Source: Octopus vulgaris
Lineage: Eukaryota
Direction: 5' to 3'
Assembly: GCA_951406725.2 (NCBI GenBank)
Contig: OX597814.1
Span: 116,684,001 to 116,748,000 of the forward strand
Length of the DNA stretch: 64,000 bases
A model generated the notes under the pieces. It searched no databases. It had not been told where the DNA came from and saw nothing but the letters and a program-made list of their open reading frames with translations. Each line of letters begins with the position of its first letter. Within the stretch, counting starts at the first letter, position 1. The translations under genes were made by a program, and so were the position numbers. Below are positions 1 through 64,000 of the stretch, one piece after another.

Positions 1-269
1 TCAATGATTTTAGACAAGCTCAGTTTTTGATTACACTTTTAAAATAAGAAGGTAACAAAATGGGATATAATTCATTCCGTTTCTTGCGTGAAATACTTAT
101 TTTCTCGACTTTAATTCCGGAAAAGAATGAAATAAACTTTTAGTGAACTGAACAGATATTCCAAAAGGAAATCGAGTTTATATAAATTTTTAGCTAAAAC
201 ATACCAACATTCGGCCTCTTTCTGAAATGTATATCAGAATATGATGAATATGTGGAGTATTTGTACCAT

Positions 270-478
<209 letters not shown>

Positions 479-1927
479 GAAGTCTAACTGTTCCCTCTAG
501 AACAGAGTCTATTACAATTGAATGTAAGATTTTACTTTCCTTTATTAGTGAAAGATAATCTAAGATGTGGGACATTGTAGGCGTGAGTGATAACGTTTAA
601 ATTCGTGTCTACATTAACCTAGCGTTCACCACTATCCATAAAAAACAATCGAAGGTCTTAATAGCAAGCGTAATTAAAAAAAATTCTGGATTTTATCCTC
701 TTGTAGTATCTTAGTATATTTTGGCAACAGGATCAAATTTCTTTTCTCTTTCCACGAGCATGATTATCCATCTTTGATATCTACTTACAGCTAAACAAAT
801 GAAGCCTGCAATATTTTAATCTTATCTTCTTGTGTAAATTCTATTGTGTATATTGGTGTAGATACGAACACACATTTACCATTGTTTCAGAAGCCCAAAA
901 TTTCACCAAGAGAAACATCAAAACGATGAATTCTAAAAACTTTTGAAACAAACTATGTCTAAATGACAACTCTTTATTAACAGTATTTTTTAGTAAACAA
1001 TAACGGTTTGTTCTCCATTAAAAACATTCTTTCAGATCTATTTCCCCGCAAGATTGGTTGGTTAATTAGAATGATGCCAAATATAATGATAGCTCTTGAA
1101 ATATAAATTTACTAAAATCTTTTATTGCTGTTTGAAATCCATTGAATTTGGTAGCTGATAACGAAAGACAATGTGAATAATAGGCACACACGTAAGCACG
1201 AACACAGATATACATGGTTATAAAAATGTCGTACATAACGCAATAGAGAACAATCACTTATGCACACTTTTATTCAGATAAATCAACGTTCATCTATAGA
1301 ATTTAATTTGTAACGACAAGACTATTTTTTGTACGAAACAGAAAGACTTGAGCGAATGAATCAAATTGTATCACATTAAATTACATTTATTGAATCGCAA
1401 CTCTATGAAAGTGTTGCACACACTGAAGCTATACTTAACAGAAGAGAATGCGATGGAAAATTTACGAAAAACATTATTCAGAAACGAAGCAAAATATTTC
1501 ATTTCAACAAAATATATTACTATCTCTTTGACAATGCTATAAGCTTATAATAGCTGCATTCTAGTTGACAATATATGGGTAGCATTTTATTTGAGGAGGA
1601 GTTGCGAGATGGTGTGAATTGTACTCATAATCGTGAGAAGAGCAACAATCGCATAAAAAATTATAATCGAATTAATTAAAATAAGATTCACTCGCACTTA
1701 CAGACACGGTTCTTCCAAAGTAAACTAATTGTAAATATTAAAAAATTAGAAAATAAACAATTAGTATTATTTCCGAAAATGGAAAAAGCTCAATATTTTA
1801 ATTCCCTCAGACCTAAATTTATATGTAACAATATATTTATGAGAGTCACTTAGCTTGTTCAACGATAACAAAGATTTTGACGTAAAAAATATATACATTC
1901 ATATATACAAACACATAAATACATACA

Positions 1928-1975
<48 letters not shown>

Positions 1976-2229
1976 TACACATGCAGGCATACACTCTCTC
2001 ACACACACACTCACATTTATATATGTTTTGAGGATTTTTCTTTACTGCCCAGTCCTTATATGACTGACATTTCTACTTTTGTTGAACGTATGGACATGCG
2101 GTTCACTTTCATTACTTTGACCACTTGGCATTAGCCATCGTTTGACACTTGTTAGCTAACATTCTTTTTTTCTGTTTACAACATGTCAGTCAACCTTCCT
2201 CATATTTATCTCTCTTATCGCTTTCATCT

Positions 2230-3558
2230 TTCATTTCTTGAGGATAGATTTGAAAATAAAAACACTCGTTTTGTACTCGACTATGAAAATATATGTGGCG
2301 GAATTTATATATTAATACGCTTATACCGTCGGAGTTTATCACTGAAGGGAGATAAGTCAGGAGTAAATTTGAATTATTTCCCTTGGATTCTGGACTGGCA
2401 TTGTTACAATACTCTTGAATAGTGGTAAAACTCTTCACAGCATATTCAAGCTTCCAGTTCCTTTGAGTGAGAGAAGTTTCTGCAATGTTCCACCAAAGTC
2501 TGATCAAGGAAACATTCTGATGCGAGCGAAAGTCTTTATTATTGACGACGCTTCAATGAAACCAGTTTATGCTTTGAAAGCTATAGATAATTGTATAAGA
2601 GATATTATGAACAGTAATATTATATTTGGTGGGAAAATTATCGTACAAGGAGATTTTAGAAAAGTTCTTCCAGTTATTCCCAGAGCTCCTCCTGCAGCTG
2701 TACTTGATTTCTGCCTCAAACGCTCCTCTGTGTGGAATAAATTTCATGAAATGCAACTTATGCAACACATGAGAACAAATGCAAATGAACAAGATTTTCG
2801 AGGTGGCTACAACAACTTGGAAGTGGATTTCTTCAAAGCTCTCTTGATAATCTCGCAGAAGATATTATTGATATTCCTGAGGCATGCATATGTAACTGTT
2901 CTTTGGTATCTGATATATTTGACAATTGTACAGCAGAAGAAGTGAAAAATAGAATAATCTAATCCCTTAAAATTCGGACTGTTTAGCAGTAAATGAAGAA
3001 AGTTTAAGAAGATTGCCAACTGAAACTAAGCACCGACTCAGTAAATTCTGATAATGAAGAAGAAGCCCAGAATTATCCCATGGAGTTTATAAACTCTCTT
3101 ACACTTTCTGGAATGCCTCCCCATTACACTTATTAGAAACCTCTCTATAACACAAGGTCTATGCAACGGAACTCGCTTGGAAATTCTTCAGCTCCACAAG
3201 CATAGCATAGAAGCGTCAATTAAGTGGATCTCATTCTCACATGACAGTACTGATTCCAAGAATAAAACTTACTCAAAGCGATGCAAACATTCCATTCGCT
3301 TTGCATCAGACCCAGTTTCTCGTTTGTCTGTCCTATTCTATGACAATCAATGAAGCGCAGATGAAAACATTCGATAGAGTTGACATACACTTTTCACAGC
3401 CATGCTTCACTCACGGCCAGCTTTACATAGATTTTTCAAGGGCAAGGGCGATGAAGATGCGTGAGGGTTAAAGTGATACCTCAAAACGAACCCACTCATG
3501 GTCCCAGAAGGTGTATCACCTACACTAGGAACATTGTATATACAGGGAAGTGCTGTAA
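2230..3558 (+). pseudogene. Degenerate Helitron RepHel Pif1-family helicase (C-terminal part), with frameshifts and stops
   Basis: Motifs WTGIVTILLNSGKTLHSIFKLP, IIDDASM, FGGKIIV-GDFRKVLPVIPR, YPMEFINSL..SGMPPH, GLCNGTRL, VLIPRIKL, YSMTINEAQ, FTHGQLY..FSRAR, ending TRNIVY/YREVL* at 3558. Confidence 0.92.
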
Positions 3559-3603
3559 CTGTTGTATTTAACATATACTTTCACAGAATAATTTAATATA
3601 TAC

Positions 3604-3858
3604 TTACTCTCTTTACTCTTTTACTTGTTTCAGTCATTTGACTGCGGCCATGCTGGAGCACCGCCTTTAGTCGAGCAAATCGACCCCGGGACTTATTCTT
3701 TGTAAGCCCAGTACTTATTCTATCAGTCTCTTTTGCCGAACCGCTAAGTGACGGGGACATAAACACACCAGCATCGGTTGTCAAGCAATGCTAGGGGGAC
3801 AAACACAGACACACAAACAGCAAACACAGACACACAAACAACAAACACAGACACACAT
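3604..3858 (-). mobile_element. tRNA-derived SINE family A, 3' part (no head)
   Basis: Matches the longer copies at 20343-20741 and 31646-32040 (ttgactgcggccatgctggagcaccgcctttagtcgagcaaatcgacccc). Confidence 0.85.
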
Positions 3859-3959
3859 GTTAATAAATATAACATAAAGGGTAATAGAATTTTTCATTAA
3901 CCAAAATAGTACCAAATTTAACAATTTTAATTACATTATAACTACATACTAGACGATAT

Positions 3960-4700
3960 TTAAATTGTTCATAAATCTGTTCAAGTAGAGAGCATATTAA
4001 ACATGCTGACCATGAAATCATTAATGATATACGATTAACCATTTTTAAAGGAATATACGTCTAAACCTTTTTTTAATGAATTGATTCTATGTTCAGTCCC
4101 TCGAATTCGGTGCGCCTGTATACTTGTTGAAGTAGTTTGTCTTTAGAGTCCGCTTACGGCGTGAAGCTTTACTTATAATAATAGCCTTCATATAATAACG
4201 TATTTCATATATAAAGAATAAACTTATATACTTTGTATTAATTGTTTTCCTTAATTGGATTTACACGCTGGCTGCTTAATAAATATATCTTATCCTTATA
4301 TTTTATTTATAAATATTAAAGCGGAATAATAACAGTGCTGAATTATTTCGGTTACACACACATGGCTGAGATGAACAAGACAGAAGTCCCTTTCATGGAT
4401 ATATAAGTACGAACATTTGTACATGCTCTACTACATACGAAATGCTTGTATGGTATGTATAGCTGTTTAATATTTATAGTTTCGTGCATATGTTCGTACT
4501 GATGAGTGGAGAGCATGTCATATATGCTGACCATGAAATCATTAATAATATACGACTAAACCTTTTGTAAGGAATTTCTTCTATGTTCATTCCCTCCAAT
4601 TCGGCGCGTGTGTATACTTGTTGAAGTAGTTTGCCTTTAGAGTCCCCTTGCAGCGTGAGGCTTTAATTATAGTAATAGCCCTTGATATAATAATTATACA
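3960..4700 (+). repeat. Direct repeat (~3987-4197 vs ~4508-4692) with an HHR motif at the start of each copy; candidate retrozyme
   Basis: Shared atgctgaccatgaaatcattaat...tatacttgttgaagtagtttg..tttagagtcc; the GAAA boxes at 4014 and 4535 are 521 bp apart. Confidence 0.85.
4494..4555 (+). ncRNA. Type I hammerhead ribozyme, intact core
   Basis: Stem I tcgta/tacga; CTGATGA 4499-4505; stem II gtgg/ccat with inner agcat/atgct; GAAA 4535-4538; near-palindromic stem III ATCATTAATAAT; cleavage triplet AUA. Confidence 0.8.
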
Positions 4701-4873
4701 TATATAATTTAGAGACACACCGCTATTTAGTTATTCAATTTAATTGTGAAAAGATATCTATAATAACCACATAGAAAATAATTAAATAACTTATAATTAT
4801 TATTCTAAAAATCTCATAGTAAATCAAACAGTTTGTCTCCAAATTCTCTCTCTGTCTCTCTCTCTCTCTCTCT

Positions 4874-4910
<37 letters not shown>

Positions 4911-4911
<1 letters not shown>

Positions 4912-6361
4912 TAGCATTATGACCCGTCGTTGCCGGGTCATAGTGCTAGTGCATGTATATATGTGTATATATATGTGTACTTATTACATGTACATCTATA
5001 TATATACATCTCTTTCTATATAAACGGTAGTTTGTCTGTCTGTGTATCTGTGTGTCTGTCAGGTTGTACCCTCACCCTGACCAAGTTCTGAAAAAAATCG
5101 ATAAATTCGACATGGGGTCGAGAATCAGAAACACAAACCACAGACTGTCTAGGGGACGCAACTCGACCTTTTTAACTGTCAAAAAAAATTTACCATAATT
5201 TTTTTGCTATTTTTTGGCTATAACTCTCTAAAAATGCTTTATAGTTATTTCCCTTACAAACCCGAGCAACGCCGGGCGATACTGCTAGTCTACATATAAA
5301 ATACAAAATACAAAGCTATATCTTGATATCGCTAGTGATAACAATACTCAAAATATATAACAGACTGGAATTGTAAACCCGTCTCTTGCAATTTCGATCA
5401 ATTGTATCTTGACCTCCCTCTTGTATAGAAGTATGGCTACAATCCAGCCTACCTCTACTGCTGGGGAAGAGGCATTTTAAATTTTTATCCGGGACGTCCT
5501 ACGTCCAGATATAAAGGTAAAAATAAAATATTTCCACTTTGCAAGTTCGAGTCGAGTACTCCCTTGCACGCTCCGTTGACTCGAACCTCGCTCCTATCGT
5601 GGCCAATTTGCCGCCTCTGTTTAGATATCTTTCATAGTTGCACCAAGACACTTTTCGATGGCGCTTTCCTCCAGGTGTTCAGATCTTTTTCTCTACATTG
5701 TATACTTTATAGACAATAGTCTTTTCTTTAATTAAATTTTTTATTATCAATCTGGACTATTCCATTTCTGCACGCTAATTTTATTTTTAATTTATTCGCA
5801 TTCAGGTGAAACCACTTATTCAAGTTCAAGTCATTGATGCAATTTTATACCAATTGCTATTTTTACTTTTGTTATGTTACGATTATATTATACTTTAGTT
5901 TGATTTTAATTATTACTTACTACATATAATTCAATTGTTATTATTATTCTTATTGTTAAAGTGAAAGCATCTGACATAAAATACAGAAATGTTTTTGTTT
6001 CACTTTTAACACGTACTACTGAAATAGTGGAGAAGATATGATATTGCTATGGGCTCGCTCTAGGCAAGAGGTTGAACATTTTTTTTTGCCCATGAAACTA
6101 CATGGACCCTAAGTAAGGCATGTGTAAAATTTGAATGGAATTGGTTGTGTAGTTTTCAAGCTTTAGGGAATCGTAGTGGAGAAAATATGATATTGCTGTC
6201 CCCAGGCAAAAAGTTAAAATATTTTGGCCGATGACACTCCCTGGACCCTAAGTAAGGCATGTGTAAAATTTGAATGAAATTGATTTTGTAGTTCTCAAGG
6301 TTTAGGGAAACACACAGACAGACAGACAGACAAACATTCTCAGTTTTATATATATATAGAT
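4911..6361. mobile_element. Nested non-autonomous Helitrons: a + copy at ~5016-5288 and a - copy probably running from 6360 to 4911
   Basis: 5' ends TCTATATA...GTCTGTCTG at ~5016 (+) and 6360 (-); 3' hairpin+CTAG ends at 5260-5288 (cccgagcaacgccgggcgatactgctag) and 4911-4948; internal duplication 6025-6170/6174-6310. Confidence 0.75.
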
Positions 6362-6451
6362 ATAATATATTTTGAATTTTGATTTAGCGTGCTAAATTGG
6401 AAATTTTCCCTCTTAGCTTGGAATTATTACATTCCCTAGCTATTAATAATA

Positions 6452-6498
<47 letters not shown>

Positions 6499-6508
6499 GT
6501 ATATGTAT

Positions 6509-6541
<33 letters not shown>

Positions 6542-6647
6542 CATATATGTACATATGCATATATAATGCAAACAAATTCACTATCCAACAAGATTTTTCC
6601 CCAAACGTGAAACTGAAGAGAGATAATGGCTTAAAATGTGTCATCTA

Positions 6648-7025
6648 CACTACCGTCAGAAATTAATTAGCACCCTTGATTTGCTCTTCACTCAAGGTAT
6701 GTGCTGTCACCTAGTGGCCATATCTCGAACTATTGCTTTGTTGCGAGTTCACTGTTGCGCAGAACGATGACGTAACTTTGTTTGCAGAGCATTTTGAGAG
6801 TCTACACCCTTATGATGTTGACATAGCAGTGCAACAAAACTTGGAGTGCGGATGCAGACAAATCTTCCTTTGTTAATAGATATAGGTAGCGCCTCGCAAG
6901 GACCGAAATCACACCATACTAAGTTTTCTCATCGCGTAAGACGTTTTGAACAGCTCATAGGTTAATTGATTTAACCTATTTAATGTAGAAATTTGAGAAG
7001 TGCTAATTAATTTCTGAAGCAAGTG
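6648..7025. mobile_element. Tc1/mariner-type MITE
   Basis: TIRs cactaccgtcagaaattaattagcac / gtgctaattaatttctgaagcaagtg, flanked by TA on both sides. Confidence 0.75.
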
Positions 7026-7231
7026 TAAGTGAAGTTCCCGTTGATTTCTTCTTTTCTACACGAGAATATTTTCGTGCATTGCCGAGATGTTCTGTGTTTT
7101 CATGAAAAATGAAACGAACACGTCTACAATAGGTTTCTTAACATGAAACCAATGGTAGACTCGATGTTCAAAAAAAGAAATTTCATCCACCAATGCGGTG
7201 TTGAGCACTCACTCTCATTGTTCGTGTTTTA

Positions 7232-7374
7232 CGTATATGCATATAGATATGTATATATATACATACGTACATATATATGTATATATATGTATATATATAC
7301 ATATATATACATATATATATATATATATACGTACATATATATGTATATATATACATACATATATATATACATAC

Positions 7375-7407
<33 letters not shown>

Positions 7408-7495
7408 CATACATATATATATATACATACATATATATATATATATATACATATATATACGTATATATATATACATATATATATACATACATATA
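7232..7495. repeat. Long TA/TACA microsatellite array
   Basis: Direct inspection. Confidence 0.97.
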
Positions 7496-8599
7496 ATGTA
7501 AACAAAATAAGAGTGCAAGGAGTTTGATTAAATATTAAGTTAAAAAAACAAAATAAATGCAGAAGCAAACGAAAAAAAGGTCATGGAATGTCAAGAAATC
7601 CTAGTCAGTTATCTGCCAGTAGGTCAAGCGCAATTTCACGGTTTCATCGAAATATTTCTGCCCTTTTGTGACGCTGACAACCAGAAGCCGCCGCGAAATA
7701 TAAGGCCACGAAAAAGGATCAAAACAATATACAAAGTAAAGAAACAATCAAGAAATAAACAAAAATGCCATACTGGAGAGTCGAGGGACGAAGGCAAGCA
7801 AGCCAACTTAGGAACAAACTGAAATAAATAAGCAGAATATGGCGTTAGGGTGAGACAGGAGACAAATTCATGATTAACGCCAGGAGAAATGTCTAAAGAA
7901 TTAGAACTAAAAGGACCACAGAGAGACAGTGAAAAGCGGGACGATCGCATCGGTGGTCGGCGTGAAAAGGAAAAAGATAAAAGATGAGAGACCCTGCAAT
8001 GTCTAGGATTAAGGAAAAAGTTTTTTATTGTTCAATCACTTTCGGAATTACAACAATTAGTGGCTTGGAGTTTAACTGCTCTTTCTAGTGAGTCAGATAT
8101 CCTATTCTTTGGGTATCTCTTTTGTGTTTGAATGTAAACTTTATTCTTCTCTGAATAATCTATAGTCTATTGACTATTTTTTTCTTCTTGCTAGACCACT
8201 GGTAACTAAGAATTTTTTTCGATAAATATTCTTGCTACCCTAAGATTTTAATTAATATATTTATATTGAAATAGAGTAAAGAGATACAATACACGGAACT
8301 GTGGCATCGGTGACCTTCCTAATAACATGGTTTCCATAATTTGCGTAGTCATGCATTAACTCAGAACAAAATACTTTTCTCAACTTTGCGTCACCTTTCC
8401 TCACCTATTGTTGTGTTCTCCATATTTTTTTTATCTATGCAGTACTACCATATATCATCCTCACAAACAAGAAACTAATAAAAATGAATTCTCGTTATTT
8501 TTTTCTCAGTTACATTTGCTTGATTGTTGTCACCTCGGGTATTGAAAAAGAAGACAGTATAAGAAGTTCACATTTTTTTTATTAACAATTACGCAGCAT

Positions 8600-8880
8600 A
8601 TAAAAGTGTCACAGCTTTGTTAATCGAAAATTTACATTCTAAGAAAGTTATTTAGATATATTAAAGAATTAATTACTCGGAGGAATTACGAAAGTTATCT
8701 CCAGTAATGCAAAACAAAGAAATAACCAAATATCGACTTACAAAGAAAAATGGTGTTTATTTTATATAACAGTCTTAAGAACTCGTGGTTAAAAATAAGT
8801 TCATATAACCAACTCAATATTTTGTAAAACAAGTTTTTATAATATATTGAAGTTTTGGTGCAGCGCCATCAATTTCGAAG
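8600..8880 (+). repeat. Unclassified interspersed repeat, second copy at ~34396-34650
   Basis: Shared ataaaagtg.caca...aatcgaaa...aattactcggaggaattac...ccagtaatgc...aaacaagtttttat. Confidence 0.75.
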
Positions 8881-9098
8881 GAAGATATAAGTCGATTATA
8901 TCGAACCCTGTACTAAACTGGAACTTATTTTATCGACTCTGAAAGGATAATCGGCAAAATAACCCCCCCCACCCGGCGGCATGTGATATGTATAAACATG
9001 TGTGTGTGTGTAATTGTGCATGTGTTTCCGATAGGTGCCTATCGTAACGTTTGCCCACTATTCAAAAGAATTAACATTTAAATAGCATACGCACACCT

Positions 9099-9132
<34 letters not shown>

Positions 9133-9218
9133 TTAATCATATTAAAGGGAAATGAAAATGAAAATTTACATTTCCAGTGGTCTAACGTGTAAAACATTCA
9201 GTCCAAAAGACTATATAT

Positions 9219-9741
9219 TAGTCATACGATATAGAGAATATTTAAACACATGAGGAATCCACTTGTAGGAATTCAACATGCTAGAAAAAACAGCTACGTT
9301 CTATAACCTCAAAAATTAGGGATAAAATTCGACAGGAACGAAATGAAAAATAAAAAAAACATTTTACCATCTAGTTTCCTGGATCAGTTGGTTTCTGATT
9401 TTAGCTAAGCGAGTCAAGGAACTCGCCAGGTGCAATCTTCTTCAGCAGGAGCACCTAGGGTTAAACGTAAACACACAGGTCGATCAAAACTCCTTGCCCC
9501 GTATTTATACGTCCTAACCTTTTCAAAATCTACTGCGCAGCCGCAGTCCTTCGTTGGCAATAAAAAAAGCAATTCGTCCACGAAACTAGATGGTAAAATG
9601 TTTTATTAATTTTTCATTTCGTTTCTGTCGAATTTTATCCCTAATTTTTGTGGTTATAGAACCTAGCTGTTCTTTCTAGCATATTGAATTCCTATAAGTG
9701 GATTCCTCATGTGTTTAAATATATACTATATCGTACGGCTA
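9219..9741. mobile_element. MITE with ~165-bp terminal inverted repeats in TA context
   Basis: 9219-9383 is the near reverse complement of 9577-9741 (atttaaacacatgaggaatccactt...cattttaccatctagtttc). Confidence 0.85.
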
Positions 9742-10685
9742 TATATATATAAGGGGAGGGAGAAGAAAGAGACGGAGAAACAGATGGAGAGAGAGAAAGT
9801 GAAAGAGAGAGATATAGATTGATTGATAGAAAAGTAGACAGACAGATGAACTAATGTTGTACAGAAACAACCAACGTATCTATAGGTAGGTCGACATCTA
9901 ACAAACATGGCTGTCACTTAAATTCATAAACAAATTTATCGAGAAACACCAGTCTGGATTAGATTGGAACTCAGGGTTTGGGTACCAGAATAAATAAAGT
10001 AAACTTTTTACGTTTTCCCTCAGTATCCTTTATCATCCCATTCTTCTTGCAAGTGTAGGCTTTATTGTGCTCATAAAAAATATATTTCTGGAAGCAGATC
10101 ACAATTGATATGAGTAAATATGTTGCCTGCTGGGAATAGTTCCTCTCCTCTACGATTCGGCTTTACTGATGTCAATGTTGACTTTGTTTCAATCACTAAA
10201 GTGGAATTAGTGAAAAATCGAAATGTCCCGTTAGACATGGCTGTCAGATTGGACAGATTTGCAGTCGCATAAGCCTTGATATATTTTGCACACATCTCAT
10301 GTGGGCACTCCCTTTATACCGTACTTAGCTCTCTCTCTTCTAATTCAATCCAATAATCAATGAAACAAATAATACATTTATCAAAAAGATAAACGCTTTG
10401 TTGTTGTAATGCGTTCATTTATAATTTTACTGGTTGTATTCATTTCCATGGATGTTAAAATAATAACAGCTGTGACTCATCTGGATTCTTTAATGAAATT
10501 TCTATCTTGGACAACGGTAATCTTGGACAGTTATTGCTTTAATTCGTCGTTTTCGAGAGATTCGTCGTTTAAGAGAATATTATAGGACAAAAATTCTACA
10601 TATTTAGCAAAATCAAAAGCTTTAATATAATAGCAAGGAGCGATCCACGTTGATCGTGCTGGCACTCAGATTTTATCTCAATGGA

Positions 10686-10907
10686 TACCTATTTCTTTAC
10701 TGCCCACACGGGGCTACACACAGAGAGAACAAACAAGGACAGACAAACGGATAAATCAATTATATCGACCCCAGTGCGTAACTAGTGTTTAATTTATCGA
10801 CCCCGAAAGGATGAAAGGCAAAGTCGACCTCGCGGAATTTGAACTCAGAACGTAACGGCAGACGAAATGCCGCTAAGCATTCTCCCGGCGCGCTAACGAT
10901 TCTGCCT
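10686..10907 (-). mobile_element. tRNA-derived SINE family B
   Basis: atcgaccccgaaaggatgaaaggcaaagtcgacctc core plus gaatttgaactcagaacg B-box-like head; copies at 12494-13058 and 44863-45259. Confidence 0.85.
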
Positions 10908-12493
10908 TATTTTATCTCAATGGATACCATTAGGGATAGAGCGTCACTAATATCAGGTCTGTTATTTTGACGATTGTTTTTTAAGGACACTAGTATTGTA
11001 CGTTTGCTACAAGTATAGCTGCACGGTGAAACATTTCACTAGTGTTCCATTGTCGATTCGAAAATGCTTAAGTAAAATAAAGAAAAGTTATGTTTTTTAT
11101 TTACTCAAAATCATGAAACAGTGGCTGCAATAAGTTATCAAAACACTATAGAATCGGCTTTTGTGTGGATGTGGAACTCCCCTTAGTTCCACTAAATGTT
11201 ATATTTCATGATGTGGTCAAAGGACGAGAGTGAGTTTGTAACTTTCACAGATCTCTGAGATCAGAAAAAATATCTGCAACTCCTTGATGGAGACACAAAA
11301 CGCAAGGGGAATTGAACAGTTCTAGAGTGTTTGTGACAAGAGCAATGAGAGTTGGTCCGAATAGCAAGTGAGAAGCTTGTGCTGGGTATAATTTTGGCGA
11401 TGAAAGTAGGAGAGAAGGTGTGTCTGAGTTGAAATATATGACAGAGAACAGCCTAGGTGTAGAAATGACAGTGTGGAGACGGCTTATTGGCGCATGGGCC
11501 TGGAAGAGAGCTGTTTATGTATCTTACATAAATATTCCAGGATCGATATGGAAATTAGTATATGATGACAGATAAAAAAGGTTTTATGTAGTTTCCTCGA
11601 AAAATGATAAGACATAATTATTCTATAAAAAGTTAAACCAGTGATAAAATCACCATTGGACTGTTGGGAGCAAACGTACAGTAATATCTGTTAAAAAAGA
11701 ATAAGTAGATATGTGTCAGTCCTAACCAACAACTAAAAGGTTGTGACAGTTCATCGGAACACTGAGTCTTCTTATAAATCTCACCACAAAATTAGAAAAG
11801 AAATCTTTGTTTACATTAATCACTGAGGACTAGTATTTTAAAGTCGAAGCAAATGGTCATATTCTATAATTGAAGCAAACACTTAAATGGAATCGATATT
11901 TCACCTCGATCGTAATATATCTTCAAAATAAAAAAAAGGAGAGGGTGAAAATACTTCTTTTGTCATAAAATTCTTTATTGGCTGTAAGAAAATTAATGAC
12001 TGGTCGCTTGAATCCGTTTTCAAAAATTATTATGTACCGACGTTAATGGGGATTATTTACGTAAATAATTTCGTTGCGATTTCGAGTTTTCAGAAGTGTA
12101 CCTCCTGTAATATTGTTTTCGCAACGAGTAAAAAGCAGTCCCTTAGTTAAAAAATATAAAACTTTAAAACAGCGAACGACAAATAATTAACTTATTTTCG
12201 CCAAACTTTAATTTTCTTTCAAAAGCAAATATAATCGATCTATTGTTCCATCATCAATTGAATAGGAGTAATAAACAATAAGGTCATCTGAAAGATCAGA
12301 ATTGTAATTAGCAATGTATTCTACAGAATTTATTTAACTTTACTCCATATATTTGAATTGGGCATTCGATTGCAATCGGAATTAGGATTCTAGGCAATCA
12401 AGATTTTCTTAAATATTGTTATGCAATCTGTAAAGTGAAATTGCATGAAACTTGAATCAGTCAGCTTTTTCTGACCTCAGCATGTCGATACAA

Positions 12494-13058
12494 TACCTAT
12501 TTCTTTACTACCCACAAGGGACTAAACACAGAGTCAACCTCGGCGGAATTTTAACTCAGAACGTAACGGCAGACGAATTACCGCTCAGCATTTCGCCCGG
12601 CTTGCTAACGATTCTGCTAGCTAACGATTCTGCCTTATCTCGCCGACTTATTCGAGAAATATTCTTTTCTACTCTAGGCACAAGGCCCGAAATTTTAGGG
12701 GAGGGGGTAGTCGATTAGATCGACTCCAGTACGTAGCTGGCACTTCATTTATCGACCCCAAAAGGATGAGAGGCAAAGTTGACCTCGGTGGAATTTGAAC
12801 TCAGAACGTAACGGCAGACGAAATACCTATTTCTTTACTACCCACAAGTAGCTAAACACAGAGGGGACGAACAAGGACAGACATACAGATTAAGTCGATT
12901 ATATCGACCCCAGTGCGTAACTGGTACTTAATATATCGACCCCGAAAGGATGGAAGGCAAGTCTATCTCGGCGGAATTTGAACTCAGAACGTAACGGCAG
13001 ACGATATACGGCTACGCATTTCGCCCGGCATGCTAACGGTTCTGCCAGCTCGCCGCCT
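12494..13058 (-). mobile_element. Tandem/dimeric SINE family B cluster
   Basis: Three head segments and repeated atacctatttctttactacccacaag junctions. Confidence 0.85.
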
Positions 13059-14978
13059 TTCGAGTCCTAAATATTATTGCAACTTATTGTTTCGATATCA
13101 TACAAATAGCACAAATAACATGTAAGTTGGCTCCACCAGGATTTGAACTTAGATATCAAATGGGGGAGTTTAAAGAACAGGCAAAGTCTATAAAACGATA
13201 CTGCCGCAGTTTTCCCTCCATTGTGCACAAAATAACTATGTTGTTATGAATGACATCTGAAGCAGTCTCCGTTCTTTAAATTATAAACAGAAATGAAATA
13301 TAGTTTTATAACAATGCGTCAATATTTTATTACTTAGAAGAAGAAGAATAAAACATACATCTCTTTTAAAGAAATTCCATTCCCACTGTTTGCTCGAATA
13401 ACAAGAAAGAAAGACAATAAAACGTATGAAGATAAATCAATAAGAAAACACATTATTAAGTAAAGACAGAGTGATAATTCTTTACAAAGGAAATTTTCCT
13501 GTGTAATAAAATTTTTGAACGTAGATTATTTCTTTATAATTCTGATATTTTTTTGTTGTTGTTGCATACCCTACTTAAATTACCATTTTTATAACTAGAC
13601 GTTTTGACTAACGAAAAATTTTGGTATAAAACGAAAAACTGATATTTTTTAGGAATCTTTAAAATGTCAATAGATCATTAGTATTCTGTCTTCCTCACCG
13701 ATATGAATTTCTCGGACAATGTCTGGAACATATAGAACAGAATGCCGTTGCGTGACATACTTCCATTACTCGTGAATATTTCGCAGTGTACGGAAGGGAA
13801 TTATCTTCAGTCAAGCAAGGGTAACATTTCCTGTAACTCACACACAACACTTTGACAGCTAGCAGTAAGATATTTATTTTCAATTATCTCTTGAACAACA
13901 TATGTCAGTTTTTAATTTCGGTTATACTAATGTTAAATACATAAGGAAAATCCGCGATATCATGATATATGTCGAAGCCTATCGAAGACAGCATCTATGG
14001 AAAACCATTTTGACTCCTTTTGGGAAAAGTTTTATAACATTTAAGTCAGTTAAGTATACGGAATAAGTACCTTTGGGATTATAATTTCTAAAGGTTAGAC
14101 GGGAAGCATTTTGCATTAACGTAAAATTGATTATATGCTTTCAGGAGTTTAAAGTAGTTGGGGAATATCTGTTCTCCAAAGTTAATCTGTTTTAATCGCT
14201 ATAAGCACATTGGATACGTGGAGATATATTTCTCATTATGATAATGACAATGATTGTGTTGTAGGAAGATAAATATCAAATTGGTTATTGTTATAATTTT
14301 GAAGATGATGATACCACTGAGGACAATGACTTATCACTTCCTTTGCCGATTGATTTCTCCTCTTTAATGTAAACGACTCCATCATCAGCATCAGCATCAC
14401 ATTCTCCATCACTTCATAATCTTCACCATCACATTCCCCGTACTTATCTCAATTCTCTCTCTCTCTTTTTTATATAAATACACACACATACATACACATA
14501 TATCTTATCAGTTTTGTTTTGCAAATACCTGCATCCAGTTTGTGTAGGCCCCTCAGGCTCTTCGGAGGAATATTAAAAAGCTGTGGGCCCTTGAAACCAA
14601 GGGTGTTGCAGTAAATGATTCTGAAGCGCGACGACATTGCTGGAATCTTTGGCCCAGTTCAGTGGCGTGCGACCCAGCCTGGCATCTATGTGGGTTTCAT
14701 TGCCAAAATTTGGCGCAATCCCCTCCAGGGTCTTCGAGAGGCGTATTACTACATATCTCCTCCTCTGTCGCTCAGGAATATATATATATATATCGATTAG
14801 AGACATGTATACTCTGTATAGAATACACGTAGTGCTCAGGAGATTTTGACTTGAACAGGTTGAGGAGTATATGTAAGGACCAGCAAGTTAGGCAAGGCGA
14901 TATACAAAAAATAGTAAATACATTTAATACCAAAAATGTATATATGTATGCATATATATATATATATATACACTACAA

Positions 14979-15834
14979 TATTGGTTATTGTTATAATTTT
15001 GAAGATGATGATACTGATAGTACTGAGGACAAAGACTTATCACCTCCTTGTATATTTCCCTCCACTTTTAATTTTACTATCAAAACTACTACTCACTTCG
15101 GTATCACCCCGCCAATACCTTTTCTTTACCTTTTTTCTACCCATGCTTAATGCAGCACTGTCATATCACCCCTGTTCACATATATCATATTCTTTTACAC
15201 CTTACTTCTCATCTCTTCCTATCTCTCCCCCTCTCCTATCCTCCCATCACATTATCTTGACCACGAAATAACACTCCTTTTCGCACTTCTTTCACCTTTC
15301 CTTCACATTTTTCACTCTTCTCACCTTTTGTATTTTCTCTCTCCCCTTTTCTATTTTCTTTTTTCTCTCTTCCTTCCTCTCATTTCCGCTTCTTGTTTTA
15401 TGTTTGACCTATGTACTCCTTCTAATTATTCGCATCTTTCCTCCCCCACATCTATCCAGAAATACTACTAATACATTCTCAAACGTTCATTCAGACCACA
15501 AAACCTTCGATCGAGCAACACTGAACCCACAGGTCCATACTTTGAAATGACTAAACATGAACTGGTATTGGAACTTACATACCGTGTACAGGAAACCTTT
15601 TTACCACTTCTATACACCATTTTCCTCGAATAATGGAACTGCAACAACAATATCTTCATATATATATTGTTTCTACTTTCATTCTCTTATATCCCTCTAT
15701 ATCCTTTTTCCCTAATAATTTGAACTCAGATACTTCCTCTATTTAACCATCTCACACCGTCTCTGATGAAGGAATATCCATAATATCCCAGAAACAGCAG
15801 TAAGACTATTCCCTTATAAATGTCCTGAAAACTT
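14979..15834 (+). mobile_element. PLE pseudo-LTR-like non-coding element containing an HHR
   Basis: CT-rich body; HHR at 15759; homologous tail at 27280-27395, next to a GIY-YIG fragment; 5' part duplicated at 14279-14345. Confidence 0.55.
15759..15806 (+). ncRNA. Minimal type I hammerhead ribozyme
   Basis: gtct-CTGATGA-a-ggaatat/atatccc-a-GAAA-cagcag-TA-agac; stem I gtct/agac; GUA cleavage site; stem III is one mismatch from the ACAGCTGT palindrome. Confidence 0.8.
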
Positions 15835-17250
15835 CATCATCATCATTGTTCGACCGTGGTCGAGACAATGGAATTTACCATGCTACGCCAGACTTCACGG
15901 TCCATCATGGCATTACAGAGGTCCTGTTGCTGGATGCCTGTATCCCTGGAGATTACATCAGGGTAGGAGAGTGTGCGCCCTCTGGTATTGCGAGTAGATG
16001 GCCTCCAGAGGAGAAGAGTAGAAATTACTTCTTTTTCAGCTCTACAACAATGTCCAGCAAACTGGACTCTCCTACCTTTCACAAGAGATGACACAGGTGG
16101 TAGTTTCCCATATATTTGCATTTTGGTTGGATGGCGCTTCCACGAGAGGTTTTGAGCTCTCATAAGGAGGCGAGTGTAGGTTCCATCCAACCGCCTCTCA
16201 AGCTTCTTTGATAACGTCCAGGTTTCTGAGCCATATAGTAGAATTGGTTCGACTGTGGCTTTGAAGATTTCAAGTTTGAAGTCTCTACTTAGATTTGATG
16301 ACCAGATCTTATGCATGTAATTACAGGCTGACCAGGCCACACCCTTTCTTGTTAGAAAGTCTTTTCCAGATGATGATATGTATGACCCAATATATTTATA
16401 ATCAGAAACCATATTTAAGAGCGCATTGTTGAGAGTATGGATGATGCAATCACTTTTGGACAGGCACTTGTTTATGTATTCAGTTTTGGCCTCATTGAGG
16501 TAAAGACCTATACAATTTGAGGCTTGTTCAAAAGATTGTAAAAGAGACTGGGCATTGGAGAGAGAATCAATGATAAGTGCGATGTCGTCAGCAAAGTCAG
16601 TGTCTGTCAAGTACTCAGCTGGGTGTCTGGAACTTCTTCTTGGTTTTATTTTAAAGCCCTTGCCAGAAATGGTATCAACTGACATACGTAGCACATAATC
16701 AACAACAATGATGAAAACAAATGGGGCGAGCGTGTCTCCCTGCAGTATTCCGGTTTTGATTGAGAAAGATGATGTTTCTCCGTCAGGGGTTAAGATGGTT
16801 GAAGACGTATCTGTGTAGAAGACCTTGATGGCAGAAATGATTTTGTCTGGTATCCCATAGAGCTTAAGGATTTCAAACATCTTGTACCTATCTACAGAAT
16901 CGAACGCTTTAGAAAAGTCTACAAATACCATTGCAAGATCGCAATTAAATGCTTTTGATTCTTCAATAAGTCTGCGTAGGCATAGTATCTGGCTCAGCGT
17001 TGAACGCCCATGTCTGAATCCATTTTGGTTCTTTCGGAGCAAAGGTTCAACAAAAAGGACAAGACGATTTAGGATCAGTTTGTTGTACAGTTTTGCAGCA
17101 ATTGACATTAGAGATATACCCCTGTAGTTAGTGACGAGGGATAAATCGCCTTTTTGGGGTATTGGAATGATTTGAGATTGGTGCCAAATCTTTGGAGCAA
17201 CAAAGGTGGAAAGTGTGTGGTTGCAGAGGTTGAGCAAAAGTGCGTGAAAT
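15835..17250 (-). mobile_element. 5'-truncated RTE-clade non-LTR retrotransposon with (GAT)n tail
   Basis: Open 464-aa RT ORF; tail at 15835-15845; possible imperfect TSD tgaaaactt (15826) / tgaaatctt (17245). Confidence 0.92.
15843..17237 (-). CDS. RTE LINE reverse transcriptase (ORF2 C-terminal part, uninterrupted)
   Basis: NYRGISLMS, QNGFRHGRST, FVDFSKAFDSV, GILQGDTLAP, DFADDIAL, YKYIGS, LLYGSETW. Confidence 0.92.
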   Translation of the reverse strand: MLNLCNHTLSTFVAPKIWHQSQIIPIPQKGDLSLVTNYRGISLMSIAAKLYNKLILNRLVLFVEPLLRKNQNGFRHGRSTLSQILCLRRLIEESKAFNCDLAMVFVDFSKAFDSVDRYKMFEILKLYGIPDKIISAIKVFYTDTSSTILTPDGETSSFSIKTGILQGDTLAPFVFIIVVDYVLRMSVDTISGKGFKIKPRRSSRHPAEYLTDTDFADDIALIIDSLSNAQSLLQSFEQASNCIGLYLNEAKTEYINKCLSKSDCIIHTLNNALLNMVSDYKYIGSYISSSGKDFLTRKGVAWSACNYMHKIWSSNLSRDFKLEIFKATVEPILLYGSETWTLSKKLERRLDGTYTRLLMRAQNLSWKRHPTKMQIYGKLPPVSSLVKGRRVQFAGHCCRAEKEVISTLLLWRPSTRNTRGRTLSYPDVISRDTGIQQQDLCNAMMDREVWRSMVNSIVSTTVEQ

Positions 17251-17464
17251 CTTACAGCTTTGGATTTGTTATCTCATTCTAATATATATAAATTCTCTAA
17301 GGGAATGAAAAATAAAAATAAGAATATAATAAAAATAAAAAAAAATATTGTTCATTCACTTCGAGAATTTATCCCTAATTAGGGATTTGGACTTTAGCTG
17401 TTTCTTCTAGCGTAAGGGAGTCCTATGATGGATACCTCTTAATGTGTTTAAATGTACACTGTAT

Positions 17465-17535
<71 letters not shown>

Positions 17536-18167
17536 ATCTATATATGTATGCATGTATAAGTATAAAGTAAAAAAAGTAAAACGAAAACTCACGGAAGTTT
17601 GTTTAAAGATATTTTTACTTTTTTTCTTTAATCGTCACAGGATAAGTGTTTATATATTTGTTATATTAAGTGATTTTTTAAAATAAAATATTACCGGTTT
17701 CGATGTGTATATCAATCTTATGAAATATTATAAATTAAAAGCGAACAATTAGGAAATAAGAAAAAACTGGAAATTTAAACAGTTTTCTTCTTAAATTTTC
17801 TGTGTAGTTAAGAACATGTTTGATAATTTCTCTTAAGATTTCTCGCTATGTATTTTGTCATGGAGGTCAAGTGTTCAAGTAGCAAATATTCTATAGAAAT
17901 GCAAATCAGACTTCTCTTATCAAAAATTCTATAATATTCAAAATATGGACAACTGTGTGTGCGCATTGTGGTAAATGTATTAAAGATGATCTGCGAGGGT
18001 TTGGAGGAAATATCTTTTTTTTAAACTTTGTGGTGCGTGTGTGTGTATGTGTGTTTTGACTTTTTATGATCTACTGTTTTGGAGAAGGTATTTCAGTGTA
18101 AAAAATTCGACTGAATAGAATAGTTTTTTCTTTTTATTCAATTCAGAATATGTACAGCTGAGTACAT

Positions 18168-18201
<34 letters not shown>

Positions 18202-18398
18202 GCGTGCGTATGTGTGCGCACGTACGTATTGTGATAAATGTTTAAATAAGGAAAATGGAGTTAGGGATGGTCTTTTCTGTTTTACTTTGTGGTATTTGTG
18301 GCTGAAACTCTAAAAGCGAATAGAGTGAATCACTGGAACAAGTGCGCGCGCGGAGGCGCGCACACACACACACACACACATATGCACGTATATATATA

Positions 18399-18964
18399 TT
18401 GGGTTGTCCGGAAAGTTCGTGCCGAATTTTAAAGAAAGAAAAAGGTCAATAAATACTTGACATTACATTTTTAAATCAACCAAATATGAACCATTTTGTT
18501 GCACAATGCGTCTCCATCTTTCTTTTAACTTGAAAATACCCTCTTCCCAGAATTGAGCTGGTTTCATGGCAAAGAATTCATCAAGGTATCTTTTTACGTC
18601 ATCCAAGGAATTGAAATTTTTACCATTAAGACTATTCTGCAGAGACCTGTATAAGTGGAAATCCACAGGAGCAATATCTGGCGAATATGGAGGGTGGGGT
18701 AACACATCCCAGCCAAGCTGCAGCAATTTTCGTCTGGTTCCCAAAGCATAAAGTGCCGCAAATGAGCTTTCTTATCTCCCATTTTAAACGGTTACTCAAT
18801 TAACACAAATTATAGAAACATAAACCTCCTTCCACGAAAAGATAGCTTCAACTGTGCTCTAAATGGAGGTGTAGTCAAATCATATTTTATGGACTCAACC
18901 ATGTTCTAAAATAAGTCGAAATGTAAGCTACTATAAATTGGCACAAACTTTCCGGATAACCCAA
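18399..18964 (-). mobile_element. Internally deleted mariner element; partial second copy of its 5' end at 19222-19404
   Basis: TIRs ttgggttgtccggaaagttcgtgcc / ggcacaaactttccggataacccaa with TA TSD; residual transposase HPPYSPDIAPVDFHLYRSL...GIFKLKERW. Confidence 0.92.
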
Positions 18965-20305
18965 TAGTATCGATGTAACTGTAAGCTCCCGAGACGTTCG
19001 CTTTTTATGCAATTCAGTTCGCTTACACCACTAACTGTATTCAAAGCAGTATAATAGTAGCATAGACAAATAATATTACTCTTCAGTTAAGATGTACTTC
19101 AGACGTAGTAATGAAAGCAAGGAGCAAAATGGGATCCTACCTCAATACAAATGACAATACTATTAAAATACATTGTTACAGAGCCAGTATGAGGTCTTAA
19201 ATATAAGGGAGGAATTTCGGCCTTTTAAAGGGTTACACAATTAACATAGGTTATAGGAACATAAACCTTCCTCCGGGAAAAGATGGCTTAAACTGTGCTG
19301 TAAATGGAGGTGTATTCAAATCCTATTTTATGGACTCAACCGTGTTCTCAAATACATCGAAAGGTAACTACTATAAATCGGCACGAACTTTCCGGACAAT
19401 CCAATATATTTTGTTTCGCTAACAGAAACAGTCAGTACTCGATCCAGTGAGAGATAAATATCATTTAATTTACTCTGTATTAATTTTTAGGCTGCTAATA
19501 CTTTCTTTCCATTGAGATACGCTTTTAGGCGGATTTCTATAACGTGCCTAACCACGTGCCTCAATGGTAAGAAACTTTAATTCACTCTTATTTTAATATA
19601 GCGTGTGCTTCTGTGTGTATGTGTGTGTGAGTGCGTGCGCGTCTGTATGTTCGTGTGTTCCGCACAACGCTTGACAACCAATTTTGTTTTTGTATGTCAC
19701 CTTAACCTATCGGTTTGTGAAAAGAGACCGATAGAATTAATACCATACTTAACAGAATGTACTTATGTACACATGGTCGACGACATCCAATGACTGAAAC
19801 AAGTCATGATAAACAGATCGTAATGGAATAATATTTCGAATTAGAGAAAGTAACTACCATACTAATTGTAATAGAAGATATAATAATGGCCAGAAAGGAA
19901 ACAAAAATCAGGACTAATGAAACCGTGGAAAGCAAATATAAGAAAAAAGAAAGAGAAGAGATTAAACCACTACAACAGAAGTGTTCACACTGAAGAGACA
20001 ATCAAATATGTCGTTGTCGATGACAAATTGAAAATAGTAGCGTTTAAGTTGTTTCTAATTAATATTTATGATATAAATGGTCATTATTTTTCAGACGATT
20101 TCCAGAATAGACACAATTTTTTTTCACCGTGAAATTTTGAATAATGTGAGACAAGATAGAGTTTTCGAGTGATAATAATGTAATCAAATATTTAATACCG
20201 CTTAAATGAAAAATTATTAAACTAATTCATTGAAAGGAAGATAAAGAAATTATTAAACAAATTTACCAAGCAAACGATTTCTGTTAAAATGTATCATGTA
20301 GTTAA

Positions 20306-20342
<37 letters not shown>

Positions 20343-20345
<3 letters not shown>

Positions 20346-20741
20346 TCTTTTACTTGTTTCATTCATTTGACTGCGTCCATACTGGTGCACCGCCTTTTAG
20401 TCGAGCAAATCGACGCCAGGACTTATCTTTGTAAGCCTTGTACTTATTCTATCGGTCTATTTTTCCGAACCGCTAAGTTACTGGGACATAAGCACACCAC
20501 CAAGCGACGTTGGTGTGTGTGGGGGGGACAAACACAGACACGCAAACACACACACACTTACATACATATATGCACACATACGACAGGCTTCTTTCGGTTT
20601 CCATCTACCAAATCCACTCGCAAGGCTTTGGGCGGCCCGAAGTTATAGTAGAAGACACCTGCCCAAGGTTCCACGCAGTGAGAATGAACCCGGAACCATG
20701 TGGTTGGTAAACAAGCTTCTTACCACATAAACACTCCTGCG
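20343..20741 (-). mobile_element. Near full-length tRNA-derived SINE family A
   Basis: Reverse complement begins gcaggagtg...tggtaagaagcttg...ccgggttc (A/B-box-like); internal (GT)n; 3' end as at 3604. Confidence 0.85.
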
Positions 20742-22760
20742 TTTATCTTTTATAAAGGATAAATTACCAATTTATAATTCGAATCCCTGAATTGAGTTGC
20801 AGATTGTAATAAAGGATTGTAGAGAATCGAAGTAGTCTAGTTGATATTTGGTTCTATTTTTCCTGTTTATGACACCGTGAACTGATTTAATCAATCTTCC
20901 CAGACTTATCTGGTACACATTGAATAATGATGACATTGCTAGCTTGTCTCGTATCATTTTTAGGGAAATGGATCGCCAGTACCAAAATCAATTCATTGTT
21001 TCAACGAATAGTTAGGCTAGAATTTAAATGAACATTTCTTTGGATGTATTGTGAATTGTTTGACATTTACATTTTTTATTTCCTCCTCTCTACTTCGGTG
21101 ATAAATGTTATCGAACCTTTGACATCAGTTCAATTAAAGCATTTGCACAACAACACTGTCAAGTTATTTATTGTAGGTGCGATTCTCATAGTGAAATAAT
21201 AATCAAACTTTTGTGTTCGTTTCTAAGTATAGTTCGCATTGACGTATGCTCTCATCTCAACTACAGGTGTACTTTTGGAAAAGATTGGAAACATTTGTCA
21301 GACGTCAACAATAAGTATGACTGATGACTTCTACCATGGCGTTAGCGTTGTTCTAGAGTTCTTTTACATATTGTGAACGATAAGTTCGAAAGTAAGTTTG
21401 TGTCATACCATTCTTCAACGTTGTCTTCTGTAGATCCTCCGTCTATCCAAAATCATTTGCGGATATTACACATTAGATTGCCGTTCTGTGAAAGTTTGAC
21501 AGACATCAAGGAAATCTATTTCTTCCGAATGAGAACCCGGCAATTGTTTCATATTTATATACACTTTTATCTGTGTTGTGTCGACTCCCCCAGACGATGA
21601 AGTAGCCTAGCCCAATACATAGATATAGAGGGAGAAGTCTAGACGTCAGATAGTAGCAGTCAGACTAGAACAGAGTAGAGTGTACTAGAGTTGAGTAGTA
21701 AAGGCATCCGAACGTGCGACATAACAATCTGGAAACAAGGGTAATTTCCTTTTGGTTGCGGGACTAATCTCTCCAAGAGTAGTTGCAACAGCCATGATGT
21801 ATTTCAAATGGAAGTCGCCGACTGGCTGAACATGGAAGAGTTAAAAAACACTACGTATGTTTTCGTGAATATGTTGCCTTCAATGTAGTTTATCTCTTAT
21901 CATTCTCTCCAGGTGATTATGAAAAGCGTTGATGAGAATTAGATGGTGAAGAGAAGCAGACGATGGCAAGAACGGGGCTAATCACCTTGCTTAGGGATGC
22001 GAAGCTGCACTAATTTTTATGGTAACGATCACGCCTGCATCGTCTTCCAAAAGACATTTTCTCTGACAAGTTTCGTGTTATGTTGCACATACATATAAAT
22101 CGACATTTTTAAAGTCCTGCATTGAGCTTGTCTATTCGTGATCTACATTGACTGAAAAATAAATTGGTTTTTTAATAGTTCCCCATTTAACAATCATATC
22201 ACGAAAAATAAAAAATAAAAACTGTAGTCCTCAGTTTCAGATACCTTAGAGGATAAAAAACGATATATTTTCTCGCTGTTCCAATTTAAATTTCCATATA
22301 TTGATATTAAATCATATAGCTTTAAGTTGACCTAAAAGTTTATCTGTAGCAATACTGAGTAAAATCTGTGCTAAACGTATTATGGACAGCGTACTTTAGA
22401 ACGTTGGTCTCATAAAAAAAAAGACTTCATTAAAAAATTATATATTCGGACGCTGTATATGATTACAAATTATTCTAGAAGTTAGAGAATAATATATTCT
22501 TTTATTGTTTCTGGTTTAAATTTCTTCATAATTCTGAAATATTCGAGTATTATATTCCACGAACACAACCTATAAATTTTCATACATACGCTCAAGTAGT
22601 AAAAGTTATACAGAACAAAATTGAATATTTTATAAATATAGACAAATATAGATAAGTGAATCAATGATGGAGCAACGTAATTTCTATCATCCATATTAGT
22701 TGAAATCAGATACTAACATTTTGCAGATATGACTTTTAAATGTGATATTTTATGACACAC

Positions 22761-22882
<122 letters not shown>

Positions 22883-22905
22883 ATACATACATACAAACAT
22901 ACACG

Positions 22906-24105
22906 CACGAAGGTGGGCTGAAACTATCATCGGCTGACAACGAAGGACCGATGCTAGAGTTATAGAATCGAACATTATTTCCAGTACTTCTTATTAACAA
23001 CGGCAGTGATTATGTCGAGGTAAACGGACATCTGACTATTCAAAGAAGACTTCAAATGTAACTAGTACCGACGTCTTTTGAAAATTGACAAAATGTGGGA
23101 TTGTAGTGTTTGTTAGGTATCTGCTGACAAATGGCTTAGCTTCCCCATGACACTTATACTGACATGTTTACTACGTTAGGGGACGGCCCCCTAGCTAAAG
23201 CAATGCAAAACTGGGCAACTTGATTTATGAGGGGAATGGAGAGTATTGAAGATGATCCAAAATCGGGATGTTCTTTATCTGACTGCCACTACCGAAAAAA
23301 ACATTGATCCTATTCCCGCATGGTGATGAATAGTTGGCGATCACGTGAAAGGTTTGAGAATATTCTGCACAATGAACTTCACATGACAACGGTTCCTGCT
23401 CGGTTGGTGCCACGTCTTCCGACACTTAATTGACAGTGCACCAGGATGAAAACAAATCACAAGAAAATCTGACATTGTTTGAGGCAGATCCAACTGGTTT
23501 CCTTCACTGTTTCGAACCCAGGATGAGTGTTGTGTTTCTCACTTTGAGGAAGAGAAAGGGATCAATTCATGCAGTGAAAACAAACCATCTCACCTGCTCC
23601 AAAGAAGGCCAAGGGAATGTGGTGGCCTCAGTTACGGGGAAGCAAAATGCATTGTGTTTACTGAATATCATCAAAAATTCCACATCATCAATAGAAAGTA
23701 CTATACCTACATACTGAAGAAACACTCAGCAAAACCGACAAAGGGCTGTTGTTTAATCTAATCTATGGTCCAGCGCGCAAATCCTTGGTTGCAATGGCTA
23801 GAATGCAGGACTGTCGCTTTTGAATCGGGTGATGATATTGCCAGTTCTGATTTGGCCTCATCTGTTCCCCAACACAAAAAAAATGACAGTGAACCAGTAT
23901 CTCAGTCATGATGACGTCATATCTGCTGATGATAATGTTCACCAACAAGATGGGATCCAAGCACTTTCGAAATGGGATCCAAGCACTGAAAAATAAATGG
24001 AAATGGGTTTTGGACGGCAATGGAGAGTATGTTGAAATACAAACCTCATTTGGTCACATTTCAAGGCCGTGGCTTGGTCAGCTTATGAACTTTTCAACAT
24101 ACTCT
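22906..24105 (+). mobile_element. Degenerate full-length mariner transposon
   Basis: Remnants ARLVPRL, ..SDLASS, FRNGIQALKNKWKWVLDGNGEYVE; degenerate TIRs ctgaaactatcatcggctgac / gtcagcttatgaacttttca; ~1.2 kb. Confidence 0.75.
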
Positions 24106-24254
24106 TTTGTATGTATGTATGCATGTATGTATGTATGTATGTATGTATGTATGTATGTATGTATGTATGTATGTATGTATGTATGTATGTATGTATGTAT
24201 GTATGTATTGTAACTTATGAAGCTCTCATAAGTGCTACTGGTAACATGGAATCC

Positions 24255-25075
24255 AGAACAAGCTGTTCATGGCCAATATGAGGCCAATTTTTATCCCAAC
24301 AGCCATCAAGAACAAGAGGAAAAACCGTGCTACGAAGCTTTTGAACAAACTCAAGCACCCCCTCCAACTGAGCATGCTTTGGTTTTTCTCAGACGAGAAA
24401 AAATTCTGCCAGTATCAAATGGTGAATACACAGAAAAACCGTTGGCTTGCCGCTTCCCTAAAACATGTTCAGAGAGTGACAAAACTCAAATATCCAGTCA
24501 ATACCATAGTGTTTGGAGTGATCACTAATGCAGGTGGCGTTTTGCCTTCATTCATCTTTCCACCAAGGCCTCAGATTCAACACGTAGGTCTACATCAAGT
24601 GCCTGGAGATGGTAGGGCGGTTGCTGCAAAATCCTATATCTGGCAACGGGACTCTGCGCCATGCTACACAAGTAGGAGAACCCAGTCATAGTGGTCAGCC
24701 AAATTCTGCTACCACGTCACCCCTAACATCTGGCCATCTAACTCTCAAGACTGCAAACTCACTGATTATCATATGTGGGGCGCAGTTGAGTGAGAGACCA
24801 ACTATACTCCTTGTTGCACCAAAGATATACCGAAGGCAAGGATTATGGCAACATTCATCTGCTTAAACAAACATATCGTCCAGAAGAGTTGCAGGAAATT
24901 CCGAAGTCGTCTGGAGGCTGTGTTTGAAGCCAATGGCAATTTTATTGAATAAATTTACGCTTTCGTATTTAAAGATAGTTTTATGTAATTTTGGTAAATA
25001 TATCTGTTAAAATGTGATGTCAGTGTTATTTTCATTTTTGCGTAATTTTGACAACAATTTATTCACCACAACCTA
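24255..25075 (+). mobile_element. Tc1/mariner DD37D (maT-like) transposon fragment
   Basis: WFFSDEKKF, VFGVIT, WQRDSAPCYTSRRTQS, WPSNSQDC..DY; homologous to 27465-28340. Confidence 0.85.
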
Positions 25076-25823
25076 TATATATATATATATATATGTATAT
25101 ATTTGCTCATCATCTACATTACAATATTTTAATTAAGAAACATCCACAGGCTTAAATATTTATATCAGAGTGATTTTCATTTAAATTGCAATCATCTTAT
25201 TTCTAAACGCTTATGCACTTAAATACATGTTTGAATTTTCTTAACCACAGGGAATGCATTGTATAACAAGAATATACGGATAGAGATATACAAACTGATG
25301 TGAAGAGAACACAAAATTATCTTTATTGTAATACTACGTCCAATTTAATTTTGTTGCTAGGCAAAATAAGACTTTAATTATTGCACGAGATCTTCGCGGT
25401 CGCAACAATTCGTTCGACCAGCTAAATGCATAATTTTTGTACACTGAATCTGAACTGACTCGGGGTTAAACAAGAACATGAAGAACATAACAAAAACCAT
25501 TTATAAATCATCTCATCTAAAATTATCAATATTAAACGTGAAGCTGCATTTTAAGGGATCATTTAAAGTTCAAGCGTTATATCGACGCCAATTTAGTAGA
25601 GGTAATTGGTGGTGAGATGGTGTAACGGTTAATATCCTGCAAAATATAATCATTGGTATTTTACATACACGTGCGCGCGCGCGATCATACACACGCACCC
25701 ACGCACACACACACAAACACATATATTCACACGCGCATACAGGTGTGAGTGTACGCGTGTGCATGTATGTGTGTCTATTAACTAAAGAAGTTGTATGCAT
25801 ACATATATATATATATATATATG

Positions 25824-27395
25824 ACAGTAAGACCCAAAGGTGTCAGGTAATGTTAAGAGCTATGGATAGACCATAGTTAAGCTCCAGGTTCGGTGATTAT
25901 GCGAATAGGAGTCCCACGTAGGTCATATATCAGCATGAGTATATGTAATTTGCTTTTTCAGAATGCCGCTCACCTCCATTCTTTTAGATACGATAAACAT
26001 AGTAAATCTACAACACTCGCCAACCACATACATCATCTCAAAAATACAAATATACCCTATAATCTAACATGGTCCATACTGGACTCAGGTCTTCCCTGCC
26101 GAGACACTTGACATATTAAAGCACAACTCTCTAACACTGCTAGATAAACATAATGACGCAGCAAGCACATGCAACCACCACTTTTCACACATTCAAATTC
26201 TACCACAAAACCAAATGCCTAAACGACCATACAGTATATTTCAAAAATGCCCCTCAGGTAATCCCAATAACTTTATAAATCTAGACTTTAAATCTTAATA
26301 CCTATCTAACACCTCACTCATACTCGAATATCACAACCACCTATATTCGTGTGTATATGTGTGTATGCATGTGTGCGTGTATGTGTATGTGTGTGTATGC
26401 GTGTACCTATATATGTGTGTGTGAATGTATGTATGTATGCAAGGTATATATACCTGCGTGGAAGGGGCAATAATACATAGATACACGTATATATGGGTGT
26501 GCATGTGTACATATACATATGAATACGAGTTGTATATGTAGATGATGATATGTATAAACATCTCTCTAAATATATATATATACATATCTAATATATACAT
26601 ATGTATACATCTTCACATATTTATTTTCTACTACTAAGCATTGACCTGTCCATCCACCTAATCTATATTCCTAAATTCTTCATTCCATACTACTACCCCT
26701 GTCTCTGCCCCATCACTTAGAATCTATCACTACATAACTGACACTCCTTTACCTTTTACTTTATGATACCTCTCTCTCTATATATATCACCCCATTCCTA
26801 TCTTTTTACACTCTAATACATTTCTCCCTCTATCACCCTCATCTCCCCATTCCTACTTTCAAATTATCTTCACTGACCACTTGACTGGTACACTTTCCCT
26901 TATTATCACTCTCCTTTTTCTTTTTTCTTTTTTCTTTCTCTTCTTTATTCCTCTCTTCCTGTTATTTTTCTTCCTTTTTTCTTCTTTTTCCTCTTTTTTC
27001 TCTTTTCATTATCACTCTCTTCCTGTTTTCGATTTGACCTTACAGATACATTCCCTACTTTTAGGTTGCTCTAAATAAAACCCTTGATTCAATAGCAGTG
27101 TACAATCTCTATACTTGGAATGACCAATTTTAAATACTATTCGATTTTACTCACAAGGTATTGGAATCATATATGTATAACACTCTGCCTAAATAATGGA
27201 CTTACAAATGGAATATCCCTGCATATCTCACATCTATTTTCATTCCTCCACATCACCCTCTATTTCGTATCTTATCTAAATTAACTATTGCTTAACACCT
27301 TTCTCACATCTTCTCCGGTGAAGTGATATAATAAATATCCTGAAAACAGCTGTAAGACGTTCTATTTATAAGTGTTCTAAAATCTTCACAGCCTT
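25824..27395 (+). mobile_element. Degenerate PLE: GIY-YIG C-terminal fragment, pLTR with decayed HHR (27311-27358), small inverted RT fragment at ~25830-25925
   Basis: HLHSFRYDKHSKSTTLANHIHHLKNTNIPYNLTWSIL; ttct-CCGGTGA...GAAAACAGCTGTA-agac; minus-strand DL/VGLLF...NYGL. Confidence 0.7.
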
Positions 27396-27464
27396 GGAAA
27401 AAATTGTATATACATACACACACACATATATGCACACACACACATACATATACATATATATATA

Positions 27465-28338
27465 TGATGCGATACGTAAATTGTTGCCATCCTATATTTC
27501 TAATTTTGCCCATGCGCATTGTTTGTTTTGGATTTTGTTGAGTACATATTATTGTATGGTTGGATGGACAGCTTTTGTGAGAAAAACAGCACCATGACGC
27601 ATTTCATACTGCCAGAAATTTGGTAACGACATGCTGTACTGCTTCGCATTCACGTCGGGAGTTCCAATACGAATATTTCAGAGCGTTTGGCTGTCAATTT
27701 GAGAAGAGTGCAACCAGAGGACATGTACGGAGAGTGATAAAATGAAACATCGAGTCAACATCATGGTGTTTGTAGAGATCACTAGAGATAGCGACGGTTT
27801 GCCACCATTCATCTTTTTACACGGATTCAAACTCAAAACGGAGGCCGACATCAATTTCCAGGAGGAGTTAGTGTTGCCGTGGATCACGAGCGTGGCTGCT
27901 GGAAAACGGTATTCCTGGTAACAGGACTCTGTAGCATGCCACACAAGCAGGAGAACCCAATCATGGCTGTCAGACAATTCATGCGACTACATCGCGCCTA
28001 ACAACTGGCCATCCAATTCCCCAGACTGCAACCTAATTGGTTATTATGTGTGGGGCGCAGTTGTGCGAGAGACGAACTATACACCTTGCAACACCAAAGT
28101 TGATCTGAAGGCAAGGATTCACCAACTTAAACAGGGCGACCGTCCAGAAGTGTAGCAAGAGATTTAGAAGTCGTCTGGAGAAGGTGGTTGAAGTCAATGG
28201 CGATTTTATGGAATAAATTTACAGCTTAGTATCTCAAGATATTTTTACGCAATTTTTGTAAATATTACTAAAAAATGAGAAGTCAGTGTAATTTTCAATT
28301 TTGCGTAATTTTGACGACAGTTTATTCCCCGCCCCTCC

Positions 28339-28340
<2 letters not shown>
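27465..28340 (+). mobile_element. Internally deleted DD37D (maT-like) transposon
   Basis: WQQDS..CHTSRRTQSWL...WPSNSPDCNLI(G)YYVWG; 37 residues between the second D and the third catalytic position, which is D in the 24255 copy. Confidence 0.85.
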
Positions 28341-28418
<78 letters not shown>

Positions 28419-29528
28419 TCATATATTCATACGCACACTGAATTACATACACATATACACTAAGATGTGTATCTCTTGTGTATATAGTAAGTACGTTAAT
28501 GTTTGGTTTAATTCTAAGCTAAATATATTGCTAATAGAACGGGTTCAATTTTTCACTTCCTTTATACAAAATTGTTTAGTTATTTCATTTCAATGCTTGC
28601 AGTGTTGTACTATCACATTTTTCCCGAACGTATGTGTGAAAGCACTGAGAAAATGGGTGTCTTCTCCAAAATATATGTATGTATATATATATAAAGTTGT
28701 AAAATCATGGTGGATAAAATGTCATATCTGTATGGATATCTGTATGGAACAGTGCAGGAGATTACGAATTTTAAATTAACTGTCATGTATTTTTTCTATG
28801 GCTGGTGGCTTCCTATTTCACAGAAAATAATTTATTTTCCTAGAATTTATGATTCTTTTAATTATTTCTTTTAAGATTCTTTTCACTTTTAAAGAATACT
28901 GGAACAACATTCGGAGTTAGATTTTCTCGGTTACCATATCCGATTAAATGGATTCTGAAATTGAATTTAAAAAAAACTTTGACATCTGTAAATCTTTACG
29001 AGAAATTACTATTGGTGACGATTTTCTCGGAATCGAGCCAACTTTTACAAGTTTAATTAAAGTTGACAAATTCACACAGTAAGTCAGATTTCCAGGGTAA
29101 ATTTAATCGAAGATAATCTATATGTATTTTATGACATGCTATAAAGAATTTAAATTAACTTTATATTCAAATTTTTTTCTAAAGCAAGGGTATCTTGAAA
29201 TGGAATTTAATAGAGAGAAACTATAAGACTTGACATCTCAATATCTTTACGTGAAATCAATAAAGGTGACGATTTTCTCAAGACTCCAACATTTTTCACA
29301 AGTTTAAATAAGTGTTTAATTAAAGACTGATAATTCGTGTTAAAAAATTCAAATTCCCTAGGGAAATTATTCGATGGCGATCTGTACGACATGTATAATA
29401 CTGCGAAGAAGAGATAATATTATTTGAATATCAAAGGATTGTTCCACAGCGAGGCTCGAAGTATGTATATTTACTCTATAAAATCATCCATGACACATTC
29501 ATCTGGAAGTGCCATTATGTAACCAGGC

Positions 29529-29559
<31 letters not shown>

Positions 29560-29611
29560 GTAATAATAATAATAATGATAATAGTAATAATAAAATTAAT
29601 AATAATGATAA

Positions 29612-30173
29612 ATTCCCTGATGCAGTACCAGGCAGTGGCTCTTGTGGTTCTGATCTTAACTGATTGGAAGTGTTATCATGTACATTGTTTTGTCTTGGTA
29701 TAAAAGGCGGGCTACAGCAAATATTTTGCTCAATACCACAGATATGCTTGTCAGTTGTTTGACCTTAACCATTTGAGGATGTCCCTTAATAGCTGACGAT
29801 ATGTGTATCTCTGATCACGAGCAGAAGTAGTGGAGGGGCATCATAGCCATGTGTTGAGAGTAATTATTTGGGGTTTGAATCATTCACCTCTGGAAACATG
29901 GGTGTTTTGTTCAACATCCTTAAATAAACAACTCTTATTGAGGGACCTTTTGAGCGGGATGGGTTACTCGACCTGAAGAAAATTCTAACTGGGCTCCACC
30001 TGCAAGGTCATGTGCTGTTTATCTTGATATGAGATCACCATGTCACGCAAGTATGGTTGTGATGCATGTGCCTGGTGTACTCTTATCAGACGGGTATTCA
30101 TGATGGGTATACTGGGCTTCGGATATTTTACCCCAGTGTCATTTGATGGCATGCACTGCTCTCTCACTCACTC

Positions 30174-30174
<1 letters not shown>
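29612..30174 (+). mobile_element. 3' UTR-like remnant of a non-LTR element inserted in (TAA)n
   Basis: Non-coding block flanked on both sides by (TAA)n at 29530-29610 and 30175-30230. Confidence 0.6.
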
Positions 30175-30230
<56 letters not shown>

Positions 30231-30539
30231 CTCATCACAATAACCCCCACGGGTAAATATATCAAATACAAATGCATTGAACAAAGGAGTGAATGTGGCT
30301 GGAACTGATAAAAGTGTATATGAGGGTATGTGTGGTTTCTCTGAGCGTTGGCTAGCACCCTAACTTGTAATGGTGTGACGTGGAAACTACGGATGATTGC
30401 ACAATCGTATAAATGCTACTTCTAAATAAGGGGTCTCAACTTCAAATAATTATCATAACTTCGTTACTAGGACTGTAACTGTTAACAGTGAAGGTATCGT
30501 GCACGGCAGACAAGAAGTGTTTGATCCAGTTCAGGCAGG

Positions 30540-30720
30540 GCGTCATCAAGCTGTTATTACCCGGTTGTACATAAAGGGAGACCAGGTGGAATAGGAGTAA
30601 TTGTTGTGGATTGTGTACAGATGAAAAAAAACGACAAAATATATTTACAGAACTGCACGAAGAAATTAGTAAAGTGAATAAAGTGCTCGTGATCAAGTGT
30701 GAAAAAGGAGAAAAGGCCAA
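30540..30720 (+). pseudogene. R4/Dong-like RT C-terminal remnant
   Basis: Frameshifted RLYIK/GRPGGIGVIVVDCVQ resembles the RLY.PR..GGRGL...DC motif. Confidence 0.5.
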
Positions 30721-31181
30721 GGATGAATTTTAAAGATATCATGTTAAACGCATTGAAAAGTAACTTCTGCGTGTCAGTTTTGAAAATCCGTTGAGAAGGT
30801 ATATAAAACATATACCTGGACTTAATTAAAAAAAGGGGGTAATTAATAAAGGAGACAGAAAATCTTATTATAACACTCAAAAGAAGGAGTAACCTGCTAT
30901 CCTCATAAATTTTATCAGGTATAATAACGAGTCTCTGTCAAATTAATAATACGAATAATAGGAGCATTAGGTACCAGCAAATAACTACCAGCTGAGCATT
31001 AAAGTCGATTAAATCGGTCTTAATGTTCAATTGGTACTTATTTTATCGATCTCGAAGGATGGAAAGCAAAGCCGATCTCCACAAAATTTGAACTGAGAAT
31101 TTATAGACGGACGAAATATAGCTTAGCATTGTGCTTCACATACTTACGATTCTATTGGATAGCGTTCGTACCAGTTCACCG

Positions 31182-31237
<56 letters not shown>

Positions 31238-31645
31238 TTATATTTCTTCAAAGGCACTGCGTCTCACATTTGGGTGAGGTGTATTATCGATAATCGCCTG
31301 CATTACATTGAATGTACTTGTTTTTCCCGAGCGAAAGAAGGGTGAAAGCAAGTATAACTGTCCAGGGAATAAGTGTAAAATATTTATCACAAAGAATTGT
31401 GTCTGAATCTCAATAGACTTTTCCAATACACTGTACTCCCAAATTGATGCAGAGAAGATGTAATATATAATACAGAGTAAAATATCTTCAGAGCAATGAG
31501 TGAATTTAAATTAGAATTTATAGGGAAACGAATGCGGATCACTGAGTTCAATTATGCTACATTGTATGTAAATCAATGGACATGTGTATATTTCAGGAAG
31601 GTACACTGTAGAAGTGTGCTTGCGATATAAGGTTAATCAAAAATC

Positions 31646-31741
31646 GCATTAGGAGTGGCTGTTCGATAAGTAGTTTGCTTACGAAACAGATGGTTCGGGT
31701 TCTGCTATAGCCTTGTCAGTGGATTTGGTAGACGCCCGTCG

Positions 31742-31840
<99 letters not shown>

Positions 31841-32040
31841 TTGTGTGTCTGTTTTCTTCCCCCAACATCAATTCACAACCGATGCTGGTGTGTTTACGTC
31901 CCCGAACTTAGCAGTTCGGCAAAAGACCCCGATAGAATAAGTAGTAGATTTACAAATAATATGTCCCGGGGTTGATTTGCTCGACTAAAGGCGGTGCTTC
32001 AGCATGCCCCCTGTCAAATGACTGAAAAAAGTAAAAGAGT
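31646..32040 (+). mobile_element. tRNA-derived SINE family A
   Basis: Reverse complement of 20343-20741 with expanded TA/GT tract. Confidence 0.85.
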
Positions 32041-32379
32041 ATTTGATAAAAATTGAAAAATAGTAAATAAAAAGCAATTTGCATGTCGACTTTCGCAATG
32101 ACAAATCTCACTCCATTAAGTGTGAGTAGATACGTCATAATATTTATTGTTGAGCACTAACGTGACGTTTATCTTTTACATGCTTTTATATGAGAACAGT
32201 CAAACAACTGACCACCCGACGGTGTGTTTGATATACCTTAATATATATGTCAGAGAAAATAAAGATAGTTTCTGTACACGTTAACGTTACATTGGTGACA
32301 CTAAGTTAAAACTCTTAGGAGCAATACTATACTATTTATTTCTAACATAGCAAGGTATATAAAATTCAATGCATGTATA

Positions 32380-32502
32380 TAACGTAGGCTCGAAACGTAA
32401 AGGTCTTTTTCACTGTGTTCGTTTCTGTCGAAGAGTGTAGGCTCGAAATGTAAAGACTTTCTCACTTCCCAAGCGTTAAACACAGCCGTCATCGATTTTG
32501 TC

Positions 32503-32510
<8 letters not shown>
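32380..32510 (+). repeat. Short element with tandem HHR-like motifs (degenerate)
   Basis: gtaggctcGAAAcgTA at 32384, then CTGTCGA-a-gagt/gctc-GAAA-tg-TA at 32425-32452; related to 58365 and 61650. Confidence 0.55.
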
Positions 32511-32548
<38 letters not shown>

Positions 32549-32999
32549 GCATACACATTCATTTATAGTAATTTTCGTAGCCACTTCAACATGGCTGTTC
32601 CGTTCGAACGGACTTTTGAACAGCAAGAAGGCATTTCCTTTACCTGGTTAACGATGCACAGCTGCATCCGAAATATTGTGAGCAAGGGAAAGAACCACTA
32701 CCATACTCTGGCGACGGGACCAGCATACTAGCGTGTTTTTTGAGTAATTTTTCCCTCTTTTCAGTACTGGACATCTCGTCCATTAGAGATGGCAGTAGCT
32801 CGCTTCTGCATGCAATATATATAAATGTAAGCTATGGTCTTGAAGCGAGTGCAAAAGCTAGTTCTAAAATCTCCCTAAGAGATGATCGCAGTAGTTGTAC
32901 TAGAAAATAAATTTCATAGCCACTTCATAATGGCTGTTCTTTTCGAACGGACGTTACTGCAATTTAAGTTTAACAACAAAATATACGCCCAAGAGAAAA

Positions 33000-33500
33000 C
33001 GCAGCCATCGGTGTCAGTGTCGCTGGCAATATGGCTCACCTATTAATGGTATAGTTTGATCGGGGACTCAAAGTGAAATTAGCAGAGAAATTCATAACCC
33101 TAACCATGTCCTCCTGCTATGTGGATGATGTCAACTTAGTAGCCAAAGCACCCCTACAAGACAATGTTGATGATAGCTAACACTATGAGCATCGAGCAAA
33201 TAGCGAATTCCATTCCTCAGAGTTTCAAAGTAACGATAGACTACCCTAAGAAGCACCCCAACTATAGGCTACCCGTTAGAAATCAATCAGGTTAGAAATC
33301 ACGAACAATAAGGTCCATATCATTCACTCTCGTTATGCTAAACTCATGGCCTCTAAATACATTGTCCAGAAGAACACAGCCATAGTGGGCAATGCCAAGT
33401 TCAATATTCTTATAGCAGCCTTGGTGAGAGTGATGAGGAATGTGTTTCCCATGTGCTACCCTATAGAATCGGAATCAAACAACACTTCATCCACCGCATG
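33000..33500 (+). pseudogene. Degenerate PLE reverse transcriptase fragment (lineage distinct from 35481 and 48369)
   Basis: AIGVSVAGNMAHLLM, CYVDDVNLV, IANSIPQSFKVTIDYPKKHPNYRLPV, YAKLMASKY...KFNIL...LVRVMRN. Confidence 0.7.
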
Positions 33501-33712
33501 CAGTTTTCTACATACGGTAACTTCACAGACCGCCACAACAATAACAAAAACACGACTAACAACAAGAGCAACAGCTGTAAGAAAATGGCAACAACAACTA
33601 CTACGATAGCATAAGCGTGGGCGAACACAAACACAATGATTTACAAGAACTGCTGTCTTCCAATACCTGTCTTTTGATAACTCTGAGAGTTATAGTGCTA
33701 CTAAGAATAATC

Positions 33713-33759
<47 letters not shown>

Positions 33760-34267
33760 TGTACATATACAAAAGCACACACGCATGCGCATATAAGGAT
33801 ACACAACATAGAAGAACAGAATGGAATAAACAACACGAAGCCAGAAAGTGTCGGTGAAGAAGAGACAGATGTTTGACGAAAGATTTCCGGACTATGAACG
33901 TGAGTTAGAATAAGAATAGTAATAAATGAGTGAAGAACGAATATATAGTGCGTGTGTTCATTTGGGAAAAAAATGACCGCCCAAAAAATACAACAATACA
34001 TATATACATACACACACATTTATATACATATACATGGATACATACATACATACATATAATATCAAGAGTAGTAAGGAATGTGAGAAATTTCTGCTACTAG
34101 CGGCCTAGTGTGTAAAACTTTAGTCAATAGACTATATATTATTCATATATATACAGTGTACACTTAAACATCCATCATAGGACTCGTTGTACGCTAGAAA
34201 GAACTGTTCTTTCTAGCGTGCAACTAGTCCTATGTTGGATGCCTCTTATGTGTTTAAATGTCCCATG

Positions 34268-34343
<76 letters not shown>

Positions 34344-35227
34344 CATATACATATATATGCTCGGTATCGAAAACGTTTTCACCTATTATTTTCCATATAA
34401 AAGTGCCACATACTTGTAAATCGAAATTTTATTTTTGTAGAAAGGTATCCAGATATATTAGAGAATAAATTACTCGGAGGAATTACTAAGTTTATCACCA
34501 GTAATGCCAAAGAAACTGATATAGTAAAATGGTAAAGAAAATAAAAGAAGCAGTCGATATAAAATTGTTCAAATAACCAACTGCGTATTTTGAAAAACAA
34601 GTTTTTATATAATGTTGATTCAAAAATATGGCACAAGGCCAGCAATATCGCGGTAAATAATTCTGTCAGGCCACGACAAACATGCGATGTTCTTGAAGCC
34701 GAGGATTTTAAACTTACGGGGACACTATTAACATATCGCATGACGAAACACAACTATATCTCATTAAGTTGGGAAACGGTTTCATAATCAAGCACCTGAA
34801 CACATGCAAACTATATCGCGTCGAAACAAATCTGGTGATTAAAAAATAAATGTCCAACTGTACCCCTTCTTGTTGAATCCAATTTCTTTAAATACCTATT
34901 CACAAACGATGCCCAAACTGAAACCTGATAGTAGGTATGGTACTACTACTACAACCGGGGGTTGCGTAGTTATTGAGCACACGTGGCACCCGTTGCACCT
35001 CTACAGGTAATGTCGATTTGAACTTTCTGTGAGGAGTGCAAAATCCAGCTGAGAATCCTTCAGGGAAATGATATATCTCTAACAAAGCAGAGCGATAGAG
35101 TAATAGTCAGGATAGTAGGAAACGATGAAAGATACCTTTTCATGGTGAGGTGCAAACATCCCTTTAGATGTCTGAGGTTATAAAATATGTACATGTGTAA
35201 AGATATATGTATGTGTATATATCTATG

Positions 35228-35277
<50 letters not shown>

Positions 35278-35480
35278 TATATGTATATATGTATAAGGAT
35301 GAAAAGGGACACACGAGTTGATATATATGAAAAACAAGCCAAGATAGAAAATGCTAAAATAATTTTATAAAGAACATTTAAGTACCGGTTACGGTCATTT
35401 GAGACCGTTTCAAATGTAACAATTAAAAAAATAAATTGTGAATTCTTGGTAGGGAAGAAGAAGAAGAAGAAGGAGGAGGA

Positions 35481-36662
35481 GGATATCTAGAGATCAGTCT
35501 GTATCGTAAGGTTCTAGAAAGATATGGCAGCCCTTTCTCCCTCTACATAGAAAACAACTGGAAGAGATACCTAGATGACTGTTTCATTCTTTGGCTTGAA
35601 AATATAGAGAAACTCAAAGAATTCCAAGCAATATTAAATGGACTGGACGTAAACATTCAATTCACGATGGAATATAGCCAGCAACAACTTCCCTTCCTCG
35701 ACATCCTCATTAAGAAATCTAATAATGTAATAGAAACAGATATATACTATAAGCCTACAAATTCCAAGCAATATCTACCATTCACTTCATGCCACCCAAG
35801 ACACACCAGAATGAATATCCCCTTCAATCTAGCAAAAAGGATATGTACTATAGTTTCTAATGCAAACACCGGAGACACACAACTACATGAACTAAAAGAT
35901 ACCCTCAACACCAGGAACTACCCACCTTCACTAATTGACATATACATTCAACGTGCCCTTCAACTCAACATCCAGGAACTCAGACATCCCAAATTAAAGA
36001 AAAGTTTACGACCAAAAGCCTTACCATACATCTCCACACACAACCCTCTCAACAATGATGCCTTCGACACCATCCTCCAAAACATACCCCTGCTGAAAAA
36101 AGACCACAGAATGAATTTAATCCTCCAAACAATGAATTTAATTCTCATAAAAAGCAAGAGACAGCCCAAATCTAGGAAAAGACTCCTAACACAAGCCCGA
36201 ATACGCTCATCAACACAGAAGCCGACAGTAAAAAAATGTGGAAGACCCAATTGCGGGATATGCGATTATCTAATTGAGGAATCAGAGTTCTCCTTCAAAC
36301 AGGGACAACGGTTCACAGTGAAAAGCAACTTCACATGTGCTTCGGAGAACCTGATATACACACTAACCTGCTCTGGGTGTCAAGAGCAATACATAGGCCA
36401 AACAAAAAATAGTTCACGTAAAAGAATGGCCCTGCACAGATCCCAGATAAAAATTCCCCAAAACAGAAAAATAGCATTCAGCCAACACAGATATTTGCGC
36501 CAACAACAAAACTCCAAGCTTCAGGATTTTCCCCTCTACCAATTCAGGGACGCCACAACCTCGCGCCAACGAATAAGTAAAGAAACTCTCTTTATTACAA
36601 AATACAGACCCCTTCTGAACGCATCGACGACAAACGATATATCCACCTCGGCTTTAGAATAA
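35481..36662 (+). pseudogene. PLE RT C-terminal half plus GIY-YIG endonuclease (inverted segment)
   Basis: GYLEISLY...WKRYLDDCFILW, LPFLD, YYKPT, SCHP, KCGRPNCGIC, NLIYTLTCSGCQEQYIGQT; the reading frame is open from 35481 into ORF 35667..36662. Confidence 0.92.
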
Positions 36663-39034
36663 CACAAATACACACGCAAATATTACATTCCTTAGAATCC
36701 ATTAAAAATCAACCCCAATCACAGCTATAACCCACAACGTGCCAACTTTAAGTCATTCAACATCCCACTACTTCCACGCATTCATATTCTCCCTTCTCTT
36801 TCTTCTTCTTCTTCTTTATCTTCTTCTTCTTCTTCTTCTTCTTCTTCTTCTTTTTCTACTACCTCTTCTTCTTCTTCTCCTTCTTCATCATTATCATCAT
36901 TGTCATCGCCATCGTCAGGATCACCTTCTTCTTCTTCTTCTTCTTCTTCTTCTTCTTCTTCTTCTTCTTCTCCCCTCTTCTTCCTGACTTTATCACTGAT
37001 GCTTTTTAGTATAATACCTACTCAAATACTATAAACAAACCTTTCAATAGAAATATTTTCATGAATTGAACAGCAGGAACTGCTAGCAACCACTGACCAA
37101 CGACAATCAAGGCAATCCCAAATCCTTCCTTCCCTTCTCCCCTGTATGGGGTTAACATGGAATTTAGATCCCTCATTATTTTTTGTTGACTGTAGTTTTG
37201 TGCCTTTTCATAATATGTTGTGTCTTCTAACATAGATAGTACTAAAGTTATGTAAAATACCGTGTCCATTAAGACAACTGCGCTCCCTTTATCTGCCTCT
37301 TTGACCGTAATTGTTTTGTCATTTTTTTAATTTGTTCAGCTCAGACCATTCTTTTTTGCTGAAGTTTGGTTTGTGTTTTTGTTTGTGCATATGTTGATAT
37401 GGGTAATTCCATGTGTTCACAGAAATGATCAAGTGTTTTGTTCTTACATTTTGAGGGGGTGTAGTTACCCCTATTTCTGACCAACGATTCGTCCTCGTTG
37501 TATTTGTCATATAGCTCCTCAGTAAGTCGTAATTTTCTACAGAATTCTGCGATGTCTTCTTTCATTTCATTGTAGTTGGGGTGTTGTGGGGTGGGTGTAA
37601 ACTTGAGTCCTTTGGAGACTATATTTATTTGGTTTGCCGTTAGTTCGTTGTGAGTTAGATTGATAATTGTTATCACTTTTGGTTCCTCCTGCCTGTTTGG
37701 TGCTATCTTGTGTCTCTGTGTTTGCGTAGTGGGTCTAAAAAATGAATGCAGTGGTTGGGACGGTAGCCATTATATAGTTGTTCCTTGTCGATGTGGGGTG
37801 TTCTGTGGTGTGTGTTCTTGGAACAGTATTGAGAAGTGCGTCACGATATCCCATATTCGGGTGTGGTGTTTAGGAGGCCTTCGTTGGTAATCATTGCGAG
37901 TGGTGCGGGTTTGTTGTGCATGGTTGTTTGGCACGTTGTTGGAACGAAAATTTCGTTGGTAACTCTTTTGGGTGGGGAGGAGGTTGCAGCGTCTATCCTG
38001 TGGGTATTGATTTATCCTTTCTCTGTTTGAAGTGAGGGCATTCCTGATATTGTATCGCTGGTGGCTTGCAAAGTTAGGGTTAGGTCCTGTATTCTTTTTT
38101 TGATAGAAGTGATGGTTCCGATTTTTAGACAGGTGTATATCAGTGTTTGCATGTTGTTTTTATTTTTTTATTTTCTGGAAAGGATTGGTGGAAGCGTGCT
38201 CTGTTTGAAAGACGGTTTCATAGTTTGAGAACCAAGTGGCGCTTTTCTCCCAGCGTTGGAGAGATTTCAGTTCTTCTTTTTTACAGTCCTCTTTCCATAG
38301 TTTGGAGATCTTCTTGGGTCATTTTGCGAATTTCTTGGTTGATCTCTTCATCGGTGGATTTTACATTATCCTCATTTGTTTGGGCCCTCAATTTTAGAAG
38401 TTCTATTTCCATTTTCATTTTTTCCAGTGCCATTTTCTCCCTGAGGCGTCTTTGTGTTTCAGGTTCCTCTGTAATGGTTTTGATCTGGAATTTACGTGGG
38501 AGGATTAACAGTGTCCGGTTGAGCCATTTTTCGTATATATCCGCTTTGTTGTTGTTTTGGATCACCTTCCAAAAGGCGAACTTTCTATCTCTGAGTGATT
38601 TGTTCCATTGTGGTACTATGTGGTGTTTAGTTTGGTATGTTATTTGAGTATTGATCCCATATATTGACGCGTTTGGAGGTCCTTGGTTAGCGTTGTTAGA
38701 GAAAAATGCTTTAATTGTTTCGCATAAGTTTCCAAGGTTTTCGACGATTTCGGAGGTTGTATTTTTTTCGTATCGGTTTCCTCATTGTTCACTCGATTGG
38801 GTTGATGCGTCGGGTCGAATTTCTTCAAAAATGTTGACAGATTTGTGTTGATCTTCTTGAGTTCTTTCAGTATTTCTTCATTTATGGAAGTGATTGTGTC
38901 TGTTTTTGTCGGCATTTTCTGTATATCGTGTGGGTTAATGATATGTATAAGGATGAAAAGGGACACACGAGTTGATATATATGAAAAAATAAGTCAAGAT
39001 AGAAAATGCTAAAATAATTTTATAAAGAACATTT

Positions 39035-39071
39035 CAGTACCGGTTTCGGTCATTTGAGACCTTTTCAACTG
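39035..39071 (-). ncRNA. Minimal type I hammerhead ribozyme, U3-A8 variant (decayed copy at 35380-35416)
   Basis: Reverse complement cag-TTGAAAA-ggtc-tcaaat-gacc-GAAA-ccgg-TA-ctg; palindromic ACCGGT stem III; GUA site. Confidence 0.75.
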
Positions 39072-39484
39072 TTACAATTAAATAATTAAATTTAGAAAAA
39101 TGAAAAGAAAAAGTTTTTTTAAAAGAATATTTGTATAGTGTTCAAATATAAGTGACATTGTCCTTGTTTCTGCCTTTCTCTGTCTCTCATGTTTGCTCTT
39201 GTGGGTTCAAGATCGTTGTGAATTCTTGGTAGGGAAGAAGAAGGAGAAGGAGGAGGAGGGGAGAAGGGGAAGAAGAATTTGGGATTGCCTTGATTGTCGA
39301 TGGAACTGCGAGTAACCACTGACCAACGAGAAGACTCGTTTACGATCTTGTGTGATTTCATATCGCTGCGCGTTGTTACTACACCGATAACTACCGAGCG
39401 CGTGAGTGTGTGTGTATATATATATATATTTTTTTTTTTTATTTCATCTAGTTTCAGCTCAAGCTGTGGCCATGCTGGGGCACC

Positions 39485-39540
<56 letters not shown>

Positions 39541-39599
39541 AAGCTAATCAAATAGTTTTTATTTCTCTCGGATATTTTGGGGGATAAACTTTCAACATA

Positions 39600-40500
39600 A
39601 GTAATAAACACACATTAATTTATTTCGTTGCCATAGGTGCAGATCACAGCTGTTTAGAGATAGTGAGCTTTTTAAACGTCGCAGTATCTTTTTAATAAAA
39701 AGTTCGGATGGAATTTGATGCCGCAAGTGACAATGCTCCATCTACATCATTAAAATAACTCTTTAAGGTGGTACGCTGTAAGGGCACTAAAATTAATCAG
39801 CACGATTGTAGAAAAATCAATCGGAACCATCACGAAAACTCTACAAGTGTACGACAGGTCTTTCAGAACAGTGGTGTATGAGAACTTTCGATGCAAGCCG
39901 TATATACCGAGAGAAAGGTGAATTCATATAAACAAAGAGACAAAAAGCTCGCCCGATCCACATCAAGCGGTTACTTAACAAGGTTAAAAGACTTTACCAA
40001 CATGGCATGATTCGGTTATTCTCTAGTGAAAGAAACTTTGACTAAGAATAAAATCTAAAAGATGAAATTATAGCTGGTTGTGTACAGATCTTCCTGGTGT
40101 CTCTTGTGTGATGCAAATTATGTTTTCAGTAACTATGGTGGTTTGAGGAGTGTTCAGTAACGAAGATCATACGATACTAGCATCTTTGCACAAGCTTTTA
40201 GAACCAATGCTGCTGGATACGTTGAGGTGTGGCAGTCAGTTGTAGGAATATGCATCAATGAATTAGGTGGTAGGAGGTTACACGTCTTTCCACAAAACTC
40301 AGCTCTGTTTCACGTAGCACATGTAACCCAAGAATAGTTGTCCGCCAATATTTACGAGATCATGTAACACCGAACTAGTGGCCCTCAAACTGGCTAATTT
40401 GAATCGCTTGGACTTGTATGAATGAAACGTTGCGGAAAGGGAGACAAATCGGCATTCTCACAATATCATAGTTCACTGAAGGCCGCAATTTTTTAGGAGA
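39600..40500 (+). mobile_element. Highly degenerate maT/Tc1-like transposase remnant
   Basis: FSSERNFD, MVV*GVFSNE, VFPQNSA, W....ANLNRLD-like remnants similar to the 24255 and 27465 copies. Confidence 0.55.
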
Positions 40501-42059
40501 AGACAAAAATGAATAAATACCAAGTATGACAAGAATCCAACGTTAAAGTATCAACAAAGCTAAACCCAGATTCATAGAATAATTGCCTGAGAAAATGTAT
40601 TGAGGACATCTTTACTGTTTGTTGTGAAGGTGCAGAGTATGTGTTTTCTTCGCAAATTTTCAAGACAAATCCAAATATTTTCTTAGATCTGACGAGGCAA
40701 TATACAGCAAAAATGGCAAATACAATCAAATCCAAAATATAAAGAAAAAGAATTAGCATTTATGGACAAAAATAAAAACAAAGTCTTTTAAAATAAATAC
40801 TGAGGTCCGTTGTTCGATTAAACCTATACGGCACTGCTCCAGCATGGCTGCAGTACAGTGAGTTAAACAAGTAAAAAATAAAATAAAATAAGCAAAACTG
40901 ACAAATGGGAAGATTAAGTTAATGTATTATGCTATGAAGTGTAAGCGATGTTGACGTCGTTATAAACTTTACTCAATATCAAACATGAAGCCTGAGAGGA
41001 TATTGTACAATTATCTTTAATACTAAGTATGTGAAAGTGACGTAGCAATGATAATCTAGCAAAGGCCTGCCAAGAATGACAAGAAGATCAAATCGTATAG
41101 TTCTGATATCATTACGAATGACAGGAATGTAAATCTCTATATTCTGATAGACATCTCGATATTTTCTGACCAAAGCATTGGACAAAAATTAGTTGAAAAA
41201 TTATTAAAGTAAACACGACTCAGAATAGAAACAAACAAGGTGTAGCATATTTACAGGTAAAAAAAAAAGTTTGCAACAATAATTGATATGTTGGTGATTA
41301 AGAAAAATATGAGGAATACATCAGAGTATAATACAGACTTGTTAGAAATGTTTATGAAATATTAGTTGCTTCAAAGTTTGACACAAGGTCTGATATTTTA
41401 GAAGGAGACAGCAAGTCTCCTTCTAAAATACATATTTTGTCGACTTTGAAAGGTTAAACAGCAAAGTCGATCTCGCTAACATTTGAACTCAGAACGAAAT
41501 GGTCCGGAAGTATTTATTAAATAATAATATAAACATTGACCTAACACTTAAAGTAGGCTTCCTTACAATTTTAAATTGATAGGTAGCAATGTATCAGTTT
41601 TGCTAGAGATGCCTGAATCGAATAGTAGATATCACGGGAGACTAAAAGAAATAACAATAAACGTAATGTCGTACGTGAAAATAAACCTCAAGAAAACTTA
41701 ATAAAAATATATAAATTATATATACAGTAAAGAGCCGTCATCTGCTACTAAATTTTCTATTATAAAATATCTAATGAAGGAGAGAACATGTGTAGTAATG
41801 AATAAATAAAAACGAATGTAAAAGACTGCAAAATAGGGACAAAAATAATAAACTGATTACTGTCATCAAAGAAGCCAACAAAAAATATAGGAGGCTGAGA
41901 TAACAGGCATCGAGGAAACGGAGTGGGGTGGTAGGCAACAGTGTATAATTAAACAAACTTAGCAGAATATGGGATTGCAAAATGCGCTATTATCGGTAAA
42001 CAGAGAAATGAATAAATATAAAAACAAATACATCATGGTGACTAAAATCTTTCAAGCAG

Positions 42060-43400
42060 AACTTAAACATAGAATGTATGTCACTATTTTGTTTTATTCC
42101 AAGATTTCTTGCCAATAGAGAAGGAGCCGGTTTCTAACCTAGATCCAAGTCTCCTTCATTGAAATTTCAACATACATACAATCTTTGTATGTATGAATCT
42201 ATGTCATTATTTTGTTTTATTTCAAGATTTCTTGCCAATAGATAAAAGTCCGGTTTTTAACCTAGATCCAGGGCTCCTTCATTGGAATTTCAACATCACT
42301 AATAGGGTAGGATCTTTTTGGTTTGAAAGGCATTTTTTTCTAGCGGTGTCATATGAAATTGTCACCCATAATTATGACCCTACTGTCGATCTATTGCATT
42401 TCAATCTATTTGAGGGTTAGGGTTAGAGGTGGGGGAAAGGGTATCTTTTTTCTTCACAAATGTAAATAAACCCAATCTGTTTCTTAAATGAGGTACATAT
42501 TCATACGGCACAGAATGTTTTTTACCTCAATGGACGTAATTGATTGGTTGAAATTGCAGAACTTGAAGAAAAAGCACAACAAATATCTTACAAACTATAG
42601 ACTTTTCTCAATTAAGCCAAGAAAAAAAAGATGTTTTATAAACACATTCTACCAGTATACGAAGTTTAAAATGTTTTAGTTACCTAGAAATTATGTTAAA
42701 AACTGCCGTTCAAACCGAAAAGATCCATGGGGGTATTTTTGTATGTATGTGCAGATCTGTATGTTTATGTATGTATTATCATGCATATAGTTGCATATCT
42801 TGACATGAATATATATATATATGTATGTATGATTGTATGTATGTTTGTATATGTCCAAATTTGTACGTTTTGCTTTATGCATGTATTGTCATGCATATAG
42901 TTGTATGTCTAGACATGCTCATCTATACATAAATGATAAATGGAAAGTTTTACAGATTTTTATAGTTCCAGTGATGGCTTGGATCTAGTCTTCGAATCAT
43001 TTTTCTCATTCCTTGTTTTGAGAAGCCTAATTCCTCAAGATACCAGTGCCACAATGTTTACAGGTATAAACCTGAACTTGAAATTTGGAATTAGGAACTG
43101 CAGATTTTTCCATAGTTCTGCATATTTTCTTTTTCGCTGATCTTTAGACATATGTTACCATCAGCTGGGCAGCTGATTACCACAACTGGGCATATTTTCT
43201 CTTCTCTATCTCAAAATACGAAATCAGGACTATTTTGTATATATTATGTTGATGTTTTCACTGGGTTATCCCATCAGTACTCCATTTTATTATGGGTGGC
43301 TATGGGGTCTACCACATTCTAATTTGTATTTCTTAGACCTCGGGGTTATCCTTCCGACAAATCTCGTTATACGGTGTCCTACCTACAACATCATGCCTCA
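42060..43400 (-). mobile_element. 3' end of an RLE-type (R4/Dong-like) non-LTR element, with duplicated 3' UTR and a nested MITE; related 3' end at ~56130-56215
   Basis: RHDVVGRTPYNEICRKDNP and VVISCPADGNICLKISEKE (RHD and restriction-like endonuclease motifs); tandem 42076-42180/42198-42300. Confidence 0.7.
42310..42726. mobile_element. MITE with GGATC-terminal TIRs
   Basis: ggatctttttggtttgaaaggcatttt / aaaactgccgttcaaaccgaaaagatcc; flanks aatagggta / atgggggta. Confidence 0.75.
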
Positions 43401-43444
43401 TCAGCAGATATGTATGTCTGTATGTTTACATGTTTACATGTATA

Positions 43445-43493
<49 letters not shown>

Positions 43494-43763
43494 TTTATAA
43501 TAGGGTTCAGCAAAGATTTACTTTACCACATACCGAAGTTTAGAAATAGCAGTCAAAGAAAATTAGCTATTTCCTCTACTTTAAAAAGACTCCCGGAAAA
43601 AAACAAATTACTCGAAAACAATCCACGAAGGCAGAGAGGAAAAATAAGGAAATCAATCGATACTAGATTACCCTTGTACGAGTTTCGGAATTCGATCGGT
43701 ATAAAGAATGTGTAATTAATACTTTACCCGAACATTTTCTTCATCTGCATGGGACTTCCCATG

Positions 43764-43826
<63 letters not shown>

Positions 43827-43927
43827 CTCGCTTAGCCAGCAGGATGGCGTCATTTGAAGGCTAAAACAATACGAAGCACATTGTGACCAGCGATGTGTAA
43901 CAGCATCTGATAGCCTGGTCGGTCACG

Positions 43928-43994
<67 letters not shown>

Positions 43995-44033
43995 ATATAT
44001 ATATATACATGTATGTATATATATATATACATG

Positions 44034-44127
<94 letters not shown>

Positions 44128-44129
<2 letters not shown>

Positions 44130-44368
44130 CTGTGGCTTAGTGGTTAGGGTGTCAGTACCATGATCGTAAGATTGTGGTTTCGATTCCTGAACCGGGCGAC
44201 GAGTGTTCTTGAGCGAAACACTGCATTTCAGGGTTGCTCCAGTCCACTCAGCTGGCAAAAATGAGTAACGCTGCGATGGACTAGCGTCCCCTCCAGCTGG
44301 AGGAAACATAGGCCATAGAAACCGAGAGACCGGGTCCATGAACCTGGCTAGGCTTTAAAAGGGGCGAG
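44128..44368 (+). mobile_element. tRNA-derived SINE family C
   Basis: tggcttagtggttagg (A box) and gtttcgattcc (B box); related copies at 62333-62640 (+) and ~52385-52625 (-). Confidence 0.8.
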
Positions 44369-44862
44369 AGAAAAAACAAGAAATATATCGCCTAGGGCAA
44401 TATATTAGTTTTACCCTTGCAACTAGTGTAATTCATTGAAAATCATGTAGAAGGAGTAACAGATTAAATACATGTTAATGTTTCGAACAGAGATAAAAAA
44501 CGTAGTTTTCAATTGTATGAGTATCAAAATATTAAAATAAACACGAACTTTCAAAGCTATAGATCTTCTACCTTTCTGAGACTACTTAGTATATAGAATC
44601 CATAACAGTACATAATACGTCTTCGAAATGTATTAAATTATAGCAGTCAATGAAGAAAATATTTTGAAAATGAACTAGAAATCATTGCAGAAAAGTATTT
44701 GCAATTAATATGATTATAAATTTAACTTGAAAAACATATGGTGCTATGTTTACGTGGAATTTGTAAATGTTGTATCATAACTGGAGAATACTTTTTATTT
44801 GGAAAAAAGTATGAAGTGTCTTAAAATATTTCTTTTTAATGTATGATTTTGTAAGGAAAAAT

Positions 44863-45510
44863 ATTTTCTACTCTAGGCACAAGGCTCGAACTTTTTGGGT
44901 AGGTAGCCAGTCGAATAGATCGACTCCAGTACGCAATTGGTACTTAATTTATCGACCCCGAAATGATGCACGGCAAAGCTGACCTCGGTAGAATGTGAAC
45001 TGAGAACGTAAGGACAGACGAAGTACCTATTCCTTTACTACCCACAAGAGGCTAAACACAGAGAGGACAAACAAGGACAGACAAACGGATTAAGCGAGTA
45101 CATCGACCCCAGTGCGTAACTGGCACTTATATAATCGACCCCGAAAGGATGAAAGGCAAAGTCGACCTCGGTAGAATTTGAACTCACAACGTAACGCCAG
45201 ATGAAATACTGCTAGGCATTTGGCCCGGCGTGCTAACGTTTCTGCTAGTTCGCCGCCTTGATTTTGCAAAGAATATTACAGGGAAACTTAAGGCGTCGAG
45301 TTTGTAGGATCGTTAGCATGCAGAGTGAAATTTTTTGCACCATTTTTTGCGTGTTTAACATGTGAGTTCAAATTCCGCCTATGTCGACTTTGCCATTCAT
45401 CCTTGCGTGGTCTATAAAAGAAGTATCAGTCGAGTATTGGTGTCTATATAATTGAATATCCACCCCCACTTCCTCGAACCTATTTTCCTTGTGCCAAATT
45501 TGAAATGGAT
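44863..45510. mobile_element. Dimeric SINE B (-, 44863-45259) head-to-head with a SINE B (+, ~45288-45510)
   Basis: Same dimer organisation as 12661-13058; the + copy has gagttcaaattccgcc..gtcgactttgccattcatcc. Confidence 0.8.
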
Positions 45511-47103
45511 ATTATTGGGAGAGTGAGATGCCAATAGCAGAGAAATGCTTCACATCATTCTAACATAATGAGAATACATTAGACGATAAATATTAAAAAT
45601 CGATGAGGACTCCTACTTTAATAATCAAGGTTTGATTATTTTTAGGTTGAAGGAAAGAAGAAACTAGGTTTCATTCTTCAACAGTATGCTTAGCTTTGAA
45701 CGTTTTCAATTAAGCTTCCGCCTGATCGTGAATTCCAGTAAATTTAACTATATTTCTATTTCTCGCATGATCAGCATTAAGTTACCAAATGACTTTTTAA
45801 TTAAGAAAGATTACATAAATATCATGTCGATGTATCGATTAATAGTGAGACACTGAAAGCATATGTCAGGAATTATTTTAGGTAGCTTCTTAACAACTTA
45901 GTAAACTTAAAGTGTTTAACGATCTAAACCAAAGAACACTGCTGATGCTTACTCCAACACAACGTACTATGTGCAGACCAATACTTTAACATGGTTCACA
46001 TCTGGTCCACATATTTATGATGTATTAACTATAAATGTATTGAAATTCTATTTTCAAACAACTTTCAAAATTATATCAGCAGTTTATCAATTACTAATTA
46101 CGGTATTCTGTGCTTAAATGCGCAGCCATGGTTGTATGATGAATTTACATTTCCAACTCTGTGTTTTCGGGTTCAGTCCCACTTCACCTCAACTTGGGGA
46201 CGTGTCTTCTATTCTAGTATACTCCCATGTAATTAAATTTGATAGATAGAAACTGCGTGGAAGTCTCTCGTATGTGCGTCTATATAAATATGATGTGTGT
46301 GTGTGTCTGATAGTGTTAGTCAGCGTATACAGTACCTTTATGTTGACGTTTGTCGTCCCAGTGCTTGACTAAAGGCATTGAATTGTTTACGTTCTGTAAG
46401 AGTCTTGTTCTTTCAACAGATATGTACGATAATCTTTAAAGCCAACATCACGATAAAATACATGTATACAGGAAAACTGATATAATTATCTATCTGGCAC
46501 CAATGTGTTTTTCTCAATTCTTATCGAATCCACTGAAAAGCCTCTGACGAATCCGTCGCCATAACTATCTCATCCTTTTTTGCAATGTATCACTTCCAAA
46601 ATCCAACTATAGAAATTTCTCTTAATCCACTTCCCGCAGAATGGCCATTCACTTTATTCCCATGGAATTTTTCCTGCAAACAAAGCTTCAAGATTAGGAT
46701 GGCCTTCTCTTTTCATGACACCATTTAAAAAATGTACCGTAAACAAATAAAATATAAAGCAAAAAGAAGCTTGCTAAAAGCCTTACAATATCCTTCGCTT
46801 CACTTAATATACCCCTATAAATTTGTTTTTGGAGATACCTACTTCCCTTCGTTTATAAAAACTTGTATATTTTTTCTTCATAATATTAGCATTAAATATA
46901 AAACGAAACTAAAATTTAAATCACGGCAGTTTTAATATTTGGTCAAAATTGCAGAATCGAAATAACATTAAGGTATATAATATTAAGGTGAGAGATATAG
47001 TTTCTAATTCTTCAATAACAACACTGAAAAATTGAGGAAGTATTTATTTCATTATGTTGTAAGTATTCGTATATATAAAAGTTGTCAGATATATATATCT
47101 ATA

Positions 47104-47144
<41 letters not shown>

Positions 47145-47602
47145 TTAGAGATAAAACCACTATTAGGCAAATCAAACAGTGAAAAACATAAACCAAAACA
47201 TAGAAATAAAATTAATTAATTAATAATAACAATAATATAATATATTATACAAAATATATAAAATACAAAATTCAAATTTAAATTATTTAAATTTAAAGTT
47301 AAAAATTAAAAAAATATTCAAATTATTAATTTATACTTATAAATTTTTATATAAATATATGTAAATATTTATTATTTTTTATTTTTATTTTAAGTTTTTA
47401 TTTATTTAATTATATATTTATTAATTTTTTTATTTTTTAATTTTTTAGTTATTTATTTATTTATTTAAAAAAATTTATTTTATATATAACTATCAACAAG
47501 TATTAAAAAGTTCAATATAAGATAAAAAGTAAAACCACTACGATCGTTTCATGCCCCAACCCAATTCGAATAACAATAATTTAAATTCAAATAATAATTC
47601 GA

Positions 47603-47666
<64 letters not shown>

Positions 47667-47828
47667 GTGTGTGTGATTGTGTATAGAAGAATATATTAAT
47701 AAAAAGAATTCCAACCTTGTCTGATTTTCACGTTTTATTTACAATCTTATAATGATATATTATAAGATAATATATTATAATTGAATAAAATAAAATGAAA
47801 TAGTAGAATGTTAAATATTCATTCTGAT

Positions 47829-47873
47829 TGAACTAGTACTTTCATGCATTGAATTCTGCAATCTTCGGGTTCA
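47829..47873 (-). ncRNA. Minimal type I hammerhead ribozyme with one core substitution
   Basis: Reverse complement tgaac-CCGAAGA-t-tgca/tgca-t-GAAA-gtac-TA-gttca; 5-bp stem I; AGTACT palindrome. Confidence 0.7.
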
Positions 47874-48368
47874 TGTAGTAGTGTTGACAGTCATGCTTCA
47901 CAATTTTTGACTGTAGCAAGATGATTGATTCTGTGCTATAAATACAGCTGGGAGAGGCTCCAGAGTGCTAGGTTTTGCAAACTGTATTCTGACCAATCAG
48001 TGTGTAGTATCACTGAATTACTTAAGCTGATTGGTTGGTTGAGCTGATTGGTTTAGGCATCACGCTTTGTTGGACATGTCAAGAGTCCTGTATCTTGACC
48101 CTGGCCGAAGCAGTAATTGTTGGGTTATTTTTAGAAATGTTGTAAATATCCTTTGTCAGAGATCTTTATATTTTTATATTTCAATTGTCATCATCATCAT
48201 TGTCAGCACCTTAATTATTGTTGCTAGTGGTGATGGTGGTGGCAATAGAACTTTTAACCCTAAATAAGATAATTTTCCTGCTAACTTCATCTTGATCACC
48301 TTTAGTATTGTTGTTGTTGTTAGTGGTCATGGTCGTAGCAGTGGAAGTAATACCTCTAAGTATTATTA

Positions 48369-49612
48369 TTATTGCTTATTTAGCTTGGGTTCGAATTTAT
48401 TAATAAAATTCTTTTCTCTGATTTTCCTCTCGATTTCACTTGGGCTGTGTAATTTGTAGAATGGAAATATTATATATATGTTCCAACCACATGTTGCTAG
48501 GTGGTTACTCAAAGGTATCTGACGGACCTCTGGGTCTCTAATCTGTTGCCGGTGTACACGTGAGCGTTCTAATAGTGCGTTTCCCGTCTGACCTACATAT
48601 ATTTCTTCACAATTTGGGCATTTGATGCAGTAAATTAAATTTCTGCTTTTGCAGTTCATATTCGCGTTTGTGAATATTTTCCCGGTTTTTGTGTTTATAT
48701 ATTGACCGGTATGTATGAATTGGCATGTGCCACATCGGCTATCATTGCATTTAGATACCGTGAATGTTTGGTCTTTGTTGCTGAGGTCAAATTTTGCCTT
48801 TGTTAGTAATGTTTTCAATTTTTAGGCTGTCTTTTACTAAGCACCATAGCTCGATCCGTGATTATGTCTTTTAATTCATTACTTTGGGCAATGATTGGTA
48901 GGTTTGCTTTGGCAATGTTGAAGATATTCTGGTGACATGGGTTGTGTGTCACTATGAATGGTATGACTTGTTCTTGGTTTCCTCTTCCTTGGGTTGTCCT
49001 AAGTTGTTGTATGGGTATTTTTATAGCCCGCTGTATGCCATTTTCTATAAGTAGAGATGGGTATTTTTGTTTGAGCAAAAATTCTCTTAGTTCTATTAGG
49101 CGTTTGTTCCTGATATTTGCATCTTCTACGATAGTACAAATTCTTCTGGCTAGGCAGTATGGGATGTTACGTTTTGTATGTGGTGGATGGCACGACTTAA
49201 AATTTAGGTATTGATGTGTGTCTGTGTGTTTATAGTATATATCTGTGGTGATGGTGGTGTCTTTTTTAATTACCATTATATCCAGGAATGGTAATTTGGT
49301 ACTACTCATCTCCTTTGTAAATTAGAGAGATGGGTGTAGGTTGTTCAGGAGGATATTGAACTCTTCCAGAGTATTTAGAGATTCTGTCCAGATTATGAAA
49401 CAGTCGTCTAGGTATCTCTTCCATGCCTTTTCAATATACTTTCTAAATCCAGTGCCATAGTTTACCTCCACCTCTTGGTAGAGTTGTTCTTCTAAGTATC
49501 CCATTACAGAGTTGGCGTAAACGGGAGCAAACCTCGTTCCCATCGCCGTGCCTCTAATTTGGATGTAATTCTTTCCATTGAAGAAGAATGTGTTATTTTC
49601 TAGAATAAGTTT

Positions 49613-49616
<4 letters not shown>
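48369..49616 (-). pseudogene. PLE RT plus GIY-YIG endonuclease (one stop at 49322, one frameshift at ~48817)
   Basis: GTAMGTRFAPVYAN, WKRYLDDCFIIW, LPFLD, SCHP, KCNDSRCGTC, NLIYCIKCPNCEEIYVGQT. Confidence 0.93.
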
Positions 49617-49665
<49 letters not shown>

Positions 49666-49669
<4 letters not shown>

Positions 49670-50045
49670 AGACAAAATTCCTGCAAAAGTTCAATTTGAC
49701 AACTCTACCAGAGTCGACGAAAGCGCTTATATATGATATACGATTTATAAATACATGTAACATACTAATAAATATCTGAAGAGGTACTCCAAAATATATT
49801 TACATATATTTATTAGTATGTTACATGTTTTTATAAATCATATATCATATATATAAGCGCTTTCGTCGACTCTGGTGGAGTTGTCAAATTGAACTTTTGA
49901 AGGAATTTTGTCTCTTTTTATGAAACAAAATTCCTGCAAAGGTTCAATTTGACAACTCTACCGGAGTGGACGAAAGCGCTAATATATATATGATATATGA
50001 TTTATAAAAACATGTAACATACTAATAAATATCTGTAAATATAAA
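49666..50045. repeat. ~110-bp unit in three copies (forward, inverted, forward)
   Basis: 49666-49775, reverse complement at 49806-49917, forward again at 49925-50045. Confidence 0.92.
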
Positions 50046-50115
50046 ACCATCCAGATTTTTGAGTACCTCATTTCTTCTAATTTATAAAACCTGTACATCA
50101 ACTCCAAACCTTCTA

Positions 50116-50162
<47 letters not shown>

Positions 50163-53100
50163 TAGATAGACATGCGCGTGTGCGTATTATTCTTGTTTAT
50201 ATTGTAGCACATTTGTGTATGCCTAAGTATGAATCTCAAATTTTGATGTCTTTGGGGAGTGATGAGAATTTCCTCTAAAATACACAACTTCTATATAATC
50301 GTTTGTTGACGTTTTTAGAATAAATCTAATGGCATTTGCCAGCGGAGGTTACATATACATTGTTTTTAATAATAAGGTATTGTCCATGAGAATGACTATC
50401 CTTGCAAATAAGTTATTATGGTATGCATTGTCATTTAGCACTAGCAGGAAGTGTTACATTTTAAAATCATTACTTTAATTCATAACTAATTTGATGTATT
50501 GTGATTTTATTAGTATTTCAATAGAGCGAAATGAATGAAATGAATAGGAAGAAACTTTCATTTAAAGGCAAGTTTAAATATTTTACAAAACAGGAATAAC
50601 GACGATAATGTGACTTTTTCGTTGAATGCCGACCGTAAAAAGAATTCAAATTTTATAACATTAAGCTCATACGCAATTATGCGGCTAAAAATTCCATTCT
50701 CAGTCACAGAGTTTCCAGGTTCGACTCTACTGCGTGCTACGTTGGATCGTTCAGAAAATGTCTGGTGCAATGTGAATATTGTAAATGAATAGTGACAGAA
50801 ATTGCTCAATAGCCTGTCTGGTGGCCTGCATGTGTTTGTGAGTGATAGATTTTCTTTCACCCTGCGCAATATCGAATCCTTTAAAATACTGTGTATAGCG
50901 AAGCGCGTTCCCTTGTGCAGATTTTTATAATCATTTTGATCGGGAGGAAATGTGAATAACCAAGACATAAGCCAGTTTCAAACGTGCACAGTTTTTTCTC
51001 TGAAATAATAAAAGTAGTCTCGGCTTTTGATACGGATCAGCGAACAAGTGCTTCGTCTCTTCTTAGATTCATTAGACCGGCGTGTCTCTGGTTGACAAAA
51101 CGCAATGATGTCGAAACTGCATGTTTCAGAGACCCTCGCGCTAATGATTCGATTGTATTATGAGCATATATTTATCATAAATCTAGGTGTTGTTCTCCTG
51201 TGAGGAAACACAGCACCAATTAACATATTCTCATTCGAATCTATTGGAACGTTTTAAGAATATATATACAAATCCTCGTATATTCTAGGAAAAATTATAA
51301 TATCGGGCTTTGTGAAATTGAACCTATTTTAGCTTAGTAGCATATTCCATTTGCTTGAGATGAAAAATCAATATACAAATACAAACAGCCCACAGCTAAA
51401 TATATTTCATTTCTTAAATCATGAGAGAAAATAATAAATAAAGCATTGTTGATTCAGTCAAAATTAATTTGAGTGTTAGATATTTTCATACTTGAATATG
51501 TCCGGTCTTTGAAATATTCAGATTAGATAAGAATATGAAAAGCTGAAATTGCCGTTAGTTTCTTTACAGAGCATAGATTCCTGCTAAATGAACAAAAGTA
51601 TTTACGTTACGAGCATATTGATATTTCATGCAAGTGTCAGTTCATTAAACTCTGTTGATATAAAAACTTGTAAATAATTTGATGCAAATTTGATGAACAT
51701 TTTCAACATTATTATCATCATTAACATCCTCATCATTATCGTCATCGTCTTCGTAATTTTTATTGTTATTGCTATTGCCGACGTCGTAGTTTGTGTTGTT
51801 GCTGTCATTGCTTTATCAATGTTTTCATAAACTGATTTATTTAGGAGAGATTTTATCCCATGTTTCGGTGATGACAATTTTTAACAATCACATTTCAGTT
51901 AGTTATAGAATAGATATGATACTTAACAATTCGTGTCTCAATTCTGATATCTTTGAACCCAGTGCACAAATTACCATGGAAACCGTTTTTACACTTGGAA
52001 TCTTCATTTATCTTAATAGATTCTGATTTTATTTCCAGATTTTCGGATTTCTTTATCCATTACCTGTTCAAAAAGGAATAAACAACATTAGAAAAATCAG
52101 ACATCTTTTTTCGGTTTGTCACTATGGAGAAACAATATAAATCCGGTATTTATCATTCATCCCAATAGACTCTTTCTGAGGGTCATACAGCTATGTCCCC
52201 TTTAAAATTTGCATACATGTCTAGCTATCATGTTAATGGATTGTACTAACGACATAACATTATTGCGTTTATAAACGTGGTACTAGTTCCTCTCAAAATC
52301 TGCTGGCCCTGTGTCCAATAATTTGACACCATTATTTCATCTATTGTTCCTTGCAGCATAAAAAATTAAAAGATAATATAAACACATAGAGCCGGTTTCC
52401 AGTCTAAACTGGCATATACATTTCCCAAATACTGAGCAGATCGCCTTTCTGCCAGAGGTTTATTTGTTTAAGCCATCTGAATGAACTGGATCAAATGAAC
52501 TGAAATCAAGTGAAATGAAGTGTTTTACTCAAAAAGTAAAAAACACGTCACTAGTTCCAGGTATTGAAAGCACAATCTTACGAATATGAATCCACCATCC
52601 TAACAATTAAGCTATACACGTTCACTTTTTGTCTTTGCACGCTGAATGACATTTAACAACCTTTCTTTTGATGAAATACGTTTTAAGAAATTGTTTCTGC
52701 GCGATCGTATCAATTCACTTTTAAGTGCAAAATTCCGTCTCTCAGCTTCAACCAATGTTTTTCATTTTCCCTTTCTTGTATGTATTGGCCTTGTAACTCT
52801 TTCTCTTCCCAGTTATATCATCTGTCGTTCTTCATTGCATTTAAAAAAAAAAATATTTTCTTCAATAACAGCGCATTCACATTTAACAAACCTCCACCTT
52901 TCTCGGTAAACAGAACCACTCGATATTAAATTTCGGATGTGTGCGATACAGATGGTGAGCAGCCTCCTAGTTGTTTTAACTAATTCACATATTCTATCTT
53001 TGTCAGTTTAAAGAAAGGGGCAGAATATTATCTTAACGTTAGTATAACCTAAATATCGATTACCTTCCAGATGTTGGCTTCTTAAATAAACACAAAACTT

Positions 53101-55616
53101 CAAAACTGATCGAACGAAACTGGCTAATATCGATCTCAGTATTTCACTCGTACTTTATTCTATCGACTCCAAAATGTTGAGAGGCTAAATGACCGACATT
53201 AGAGGGATATAAATTCACAACCTAATACTTCCTCCACTTATTTTTGTTTCACTTAGCTTCTTATCTCTGCTCTTTACCTCCTGGAGACTTATTTTCTTTC
53301 TCCATAATTTTATCATCATGCAGGGTACTTAAGCATTTGTATCTACCACAGACTTTAATAGTATTGTCGTTTAGTATCTTTATCCAACCACGTTTAATCT
53401 TTCGATTTCAATTCATGATTTATTCTGACTAATCATTGAATCTAATCTGACTACTAATAACCTTGCAACTCTTTCTCTTTCCAGTTTGAACAAGAGATTA
53501 ATCATCATCTACATGGATGATATATAATTTAATATCATTCATATATAGCAGATAATGTATTGTGTCACCGTTCTTAGAAAGATTACTTGCAGTATGTCGA
53601 TTTTCGCAACCAGCCTGCCGAAGATATTAATGCCATTACGATTCTTAAGGAGAGGGCGGATGTCCCTGCAATATTCTTCTCCGGATATTCACATTTCATA
53701 GAAGTCCACTTCCCCTTTTTAGTTCTTCTTGCCACAATGCTATTACTTTTTTCCTAAAGCAAAAAACATGCTTATCCTCTCACGGGCACAGGAATACATA
53801 AATAGTTCGGAAATGGAACCTGTGGTTCACTACCGCGTACTTTTTGTAGTAAATCCACCTATTAGCTAAGCTATTCATCCTTATTCTAACCACACCTAGT
53901 AATGTTCTATGAATAAAAAATACGTCAGTGTTCCCCTTCGTTTTGCAGCACTCAGGTTGCCCTTCTTCAATACTTTCCCTTTCAGAAAGCTATGTAATCT
54001 TAATATGAGACCAATTTGCAATAGTAAGCATATATACGAATACAATGACTCTCTTCCCTCCCCTTTTCGTTATCCTTCATTGTCCTTCGTTTCGTCATCC
54101 ATATTAGTATTCCATTTTCTACACAGTCCGTAAGAAGTAATTGTATATAACTGTGTGCAGCATTCAAACCTGAATTTCTGGATATTACATGGTCAAGGTT
54201 TCCAGTATCATACACTTTCAAGCATCTTTTCATTTTCCCTCACATTTCCTCAAAGCAAGGGAACATTTACATTCTCTCGCGTTGACCTATTTTTCGTTAC
54301 ACTTTTAAACTCCCGTAGCCAATGAGTTTCACAACGGTTTTGGTCCTGCAAGCTCATAATTTCTGATCAAAAGTTCGTTGCTAAGCACGCGTTTGGTATT
54401 TTACTCTCTTGATATCCTTCTTCATTATTGATCCGCTGTAGAAATCCTTTCCATTGTTTTCTAATCTAATTGTTCTGTTGATTCCTATTCATTCGTTTGT
54501 ATCTAGTATGTTTAACGGACTTTGCTTTGTTATTTTTTTTCTTATCTCAGCATTATTTTGGCTGCCGTTAAACCCTCTGTGTCTAATAGTGCTCTTTCTT
54601 TGAAACGCATTCTCATGGCTTTCCCTCACCGCCCTCGTTTTCATTTATAACTTTTTTCCTTCCATGATTATTTTTTGATCCGCTTAATTCAATTTCTCAA
54701 GACCCCTTTTCCACCATGGGTTTTAAATATTTTTTTCAGCTCTACATTTAATTTCAAAATTTTATTCGGTAACAAAGGCTACACAGTATATGAAGTCATT
54801 AATATCTGTTATTTTCTCAACTTTGATTTTAGCTGAAAGTTTATCCTCTTTCGGTATTGATTTTCGGAACTTTTCATTTCCAATTCCTGTCAAAGCTGAT
54901 AATTTCGTTTCATCCGTATTTCCTGTCTAATTCAAACATTGAAGTAATCTCCTTTATTCTTTACAGATATCCTTTCCCTTCACAAGGGAAAACTATTTTC
55001 AACTTCACTACTACTTCTTTCTTCCTGTTAATTCACTGATATTTTTTTGTCAGTTCTTGTTAACTTCCTCGCCTACGTGATCAGTTTCTTTATCCTGCAT
55101 TACTCTGACGATCGCTTCCAGCTACAACTGAGATAAATATGATTTTCTCATCGTTCAATTAAAAAAAAAGACATATCTATGTTCTATATTTTGGAATGCG
55201 TCCGTATCCATCCTTATATTACGCATTTCCTTTCTGTGTTCTGTTTTTAGATCGCACAGTTCTGTAGAAATATTCAATAAAAAGTTCTGCTGTCCCTTTG
55301 AGACCACCTTCCATGACAGTAATTGAATAAGAGCCATCATATCCACGTGTATGATGGAGCATGACGTGCAAGGCACCATCATGTGGGATTCCAGAATCAT
55401 TAACGCAGTTATGAAATAAATTTGTATCTCGCAGTACGTTCAGTTTTACATTTGATACTATTTTGGTCCAATTTAAGAGGTCTACGATAAGATGATACGA
55501 GCAAAGATTTCATTTTGCTTTTGTATAGCGACACACTTAGTAACACATCTTCTTCATGTTGTAGTAGTAGTAGTAGTAGTTTTTGATGTTGTTATTGGTT
55601 ACGTTGTTGTTGTTTT

Positions 55617-55755
55617 TCTTCTTCTTCTTCTTCTTCTTCTCCTTTTTCCTCTTCTTCAACTTCTACTTCTTCATTCTCTTCATATTTTTCTTCTTCTTCT
55701 TCTTCTTCTTCTTCTTCTTCTTCTTCTTCTTCTTCTTCTTCTTCTTCTTCTTCCA
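55617..55755. repeat. (CTT)n microsatellite
   Basis: Direct inspection; source of the poly-E/K/F ORFs. Confidence 0.95.
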
Positions 55756-56877
55756 CCTTCTTCCCATGATACTGGAAAATGTTGATTCCCATACATAGAA
55801 ACAGAGATTCTGAATGGCAGCAGCTTCAGTTACCATTAGTGTTTTGCACTGCCTCAAAGCTTCTAGCCGAACAGTTTTATTAGAGCTGCAGTATAAAGAC
55901 ATAACCATACTAATGTCAGGTTCTCTGCACAACCACACATTCCATTTCTCTTTCTCTCTCTTGCACAGACAGACAGACAGACAGACACACACACATACAC
56001 ACACACACACACATACATACATACATACATACATACATACATACATACATACATACATACATACATACATACATACACACATACTTATATACATACATGC
56101 TTGCATACGTACATATGTTCAAAAATACACTGTTGATTCTAGAATTCCAATGCACCTAGGTTAGAAAACGGAACTTTATTGGCAAGAAATCTTGAAATAA
56201 ACTGAATAACGACACACACATAAACGCATACACATGCACACAATCACCCACAAGGTACTCCCAAGCAGTTTTCTTCCATAGAATGTATGCAAAAGGTATT
56301 GGTTGGTCGGAGGCGATTGAGGAATATACTTGCCACAAGTGCCTTAAAGGACGACTGAAGCAGAAAGAACGGTAATAGGTTCCAGTGGAAATTATTGACC
56401 ATGGAACAATGCTGGCAACTAAAATATTTTCTAAGAAACACACATGCAGTCTCAATTGTACGTAACGGATTGAATTCTATAATTCCGAAGAACAACAACG
56501 ACGTTATTAAAGTAGAAATTGTTGGAAACATTTGACCTAAAAGTAAATTGATGTGACTGCATTTCCCTTAACTCAAAAGAAAGCCATGAAAAACCCCACG
56601 TATTCATTAGTCTGAGAGAGACACATACTAACGACATTCTTGAGACTGCTTTCACAACCCAAATTAAATTTACCTTTCATAGTAATAGTAATTTAATTTG
56701 TCTAACAATGAAATTACACAAACATTAAATATAACAGTTGATATTACACTTTACTACCTTAGACTTATTTTATTGCTTTTAAGTATTCTGAAAGAAATAA
56801 TGGCTAAAGTAATAATCACTGAACCTAAATTGTTTTCTATATATATACATATGTGTGTATATCAATAGCAATATCAC

Positions 56878-56909
<32 letters not shown>

Positions 56910-56954
56910 TGTATATATACATATATGTATATAATTATATTGATTTACATATAG

Positions 56955-57089
<135 letters not shown>

Positions 57090-57226
57090 ATATATATATA
57101 TACTATATTTAAATCAATATAATTATATACATATATGTATATATATATGTTTGTGTATATAGCGTGTATATAGATATAGGTCGATCTCTATCTCACTCTC
57201 TCTCACTCTCTATATATATGAGTATG

Positions 57227-57340
<114 letters not shown>

Positions 57341-58364
57341 ATGGCAGACATTTTAACTACAACAGAGTGACCACATAGCCGCCGGAAATAACGTCTGTCA
57401 ACATATCCTGTGCAATAAAAGAAAACGAATTTTCAAAACAATTTTACCGTATGTGGTTATATGTTTAAGATGCAAAAAGACGCAACTAAATGTAGAGGAC
57501 ATAACAGTGTATTACAATAGATTTCTATTGTGTGATGTCACTTCGTAATCCAAGTAATCTAGTGTAGAAATGATTGCCGTTGTATAAAAGTATTTGATCG
57601 GTAGCGTTACACACCAGTGATATCACTCCTAACATCCTATAATATTCCATGTTGAATTCATGGTCAAATGTTGAAAGCCGAATGTGTGAAATTGATAGAC
57701 CTTTCGAGGCTAAGATGAAGAGCCAGCACTTCCTAAATATTATCAACAATGAAACTAAATACTTAATTAATTTATTCGGACATCCTTCTATTCCTGCTAA
57801 TATCAGGAGCGTTATTCACATGAGACTATTTACACAGTTGCTTGACACATAAGAAACAGCAAAGCAATACGTTGTAAATGACACGCTGCCATCTTAAAAT
57901 GAAAGGAAATATCAAACCCTGTCCTCTTAGATACACTGCGTCACAATAAAACTGTTTCTCATGAATGTAAACCCTCGTGTCTCTTTCCCGTGCCCAGAGT
58001 TTATTTGAACGGAACCTAATACTCGCAGCAACAACAAAGGGTCTTTTCACCATGCGAACCATTATGGGCCATGTATATTCATTATTTGATGTATATTCAT
58101 TATTTGATGTAGTTGCGTAAGAGCTATGTACATGAATATCTCATACCACAGGAACACATATATATATGAATACCTAAACATGTATACATATTTATCTATC
58201 TGTACATATATGTATAAGTTCATACATGCGTACTAGCACACATAAATATACAAATATATATGGGCGTATATATATATATATGTGGGTGTGTGGGTGTGTG
58301 GGTGTGGTGGGTGTGTGGGTGTGGTGTGTGTGTGTGTGTGTGTGTGTGACCACGTGTGTATCGC

Positions 58365-58555
58365 TGGAGATTCCTTTTCCTCCGTCTTCCCTTCCTTAGA
58401 TCTTGCCTTTCCCTATGTTTCTGACGAAGAGCTCGGCTCGAAACATTAATTCCTCCTTTCTTTCCTTTCCTTTCCTGAGCGTCCATAACACTATAATTGT
58501 TCTACGTCCTCGCGTTGTGTTTTCTCTTGGGGGTTTTCATGTTTGGATTAACTGT
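58365..58555 (+). mobile_element. ~200-bp CT-rich non-autonomous element with HHR motif (58417-58452); second copy at ~61650-61830
   Basis: gttt-CTGACGA-a-gagc/gctc-GAAA-cat-TA; the copy has tgttt-CAGAAGA-a-gggc/gctc-GAAA-cg-CA-aaaca; shared ttcctccgtcttcc and ccctgagc. Confidence 0.7.
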
Positions 58556-58631
58556 ATGTATATACGCCTATGCATGAAAGTATTCATATGTGCGCGCCTG
58601 TAGCTATATATATATATATATATATATATAA

Positions 58632-59129
58632 ATGATTGAGGTGACTATTCGCAATTTACAACCGAATGGCAACAAGTATAGTTGTCATTAAAATATGGGT
58701 GGGTCTTATATGCAGTAGCATTGCTAGGAATAAGACTCAAAACATTTCTTAACCACGTCATGGCACTTCTGTAACGACTGACAAGGGAGACAAGCTCCCT
58801 ACAGGAAGCGGTTTTAAATTGCGTGTAGTAACTTTAATAATCTATAATCCTCACTTCACCATTTTCGAAATTAATCGAGGTTTCCTCTCGTGTTCTCTAT
58901 AAGACTGACAATGTGAGTTATATTTTTTAAACCTCAGCGAAGGAGTAATGAGCCACTGACGAAGATCAATCAAATCTGAAATCGGCGCTGATATGACTCC
59001 ATCTTGCTAGCAGTAGGGAGCTTGTGAGTCGCAAGAAAAGTGCTCTGACGTGCTTAAGAGTTGGTTTGGCTCTTATATCTAGCAATGCTAGTGCTGGCTA
59101 GCACCCGCACTCCCTTTAGTGACGACTAT

Positions 59130-59130
<1 letters not shown>
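58632..59130 (+). mobile_element. ~500-bp highly self-complementary HHR-containing element (candidate retrozyme / viroid-like RNA)
   Basis: Inverted complementarity 58677-58802 vs 59013-59130 and 58635-58664 vs 58809-58838; HHR inside; (TA)n on the left, RTE tail on the right. Confidence 0.7.
58950..58999 (+). ncRNA. Type I hammerhead ribozyme, intact core
   Basis: gagcca-CTGACGA-agat-caatcaa-atct-GAAA-tcggcgctga-TA-tgactc; all three stems form; AUA cleavage triplet. Confidence 0.85.
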
Positions 59131-59206
<76 letters not shown>

Positions 59207-61576
59207 TTAACTTCCGCTTTCCATGGGTTGAACGGTTTGACTGAAAACTGTCAAGCCGGGAGGGTGCACCAGGCCTGAATCTGACCTGCCAAAGTTTCTA
59301 CGGCTGGATGCCCTTCCCAACACCAACCATTCCGAGAGTGTAGTGGGTGCTTTTTACGTGCCACCGGTACAGGAATCAGTTAGTCGGAACTGGCATCGGC
59401 CACGCTTAAATGGTGCCTTTTACGTGCCACCGGCAAGGGTGCAAGTGAGGCGGCTTTGCACCGACCACGCTCGAATGGTGCATTTTACGTGCCACTAGCA
59501 CAGTTTCCAAGTAGGAGGTACTGGCATTGGCCATGCTTCAGTGGTGCTTTTTTCATGCCACCGACGCAGGTGCCAGTCAGGCGGCACTGGCATCGGCCAT
59601 GAATACGATTTCACGTCTTCATCAGCTCGGCATATTGCCCGACGATTGAATTGTACTTTTATATGGGCCATTTATACGAGCTCATTTGGCTTGCCGCGTC
59701 TCCTGAAGCACTGCATATCGCCAAAGGTCTCTTGTAATTACGTCTGTGAGGCCCAACGTTCGAAGGCCGTGCTTCACCACCTCATCCCATGTCTTTCTCA
59801 GTTTCCCTCCACTCTTAGGGTGTGACACTTCTTCACACATCTGATCTCATCCATTCGCAACACATGACTATACCAGCGCAGTTGTCACTCTTGCACTTCA
59901 TATCTCGCACTTCCTATGTCCACCTTTTCTCACAAGGTGCTAATACAGTGTCGTGTATGCACACTGAAATTTCACATCCAGTGGACCATACTAGTTTCAT
60001 GTCTTTCAATCATGTCCTCAGCAGTTACAGCCCATGTTTCACTGTCGTGTAGCATGACTGTTCGCACACAGGTATCATACAGTCTACCGTTCACTCTGAG
60101 CGAGAGACCCTTTGTTACCAGCAGAGGTAAGAGCTCTTTGAACTTTGCCCAGGTTATTCTTATTCTAGCATCCACACTCTTAGAGCATCCACTCCTGCCA
60201 CTGACTTGGTCACCTAGGTAACGGAAGCTATCAACTACTTCTAGTTCTTCCCCTGGCATGTGATGGAATCTGTTTTCTCTACATGTTCGGTGTTAATTGC
60301 ACCTGTGCATATGCCACACAAAACACTAACTTCTCCGTTAAACATTCTTTGATATTGTTGCACCTCATATGTGCCCATAGCTTACACCATGTACACCTTA
60401 TGAAGTTTCTACCTACGCCTTTTCTACAGATCGAGTAGGGCCATCTACCTGAAGAGACTTCTGATTTGTCTGCCTTCCTACTTCTAAGACTTTGGTTTTT
60501 GCTTGGTTGATTCTAAGGCCCTACGATTCTAGACCTTGCTTCCACACTTGAAACTTCTCTATTTCTTGTAGTGACTCAGCTATTACAGCAAGGTTATCAG
60601 CATAGACGAGCTCCCAGGACATCCTGTCTTGAATTCCTCTATTATTGCCTGGAGGATTATGAGGAATAAGAGGGGACTATGTACTGATCCTTGGTGAAGC
60701 CCTGCTTCTATCAATAATGCTTCACTATACTCGTTGCCAACCCTCACCTTACTGAGAACTTCCTTGTACATGGCATGTATAGCTCTCACCAATCACTCAT
60801 CTGTCCCTAGTTTCCGCATTGGCCACCTGATAAGGGATTGGTGGACCCTGTCAAAGGCTTTCTCCATGTCAACAAAAGCCAAGTACAGAGGTTTATCTTT
60901 GGCTAGGAATTTCTCATGCAGCTCTCTTAACAGAAATATAGCATCAGCAGTGATTCTCCCTGACACAAACCCAAACCCTAATTAGTTGGGCTATGGTACT
61001 CCCCGTGACTTTCATCACCTCATCCAACAATTTGATACCTTTGTAGTTATTTCAATCTAATGCGACACCTTTACCTTTGTAGAAGTTGACTGTTGCTGAT
61101 ACGGTATTAATTAGGTATGACTTCTTCATGTATCACCTGGTTAAATATGCGGGCGACAAGATATAGCCCACATTGCCAGATATTTTAAGCAGTGATACTC
61201 CATAGGCCAAGGGCTTTCCCTGTTTTCATACCCTAATTGCGTTATCTAACAAGGTAGTGTCAATTCGAATGGCTGGTCTCTCGGTTGGGCCGACATTTGG
61301 CAGACTCTCTATTCATTCTCTTCATTTAGCAAACATTCGCAGTGGCTTCTCCAAGACTCTCTATTTGCAGCATCATTAAATGCAAGTGAGCCATCATCAG
61401 GACACATTTCTTTCCTATGACATCGCGATTTCCTCTCACACACTGTCTACCAATTCGAAATACTTCAAGTCTTTAGTGCTCACGATGCAGAACATTGGCA
61501 ATTATTTCTCATCTGCTTCTCCTCTGGCTGAGTAAACCTGTTTACTAGCTTCCGTCCTGGCGATCTGGTACATTTC

Positions 61577-61579
<3 letters not shown>
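59131..61579 (-). mobile_element. Degenerate 5'-truncated RTE LINE with repetitive 3' UTR and (GAC)n(GAT)n tail
   Basis: LYLAFVDMEKAFDRV, GLHQGSVHSPLLF, YADNL, VVDSFRYLGDQV, SETWAV; 3' UTR with tandem ttttacgtgccacc units. Confidence 0.92.
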
Positions 61580-61626
<47 letters not shown>

Positions 61627-62142
61627 CGAAATGTAGCTGGATGTGGTCTGTTGGCGAGTTTCCTCCGTCTTCCTTTCCTTTTGAACTTTCCCCTGTCTAC
61701 TGTTTCAGAAGAAGGGCTTTGCTCGAAACGCAAAACATTCCTTCTTTCCTTCCCTGAGCATGCATATACCACATTCTCGCACTGTTGCTTTTTCTTGTGT
61801 TATTTCTTGTTTTGTTTTTTATATATATATGCGAACTACCTGCAACCAATAAATTAGTGACACGTAGGTCTTAATAACCACACCGGATATCCATAATTAA
61901 GGATAACTCCCTTAGATTACACTGGCGGTCAACTAGTCGAACAGACAGACACGTTGAAGTCATGCTAATAACTAAGTACGAGACCTTAGATTCAACCAAC
62001 TTCTTTTCTTCATCTACCTCACAATGGATTTAATGAACTTTGAACCTACTAAGACGTTTGAATCACTGAACATTTTCTTTTCCGGCTTCTCCCTCTACCT
62101 TTCCCTCTATTCTCCACTTCTGTCTTCTCAGCCTTCTTCGCT

Positions 62143-62213
62143 CTGATGATATCTACCATTTGCAACGAGGTAAATACATATTTGCCTCAGCATGGCACAC
62201 AGAAACAGCTGTA
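62143..62213 (+). ncRNA. Degenerate HHR-like motif with extended stem II
   Basis: CTGATGA...gaggtaaat/atttgcctc...GAAACAGCTGTA, but stem I does not pair. Confidence 0.45.
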
Positions 62214-62332
62214 AATTCACTCTTACTCTCTCCTTGCTTAACGAACTAAATAATGGCTTTTTAGCACCAAAGACACTTCTAATTGTTGTTTTCCCTCCAT
62301 TTTCTTATCGTATATACATATATATGTATTGT

Positions 62333-62640
62333 GAAGGCGCATGGCTTAGTGGTTAGGGTGTTGTGCTCACAATTACGAGATCGTGGATTCGATTCCCAGA
62401 CCAGGCGTTACGTTGTGTAATTGAGCAAAGCACATAATATCACGTTGCTCTGGGATCATTTCGTCATCTGACATTTGGCACGTTGTCCACCATTACAAGT
62501 AATGTCGATTTGAGGGAGGGACTGATTTTACCTGTACACAAACATTCGAACACTCTGAACAAATCATCTGTGTGATCATTCGCCAAAAATCGCCGAACCC
62601 ACATACGTCGCCTAACGACAGGAGGCCGAAGAATGTATTA
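62333..62640 (+). mobile_element. tRNA-derived SINE family C
   Basis: ggcgcatggcttagtggttagggtg...ggattcgattccc head, similar to 44128. Confidence 0.8.
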
Positions 62641-63409
62641 ACGAGAGATTTCCACTTTCATTGTAAGCAAATAGTGTAAACAGAAACAAATATGGCGTTT
62701 GTACACAAGGCTGTTTAGATGTTGTTCTTTTACTAAAAGTGCATTAATAATAATGATGATATATACATTGTCGAAATAAAAGCAATTGAATGTATGGTAA
62801 ACGGCACAATTCTATCACACTATTACGTTATTTTTTACATACCACGTGATGCTGTACTAATCTAATTCAAACGAATTTAATTTAAAATCATTCTGTAAAT
62901 GGTAATGTAATTAATATTTAAATCTGATTAATCTTTCAGTTATGGTTTGTTATCGTTTACCTATTACTTATCAAGGAGTAGGCAGTGAAGCTTATCTGAA
63001 TAAACGTTTTAATTTTTCTGTACTCTTATGAGAGAACAAACATCTACATGAAGAAATAAATTCTGTCTCTAAGAAAAACTAAGCAAGACACATGAGTATA
63101 CTTCTAAATCTTTCTGTCATTATTAATTAAGGGCATAATAACCAGACATACTTCTTATTACATTTTCGTGAACGAATTATTTCACTTGAGTCTCTCCGGA
63201 TTGTAACGCTTTTAACGAATAGATACATTTCTGAATAACATACTACAAAGAAATGTTATTTCTGTCTATACATAATGTGACTATAAAAATTTCAATGGCG
63301 GGTTCTCATGAATAAAAATTAATTACGTTTAATATATTCGACGAATAATGCCACAACCAAGATTTTTGTCACTTTTCACTACTACAACTACTATTATTAT
63401 TTTATAGTA

Positions 63410-63411
<2 letters not shown>

Positions 63412-63477
<66 letters not shown>

Positions 63478-63841
63478 TTAAAGAAATTTCCATAACCTCA
63501 CTGAATTCACGACGGATTTATCCTTGTCCTTTCATTTAAATCCTCCTCCTCCTTCTTCTTCTTCTTCTTCTCCTTCTTCTTCTTCTCCTCCCCTCTTCTC
63601 CTTCTTTTTCTCCTTCTTCTCCTCCTTCTTCTTCTTCTCCTCCTTCTTCGTCTTCTTCGTCTTCTTCTTCGTCTTCTTCTTCTTCTTCTTCTTCTTCGTC
63701 TTCTTCTTCTTCTTCTTCGTCTTCTTCTTCTTCTTCTTCTTCTTCTTCTTCTTCTTCCTCTCCTCCTCCCCTCACCCTCCTCTCACAACTCTCCTCTCCT
63801 AACCCTCTTATCCTCCTCCTCTTATCCTCCTCCTCCACCAA

Positions 63842-63930
<89 letters not shown>
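63412..63930. repeat. (TAG)n, (CTT/CCT)n and (CTA)n microsatellites
   Basis: Direct inspection; the (TAG)n and (CTA)n tracts are mutually complementary. Confidence 0.95.
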
Positions 63931-64000
63931 AGCAATACACAATTACAAAAACAAAACACTATGCGACGAAAGTCTATACTGAAAAGTAGAGAGACCGTGG

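What the first reader, a model, noticed from the sequence alone, without database searches (positions are those of the whole stretch)
3960..4700. Two hammerheads 521 bp apart in a direct repeat: a retrozyme-like monomer
Seen: HHR2 (4494-4555) has an intact core and a 5-bp stem I. HHR1 (~3977-4034) has a decayed CUGA box but a perfect ATCATTAATGAT stem III. Cleavage at both AUA sites would release a ~521-nt monomer. An 11-nt anti-stem (agtacgaacat, 4406-4416) is complementary to 4490-4500 and would sequester stem I and the start of the core. The GAAATC...GATA stem III layout and AUA triplet resemble the 58950 HHR and differ from the short PLE-type HHRs. Downstream 4705-4790 resembles the PLE terminus at 47141-47220. 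Inference: a non-autonomous, PLE-dependent circular RNA element.
Basis: partly seen in the sequence, partly recalled or inferred. Interest (0 to 1): 0.75.

Follow-up and report, generated by a model that had tools for sequence, protein, structure and literature searches.

The report
Decayed hammerhead tandem repeat, probable octopod
A 750-base non-coding stretch holds one and a half head-to-tail copies of a roughly 500-base repeat that carries a hammerhead (self-cutting RNA) motif and occurs in many diverged copies in this animal; it is likely an old, broken copy of a retrozyme, a known kind of small mobile element, and with one of its two ribozymes destroyed it probably no longer makes an RNA circle.

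Summary
The repeat and the downstream hammerhead are real. Copies 3956-4214 and 4470-4707 are 85.6% alike. HHR2 (4494-4555) is the window's only strict type I hammerhead hit (2 of 100 shuffles give one). Contigs from three DNA runs show a multi-copy, diverged family. Its majority letters restore helix III (a 12-nt palindrome) and helix II, and its pieces join into a closed unit. This is the genomic pattern of an animal (non-LTR) retrozyme, probably in an octopod.

The claim of a 521-nt monomer from this locus is not supported. HHR1 has lost its core and helix I arm, HHR2 has a helix III mismatch, and the ribozymes have diverged as fast as their flanks. The 521 includes a 26-nt insertion, so the family unit is nearer 495. 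The anti-stem exists and is predicted to pair. The PLE-like piece at 4695-4830 is a separate repeat in the opposite orientation, and no homology links the unit to the window's PLEs. Cleavage, circles and PLE dependence are untested. Verdict: a decayed new member of a known kind.

The parts
3956..4214 (+). Repeat copy 1 (broken hammerhead plus about 180 nt downstream), running on into the unique part of the unit
   Evidence: 85.6% identical to 4470-4707 over 229 aligned bases
3977..4034 (+). HHR1, broken: core and helix I 5' arm lost (8-nt deletion in the best alignment), two A.C mismatches in helix II; helix III palindrome 4017-4028, AUA 4027-4029 and helix I 3' arm 4030-4034 intact
   Evidence: same letters in contigs X2 record 9 (3883-4030, 0 differences) and X5 record 25 (3925-4319, 1 difference, 0 gaps)
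4027..4078 (+). Two adjacent 26-mers (17 of 26 alike); one is an insertion relative to copy 2, probably an old local duplication
   Evidence: absent from one family contig (joint 4038-4578 with 17 letters between, X4) and from the listed family pieces over 4496-4694, which have 1 to 9 gap letters
4215..4469 (+). Remainder of the unit, present once here; non-coding, 30% GC; shared with family copies over about 4192-4429, poorly over 4430-4488
   Evidence: (table 2)
4406..4416 (+). Anti-stem complementary to 4490-4500 (helix I 5' arm and first two core bases)
   Evidence: most family depth has two other letters (4409, 4410) that would give G.U pairs
4470..4694 (+). Repeat copy 2, ending at a TA-rich site (alignment runs on to 4707 through TA-rich letters)
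   Evidence: loose ends behind 4694 in 10 (X2) and 9 (X4) contigs continue like copy 1
4494..4555 (+). HHR2, type I hammerhead: helix I 4494-4498/4551-4555, core 4499-4505, helix II 4506-4534, GAAA 4535-4538, helix III 4538-4549 with one mismatch (4547), predicted cut after 4550
4695..4830 (-). Separate repeat that truncates the element; resembles 47141-47260, a probable PLE 3' end (inferred) read on the minus strand
   Evidence: listed pieces start at 4695-4706, one loose end before 4695 is microsatellite-like, depth rises in X4, X5 and X11

Best explanation
This is a 1.5-unit copy of a multi-copy, non-coding, roughly 500-base repeat with one type I hammerhead motif per unit, likely an old, decayed animal (non-LTR) retrozyme whose intact ancestors would have been cut from multimeric transcripts into unit-length RNAs, circularised and copied back into the genome by a borrowed reverse transcriptase. 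Shown: the repeat, the motif, the diverged family, the family letters that restore helices II and III, and junctions that close the unit. Inferred mechanism: (1) read-through transcription of a tandem copy; (2) two neighbouring hammerheads pair through their 12-nt palindromic helix III into a double hammerhead and cut after AUA (the palindrome alone forms no stable hairpin but a -11.4 kcal/mol homoduplex); (3) the monomer is ligated, and in the circle the anti-stem is predicted to hold the ribozyme off; (4) reverse transcription round the circle gives more than one unit, here about 1.5, starting about 75 nt upstream of the first cut site; (5) a Penelope-like element (PLE) is the likely helper, by analogy only. 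This copy then decayed, lost HHR1's core and was cut short or bordered by another repeat at a TA-rich site. It is predicted not to release a monomer.
For: Strict descriptor hit with 2 of 100 shuffles. 222, 241 and 108 contigs of three DNA runs lie on 3862-4840 at 80% or more; 114, 116 and 59 of them are under 90% alike (these counts include the two flanking repeats). At 4547, 20, 23 and 6 contigs carry G (depth 435 of 476, 1295 of 1449, 44 of 59), which restores the helix III palindrome. At 4523, 10, 13 and 4 contigs carry C (175 of 240, 539 of 816, 28 of 33), turning G.U into G-C in helix II. Depth steps up at the ribozyme: 28 to 338, 70 to 779 and 7 to 40 between bins 4456-4488 and 4489-4521, and no other letter in 4489-4522 is among the 40 rows shown (196 rows hidden). 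Listed joints lead from the repeat end back into the unique part (4694 to 4200/4214: 3, 3 and 1 contigs) and from the unique part into a hammerhead (4317, 4328, 4360 to 4489 or 4528; 4429 to 3988: 3, 7 and 1 contigs); 21 further joints are hidden. GC 31%, no ORF of 100 aa. Fold energies. PLE ORFs are present in the same window. Class features from PMC7229834 and bioRxiv 10.64898/2026.07.22.740005.
Against: No other locus was seen whole, so tandem arrays and the family period are pieced together from short contigs. The circle is not unusually self-paired (z -1.25, 58% paired), though published retrozyme circles are. No Rfam hammerhead model matches. G.U replaces the conserved G10.1-C11.1 pair, and no helix I/loop 2 tertiary element was identified. 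No target-site duplication was found. The unit is longer than the 150-450 bp of Cervera and de la Pena. In Li et al. only 1 of 9 predicted Xenopus dimers cleaved in vitro, so a motif does not prove activity.
Confidence: 0.7

Rival explanations
1. The unit is the non-coding terminal repeat (pLTR) of a PLE family, left as a partial tandem after truncated insertion; it moves as part of PLE RNA, and no free circle exists.
For: PLE insertions form partial tandems with a hammerhead in the pLTR (10.1101/2021.04.23.441226 passages). Short helix I and long helix II resemble PLE hammerheads (PMC4209133). Li et al. find retrozymes homologous to pLTRs, so the two readings overlap. 4368-4412 translates to a stretch like a PLE RT motif.
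Against: That stretch scores 1.5 bits; 13 of 500 shuffles and several non-PLE tiles score as high. No PLE ORF adjoins the element. The unit shows no similarity to five PLE-flank or hammerhead regions of the window or to its own left flank (12 comparisons, best 4 of 100 shuffles). The unpaired base after A9 and the G10.1-C11.1 pair of PLE minimal hammerheads are missing, and helix III is long.
Confidence: 0.17
2. A dispersed element with a single hammerhead (SINE-like or a solo PLE end) that was partly duplicated at this one locus by DNA-level recombination or slippage.
For: The two copies are only 85.6% alike, about as far apart as family members are from either. No array was seen. Copy 1 also holds a local 26-nt duplication.
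Against: Family contigs show junctions all round the unit, in both directions across the repeat, which a linear element with fixed ends would not give unless its ends lie in a part that was not resolved.
Confidence: 0.09
3. One reading: this locus is cut at both AUA sites and yields a 521-nt circle.
For: Both cut sites and both helix I 3' arms are intact. HHR2's catalytic half cofolds with HHR1's substrate half into a canonical hammerhead (-21.1 kcal/mol), so site 1 could be cut without HHR1's core.
Against: That cross-pairing has probability 0.00 in the whole 3960-4600 transcript. HHR2 alone folds best with its core mispaired (-16.1 against -9.0 kcal/mol for the active fold), and HHR2 with a second HHR2 does the same. 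One core cannot be counted on for both cuts. The ribozymes are not better conserved than their flanks.
Confidence: 0.04

Closest known systems
Metazoan non-LTR retrozymes (Cervera and de la Pena 2020, PMC7229834, parts 2-4 of 6 read, supplement not readable; Li, Clavereau and Pollet 2026, 10.64898/2026.07.22.740005, parts 1-3 of 5 read, supplements closed)
   Same: Type I hammerhead once per head-to-tail unit, non-coding, GC under 50%, many copies, co-occurrence with PLEs. The mussel hammerheads also lack the usual tertiary nucleotides, and some mussel circles are predicted to block the ribozyme.
   Different: Unit about 495-521 nt (150-450 bp in Cervera; 51-972 bp in Li). Helix III is 4 bp plus a palindromic tetraloop, against 1-2 bp in most animal hammerheads (PMC4209133). 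Helix II is extended by a 2x2 loop and 7 bp. Only one complete motif, so not 'active' by Li's criterion. No RNA evidence.
Hammerheads in PLE pseudo-LTRs (Cervera and de la Pena 2014, PMC4209133, parts 1-2 of 4 read)
   Same: Type I topology, 5-bp helix I without an evident loop 1, long helix II, palindromic helix III region suited to dimers.
   Different: No flanking RT-GIY-YIG ORF, no unpaired base after A9, G.U at 10.1-11.1, full helix III, no homology to the window's PLE flanks.
Plant LTR retrozymes (passages in PMC7761336)
   Same: Repeat-unique-repeat look at this locus; ribozyme predicted to be blocked by a complementary stretch in the circle.
   Different: Type I rather than type III hammerhead; no primer-binding site or 4-bp target duplication seen; the repeat is a partial second unit, not an LTR.
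Newt satellite 2 / axolotl HHR_Amex retrozymes (as described in PMC7229834)
   Same: Palindromic helix III and a predicted need for dimers; axolotl HHR_Amex2 tolerates a non-canonical pair at the base of helix II.
   Different: Those have 1-2 bp helix III, conserved tertiary contacts, 330-350 bp units and about 120,000 copies.

Membership tests
Non-LTR retrozyme | Type I hammerhead motif in the unit | tested here: met
   HHR2 by descriptor, 2 of 100 shuffles; family letters restore helices II and III; no Rfam model hit
Non-LTR retrozyme | Head-to-tail repeat of a few hundred bases | tested here: met
   1.5 units at this locus; junctions close the unit in other copies; 495-521 nt lies within 51-972 bp but above 150-450 bp
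Non-LTR retrozyme | Multimeric arrays or permuted copies elsewhere in the genome | tested here: inconclusive
   Only short contig pieces seen, 32 of 663 listed; no genome held
Non-LTR retrozyme | Non-coding, GC under 50%, multi-copy | tested here: met
   31% GC; no ORF of 100 aa; no significant PLE profile hit; 20-33 contigs with other letters at single sites in X2 and X4
Non-LTR retrozyme | Highly self-paired circular fold | tested here: inconclusive
   z -1.25 against 60 shuffles, 58% paired; tested only on this decayed copy
Non-LTR retrozyme | Self-cleavage and accumulation of unit-length circular RNA | not testable with these tools
   No raw RNA reads were offered; contigs cannot show ends or circles
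Active non-LTR retrozyme (Li et al. criterion) | Two consecutive units with complete hammerheads | tested here: not met
   HHR1 lacks the core
PLE pseudo-LTR | Flanks an RT-GIY-YIG ORF | tested here: not met
   No significant tblastn or profile hit in 3600-5400 with 120 PLE-like proteins; other loci not testable
PLE pseudo-LTR | Minimal hammerhead: unpaired base after A9, G10.1-C11.1, little or no helix III | tested here: not met
   against PMC4209133
PLE pseudo-LTR | Homology to terminal repeats of the host's PLEs | tested here: inconclusive
   None to the PLE flanks in this window; the other PLE families of the genome were not available
Plant LTR retrozyme | Type III hammerhead, primer-binding site, polypurine tract, 4-bp target duplication | tested here: not met
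   Type I topology; no primer-binding site by eye at 4205-4240; no duplication of 8 nt or more between the flanks, 4-bp duplications not searched

The most novel reading that the evidence does not exclude
Octopods carry their own hammerhead subtype: a 12-nt palindromic helix III, an extended helix II and an AUA site, seen here in two unrelated repeats (4494 and 58950). It would cut only as a dimer and be locked by an antisense stretch in the circle, as in viroids, defining a cephalopod retrozyme family with still-active copies that make about 495-nt circles. At this locus the disruptive lesions all spare one cross-paired site (HHR2 core with HHR1 cut site), which might still cut once.
Probability: 0.15. 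Interest if true: 0.55.

Novelty: new member of a known kind. Interest (0 to 1): 0.27.

Why it matters
Hammerhead-bearing tandem repeats are known from many animals, molluscs included, so a decayed copy is no surprise. The value is modest. I found no description of a cephalopod retrozyme in five paper searches; the giant squid genome paper lists 235 hammerhead 1 hits without describing them (PMC6962438, passage). The long palindromic helix III and the anti-stem give a direct test of dimer-only cleavage and of how an animal circle avoids recutting itself, which PMC7229834 leaves open. The family could also test the proposed PLE origin of retrozymes outside vertebrates, a gap that Li et al. name.

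Tried and rejected
No whole genome is held, so no genome-wide consensus was built. Rfam: no hammerhead hit. A longer antisense copy of the ribozyme in 4385-4445, which I first saw by eye, is not significant as an alignment (172 of 1000 shuffles), and its two extra helices have pair probability 0.00; only the 11-nt stem stands. A minus-strand hammerhead in the element: none. PLE RT remnant at 4368-4412: not significant. Pattern scans: 14 viral and 6 metagenome loci; none extends beyond 26 bases at the motif or forms helices I and II together, so all 20 were treated as chance. Expression: no RNA holder listed. One run guessed to be RNA (X11, 1 of 14 listed) gave 8 contigs, 3 of them on the element, 85-92% alike, depth 5-7, one over HHR2; these are other copies and may be DNA, so they say nothing on expression. 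Target-site duplication: longest flank match 7 nt. A relaxed descriptor hit at -60021 lies in the 59972-60292 ORF, which looks like a LINE RT fragment, and was taken as chance. Earlier findings: no look-alike by sequence, place or 'octopus'. The supplement of PMC7229834 and PMC5785218 could not be read; that supplement and the closed supplements of the Li preprint may list cephalopod or similar hammerheads.

Full report
Setting. The window is AT-rich (35% GC), full of microsatellites and transposon fragments. It holds PLE-type RT/GIY-YIG ORF remnants at 35484-36635 (+), 37126-37685 (-) and 48372-49615 (-). The best named relatives of the first are from Argonauta hians (53%) and Octopus vulgaris (64% over 56% of the query), ahead of bivalves. 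The host is therefore probably an octopod; this is an inference. No genome is held.

The observation. 3956-4214 and 4470-4707 are a direct repeat: 196 of 229 aligned bases are identical, with an 8-nt gap and a 26-nt gap. HHR2 (4494-4555) has a 5-bp helix I, CUGAUGA, a helix II of 4 bp, a 2x2 loop and 7 bp, GAAA, helix III and an AUA site. It is the only strict type I hit in the window; 2 of 100 shuffled windows gave one. It has G.U at 10.1-11.1 and a C.A mismatch at the third pair of helix III. Rfam's models do not detect it. HHR1 keeps a perfect 12-nt palindromic helix III, AUA and the helix I 3' arm. In the best alignment it has lost 8 nt covering three bases of helix I and five of the core. 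A second reading by eye gives a 5-of-7 box at 3977-3983 separated from its helix I arm; the core is dead either way. It also has two A.C mismatches in helix II. The cut sites are 521 apart, of which 26 nt are an insertion in copy 1.

The family. I laid 4 of the 24 listed runs on 3862-4840 at 80% likeness: three of the nine DNA holders and one of 14 runs guessed to be RNA. The locus itself appears in all three DNA runs with 0-2 differences over 148-485 bases, and two of them cover the HHR1 lesion, so it is not an assembly error. In all, 222, 241 and 108 contigs were laid, about half under 90% alike; these counts include the flanking repeats. The listed pieces of other copies have depths similar to the locus itself, which suggests an old, diverged family rather than a homogeneous satellite. 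At 4547, 20, 23 and 6 contigs carry G, restoring the palindrome. At 4523, 10, 13 and 4 carry C, making a G-C pair in helix II. Depth jumps at 4489, just before helix I, and stays near single-locus level over 3961-3993, so other copies resemble HHR2 and not the deleted HHR1. No other letter in 4489-4522 is among the 40 rows shown, but 196 rows are hidden, so an intact family core is likely and not proven. Joints lead from the repeat end into the unique part (4694 to 4200/4214) and from the unique part into a hammerhead (to 4489, 4528 or 3988). The pieces thus close into a circle. The 26-nt insertion is missing from the family pieces listed, so the unit is about 495 nt if the rest has the same length; no contig was seen that measures this directly.

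The downstream piece. Family contigs leave the window sequence at 4694 and continue like copy 1 (10 and 9 loose ends). Listed pieces over 4695-4830 start at 4695-4706. It is a separate repeat. It resembles 47135-47300 modestly (2 of 1000 shuffles; best non-self tile). That region lies about 1.1 kb downstream of a minus-strand PLE ORF, past a hammerhead remnant, and ends at (TA)n, so a PLE 3' end is plausible. It would then read on the minus strand, opposite to the ribozyme, and abut a TA-rich site; some PLE clades favour (TA)n. This reads best as an insertion into or beside the element and is no evidence that PLEs move it. The unit shows no similarity to the window's PLE flanks. A 15-codon likeness to a PLE RT motif at 4368-4412 is not significant.

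Folding. The palindrome alone forms no hairpin but a -11.4 kcal/mol homoduplex; HHR2's damaged version gives -1.8. HHR2 alone prefers a fold in which the core pairs with the helix III 5' arm (-16.1 against -9.0 for the active fold). HHR2's catalytic half with HHR1's substrate half gives a canonical hammerhead (-21.1), but these pairs have probability 0.00 in the full transcript. The anti-stem pairs at 0.55 in the linear RNA and 0.89 in the circle. Against its importance: an 11-nt complement arises in 3.1% of shuffles; helix I stays below 0.2 even when the anti-stem is left out; and most family depth has two other letters there, which would still pair as G.U if helix I is unchanged. The circle is not unusually stable (z -1.25). 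The ribozyme region differs between copies at 6 of 50 sites and the adjoining repeat at 16 of 115, so there is no sign of selection since the two copies arose.

Mechanism. Shown: repeat, motif, family, closed unit, lesions. Inferred from folding: dimer-type cleavage and an off state in the circle. Taken from the published model (PMC7229834): transcription, cleavage, ligation, reverse transcription round the circle, and PLEs as candidate helpers. A 1.5-unit insert that begins upstream of the first cut site fits copying from a circle or an uncut multimer. This copy is predicted to be inactive as a source of monomers.

Comparison. It works like, and has the testable genomic features of, an animal non-LTR retrozyme. 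It fails the 'active' criterion of Li et al., and cleavage and circles are untested. The pLTR reading remains the main rival, and Li et al. show that the two overlap. Unusual details are the 4-bp helix III with a palindromic tetraloop, shared with the unrelated 58950 motif, the extended helix II and the predicted lock. Five paper searches found no cephalopod retrozyme; supplements that I could not read may hold one. Papers seen: PMC7229834 parts 2-4 of 6; 10.64898/2026.07.22.740005 parts 1-3 of 5; PMC4209133 parts 1-2 of 4; passages of 10.1101/2021.04.23.441226, PMC7761336 and PMC6962438; others as listings only. The hammerhead numbering and the labels SINE and Helitron end are recalled, not from a call.

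Verdict. New member of a known kind, decayed at this locus. Interest 0.27.

Noticed in passing
window 58950-58999 (+): A second type I hammerhead, unrelated in sequence, with the same 12-nt palindromic helix III layout and AUA site; one C.A mismatch in helix I; single copy in the window.
   Followed up: partly
window 58421 and 32425 (+); about 39070, 47870 and 47545 (-): Short PLE-type hammerhead remnants; the minus-strand ones lie beside PLE ORFs.
   Followed up: partly
window 35484-36635 (+), 37126-37685 (-), 48372-49615 (-): Three broken PLE ORFs; the first two face each other across a (TTC)n tract; best named hits are octopod.
   Followed up: partly
window 4368-4412 (+): Fifteen codons resemble a PLE RT motif; 1.5 bits, 13 of 500 shuffles. 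Worth rechecking on a family consensus.
   Followed up: yes
window 3862-3940: Another multi-copy repeat directly left of the element (high depth); not identified, no similarity to the unit.
   Followed up: partly
window 2373-2945 (+); 4905-4950 and 5260-5290: PIF1 helicase fragment (Pfam PF05970), probably a Helitron; two hairpin-plus-CTAG motifs right of the element look like Helitron 3' ends (recalled pattern).
   Followed up: no
window 15843-17273 (-): A 476-aa open RT frame (PF00078), probably a LINE fragment.
   Followed up: no
window 9219-9741: A 176-nt inverted repeat, 90% complementary, with a 171-nt spacer; possibly a MITE.
   Followed up: no

Follow-up and report, generated by a model that had tools for sequence, protein, structure and literature searches.

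A dispersed, non-coding hammerhead repeat of Octopus vulgaris, probably a non-LTR retrozyme, with the insertion footprint of Penelope-like elements

Animal non-LTR retrozymes, as described in the accessible text of two papers (PMC7229834; bioRxiv 10.64898/2026.07.22.740005), consist of a non-coding, self-paired, low-GC unit of 150-450 bp that carries a type I hammerhead. The units form head-to-tail repeats, long tandem arrays are typical, and mobilization by Penelope-like elements (PLE) has been proposed. For Penelope-like insertions, the available portions of PMC8557442 and PMC3846280 report 5' truncation, partial tandems, a head-to-head inverted 5' copy, a (TA)n bias and a tail of 30-40 bp, which is often found at one end only. 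According to the accessible part of PMC11167929, this tail corresponds to two start sites of the reverse transcriptase (RT), and the Penelope-type protein cuts and extends both DNA strands.

We analysed a window of 64,000 nucleotides from the genome of Octopus vulgaris (contig OX597814.1, positions 116,684,001 to 116,748,000 of the forward strand), in which the stretch 58632-59130 had been annotated as a hammerhead element. Very probably, this locus is one old, two-armed insertion of a non-coding hammerhead repeat of about 342 nt, a non-LTR retrozyme. A Penelope-like RT and endonuclease likely copied it from RNA in multimeric or circular form, and a multimeric template fits as well as a circle. 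Judged from its sequence, the repeat represents a new family within the animal non-LTR retrozymes, with putative cleavage and putative circular RNA, and this family works like a non-autonomous Penelope derivative. Our searches of published papers (article text, no repeat libraries) revealed no report on a retrozyme from a cephalopod.

Viroids and viroid-like circular RNAs fall into the same size class, are non-coding and carry a hammerhead, and viroid-like RNAs are recognized as rod-like circles with a ribozyme in each polarity. The octopus family differs from them in being a genome-encoded, dispersed DNA repeat, the rod does not belong to its unit, and no hammerhead core motif was found on the minus strand of 58627-59130.

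With the retrozymes of PMC7229834 and bioRxiv 10.64898/2026.07.22.740005, as far as their accessible text goes, the octopus family shares the type I hammerhead, the non-coding, self-paired unit of low GC content, the head-to-tail repeats and the proposed mobilization by PLE. At the family level, we found a hammerhead core with three stems and a non-coding unit of 150-450 bp with a GC content below 45-50%. In contrast to the described elements, the octopus copies are mostly dispersed partial tandems with no long array seen, the family is old and decayed, and the window locus has one hammerhead. Inverted arms and tails are present in the octopus family, but the accessible text of these two papers describes none for retrozymes. 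With EN+ Penelope-like elements (PMC8557442, PMC3846280, PMC11167929, each in its available portion), it has in common the 5' truncation, the partial tandems, the head-to-head inverted 5' copy, the (TA)n bias, the optional and often single-ended tail of 30-40 bp, the two RT start points and a hammerhead in the repeat. Unlike these elements, the octopus unit lacks an RT/GIY-YIG open reading frame, its hammerhead is full-size rather than minimal, and no sequence link to an autonomous family was found among the GIY-YIG matches and upstream flanks considered below.

Layout of the locus and the repeat family

A search of the animal's own genome (2.8 Gb, 227 contigs) gave 666 candidates; 40 of them were scored and yielded 125 matches. 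These other copies matched letters 178-499 of the 58632-59130 stretch on one strand and letters 1-179 on the opposite strand. Pattern and DNA searches led to at least 147 distinct dispersed loci, which were fetched; all locus counts are lower bounds, with true loci (e.g. L137, L150) having been lost when duplicates were removed by a shared 40-mer. Mapping and alignment of the copies yielded a family unit of about 342 nt (332-347) with a GC content of 38-43%. A typical copy begins with a 5'-truncated partial unit. A full unit follows, from which the sequence continues for about 40 nt into one more unit, and the copy ends in a microsatellite. The first-pass annotation had assumed a viroid-like unit of ~500 nt. 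This size does not hold, since the rod included in it derives from an arm that is specific to the locus and missing from 111 of the 147 loci.

The family comprises two subfamilies, A and B, whose column majorities are 87% identical. Its copies deviate from the column majority by 6-16% and are about 10% decayed. CpG columns diverged more strongly than the remaining ones (20.5% vs 9.3%), the spectrum of substitutions is rich in CpG changes and symmetric between the strands (G>A 232, C>T 226), and the decay looks neutral. Four DNA searches, each with 40 scored candidates, yielded neither young copies nor long arrays. Direct chains of more than 350 nt, i.e. over one unit, were found in 51 of the 147 loci. 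One of these 147 loci (L021) is a full dimer with two intact hammerhead cores 345 nt apart; its longest stop-free run is 63 aa. In the available portion of their paper, Li et al. (bioRxiv 10.64898/2026.07.22.740005) call a retrozyme locus active when it holds two consecutive units with complete hammerheads, an arrangement that, among the 147 loci, occurs at L021 only and is lacking at the window locus.

At the window locus, a direct unit and a reverse-complement arm are joined head-to-head (Table 1). The inverted arm begins 10 nt past the cleavage site in family numbering and does not contain the hammerhead. It deviates from the family column majority at 15.8% of its positions, the direct unit at 14%, and the latter has suffered a deletion of 9-13 nt near 59022. 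Over their common part, the two arms are 73% identical, which is below the mean identity between other copies (80%). The tail of the inverted arm is composed of a junction segment of 12 nt (58665-58676) and a repeat of the first 38 nt of the unit (58627-58664). The absence of an open reading frame was confirmed, with no frame longer than 62 aa at the locus.

Table 1. Features of the window locus (positions in the window)
Feature	Positions	Strand	Basis
Left-hand insertion target, (TA)n microsatellite	58605..58630	.	Sequence
Inverted arm truncated at its 5' end, family positions 196-383 (covers the 3' half, the junction and the tail)	58627..58810	-	Alignment
Tail of the inverted arm	58627..58676	-	Alignment and pair count
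Direct unit, family positions 1-335, 3' end without tail	58809..59130	+	Alignment
Type I hammerhead motif	58943..59000	+	Core letters and stems
Separate decayed LINE-like insert outside the family, (CAT)n/(CGT)n end against the unit	59131..61579	-	Sequence

The unit had been described as sitting in (TA)n. This applies to its left end, but the right end adjoins the (CAT)n of the LINE-like insert, and (TA)n comes back near 61580; the LINE-like element sits in the right-hand TA tract. Three-frame translation of this insert revealed broken RT-like motifs, and its part 59206-59700 is common to 24 of 215 fetched loci. An insert ending in (CAT)n directly at a tail-less unit end was seen in 2 of the 147 loci (window 59131; L135:1530-1560), and (CAT)n lies within 30 nt of 3 of 233 piece ends as compared with 14 of 11760 in the background. 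This may reflect LINE targeting or a common microsatellite preference. A second abundant and unrelated repeat is located at 58350-58535 (+), ends on (TA)n and contains a minimal hammerhead-like motif (58421-58443). It has 2600 candidates in the genome, the best 40 of which are 87-90% identical, looks like a Penelope pLTR fragment, and has a more diverged look-alike near 61650-61800.

The hammerhead motif

The locus had been credited with a complete and intact type I hammerhead at 58950-58999. All core letters are indeed present (CUGACGA at 58956-62, GAAA at 58978-81, an AUA site with the predicted cut after A58993) and are framed by stem I (58950-55/58994-99, one C.A mismatch), stem II (58963-77) and stem III (58981-92), which is a 12-nt palindrome in the family. 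Intactness does not extend to the stems: the letters at 58953, 58967 and 58984 are unlike those of 28-29 among 29 other copies, and all three weaken a stem. Rfam called no hammerhead family, either at the gathering threshold or at E<=10. Nearest-neighbour folding, which leaves out tertiary contacts, disfavoured the active hammerhead in the window copy and in nine others at a cost of 5.6-13.8 kcal/mol.

Among the first 30 copies, 15 retained an intact hammerhead core, and in subfamily A the hammerhead diverged by 8.9% as compared with 10.4% for the rest of the unit. Selection on the hammerhead of the window copy was considered and rejected, this motif being conserved no better than the remaining unit.

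Between the subfamilies, we found compensatory pairs in all three stems: each stem contains one pair in which both partners have changed (G-U/A-U to U-A or C-G; A-U to G-C; G-C to U-A). The covariation thus comprises three pairs, which changed in about four events, and the two subfamilies compared are related. In the set of 45 segments analysed (24 of 33 from A, 21 of 25 from B, with large deletions and second copies left out), 56 compensatory cells were counted; shuffles gave 26 and slid controls 5-15. Because of these compensatory changes between the subfamilies, the ribozyme was likely functional in the master copies. The cleavage site reads AUA in subfamily A and AUC in subfamily B.

The change in stem III retains the 12-nt palindrome at a pair that is unable to close within one hairpin. 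By analogy, this would fit an action as dimer like that of axolotl retrozymes, the hammerheads of which act as dimers according to the accessible text of PMC7229834. Instead, the change could have arisen by quasi-palindrome repair. Loop II (family positions 160-163, window 58968-58971) occurs in two common variants that are mutual reverse complements (27 vs 15 of 89 pieces), likely a micro-inversion.

Since the window locus holds a single hammerhead and the inverted arm has none, a monomer cannot be freed here by double cleavage, and the locus is unable to yield a circle on its own. For the same reason, a read back-joined at 58993, which the first-pass annotation had put forward as diagnostic, is ruled out as a product of double cleavage at this locus. 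The window copy is a dead product and no source of circles. Among the sequencing runs listed as holding the sequence of the window copy, there was no RNA run. Diverged family pieces occurred in contigs of three of four RNA-guessed runs and ran on into other sequence; such contigs give neither strand nor level nor circles, and no unit-length circle joint was interpretable in them. At L004:1746-1797 of the unit, the contig depth was well above the rest in three RNA-guessed runs, perhaps due to further sister families.

Rod, crossing helix and proposed switch

A more far-reaching proposal was that the locus encodes a viroid-like RNA of ~500 nt, which is selected for its rod and has two mutually exclusive folds gating self-cleavage. 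The helices themselves are real. The long inverted repeat, first given as 58677-58802/59013-59130, was recovered as 58677-58810/59005-59130, and the crossing helix was located at 58627-58664/58809-58846; by geometry, the two exclude each other. The rod (helix 1) consists of 92 Watson-Crick, nine G:U, five A:C, 19 transversion-type and ten gap columns, the crossing helix (helix 2) of 30 Watson-Crick, three G:U, one A:C and four other columns. Folding gave strong structures for each of the strands (z = -7.8 for plus, -7.1 for minus), the plus strand being better folded by 14 kcal/mol. Strong predicted folding of both strands is as expected for any DNA inverted repeat.

The argument for selection on the plus-strand rod had relied on an excess of G:U wobbles and on like-with-like mismatches. 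At the locus, 12 G:U compared with six A:C pairs lean in this direction but fall short of significance (two-sided p 0.24). When we extended the tally to 17 other loci with overlapping arms (L114 was excluded as complex, and four loci had no arm overlap), we counted 95 G:U and 96 A:C, and thus there is no G:U bias across loci. The like-with-like mismatches are ordinary transversions. Moreover, selection on the rod is contradicted by the majority of loci that do not have an inverted arm at all, by the variable arm lengths among the rest and by the identity of the two arms, which is lower than the average for unrelated copies. Four derived letters, one of them private, are common to both arms. 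They speak for the rod and are weakly consistent with copying from one template.

The conformational switch is not supported by the predicted energetics. Forcing helix 2 raised the ensemble energy from -177.8 to -146.7 kcal/mol, a penalty of ~31 kcal/mol, and its pair probability was 0.0. The predicted cost of folding the hammerhead was 13.2 kcal/mol in the rod state, 13.2 kcal/mol in the helix 2 state and 13.1 kcal/mol without the arm. A third hairpin had been reported to overlap stem I. Its inner 7 bp (58877-83/58929-35) form with probabilities of 0.32-0.54 but stop before stem I, and the outer part, which overlaps stem I, has a probability of 0.0. None of the 29 other copies makes more than five of the seven inner pairs, and the predicted hairpin relies on letters private to the window copy. 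For the whole unit, RNAalifold found almost no consensus structure; the circular fold of the family column majority gave a z of -6.9. Taken together, we consider a selected viroid-like rod with a switch very improbable.

The left arm is complementary to the 3' half of the unit and, via its tail, to the first 38 nt of the unit, which accounts for both the rod and the crossing helix. As read from the alignments, both helices are insertion by-products with one cause. The inverted ends and the TA context of the window locus are also what an ordinary MITE with decayed terminal inverted repeats would leave. This identity was rejected, and we give it practically no chance: the copy architecture contradicts it, with most loci lacking the inverted piece, with variable 5' truncation next to fixed 3' ends and with partial tandems, and the hammerhead carries compensatory pairs. 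A fixed target-site duplication would be masked by the microsatellite flanks.

Insertion footprint, candidate partner and proposed course of insertion

An inverted piece is present in 36 of the 147 loci (23 of the first 100), in each case scored on the 5' side, and its length varies. The 3' ends fall into two classes that lie about 35-50 nt apart, namely family positions >=375 (71 of 100) and 330-350 (16 of 100). Among the 26 two-armed loci in which both ends could be classified, 24 carry the tail on one arm and not on the other (Fisher p 2e-5). One of these is the window locus, with a tailed left and a tail-less right arm. Of 118 family loci, 89 have a microsatellite no more than 25 nt away from the 3' end, as compared with 387 of 2360 background windows. 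A pile-up of 5' ends at the cleavage site was looked for and rejected, just two ends falling on 186/187. 5' ends are scarce at positions 156-185 (0 of 100 and 2 of 52 in two tallies), which is suggestive and confounded by locus recruitment. At four loci (L059, L094, L112, L057), the inner breakpoints are near mirror images (243|243, 93|87, 164|155, 255|266), as though both arms had reached one common 5' template end and stopped there, or had folded back.

These data agree with the earlier suggestion of a hammerhead retroelement family possibly mobilized by a PLE RT: the family is non-coding and bears a Penelope footprint, and its mover was likely a Penelope-like RT. An identical footprint would be expected if the unit were a solo pseudo-LTR, i.e. 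a 3'-terminal piece of an autonomous Penelope-like element, now extinct, that was amplified as truncated copies and never existed as circular RNA. The lack of a sharp pile-up of 5' ends at the cleavage site is in line with this reading, as are the accessible text of PMC11167929, by which insertion in vitro does not depend on hammerhead cleavage, and that of bioRxiv 10.64898/2026.07.22.740005, which derives retrozymes from pLTRs. However, the sequence upstream of a full unit is the unit's own 3' part and never a shared coding body, about one third of the loci (the 51 mentioned above) hold chains longer than one unit, and the hammerhead is full-size with a long stem I instead of the minimal PLE type. 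We therefore regard a solo pseudo-LTR as improbable.

As regards a partner, the own genome contains many GIY-YIG matches, several of them in frames of 781 aa, and one of these carries both RT and GIY-YIG. No unit-like sequence was found in 13 GIY-YIG loci out of the 148 matches listed, and the 400-nt upstream flanks of 118 loci revealed neither a shared upstream body nor an autonomous partner. At L213:1245-3590, L214 and L215, we observed Penelope-like open reading frames that are 771-781 aa long and combine an RT with a GIY-YIG at the C terminus. One open frame of 781 aa recurs in many Penelope-like copies, likely a young family, and these 5-kb loci do not contain a canonical hammerhead core.

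For the preferred reading, a two-armed retrozyme insertion, the following course may be proposed. A tandem master would have been transcribed, its hammerheads, possibly acting as dimers via the palindromic stem III, would have cut the transcript to unit length, and the unit was possibly ligated into a circle. A Penelope-type protein would then have cleaved a (TA)n tract on both strands and primed one cDNA per end. The cDNA of the left arm would have started at the tail point (~383) and halted after 184 nt, that of the right arm would have started at the tail-less point (~335) and halted after about 322 nt. Finally, the 5' ends of both would have been joined. A more specific version of this reading, which we put forward tentatively and consider rather doubtful at present, takes the family as a fossil record of the Penelope machinery copying a small RNA circle. 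Here, a dimeric RT would prime one cDNA per end of a double-strand cut at two fixed sites of the unit (the 24 of 26 loci), go around the circle more than once, across the ligated hammerhead junction, and seldom stop in the ribozyme core, and the palindromic stem III, kept through a double change, would mark a dimer-acting hammerhead.

Rods at loci of this kind call for caution, being insertion by-products and not selected RNA structure. The rule of one tail per insertion directly predicts what should be seen in the in vitro Penelope system described in the accessible part of PMC11167929. With a protein-free hammerhead repeat that bears every Penelope insertion mark, the octopus family lends structural support to the proposed partnership of retrozymes and Penelope elements, and it extends the animal retrozymes to another lineage.
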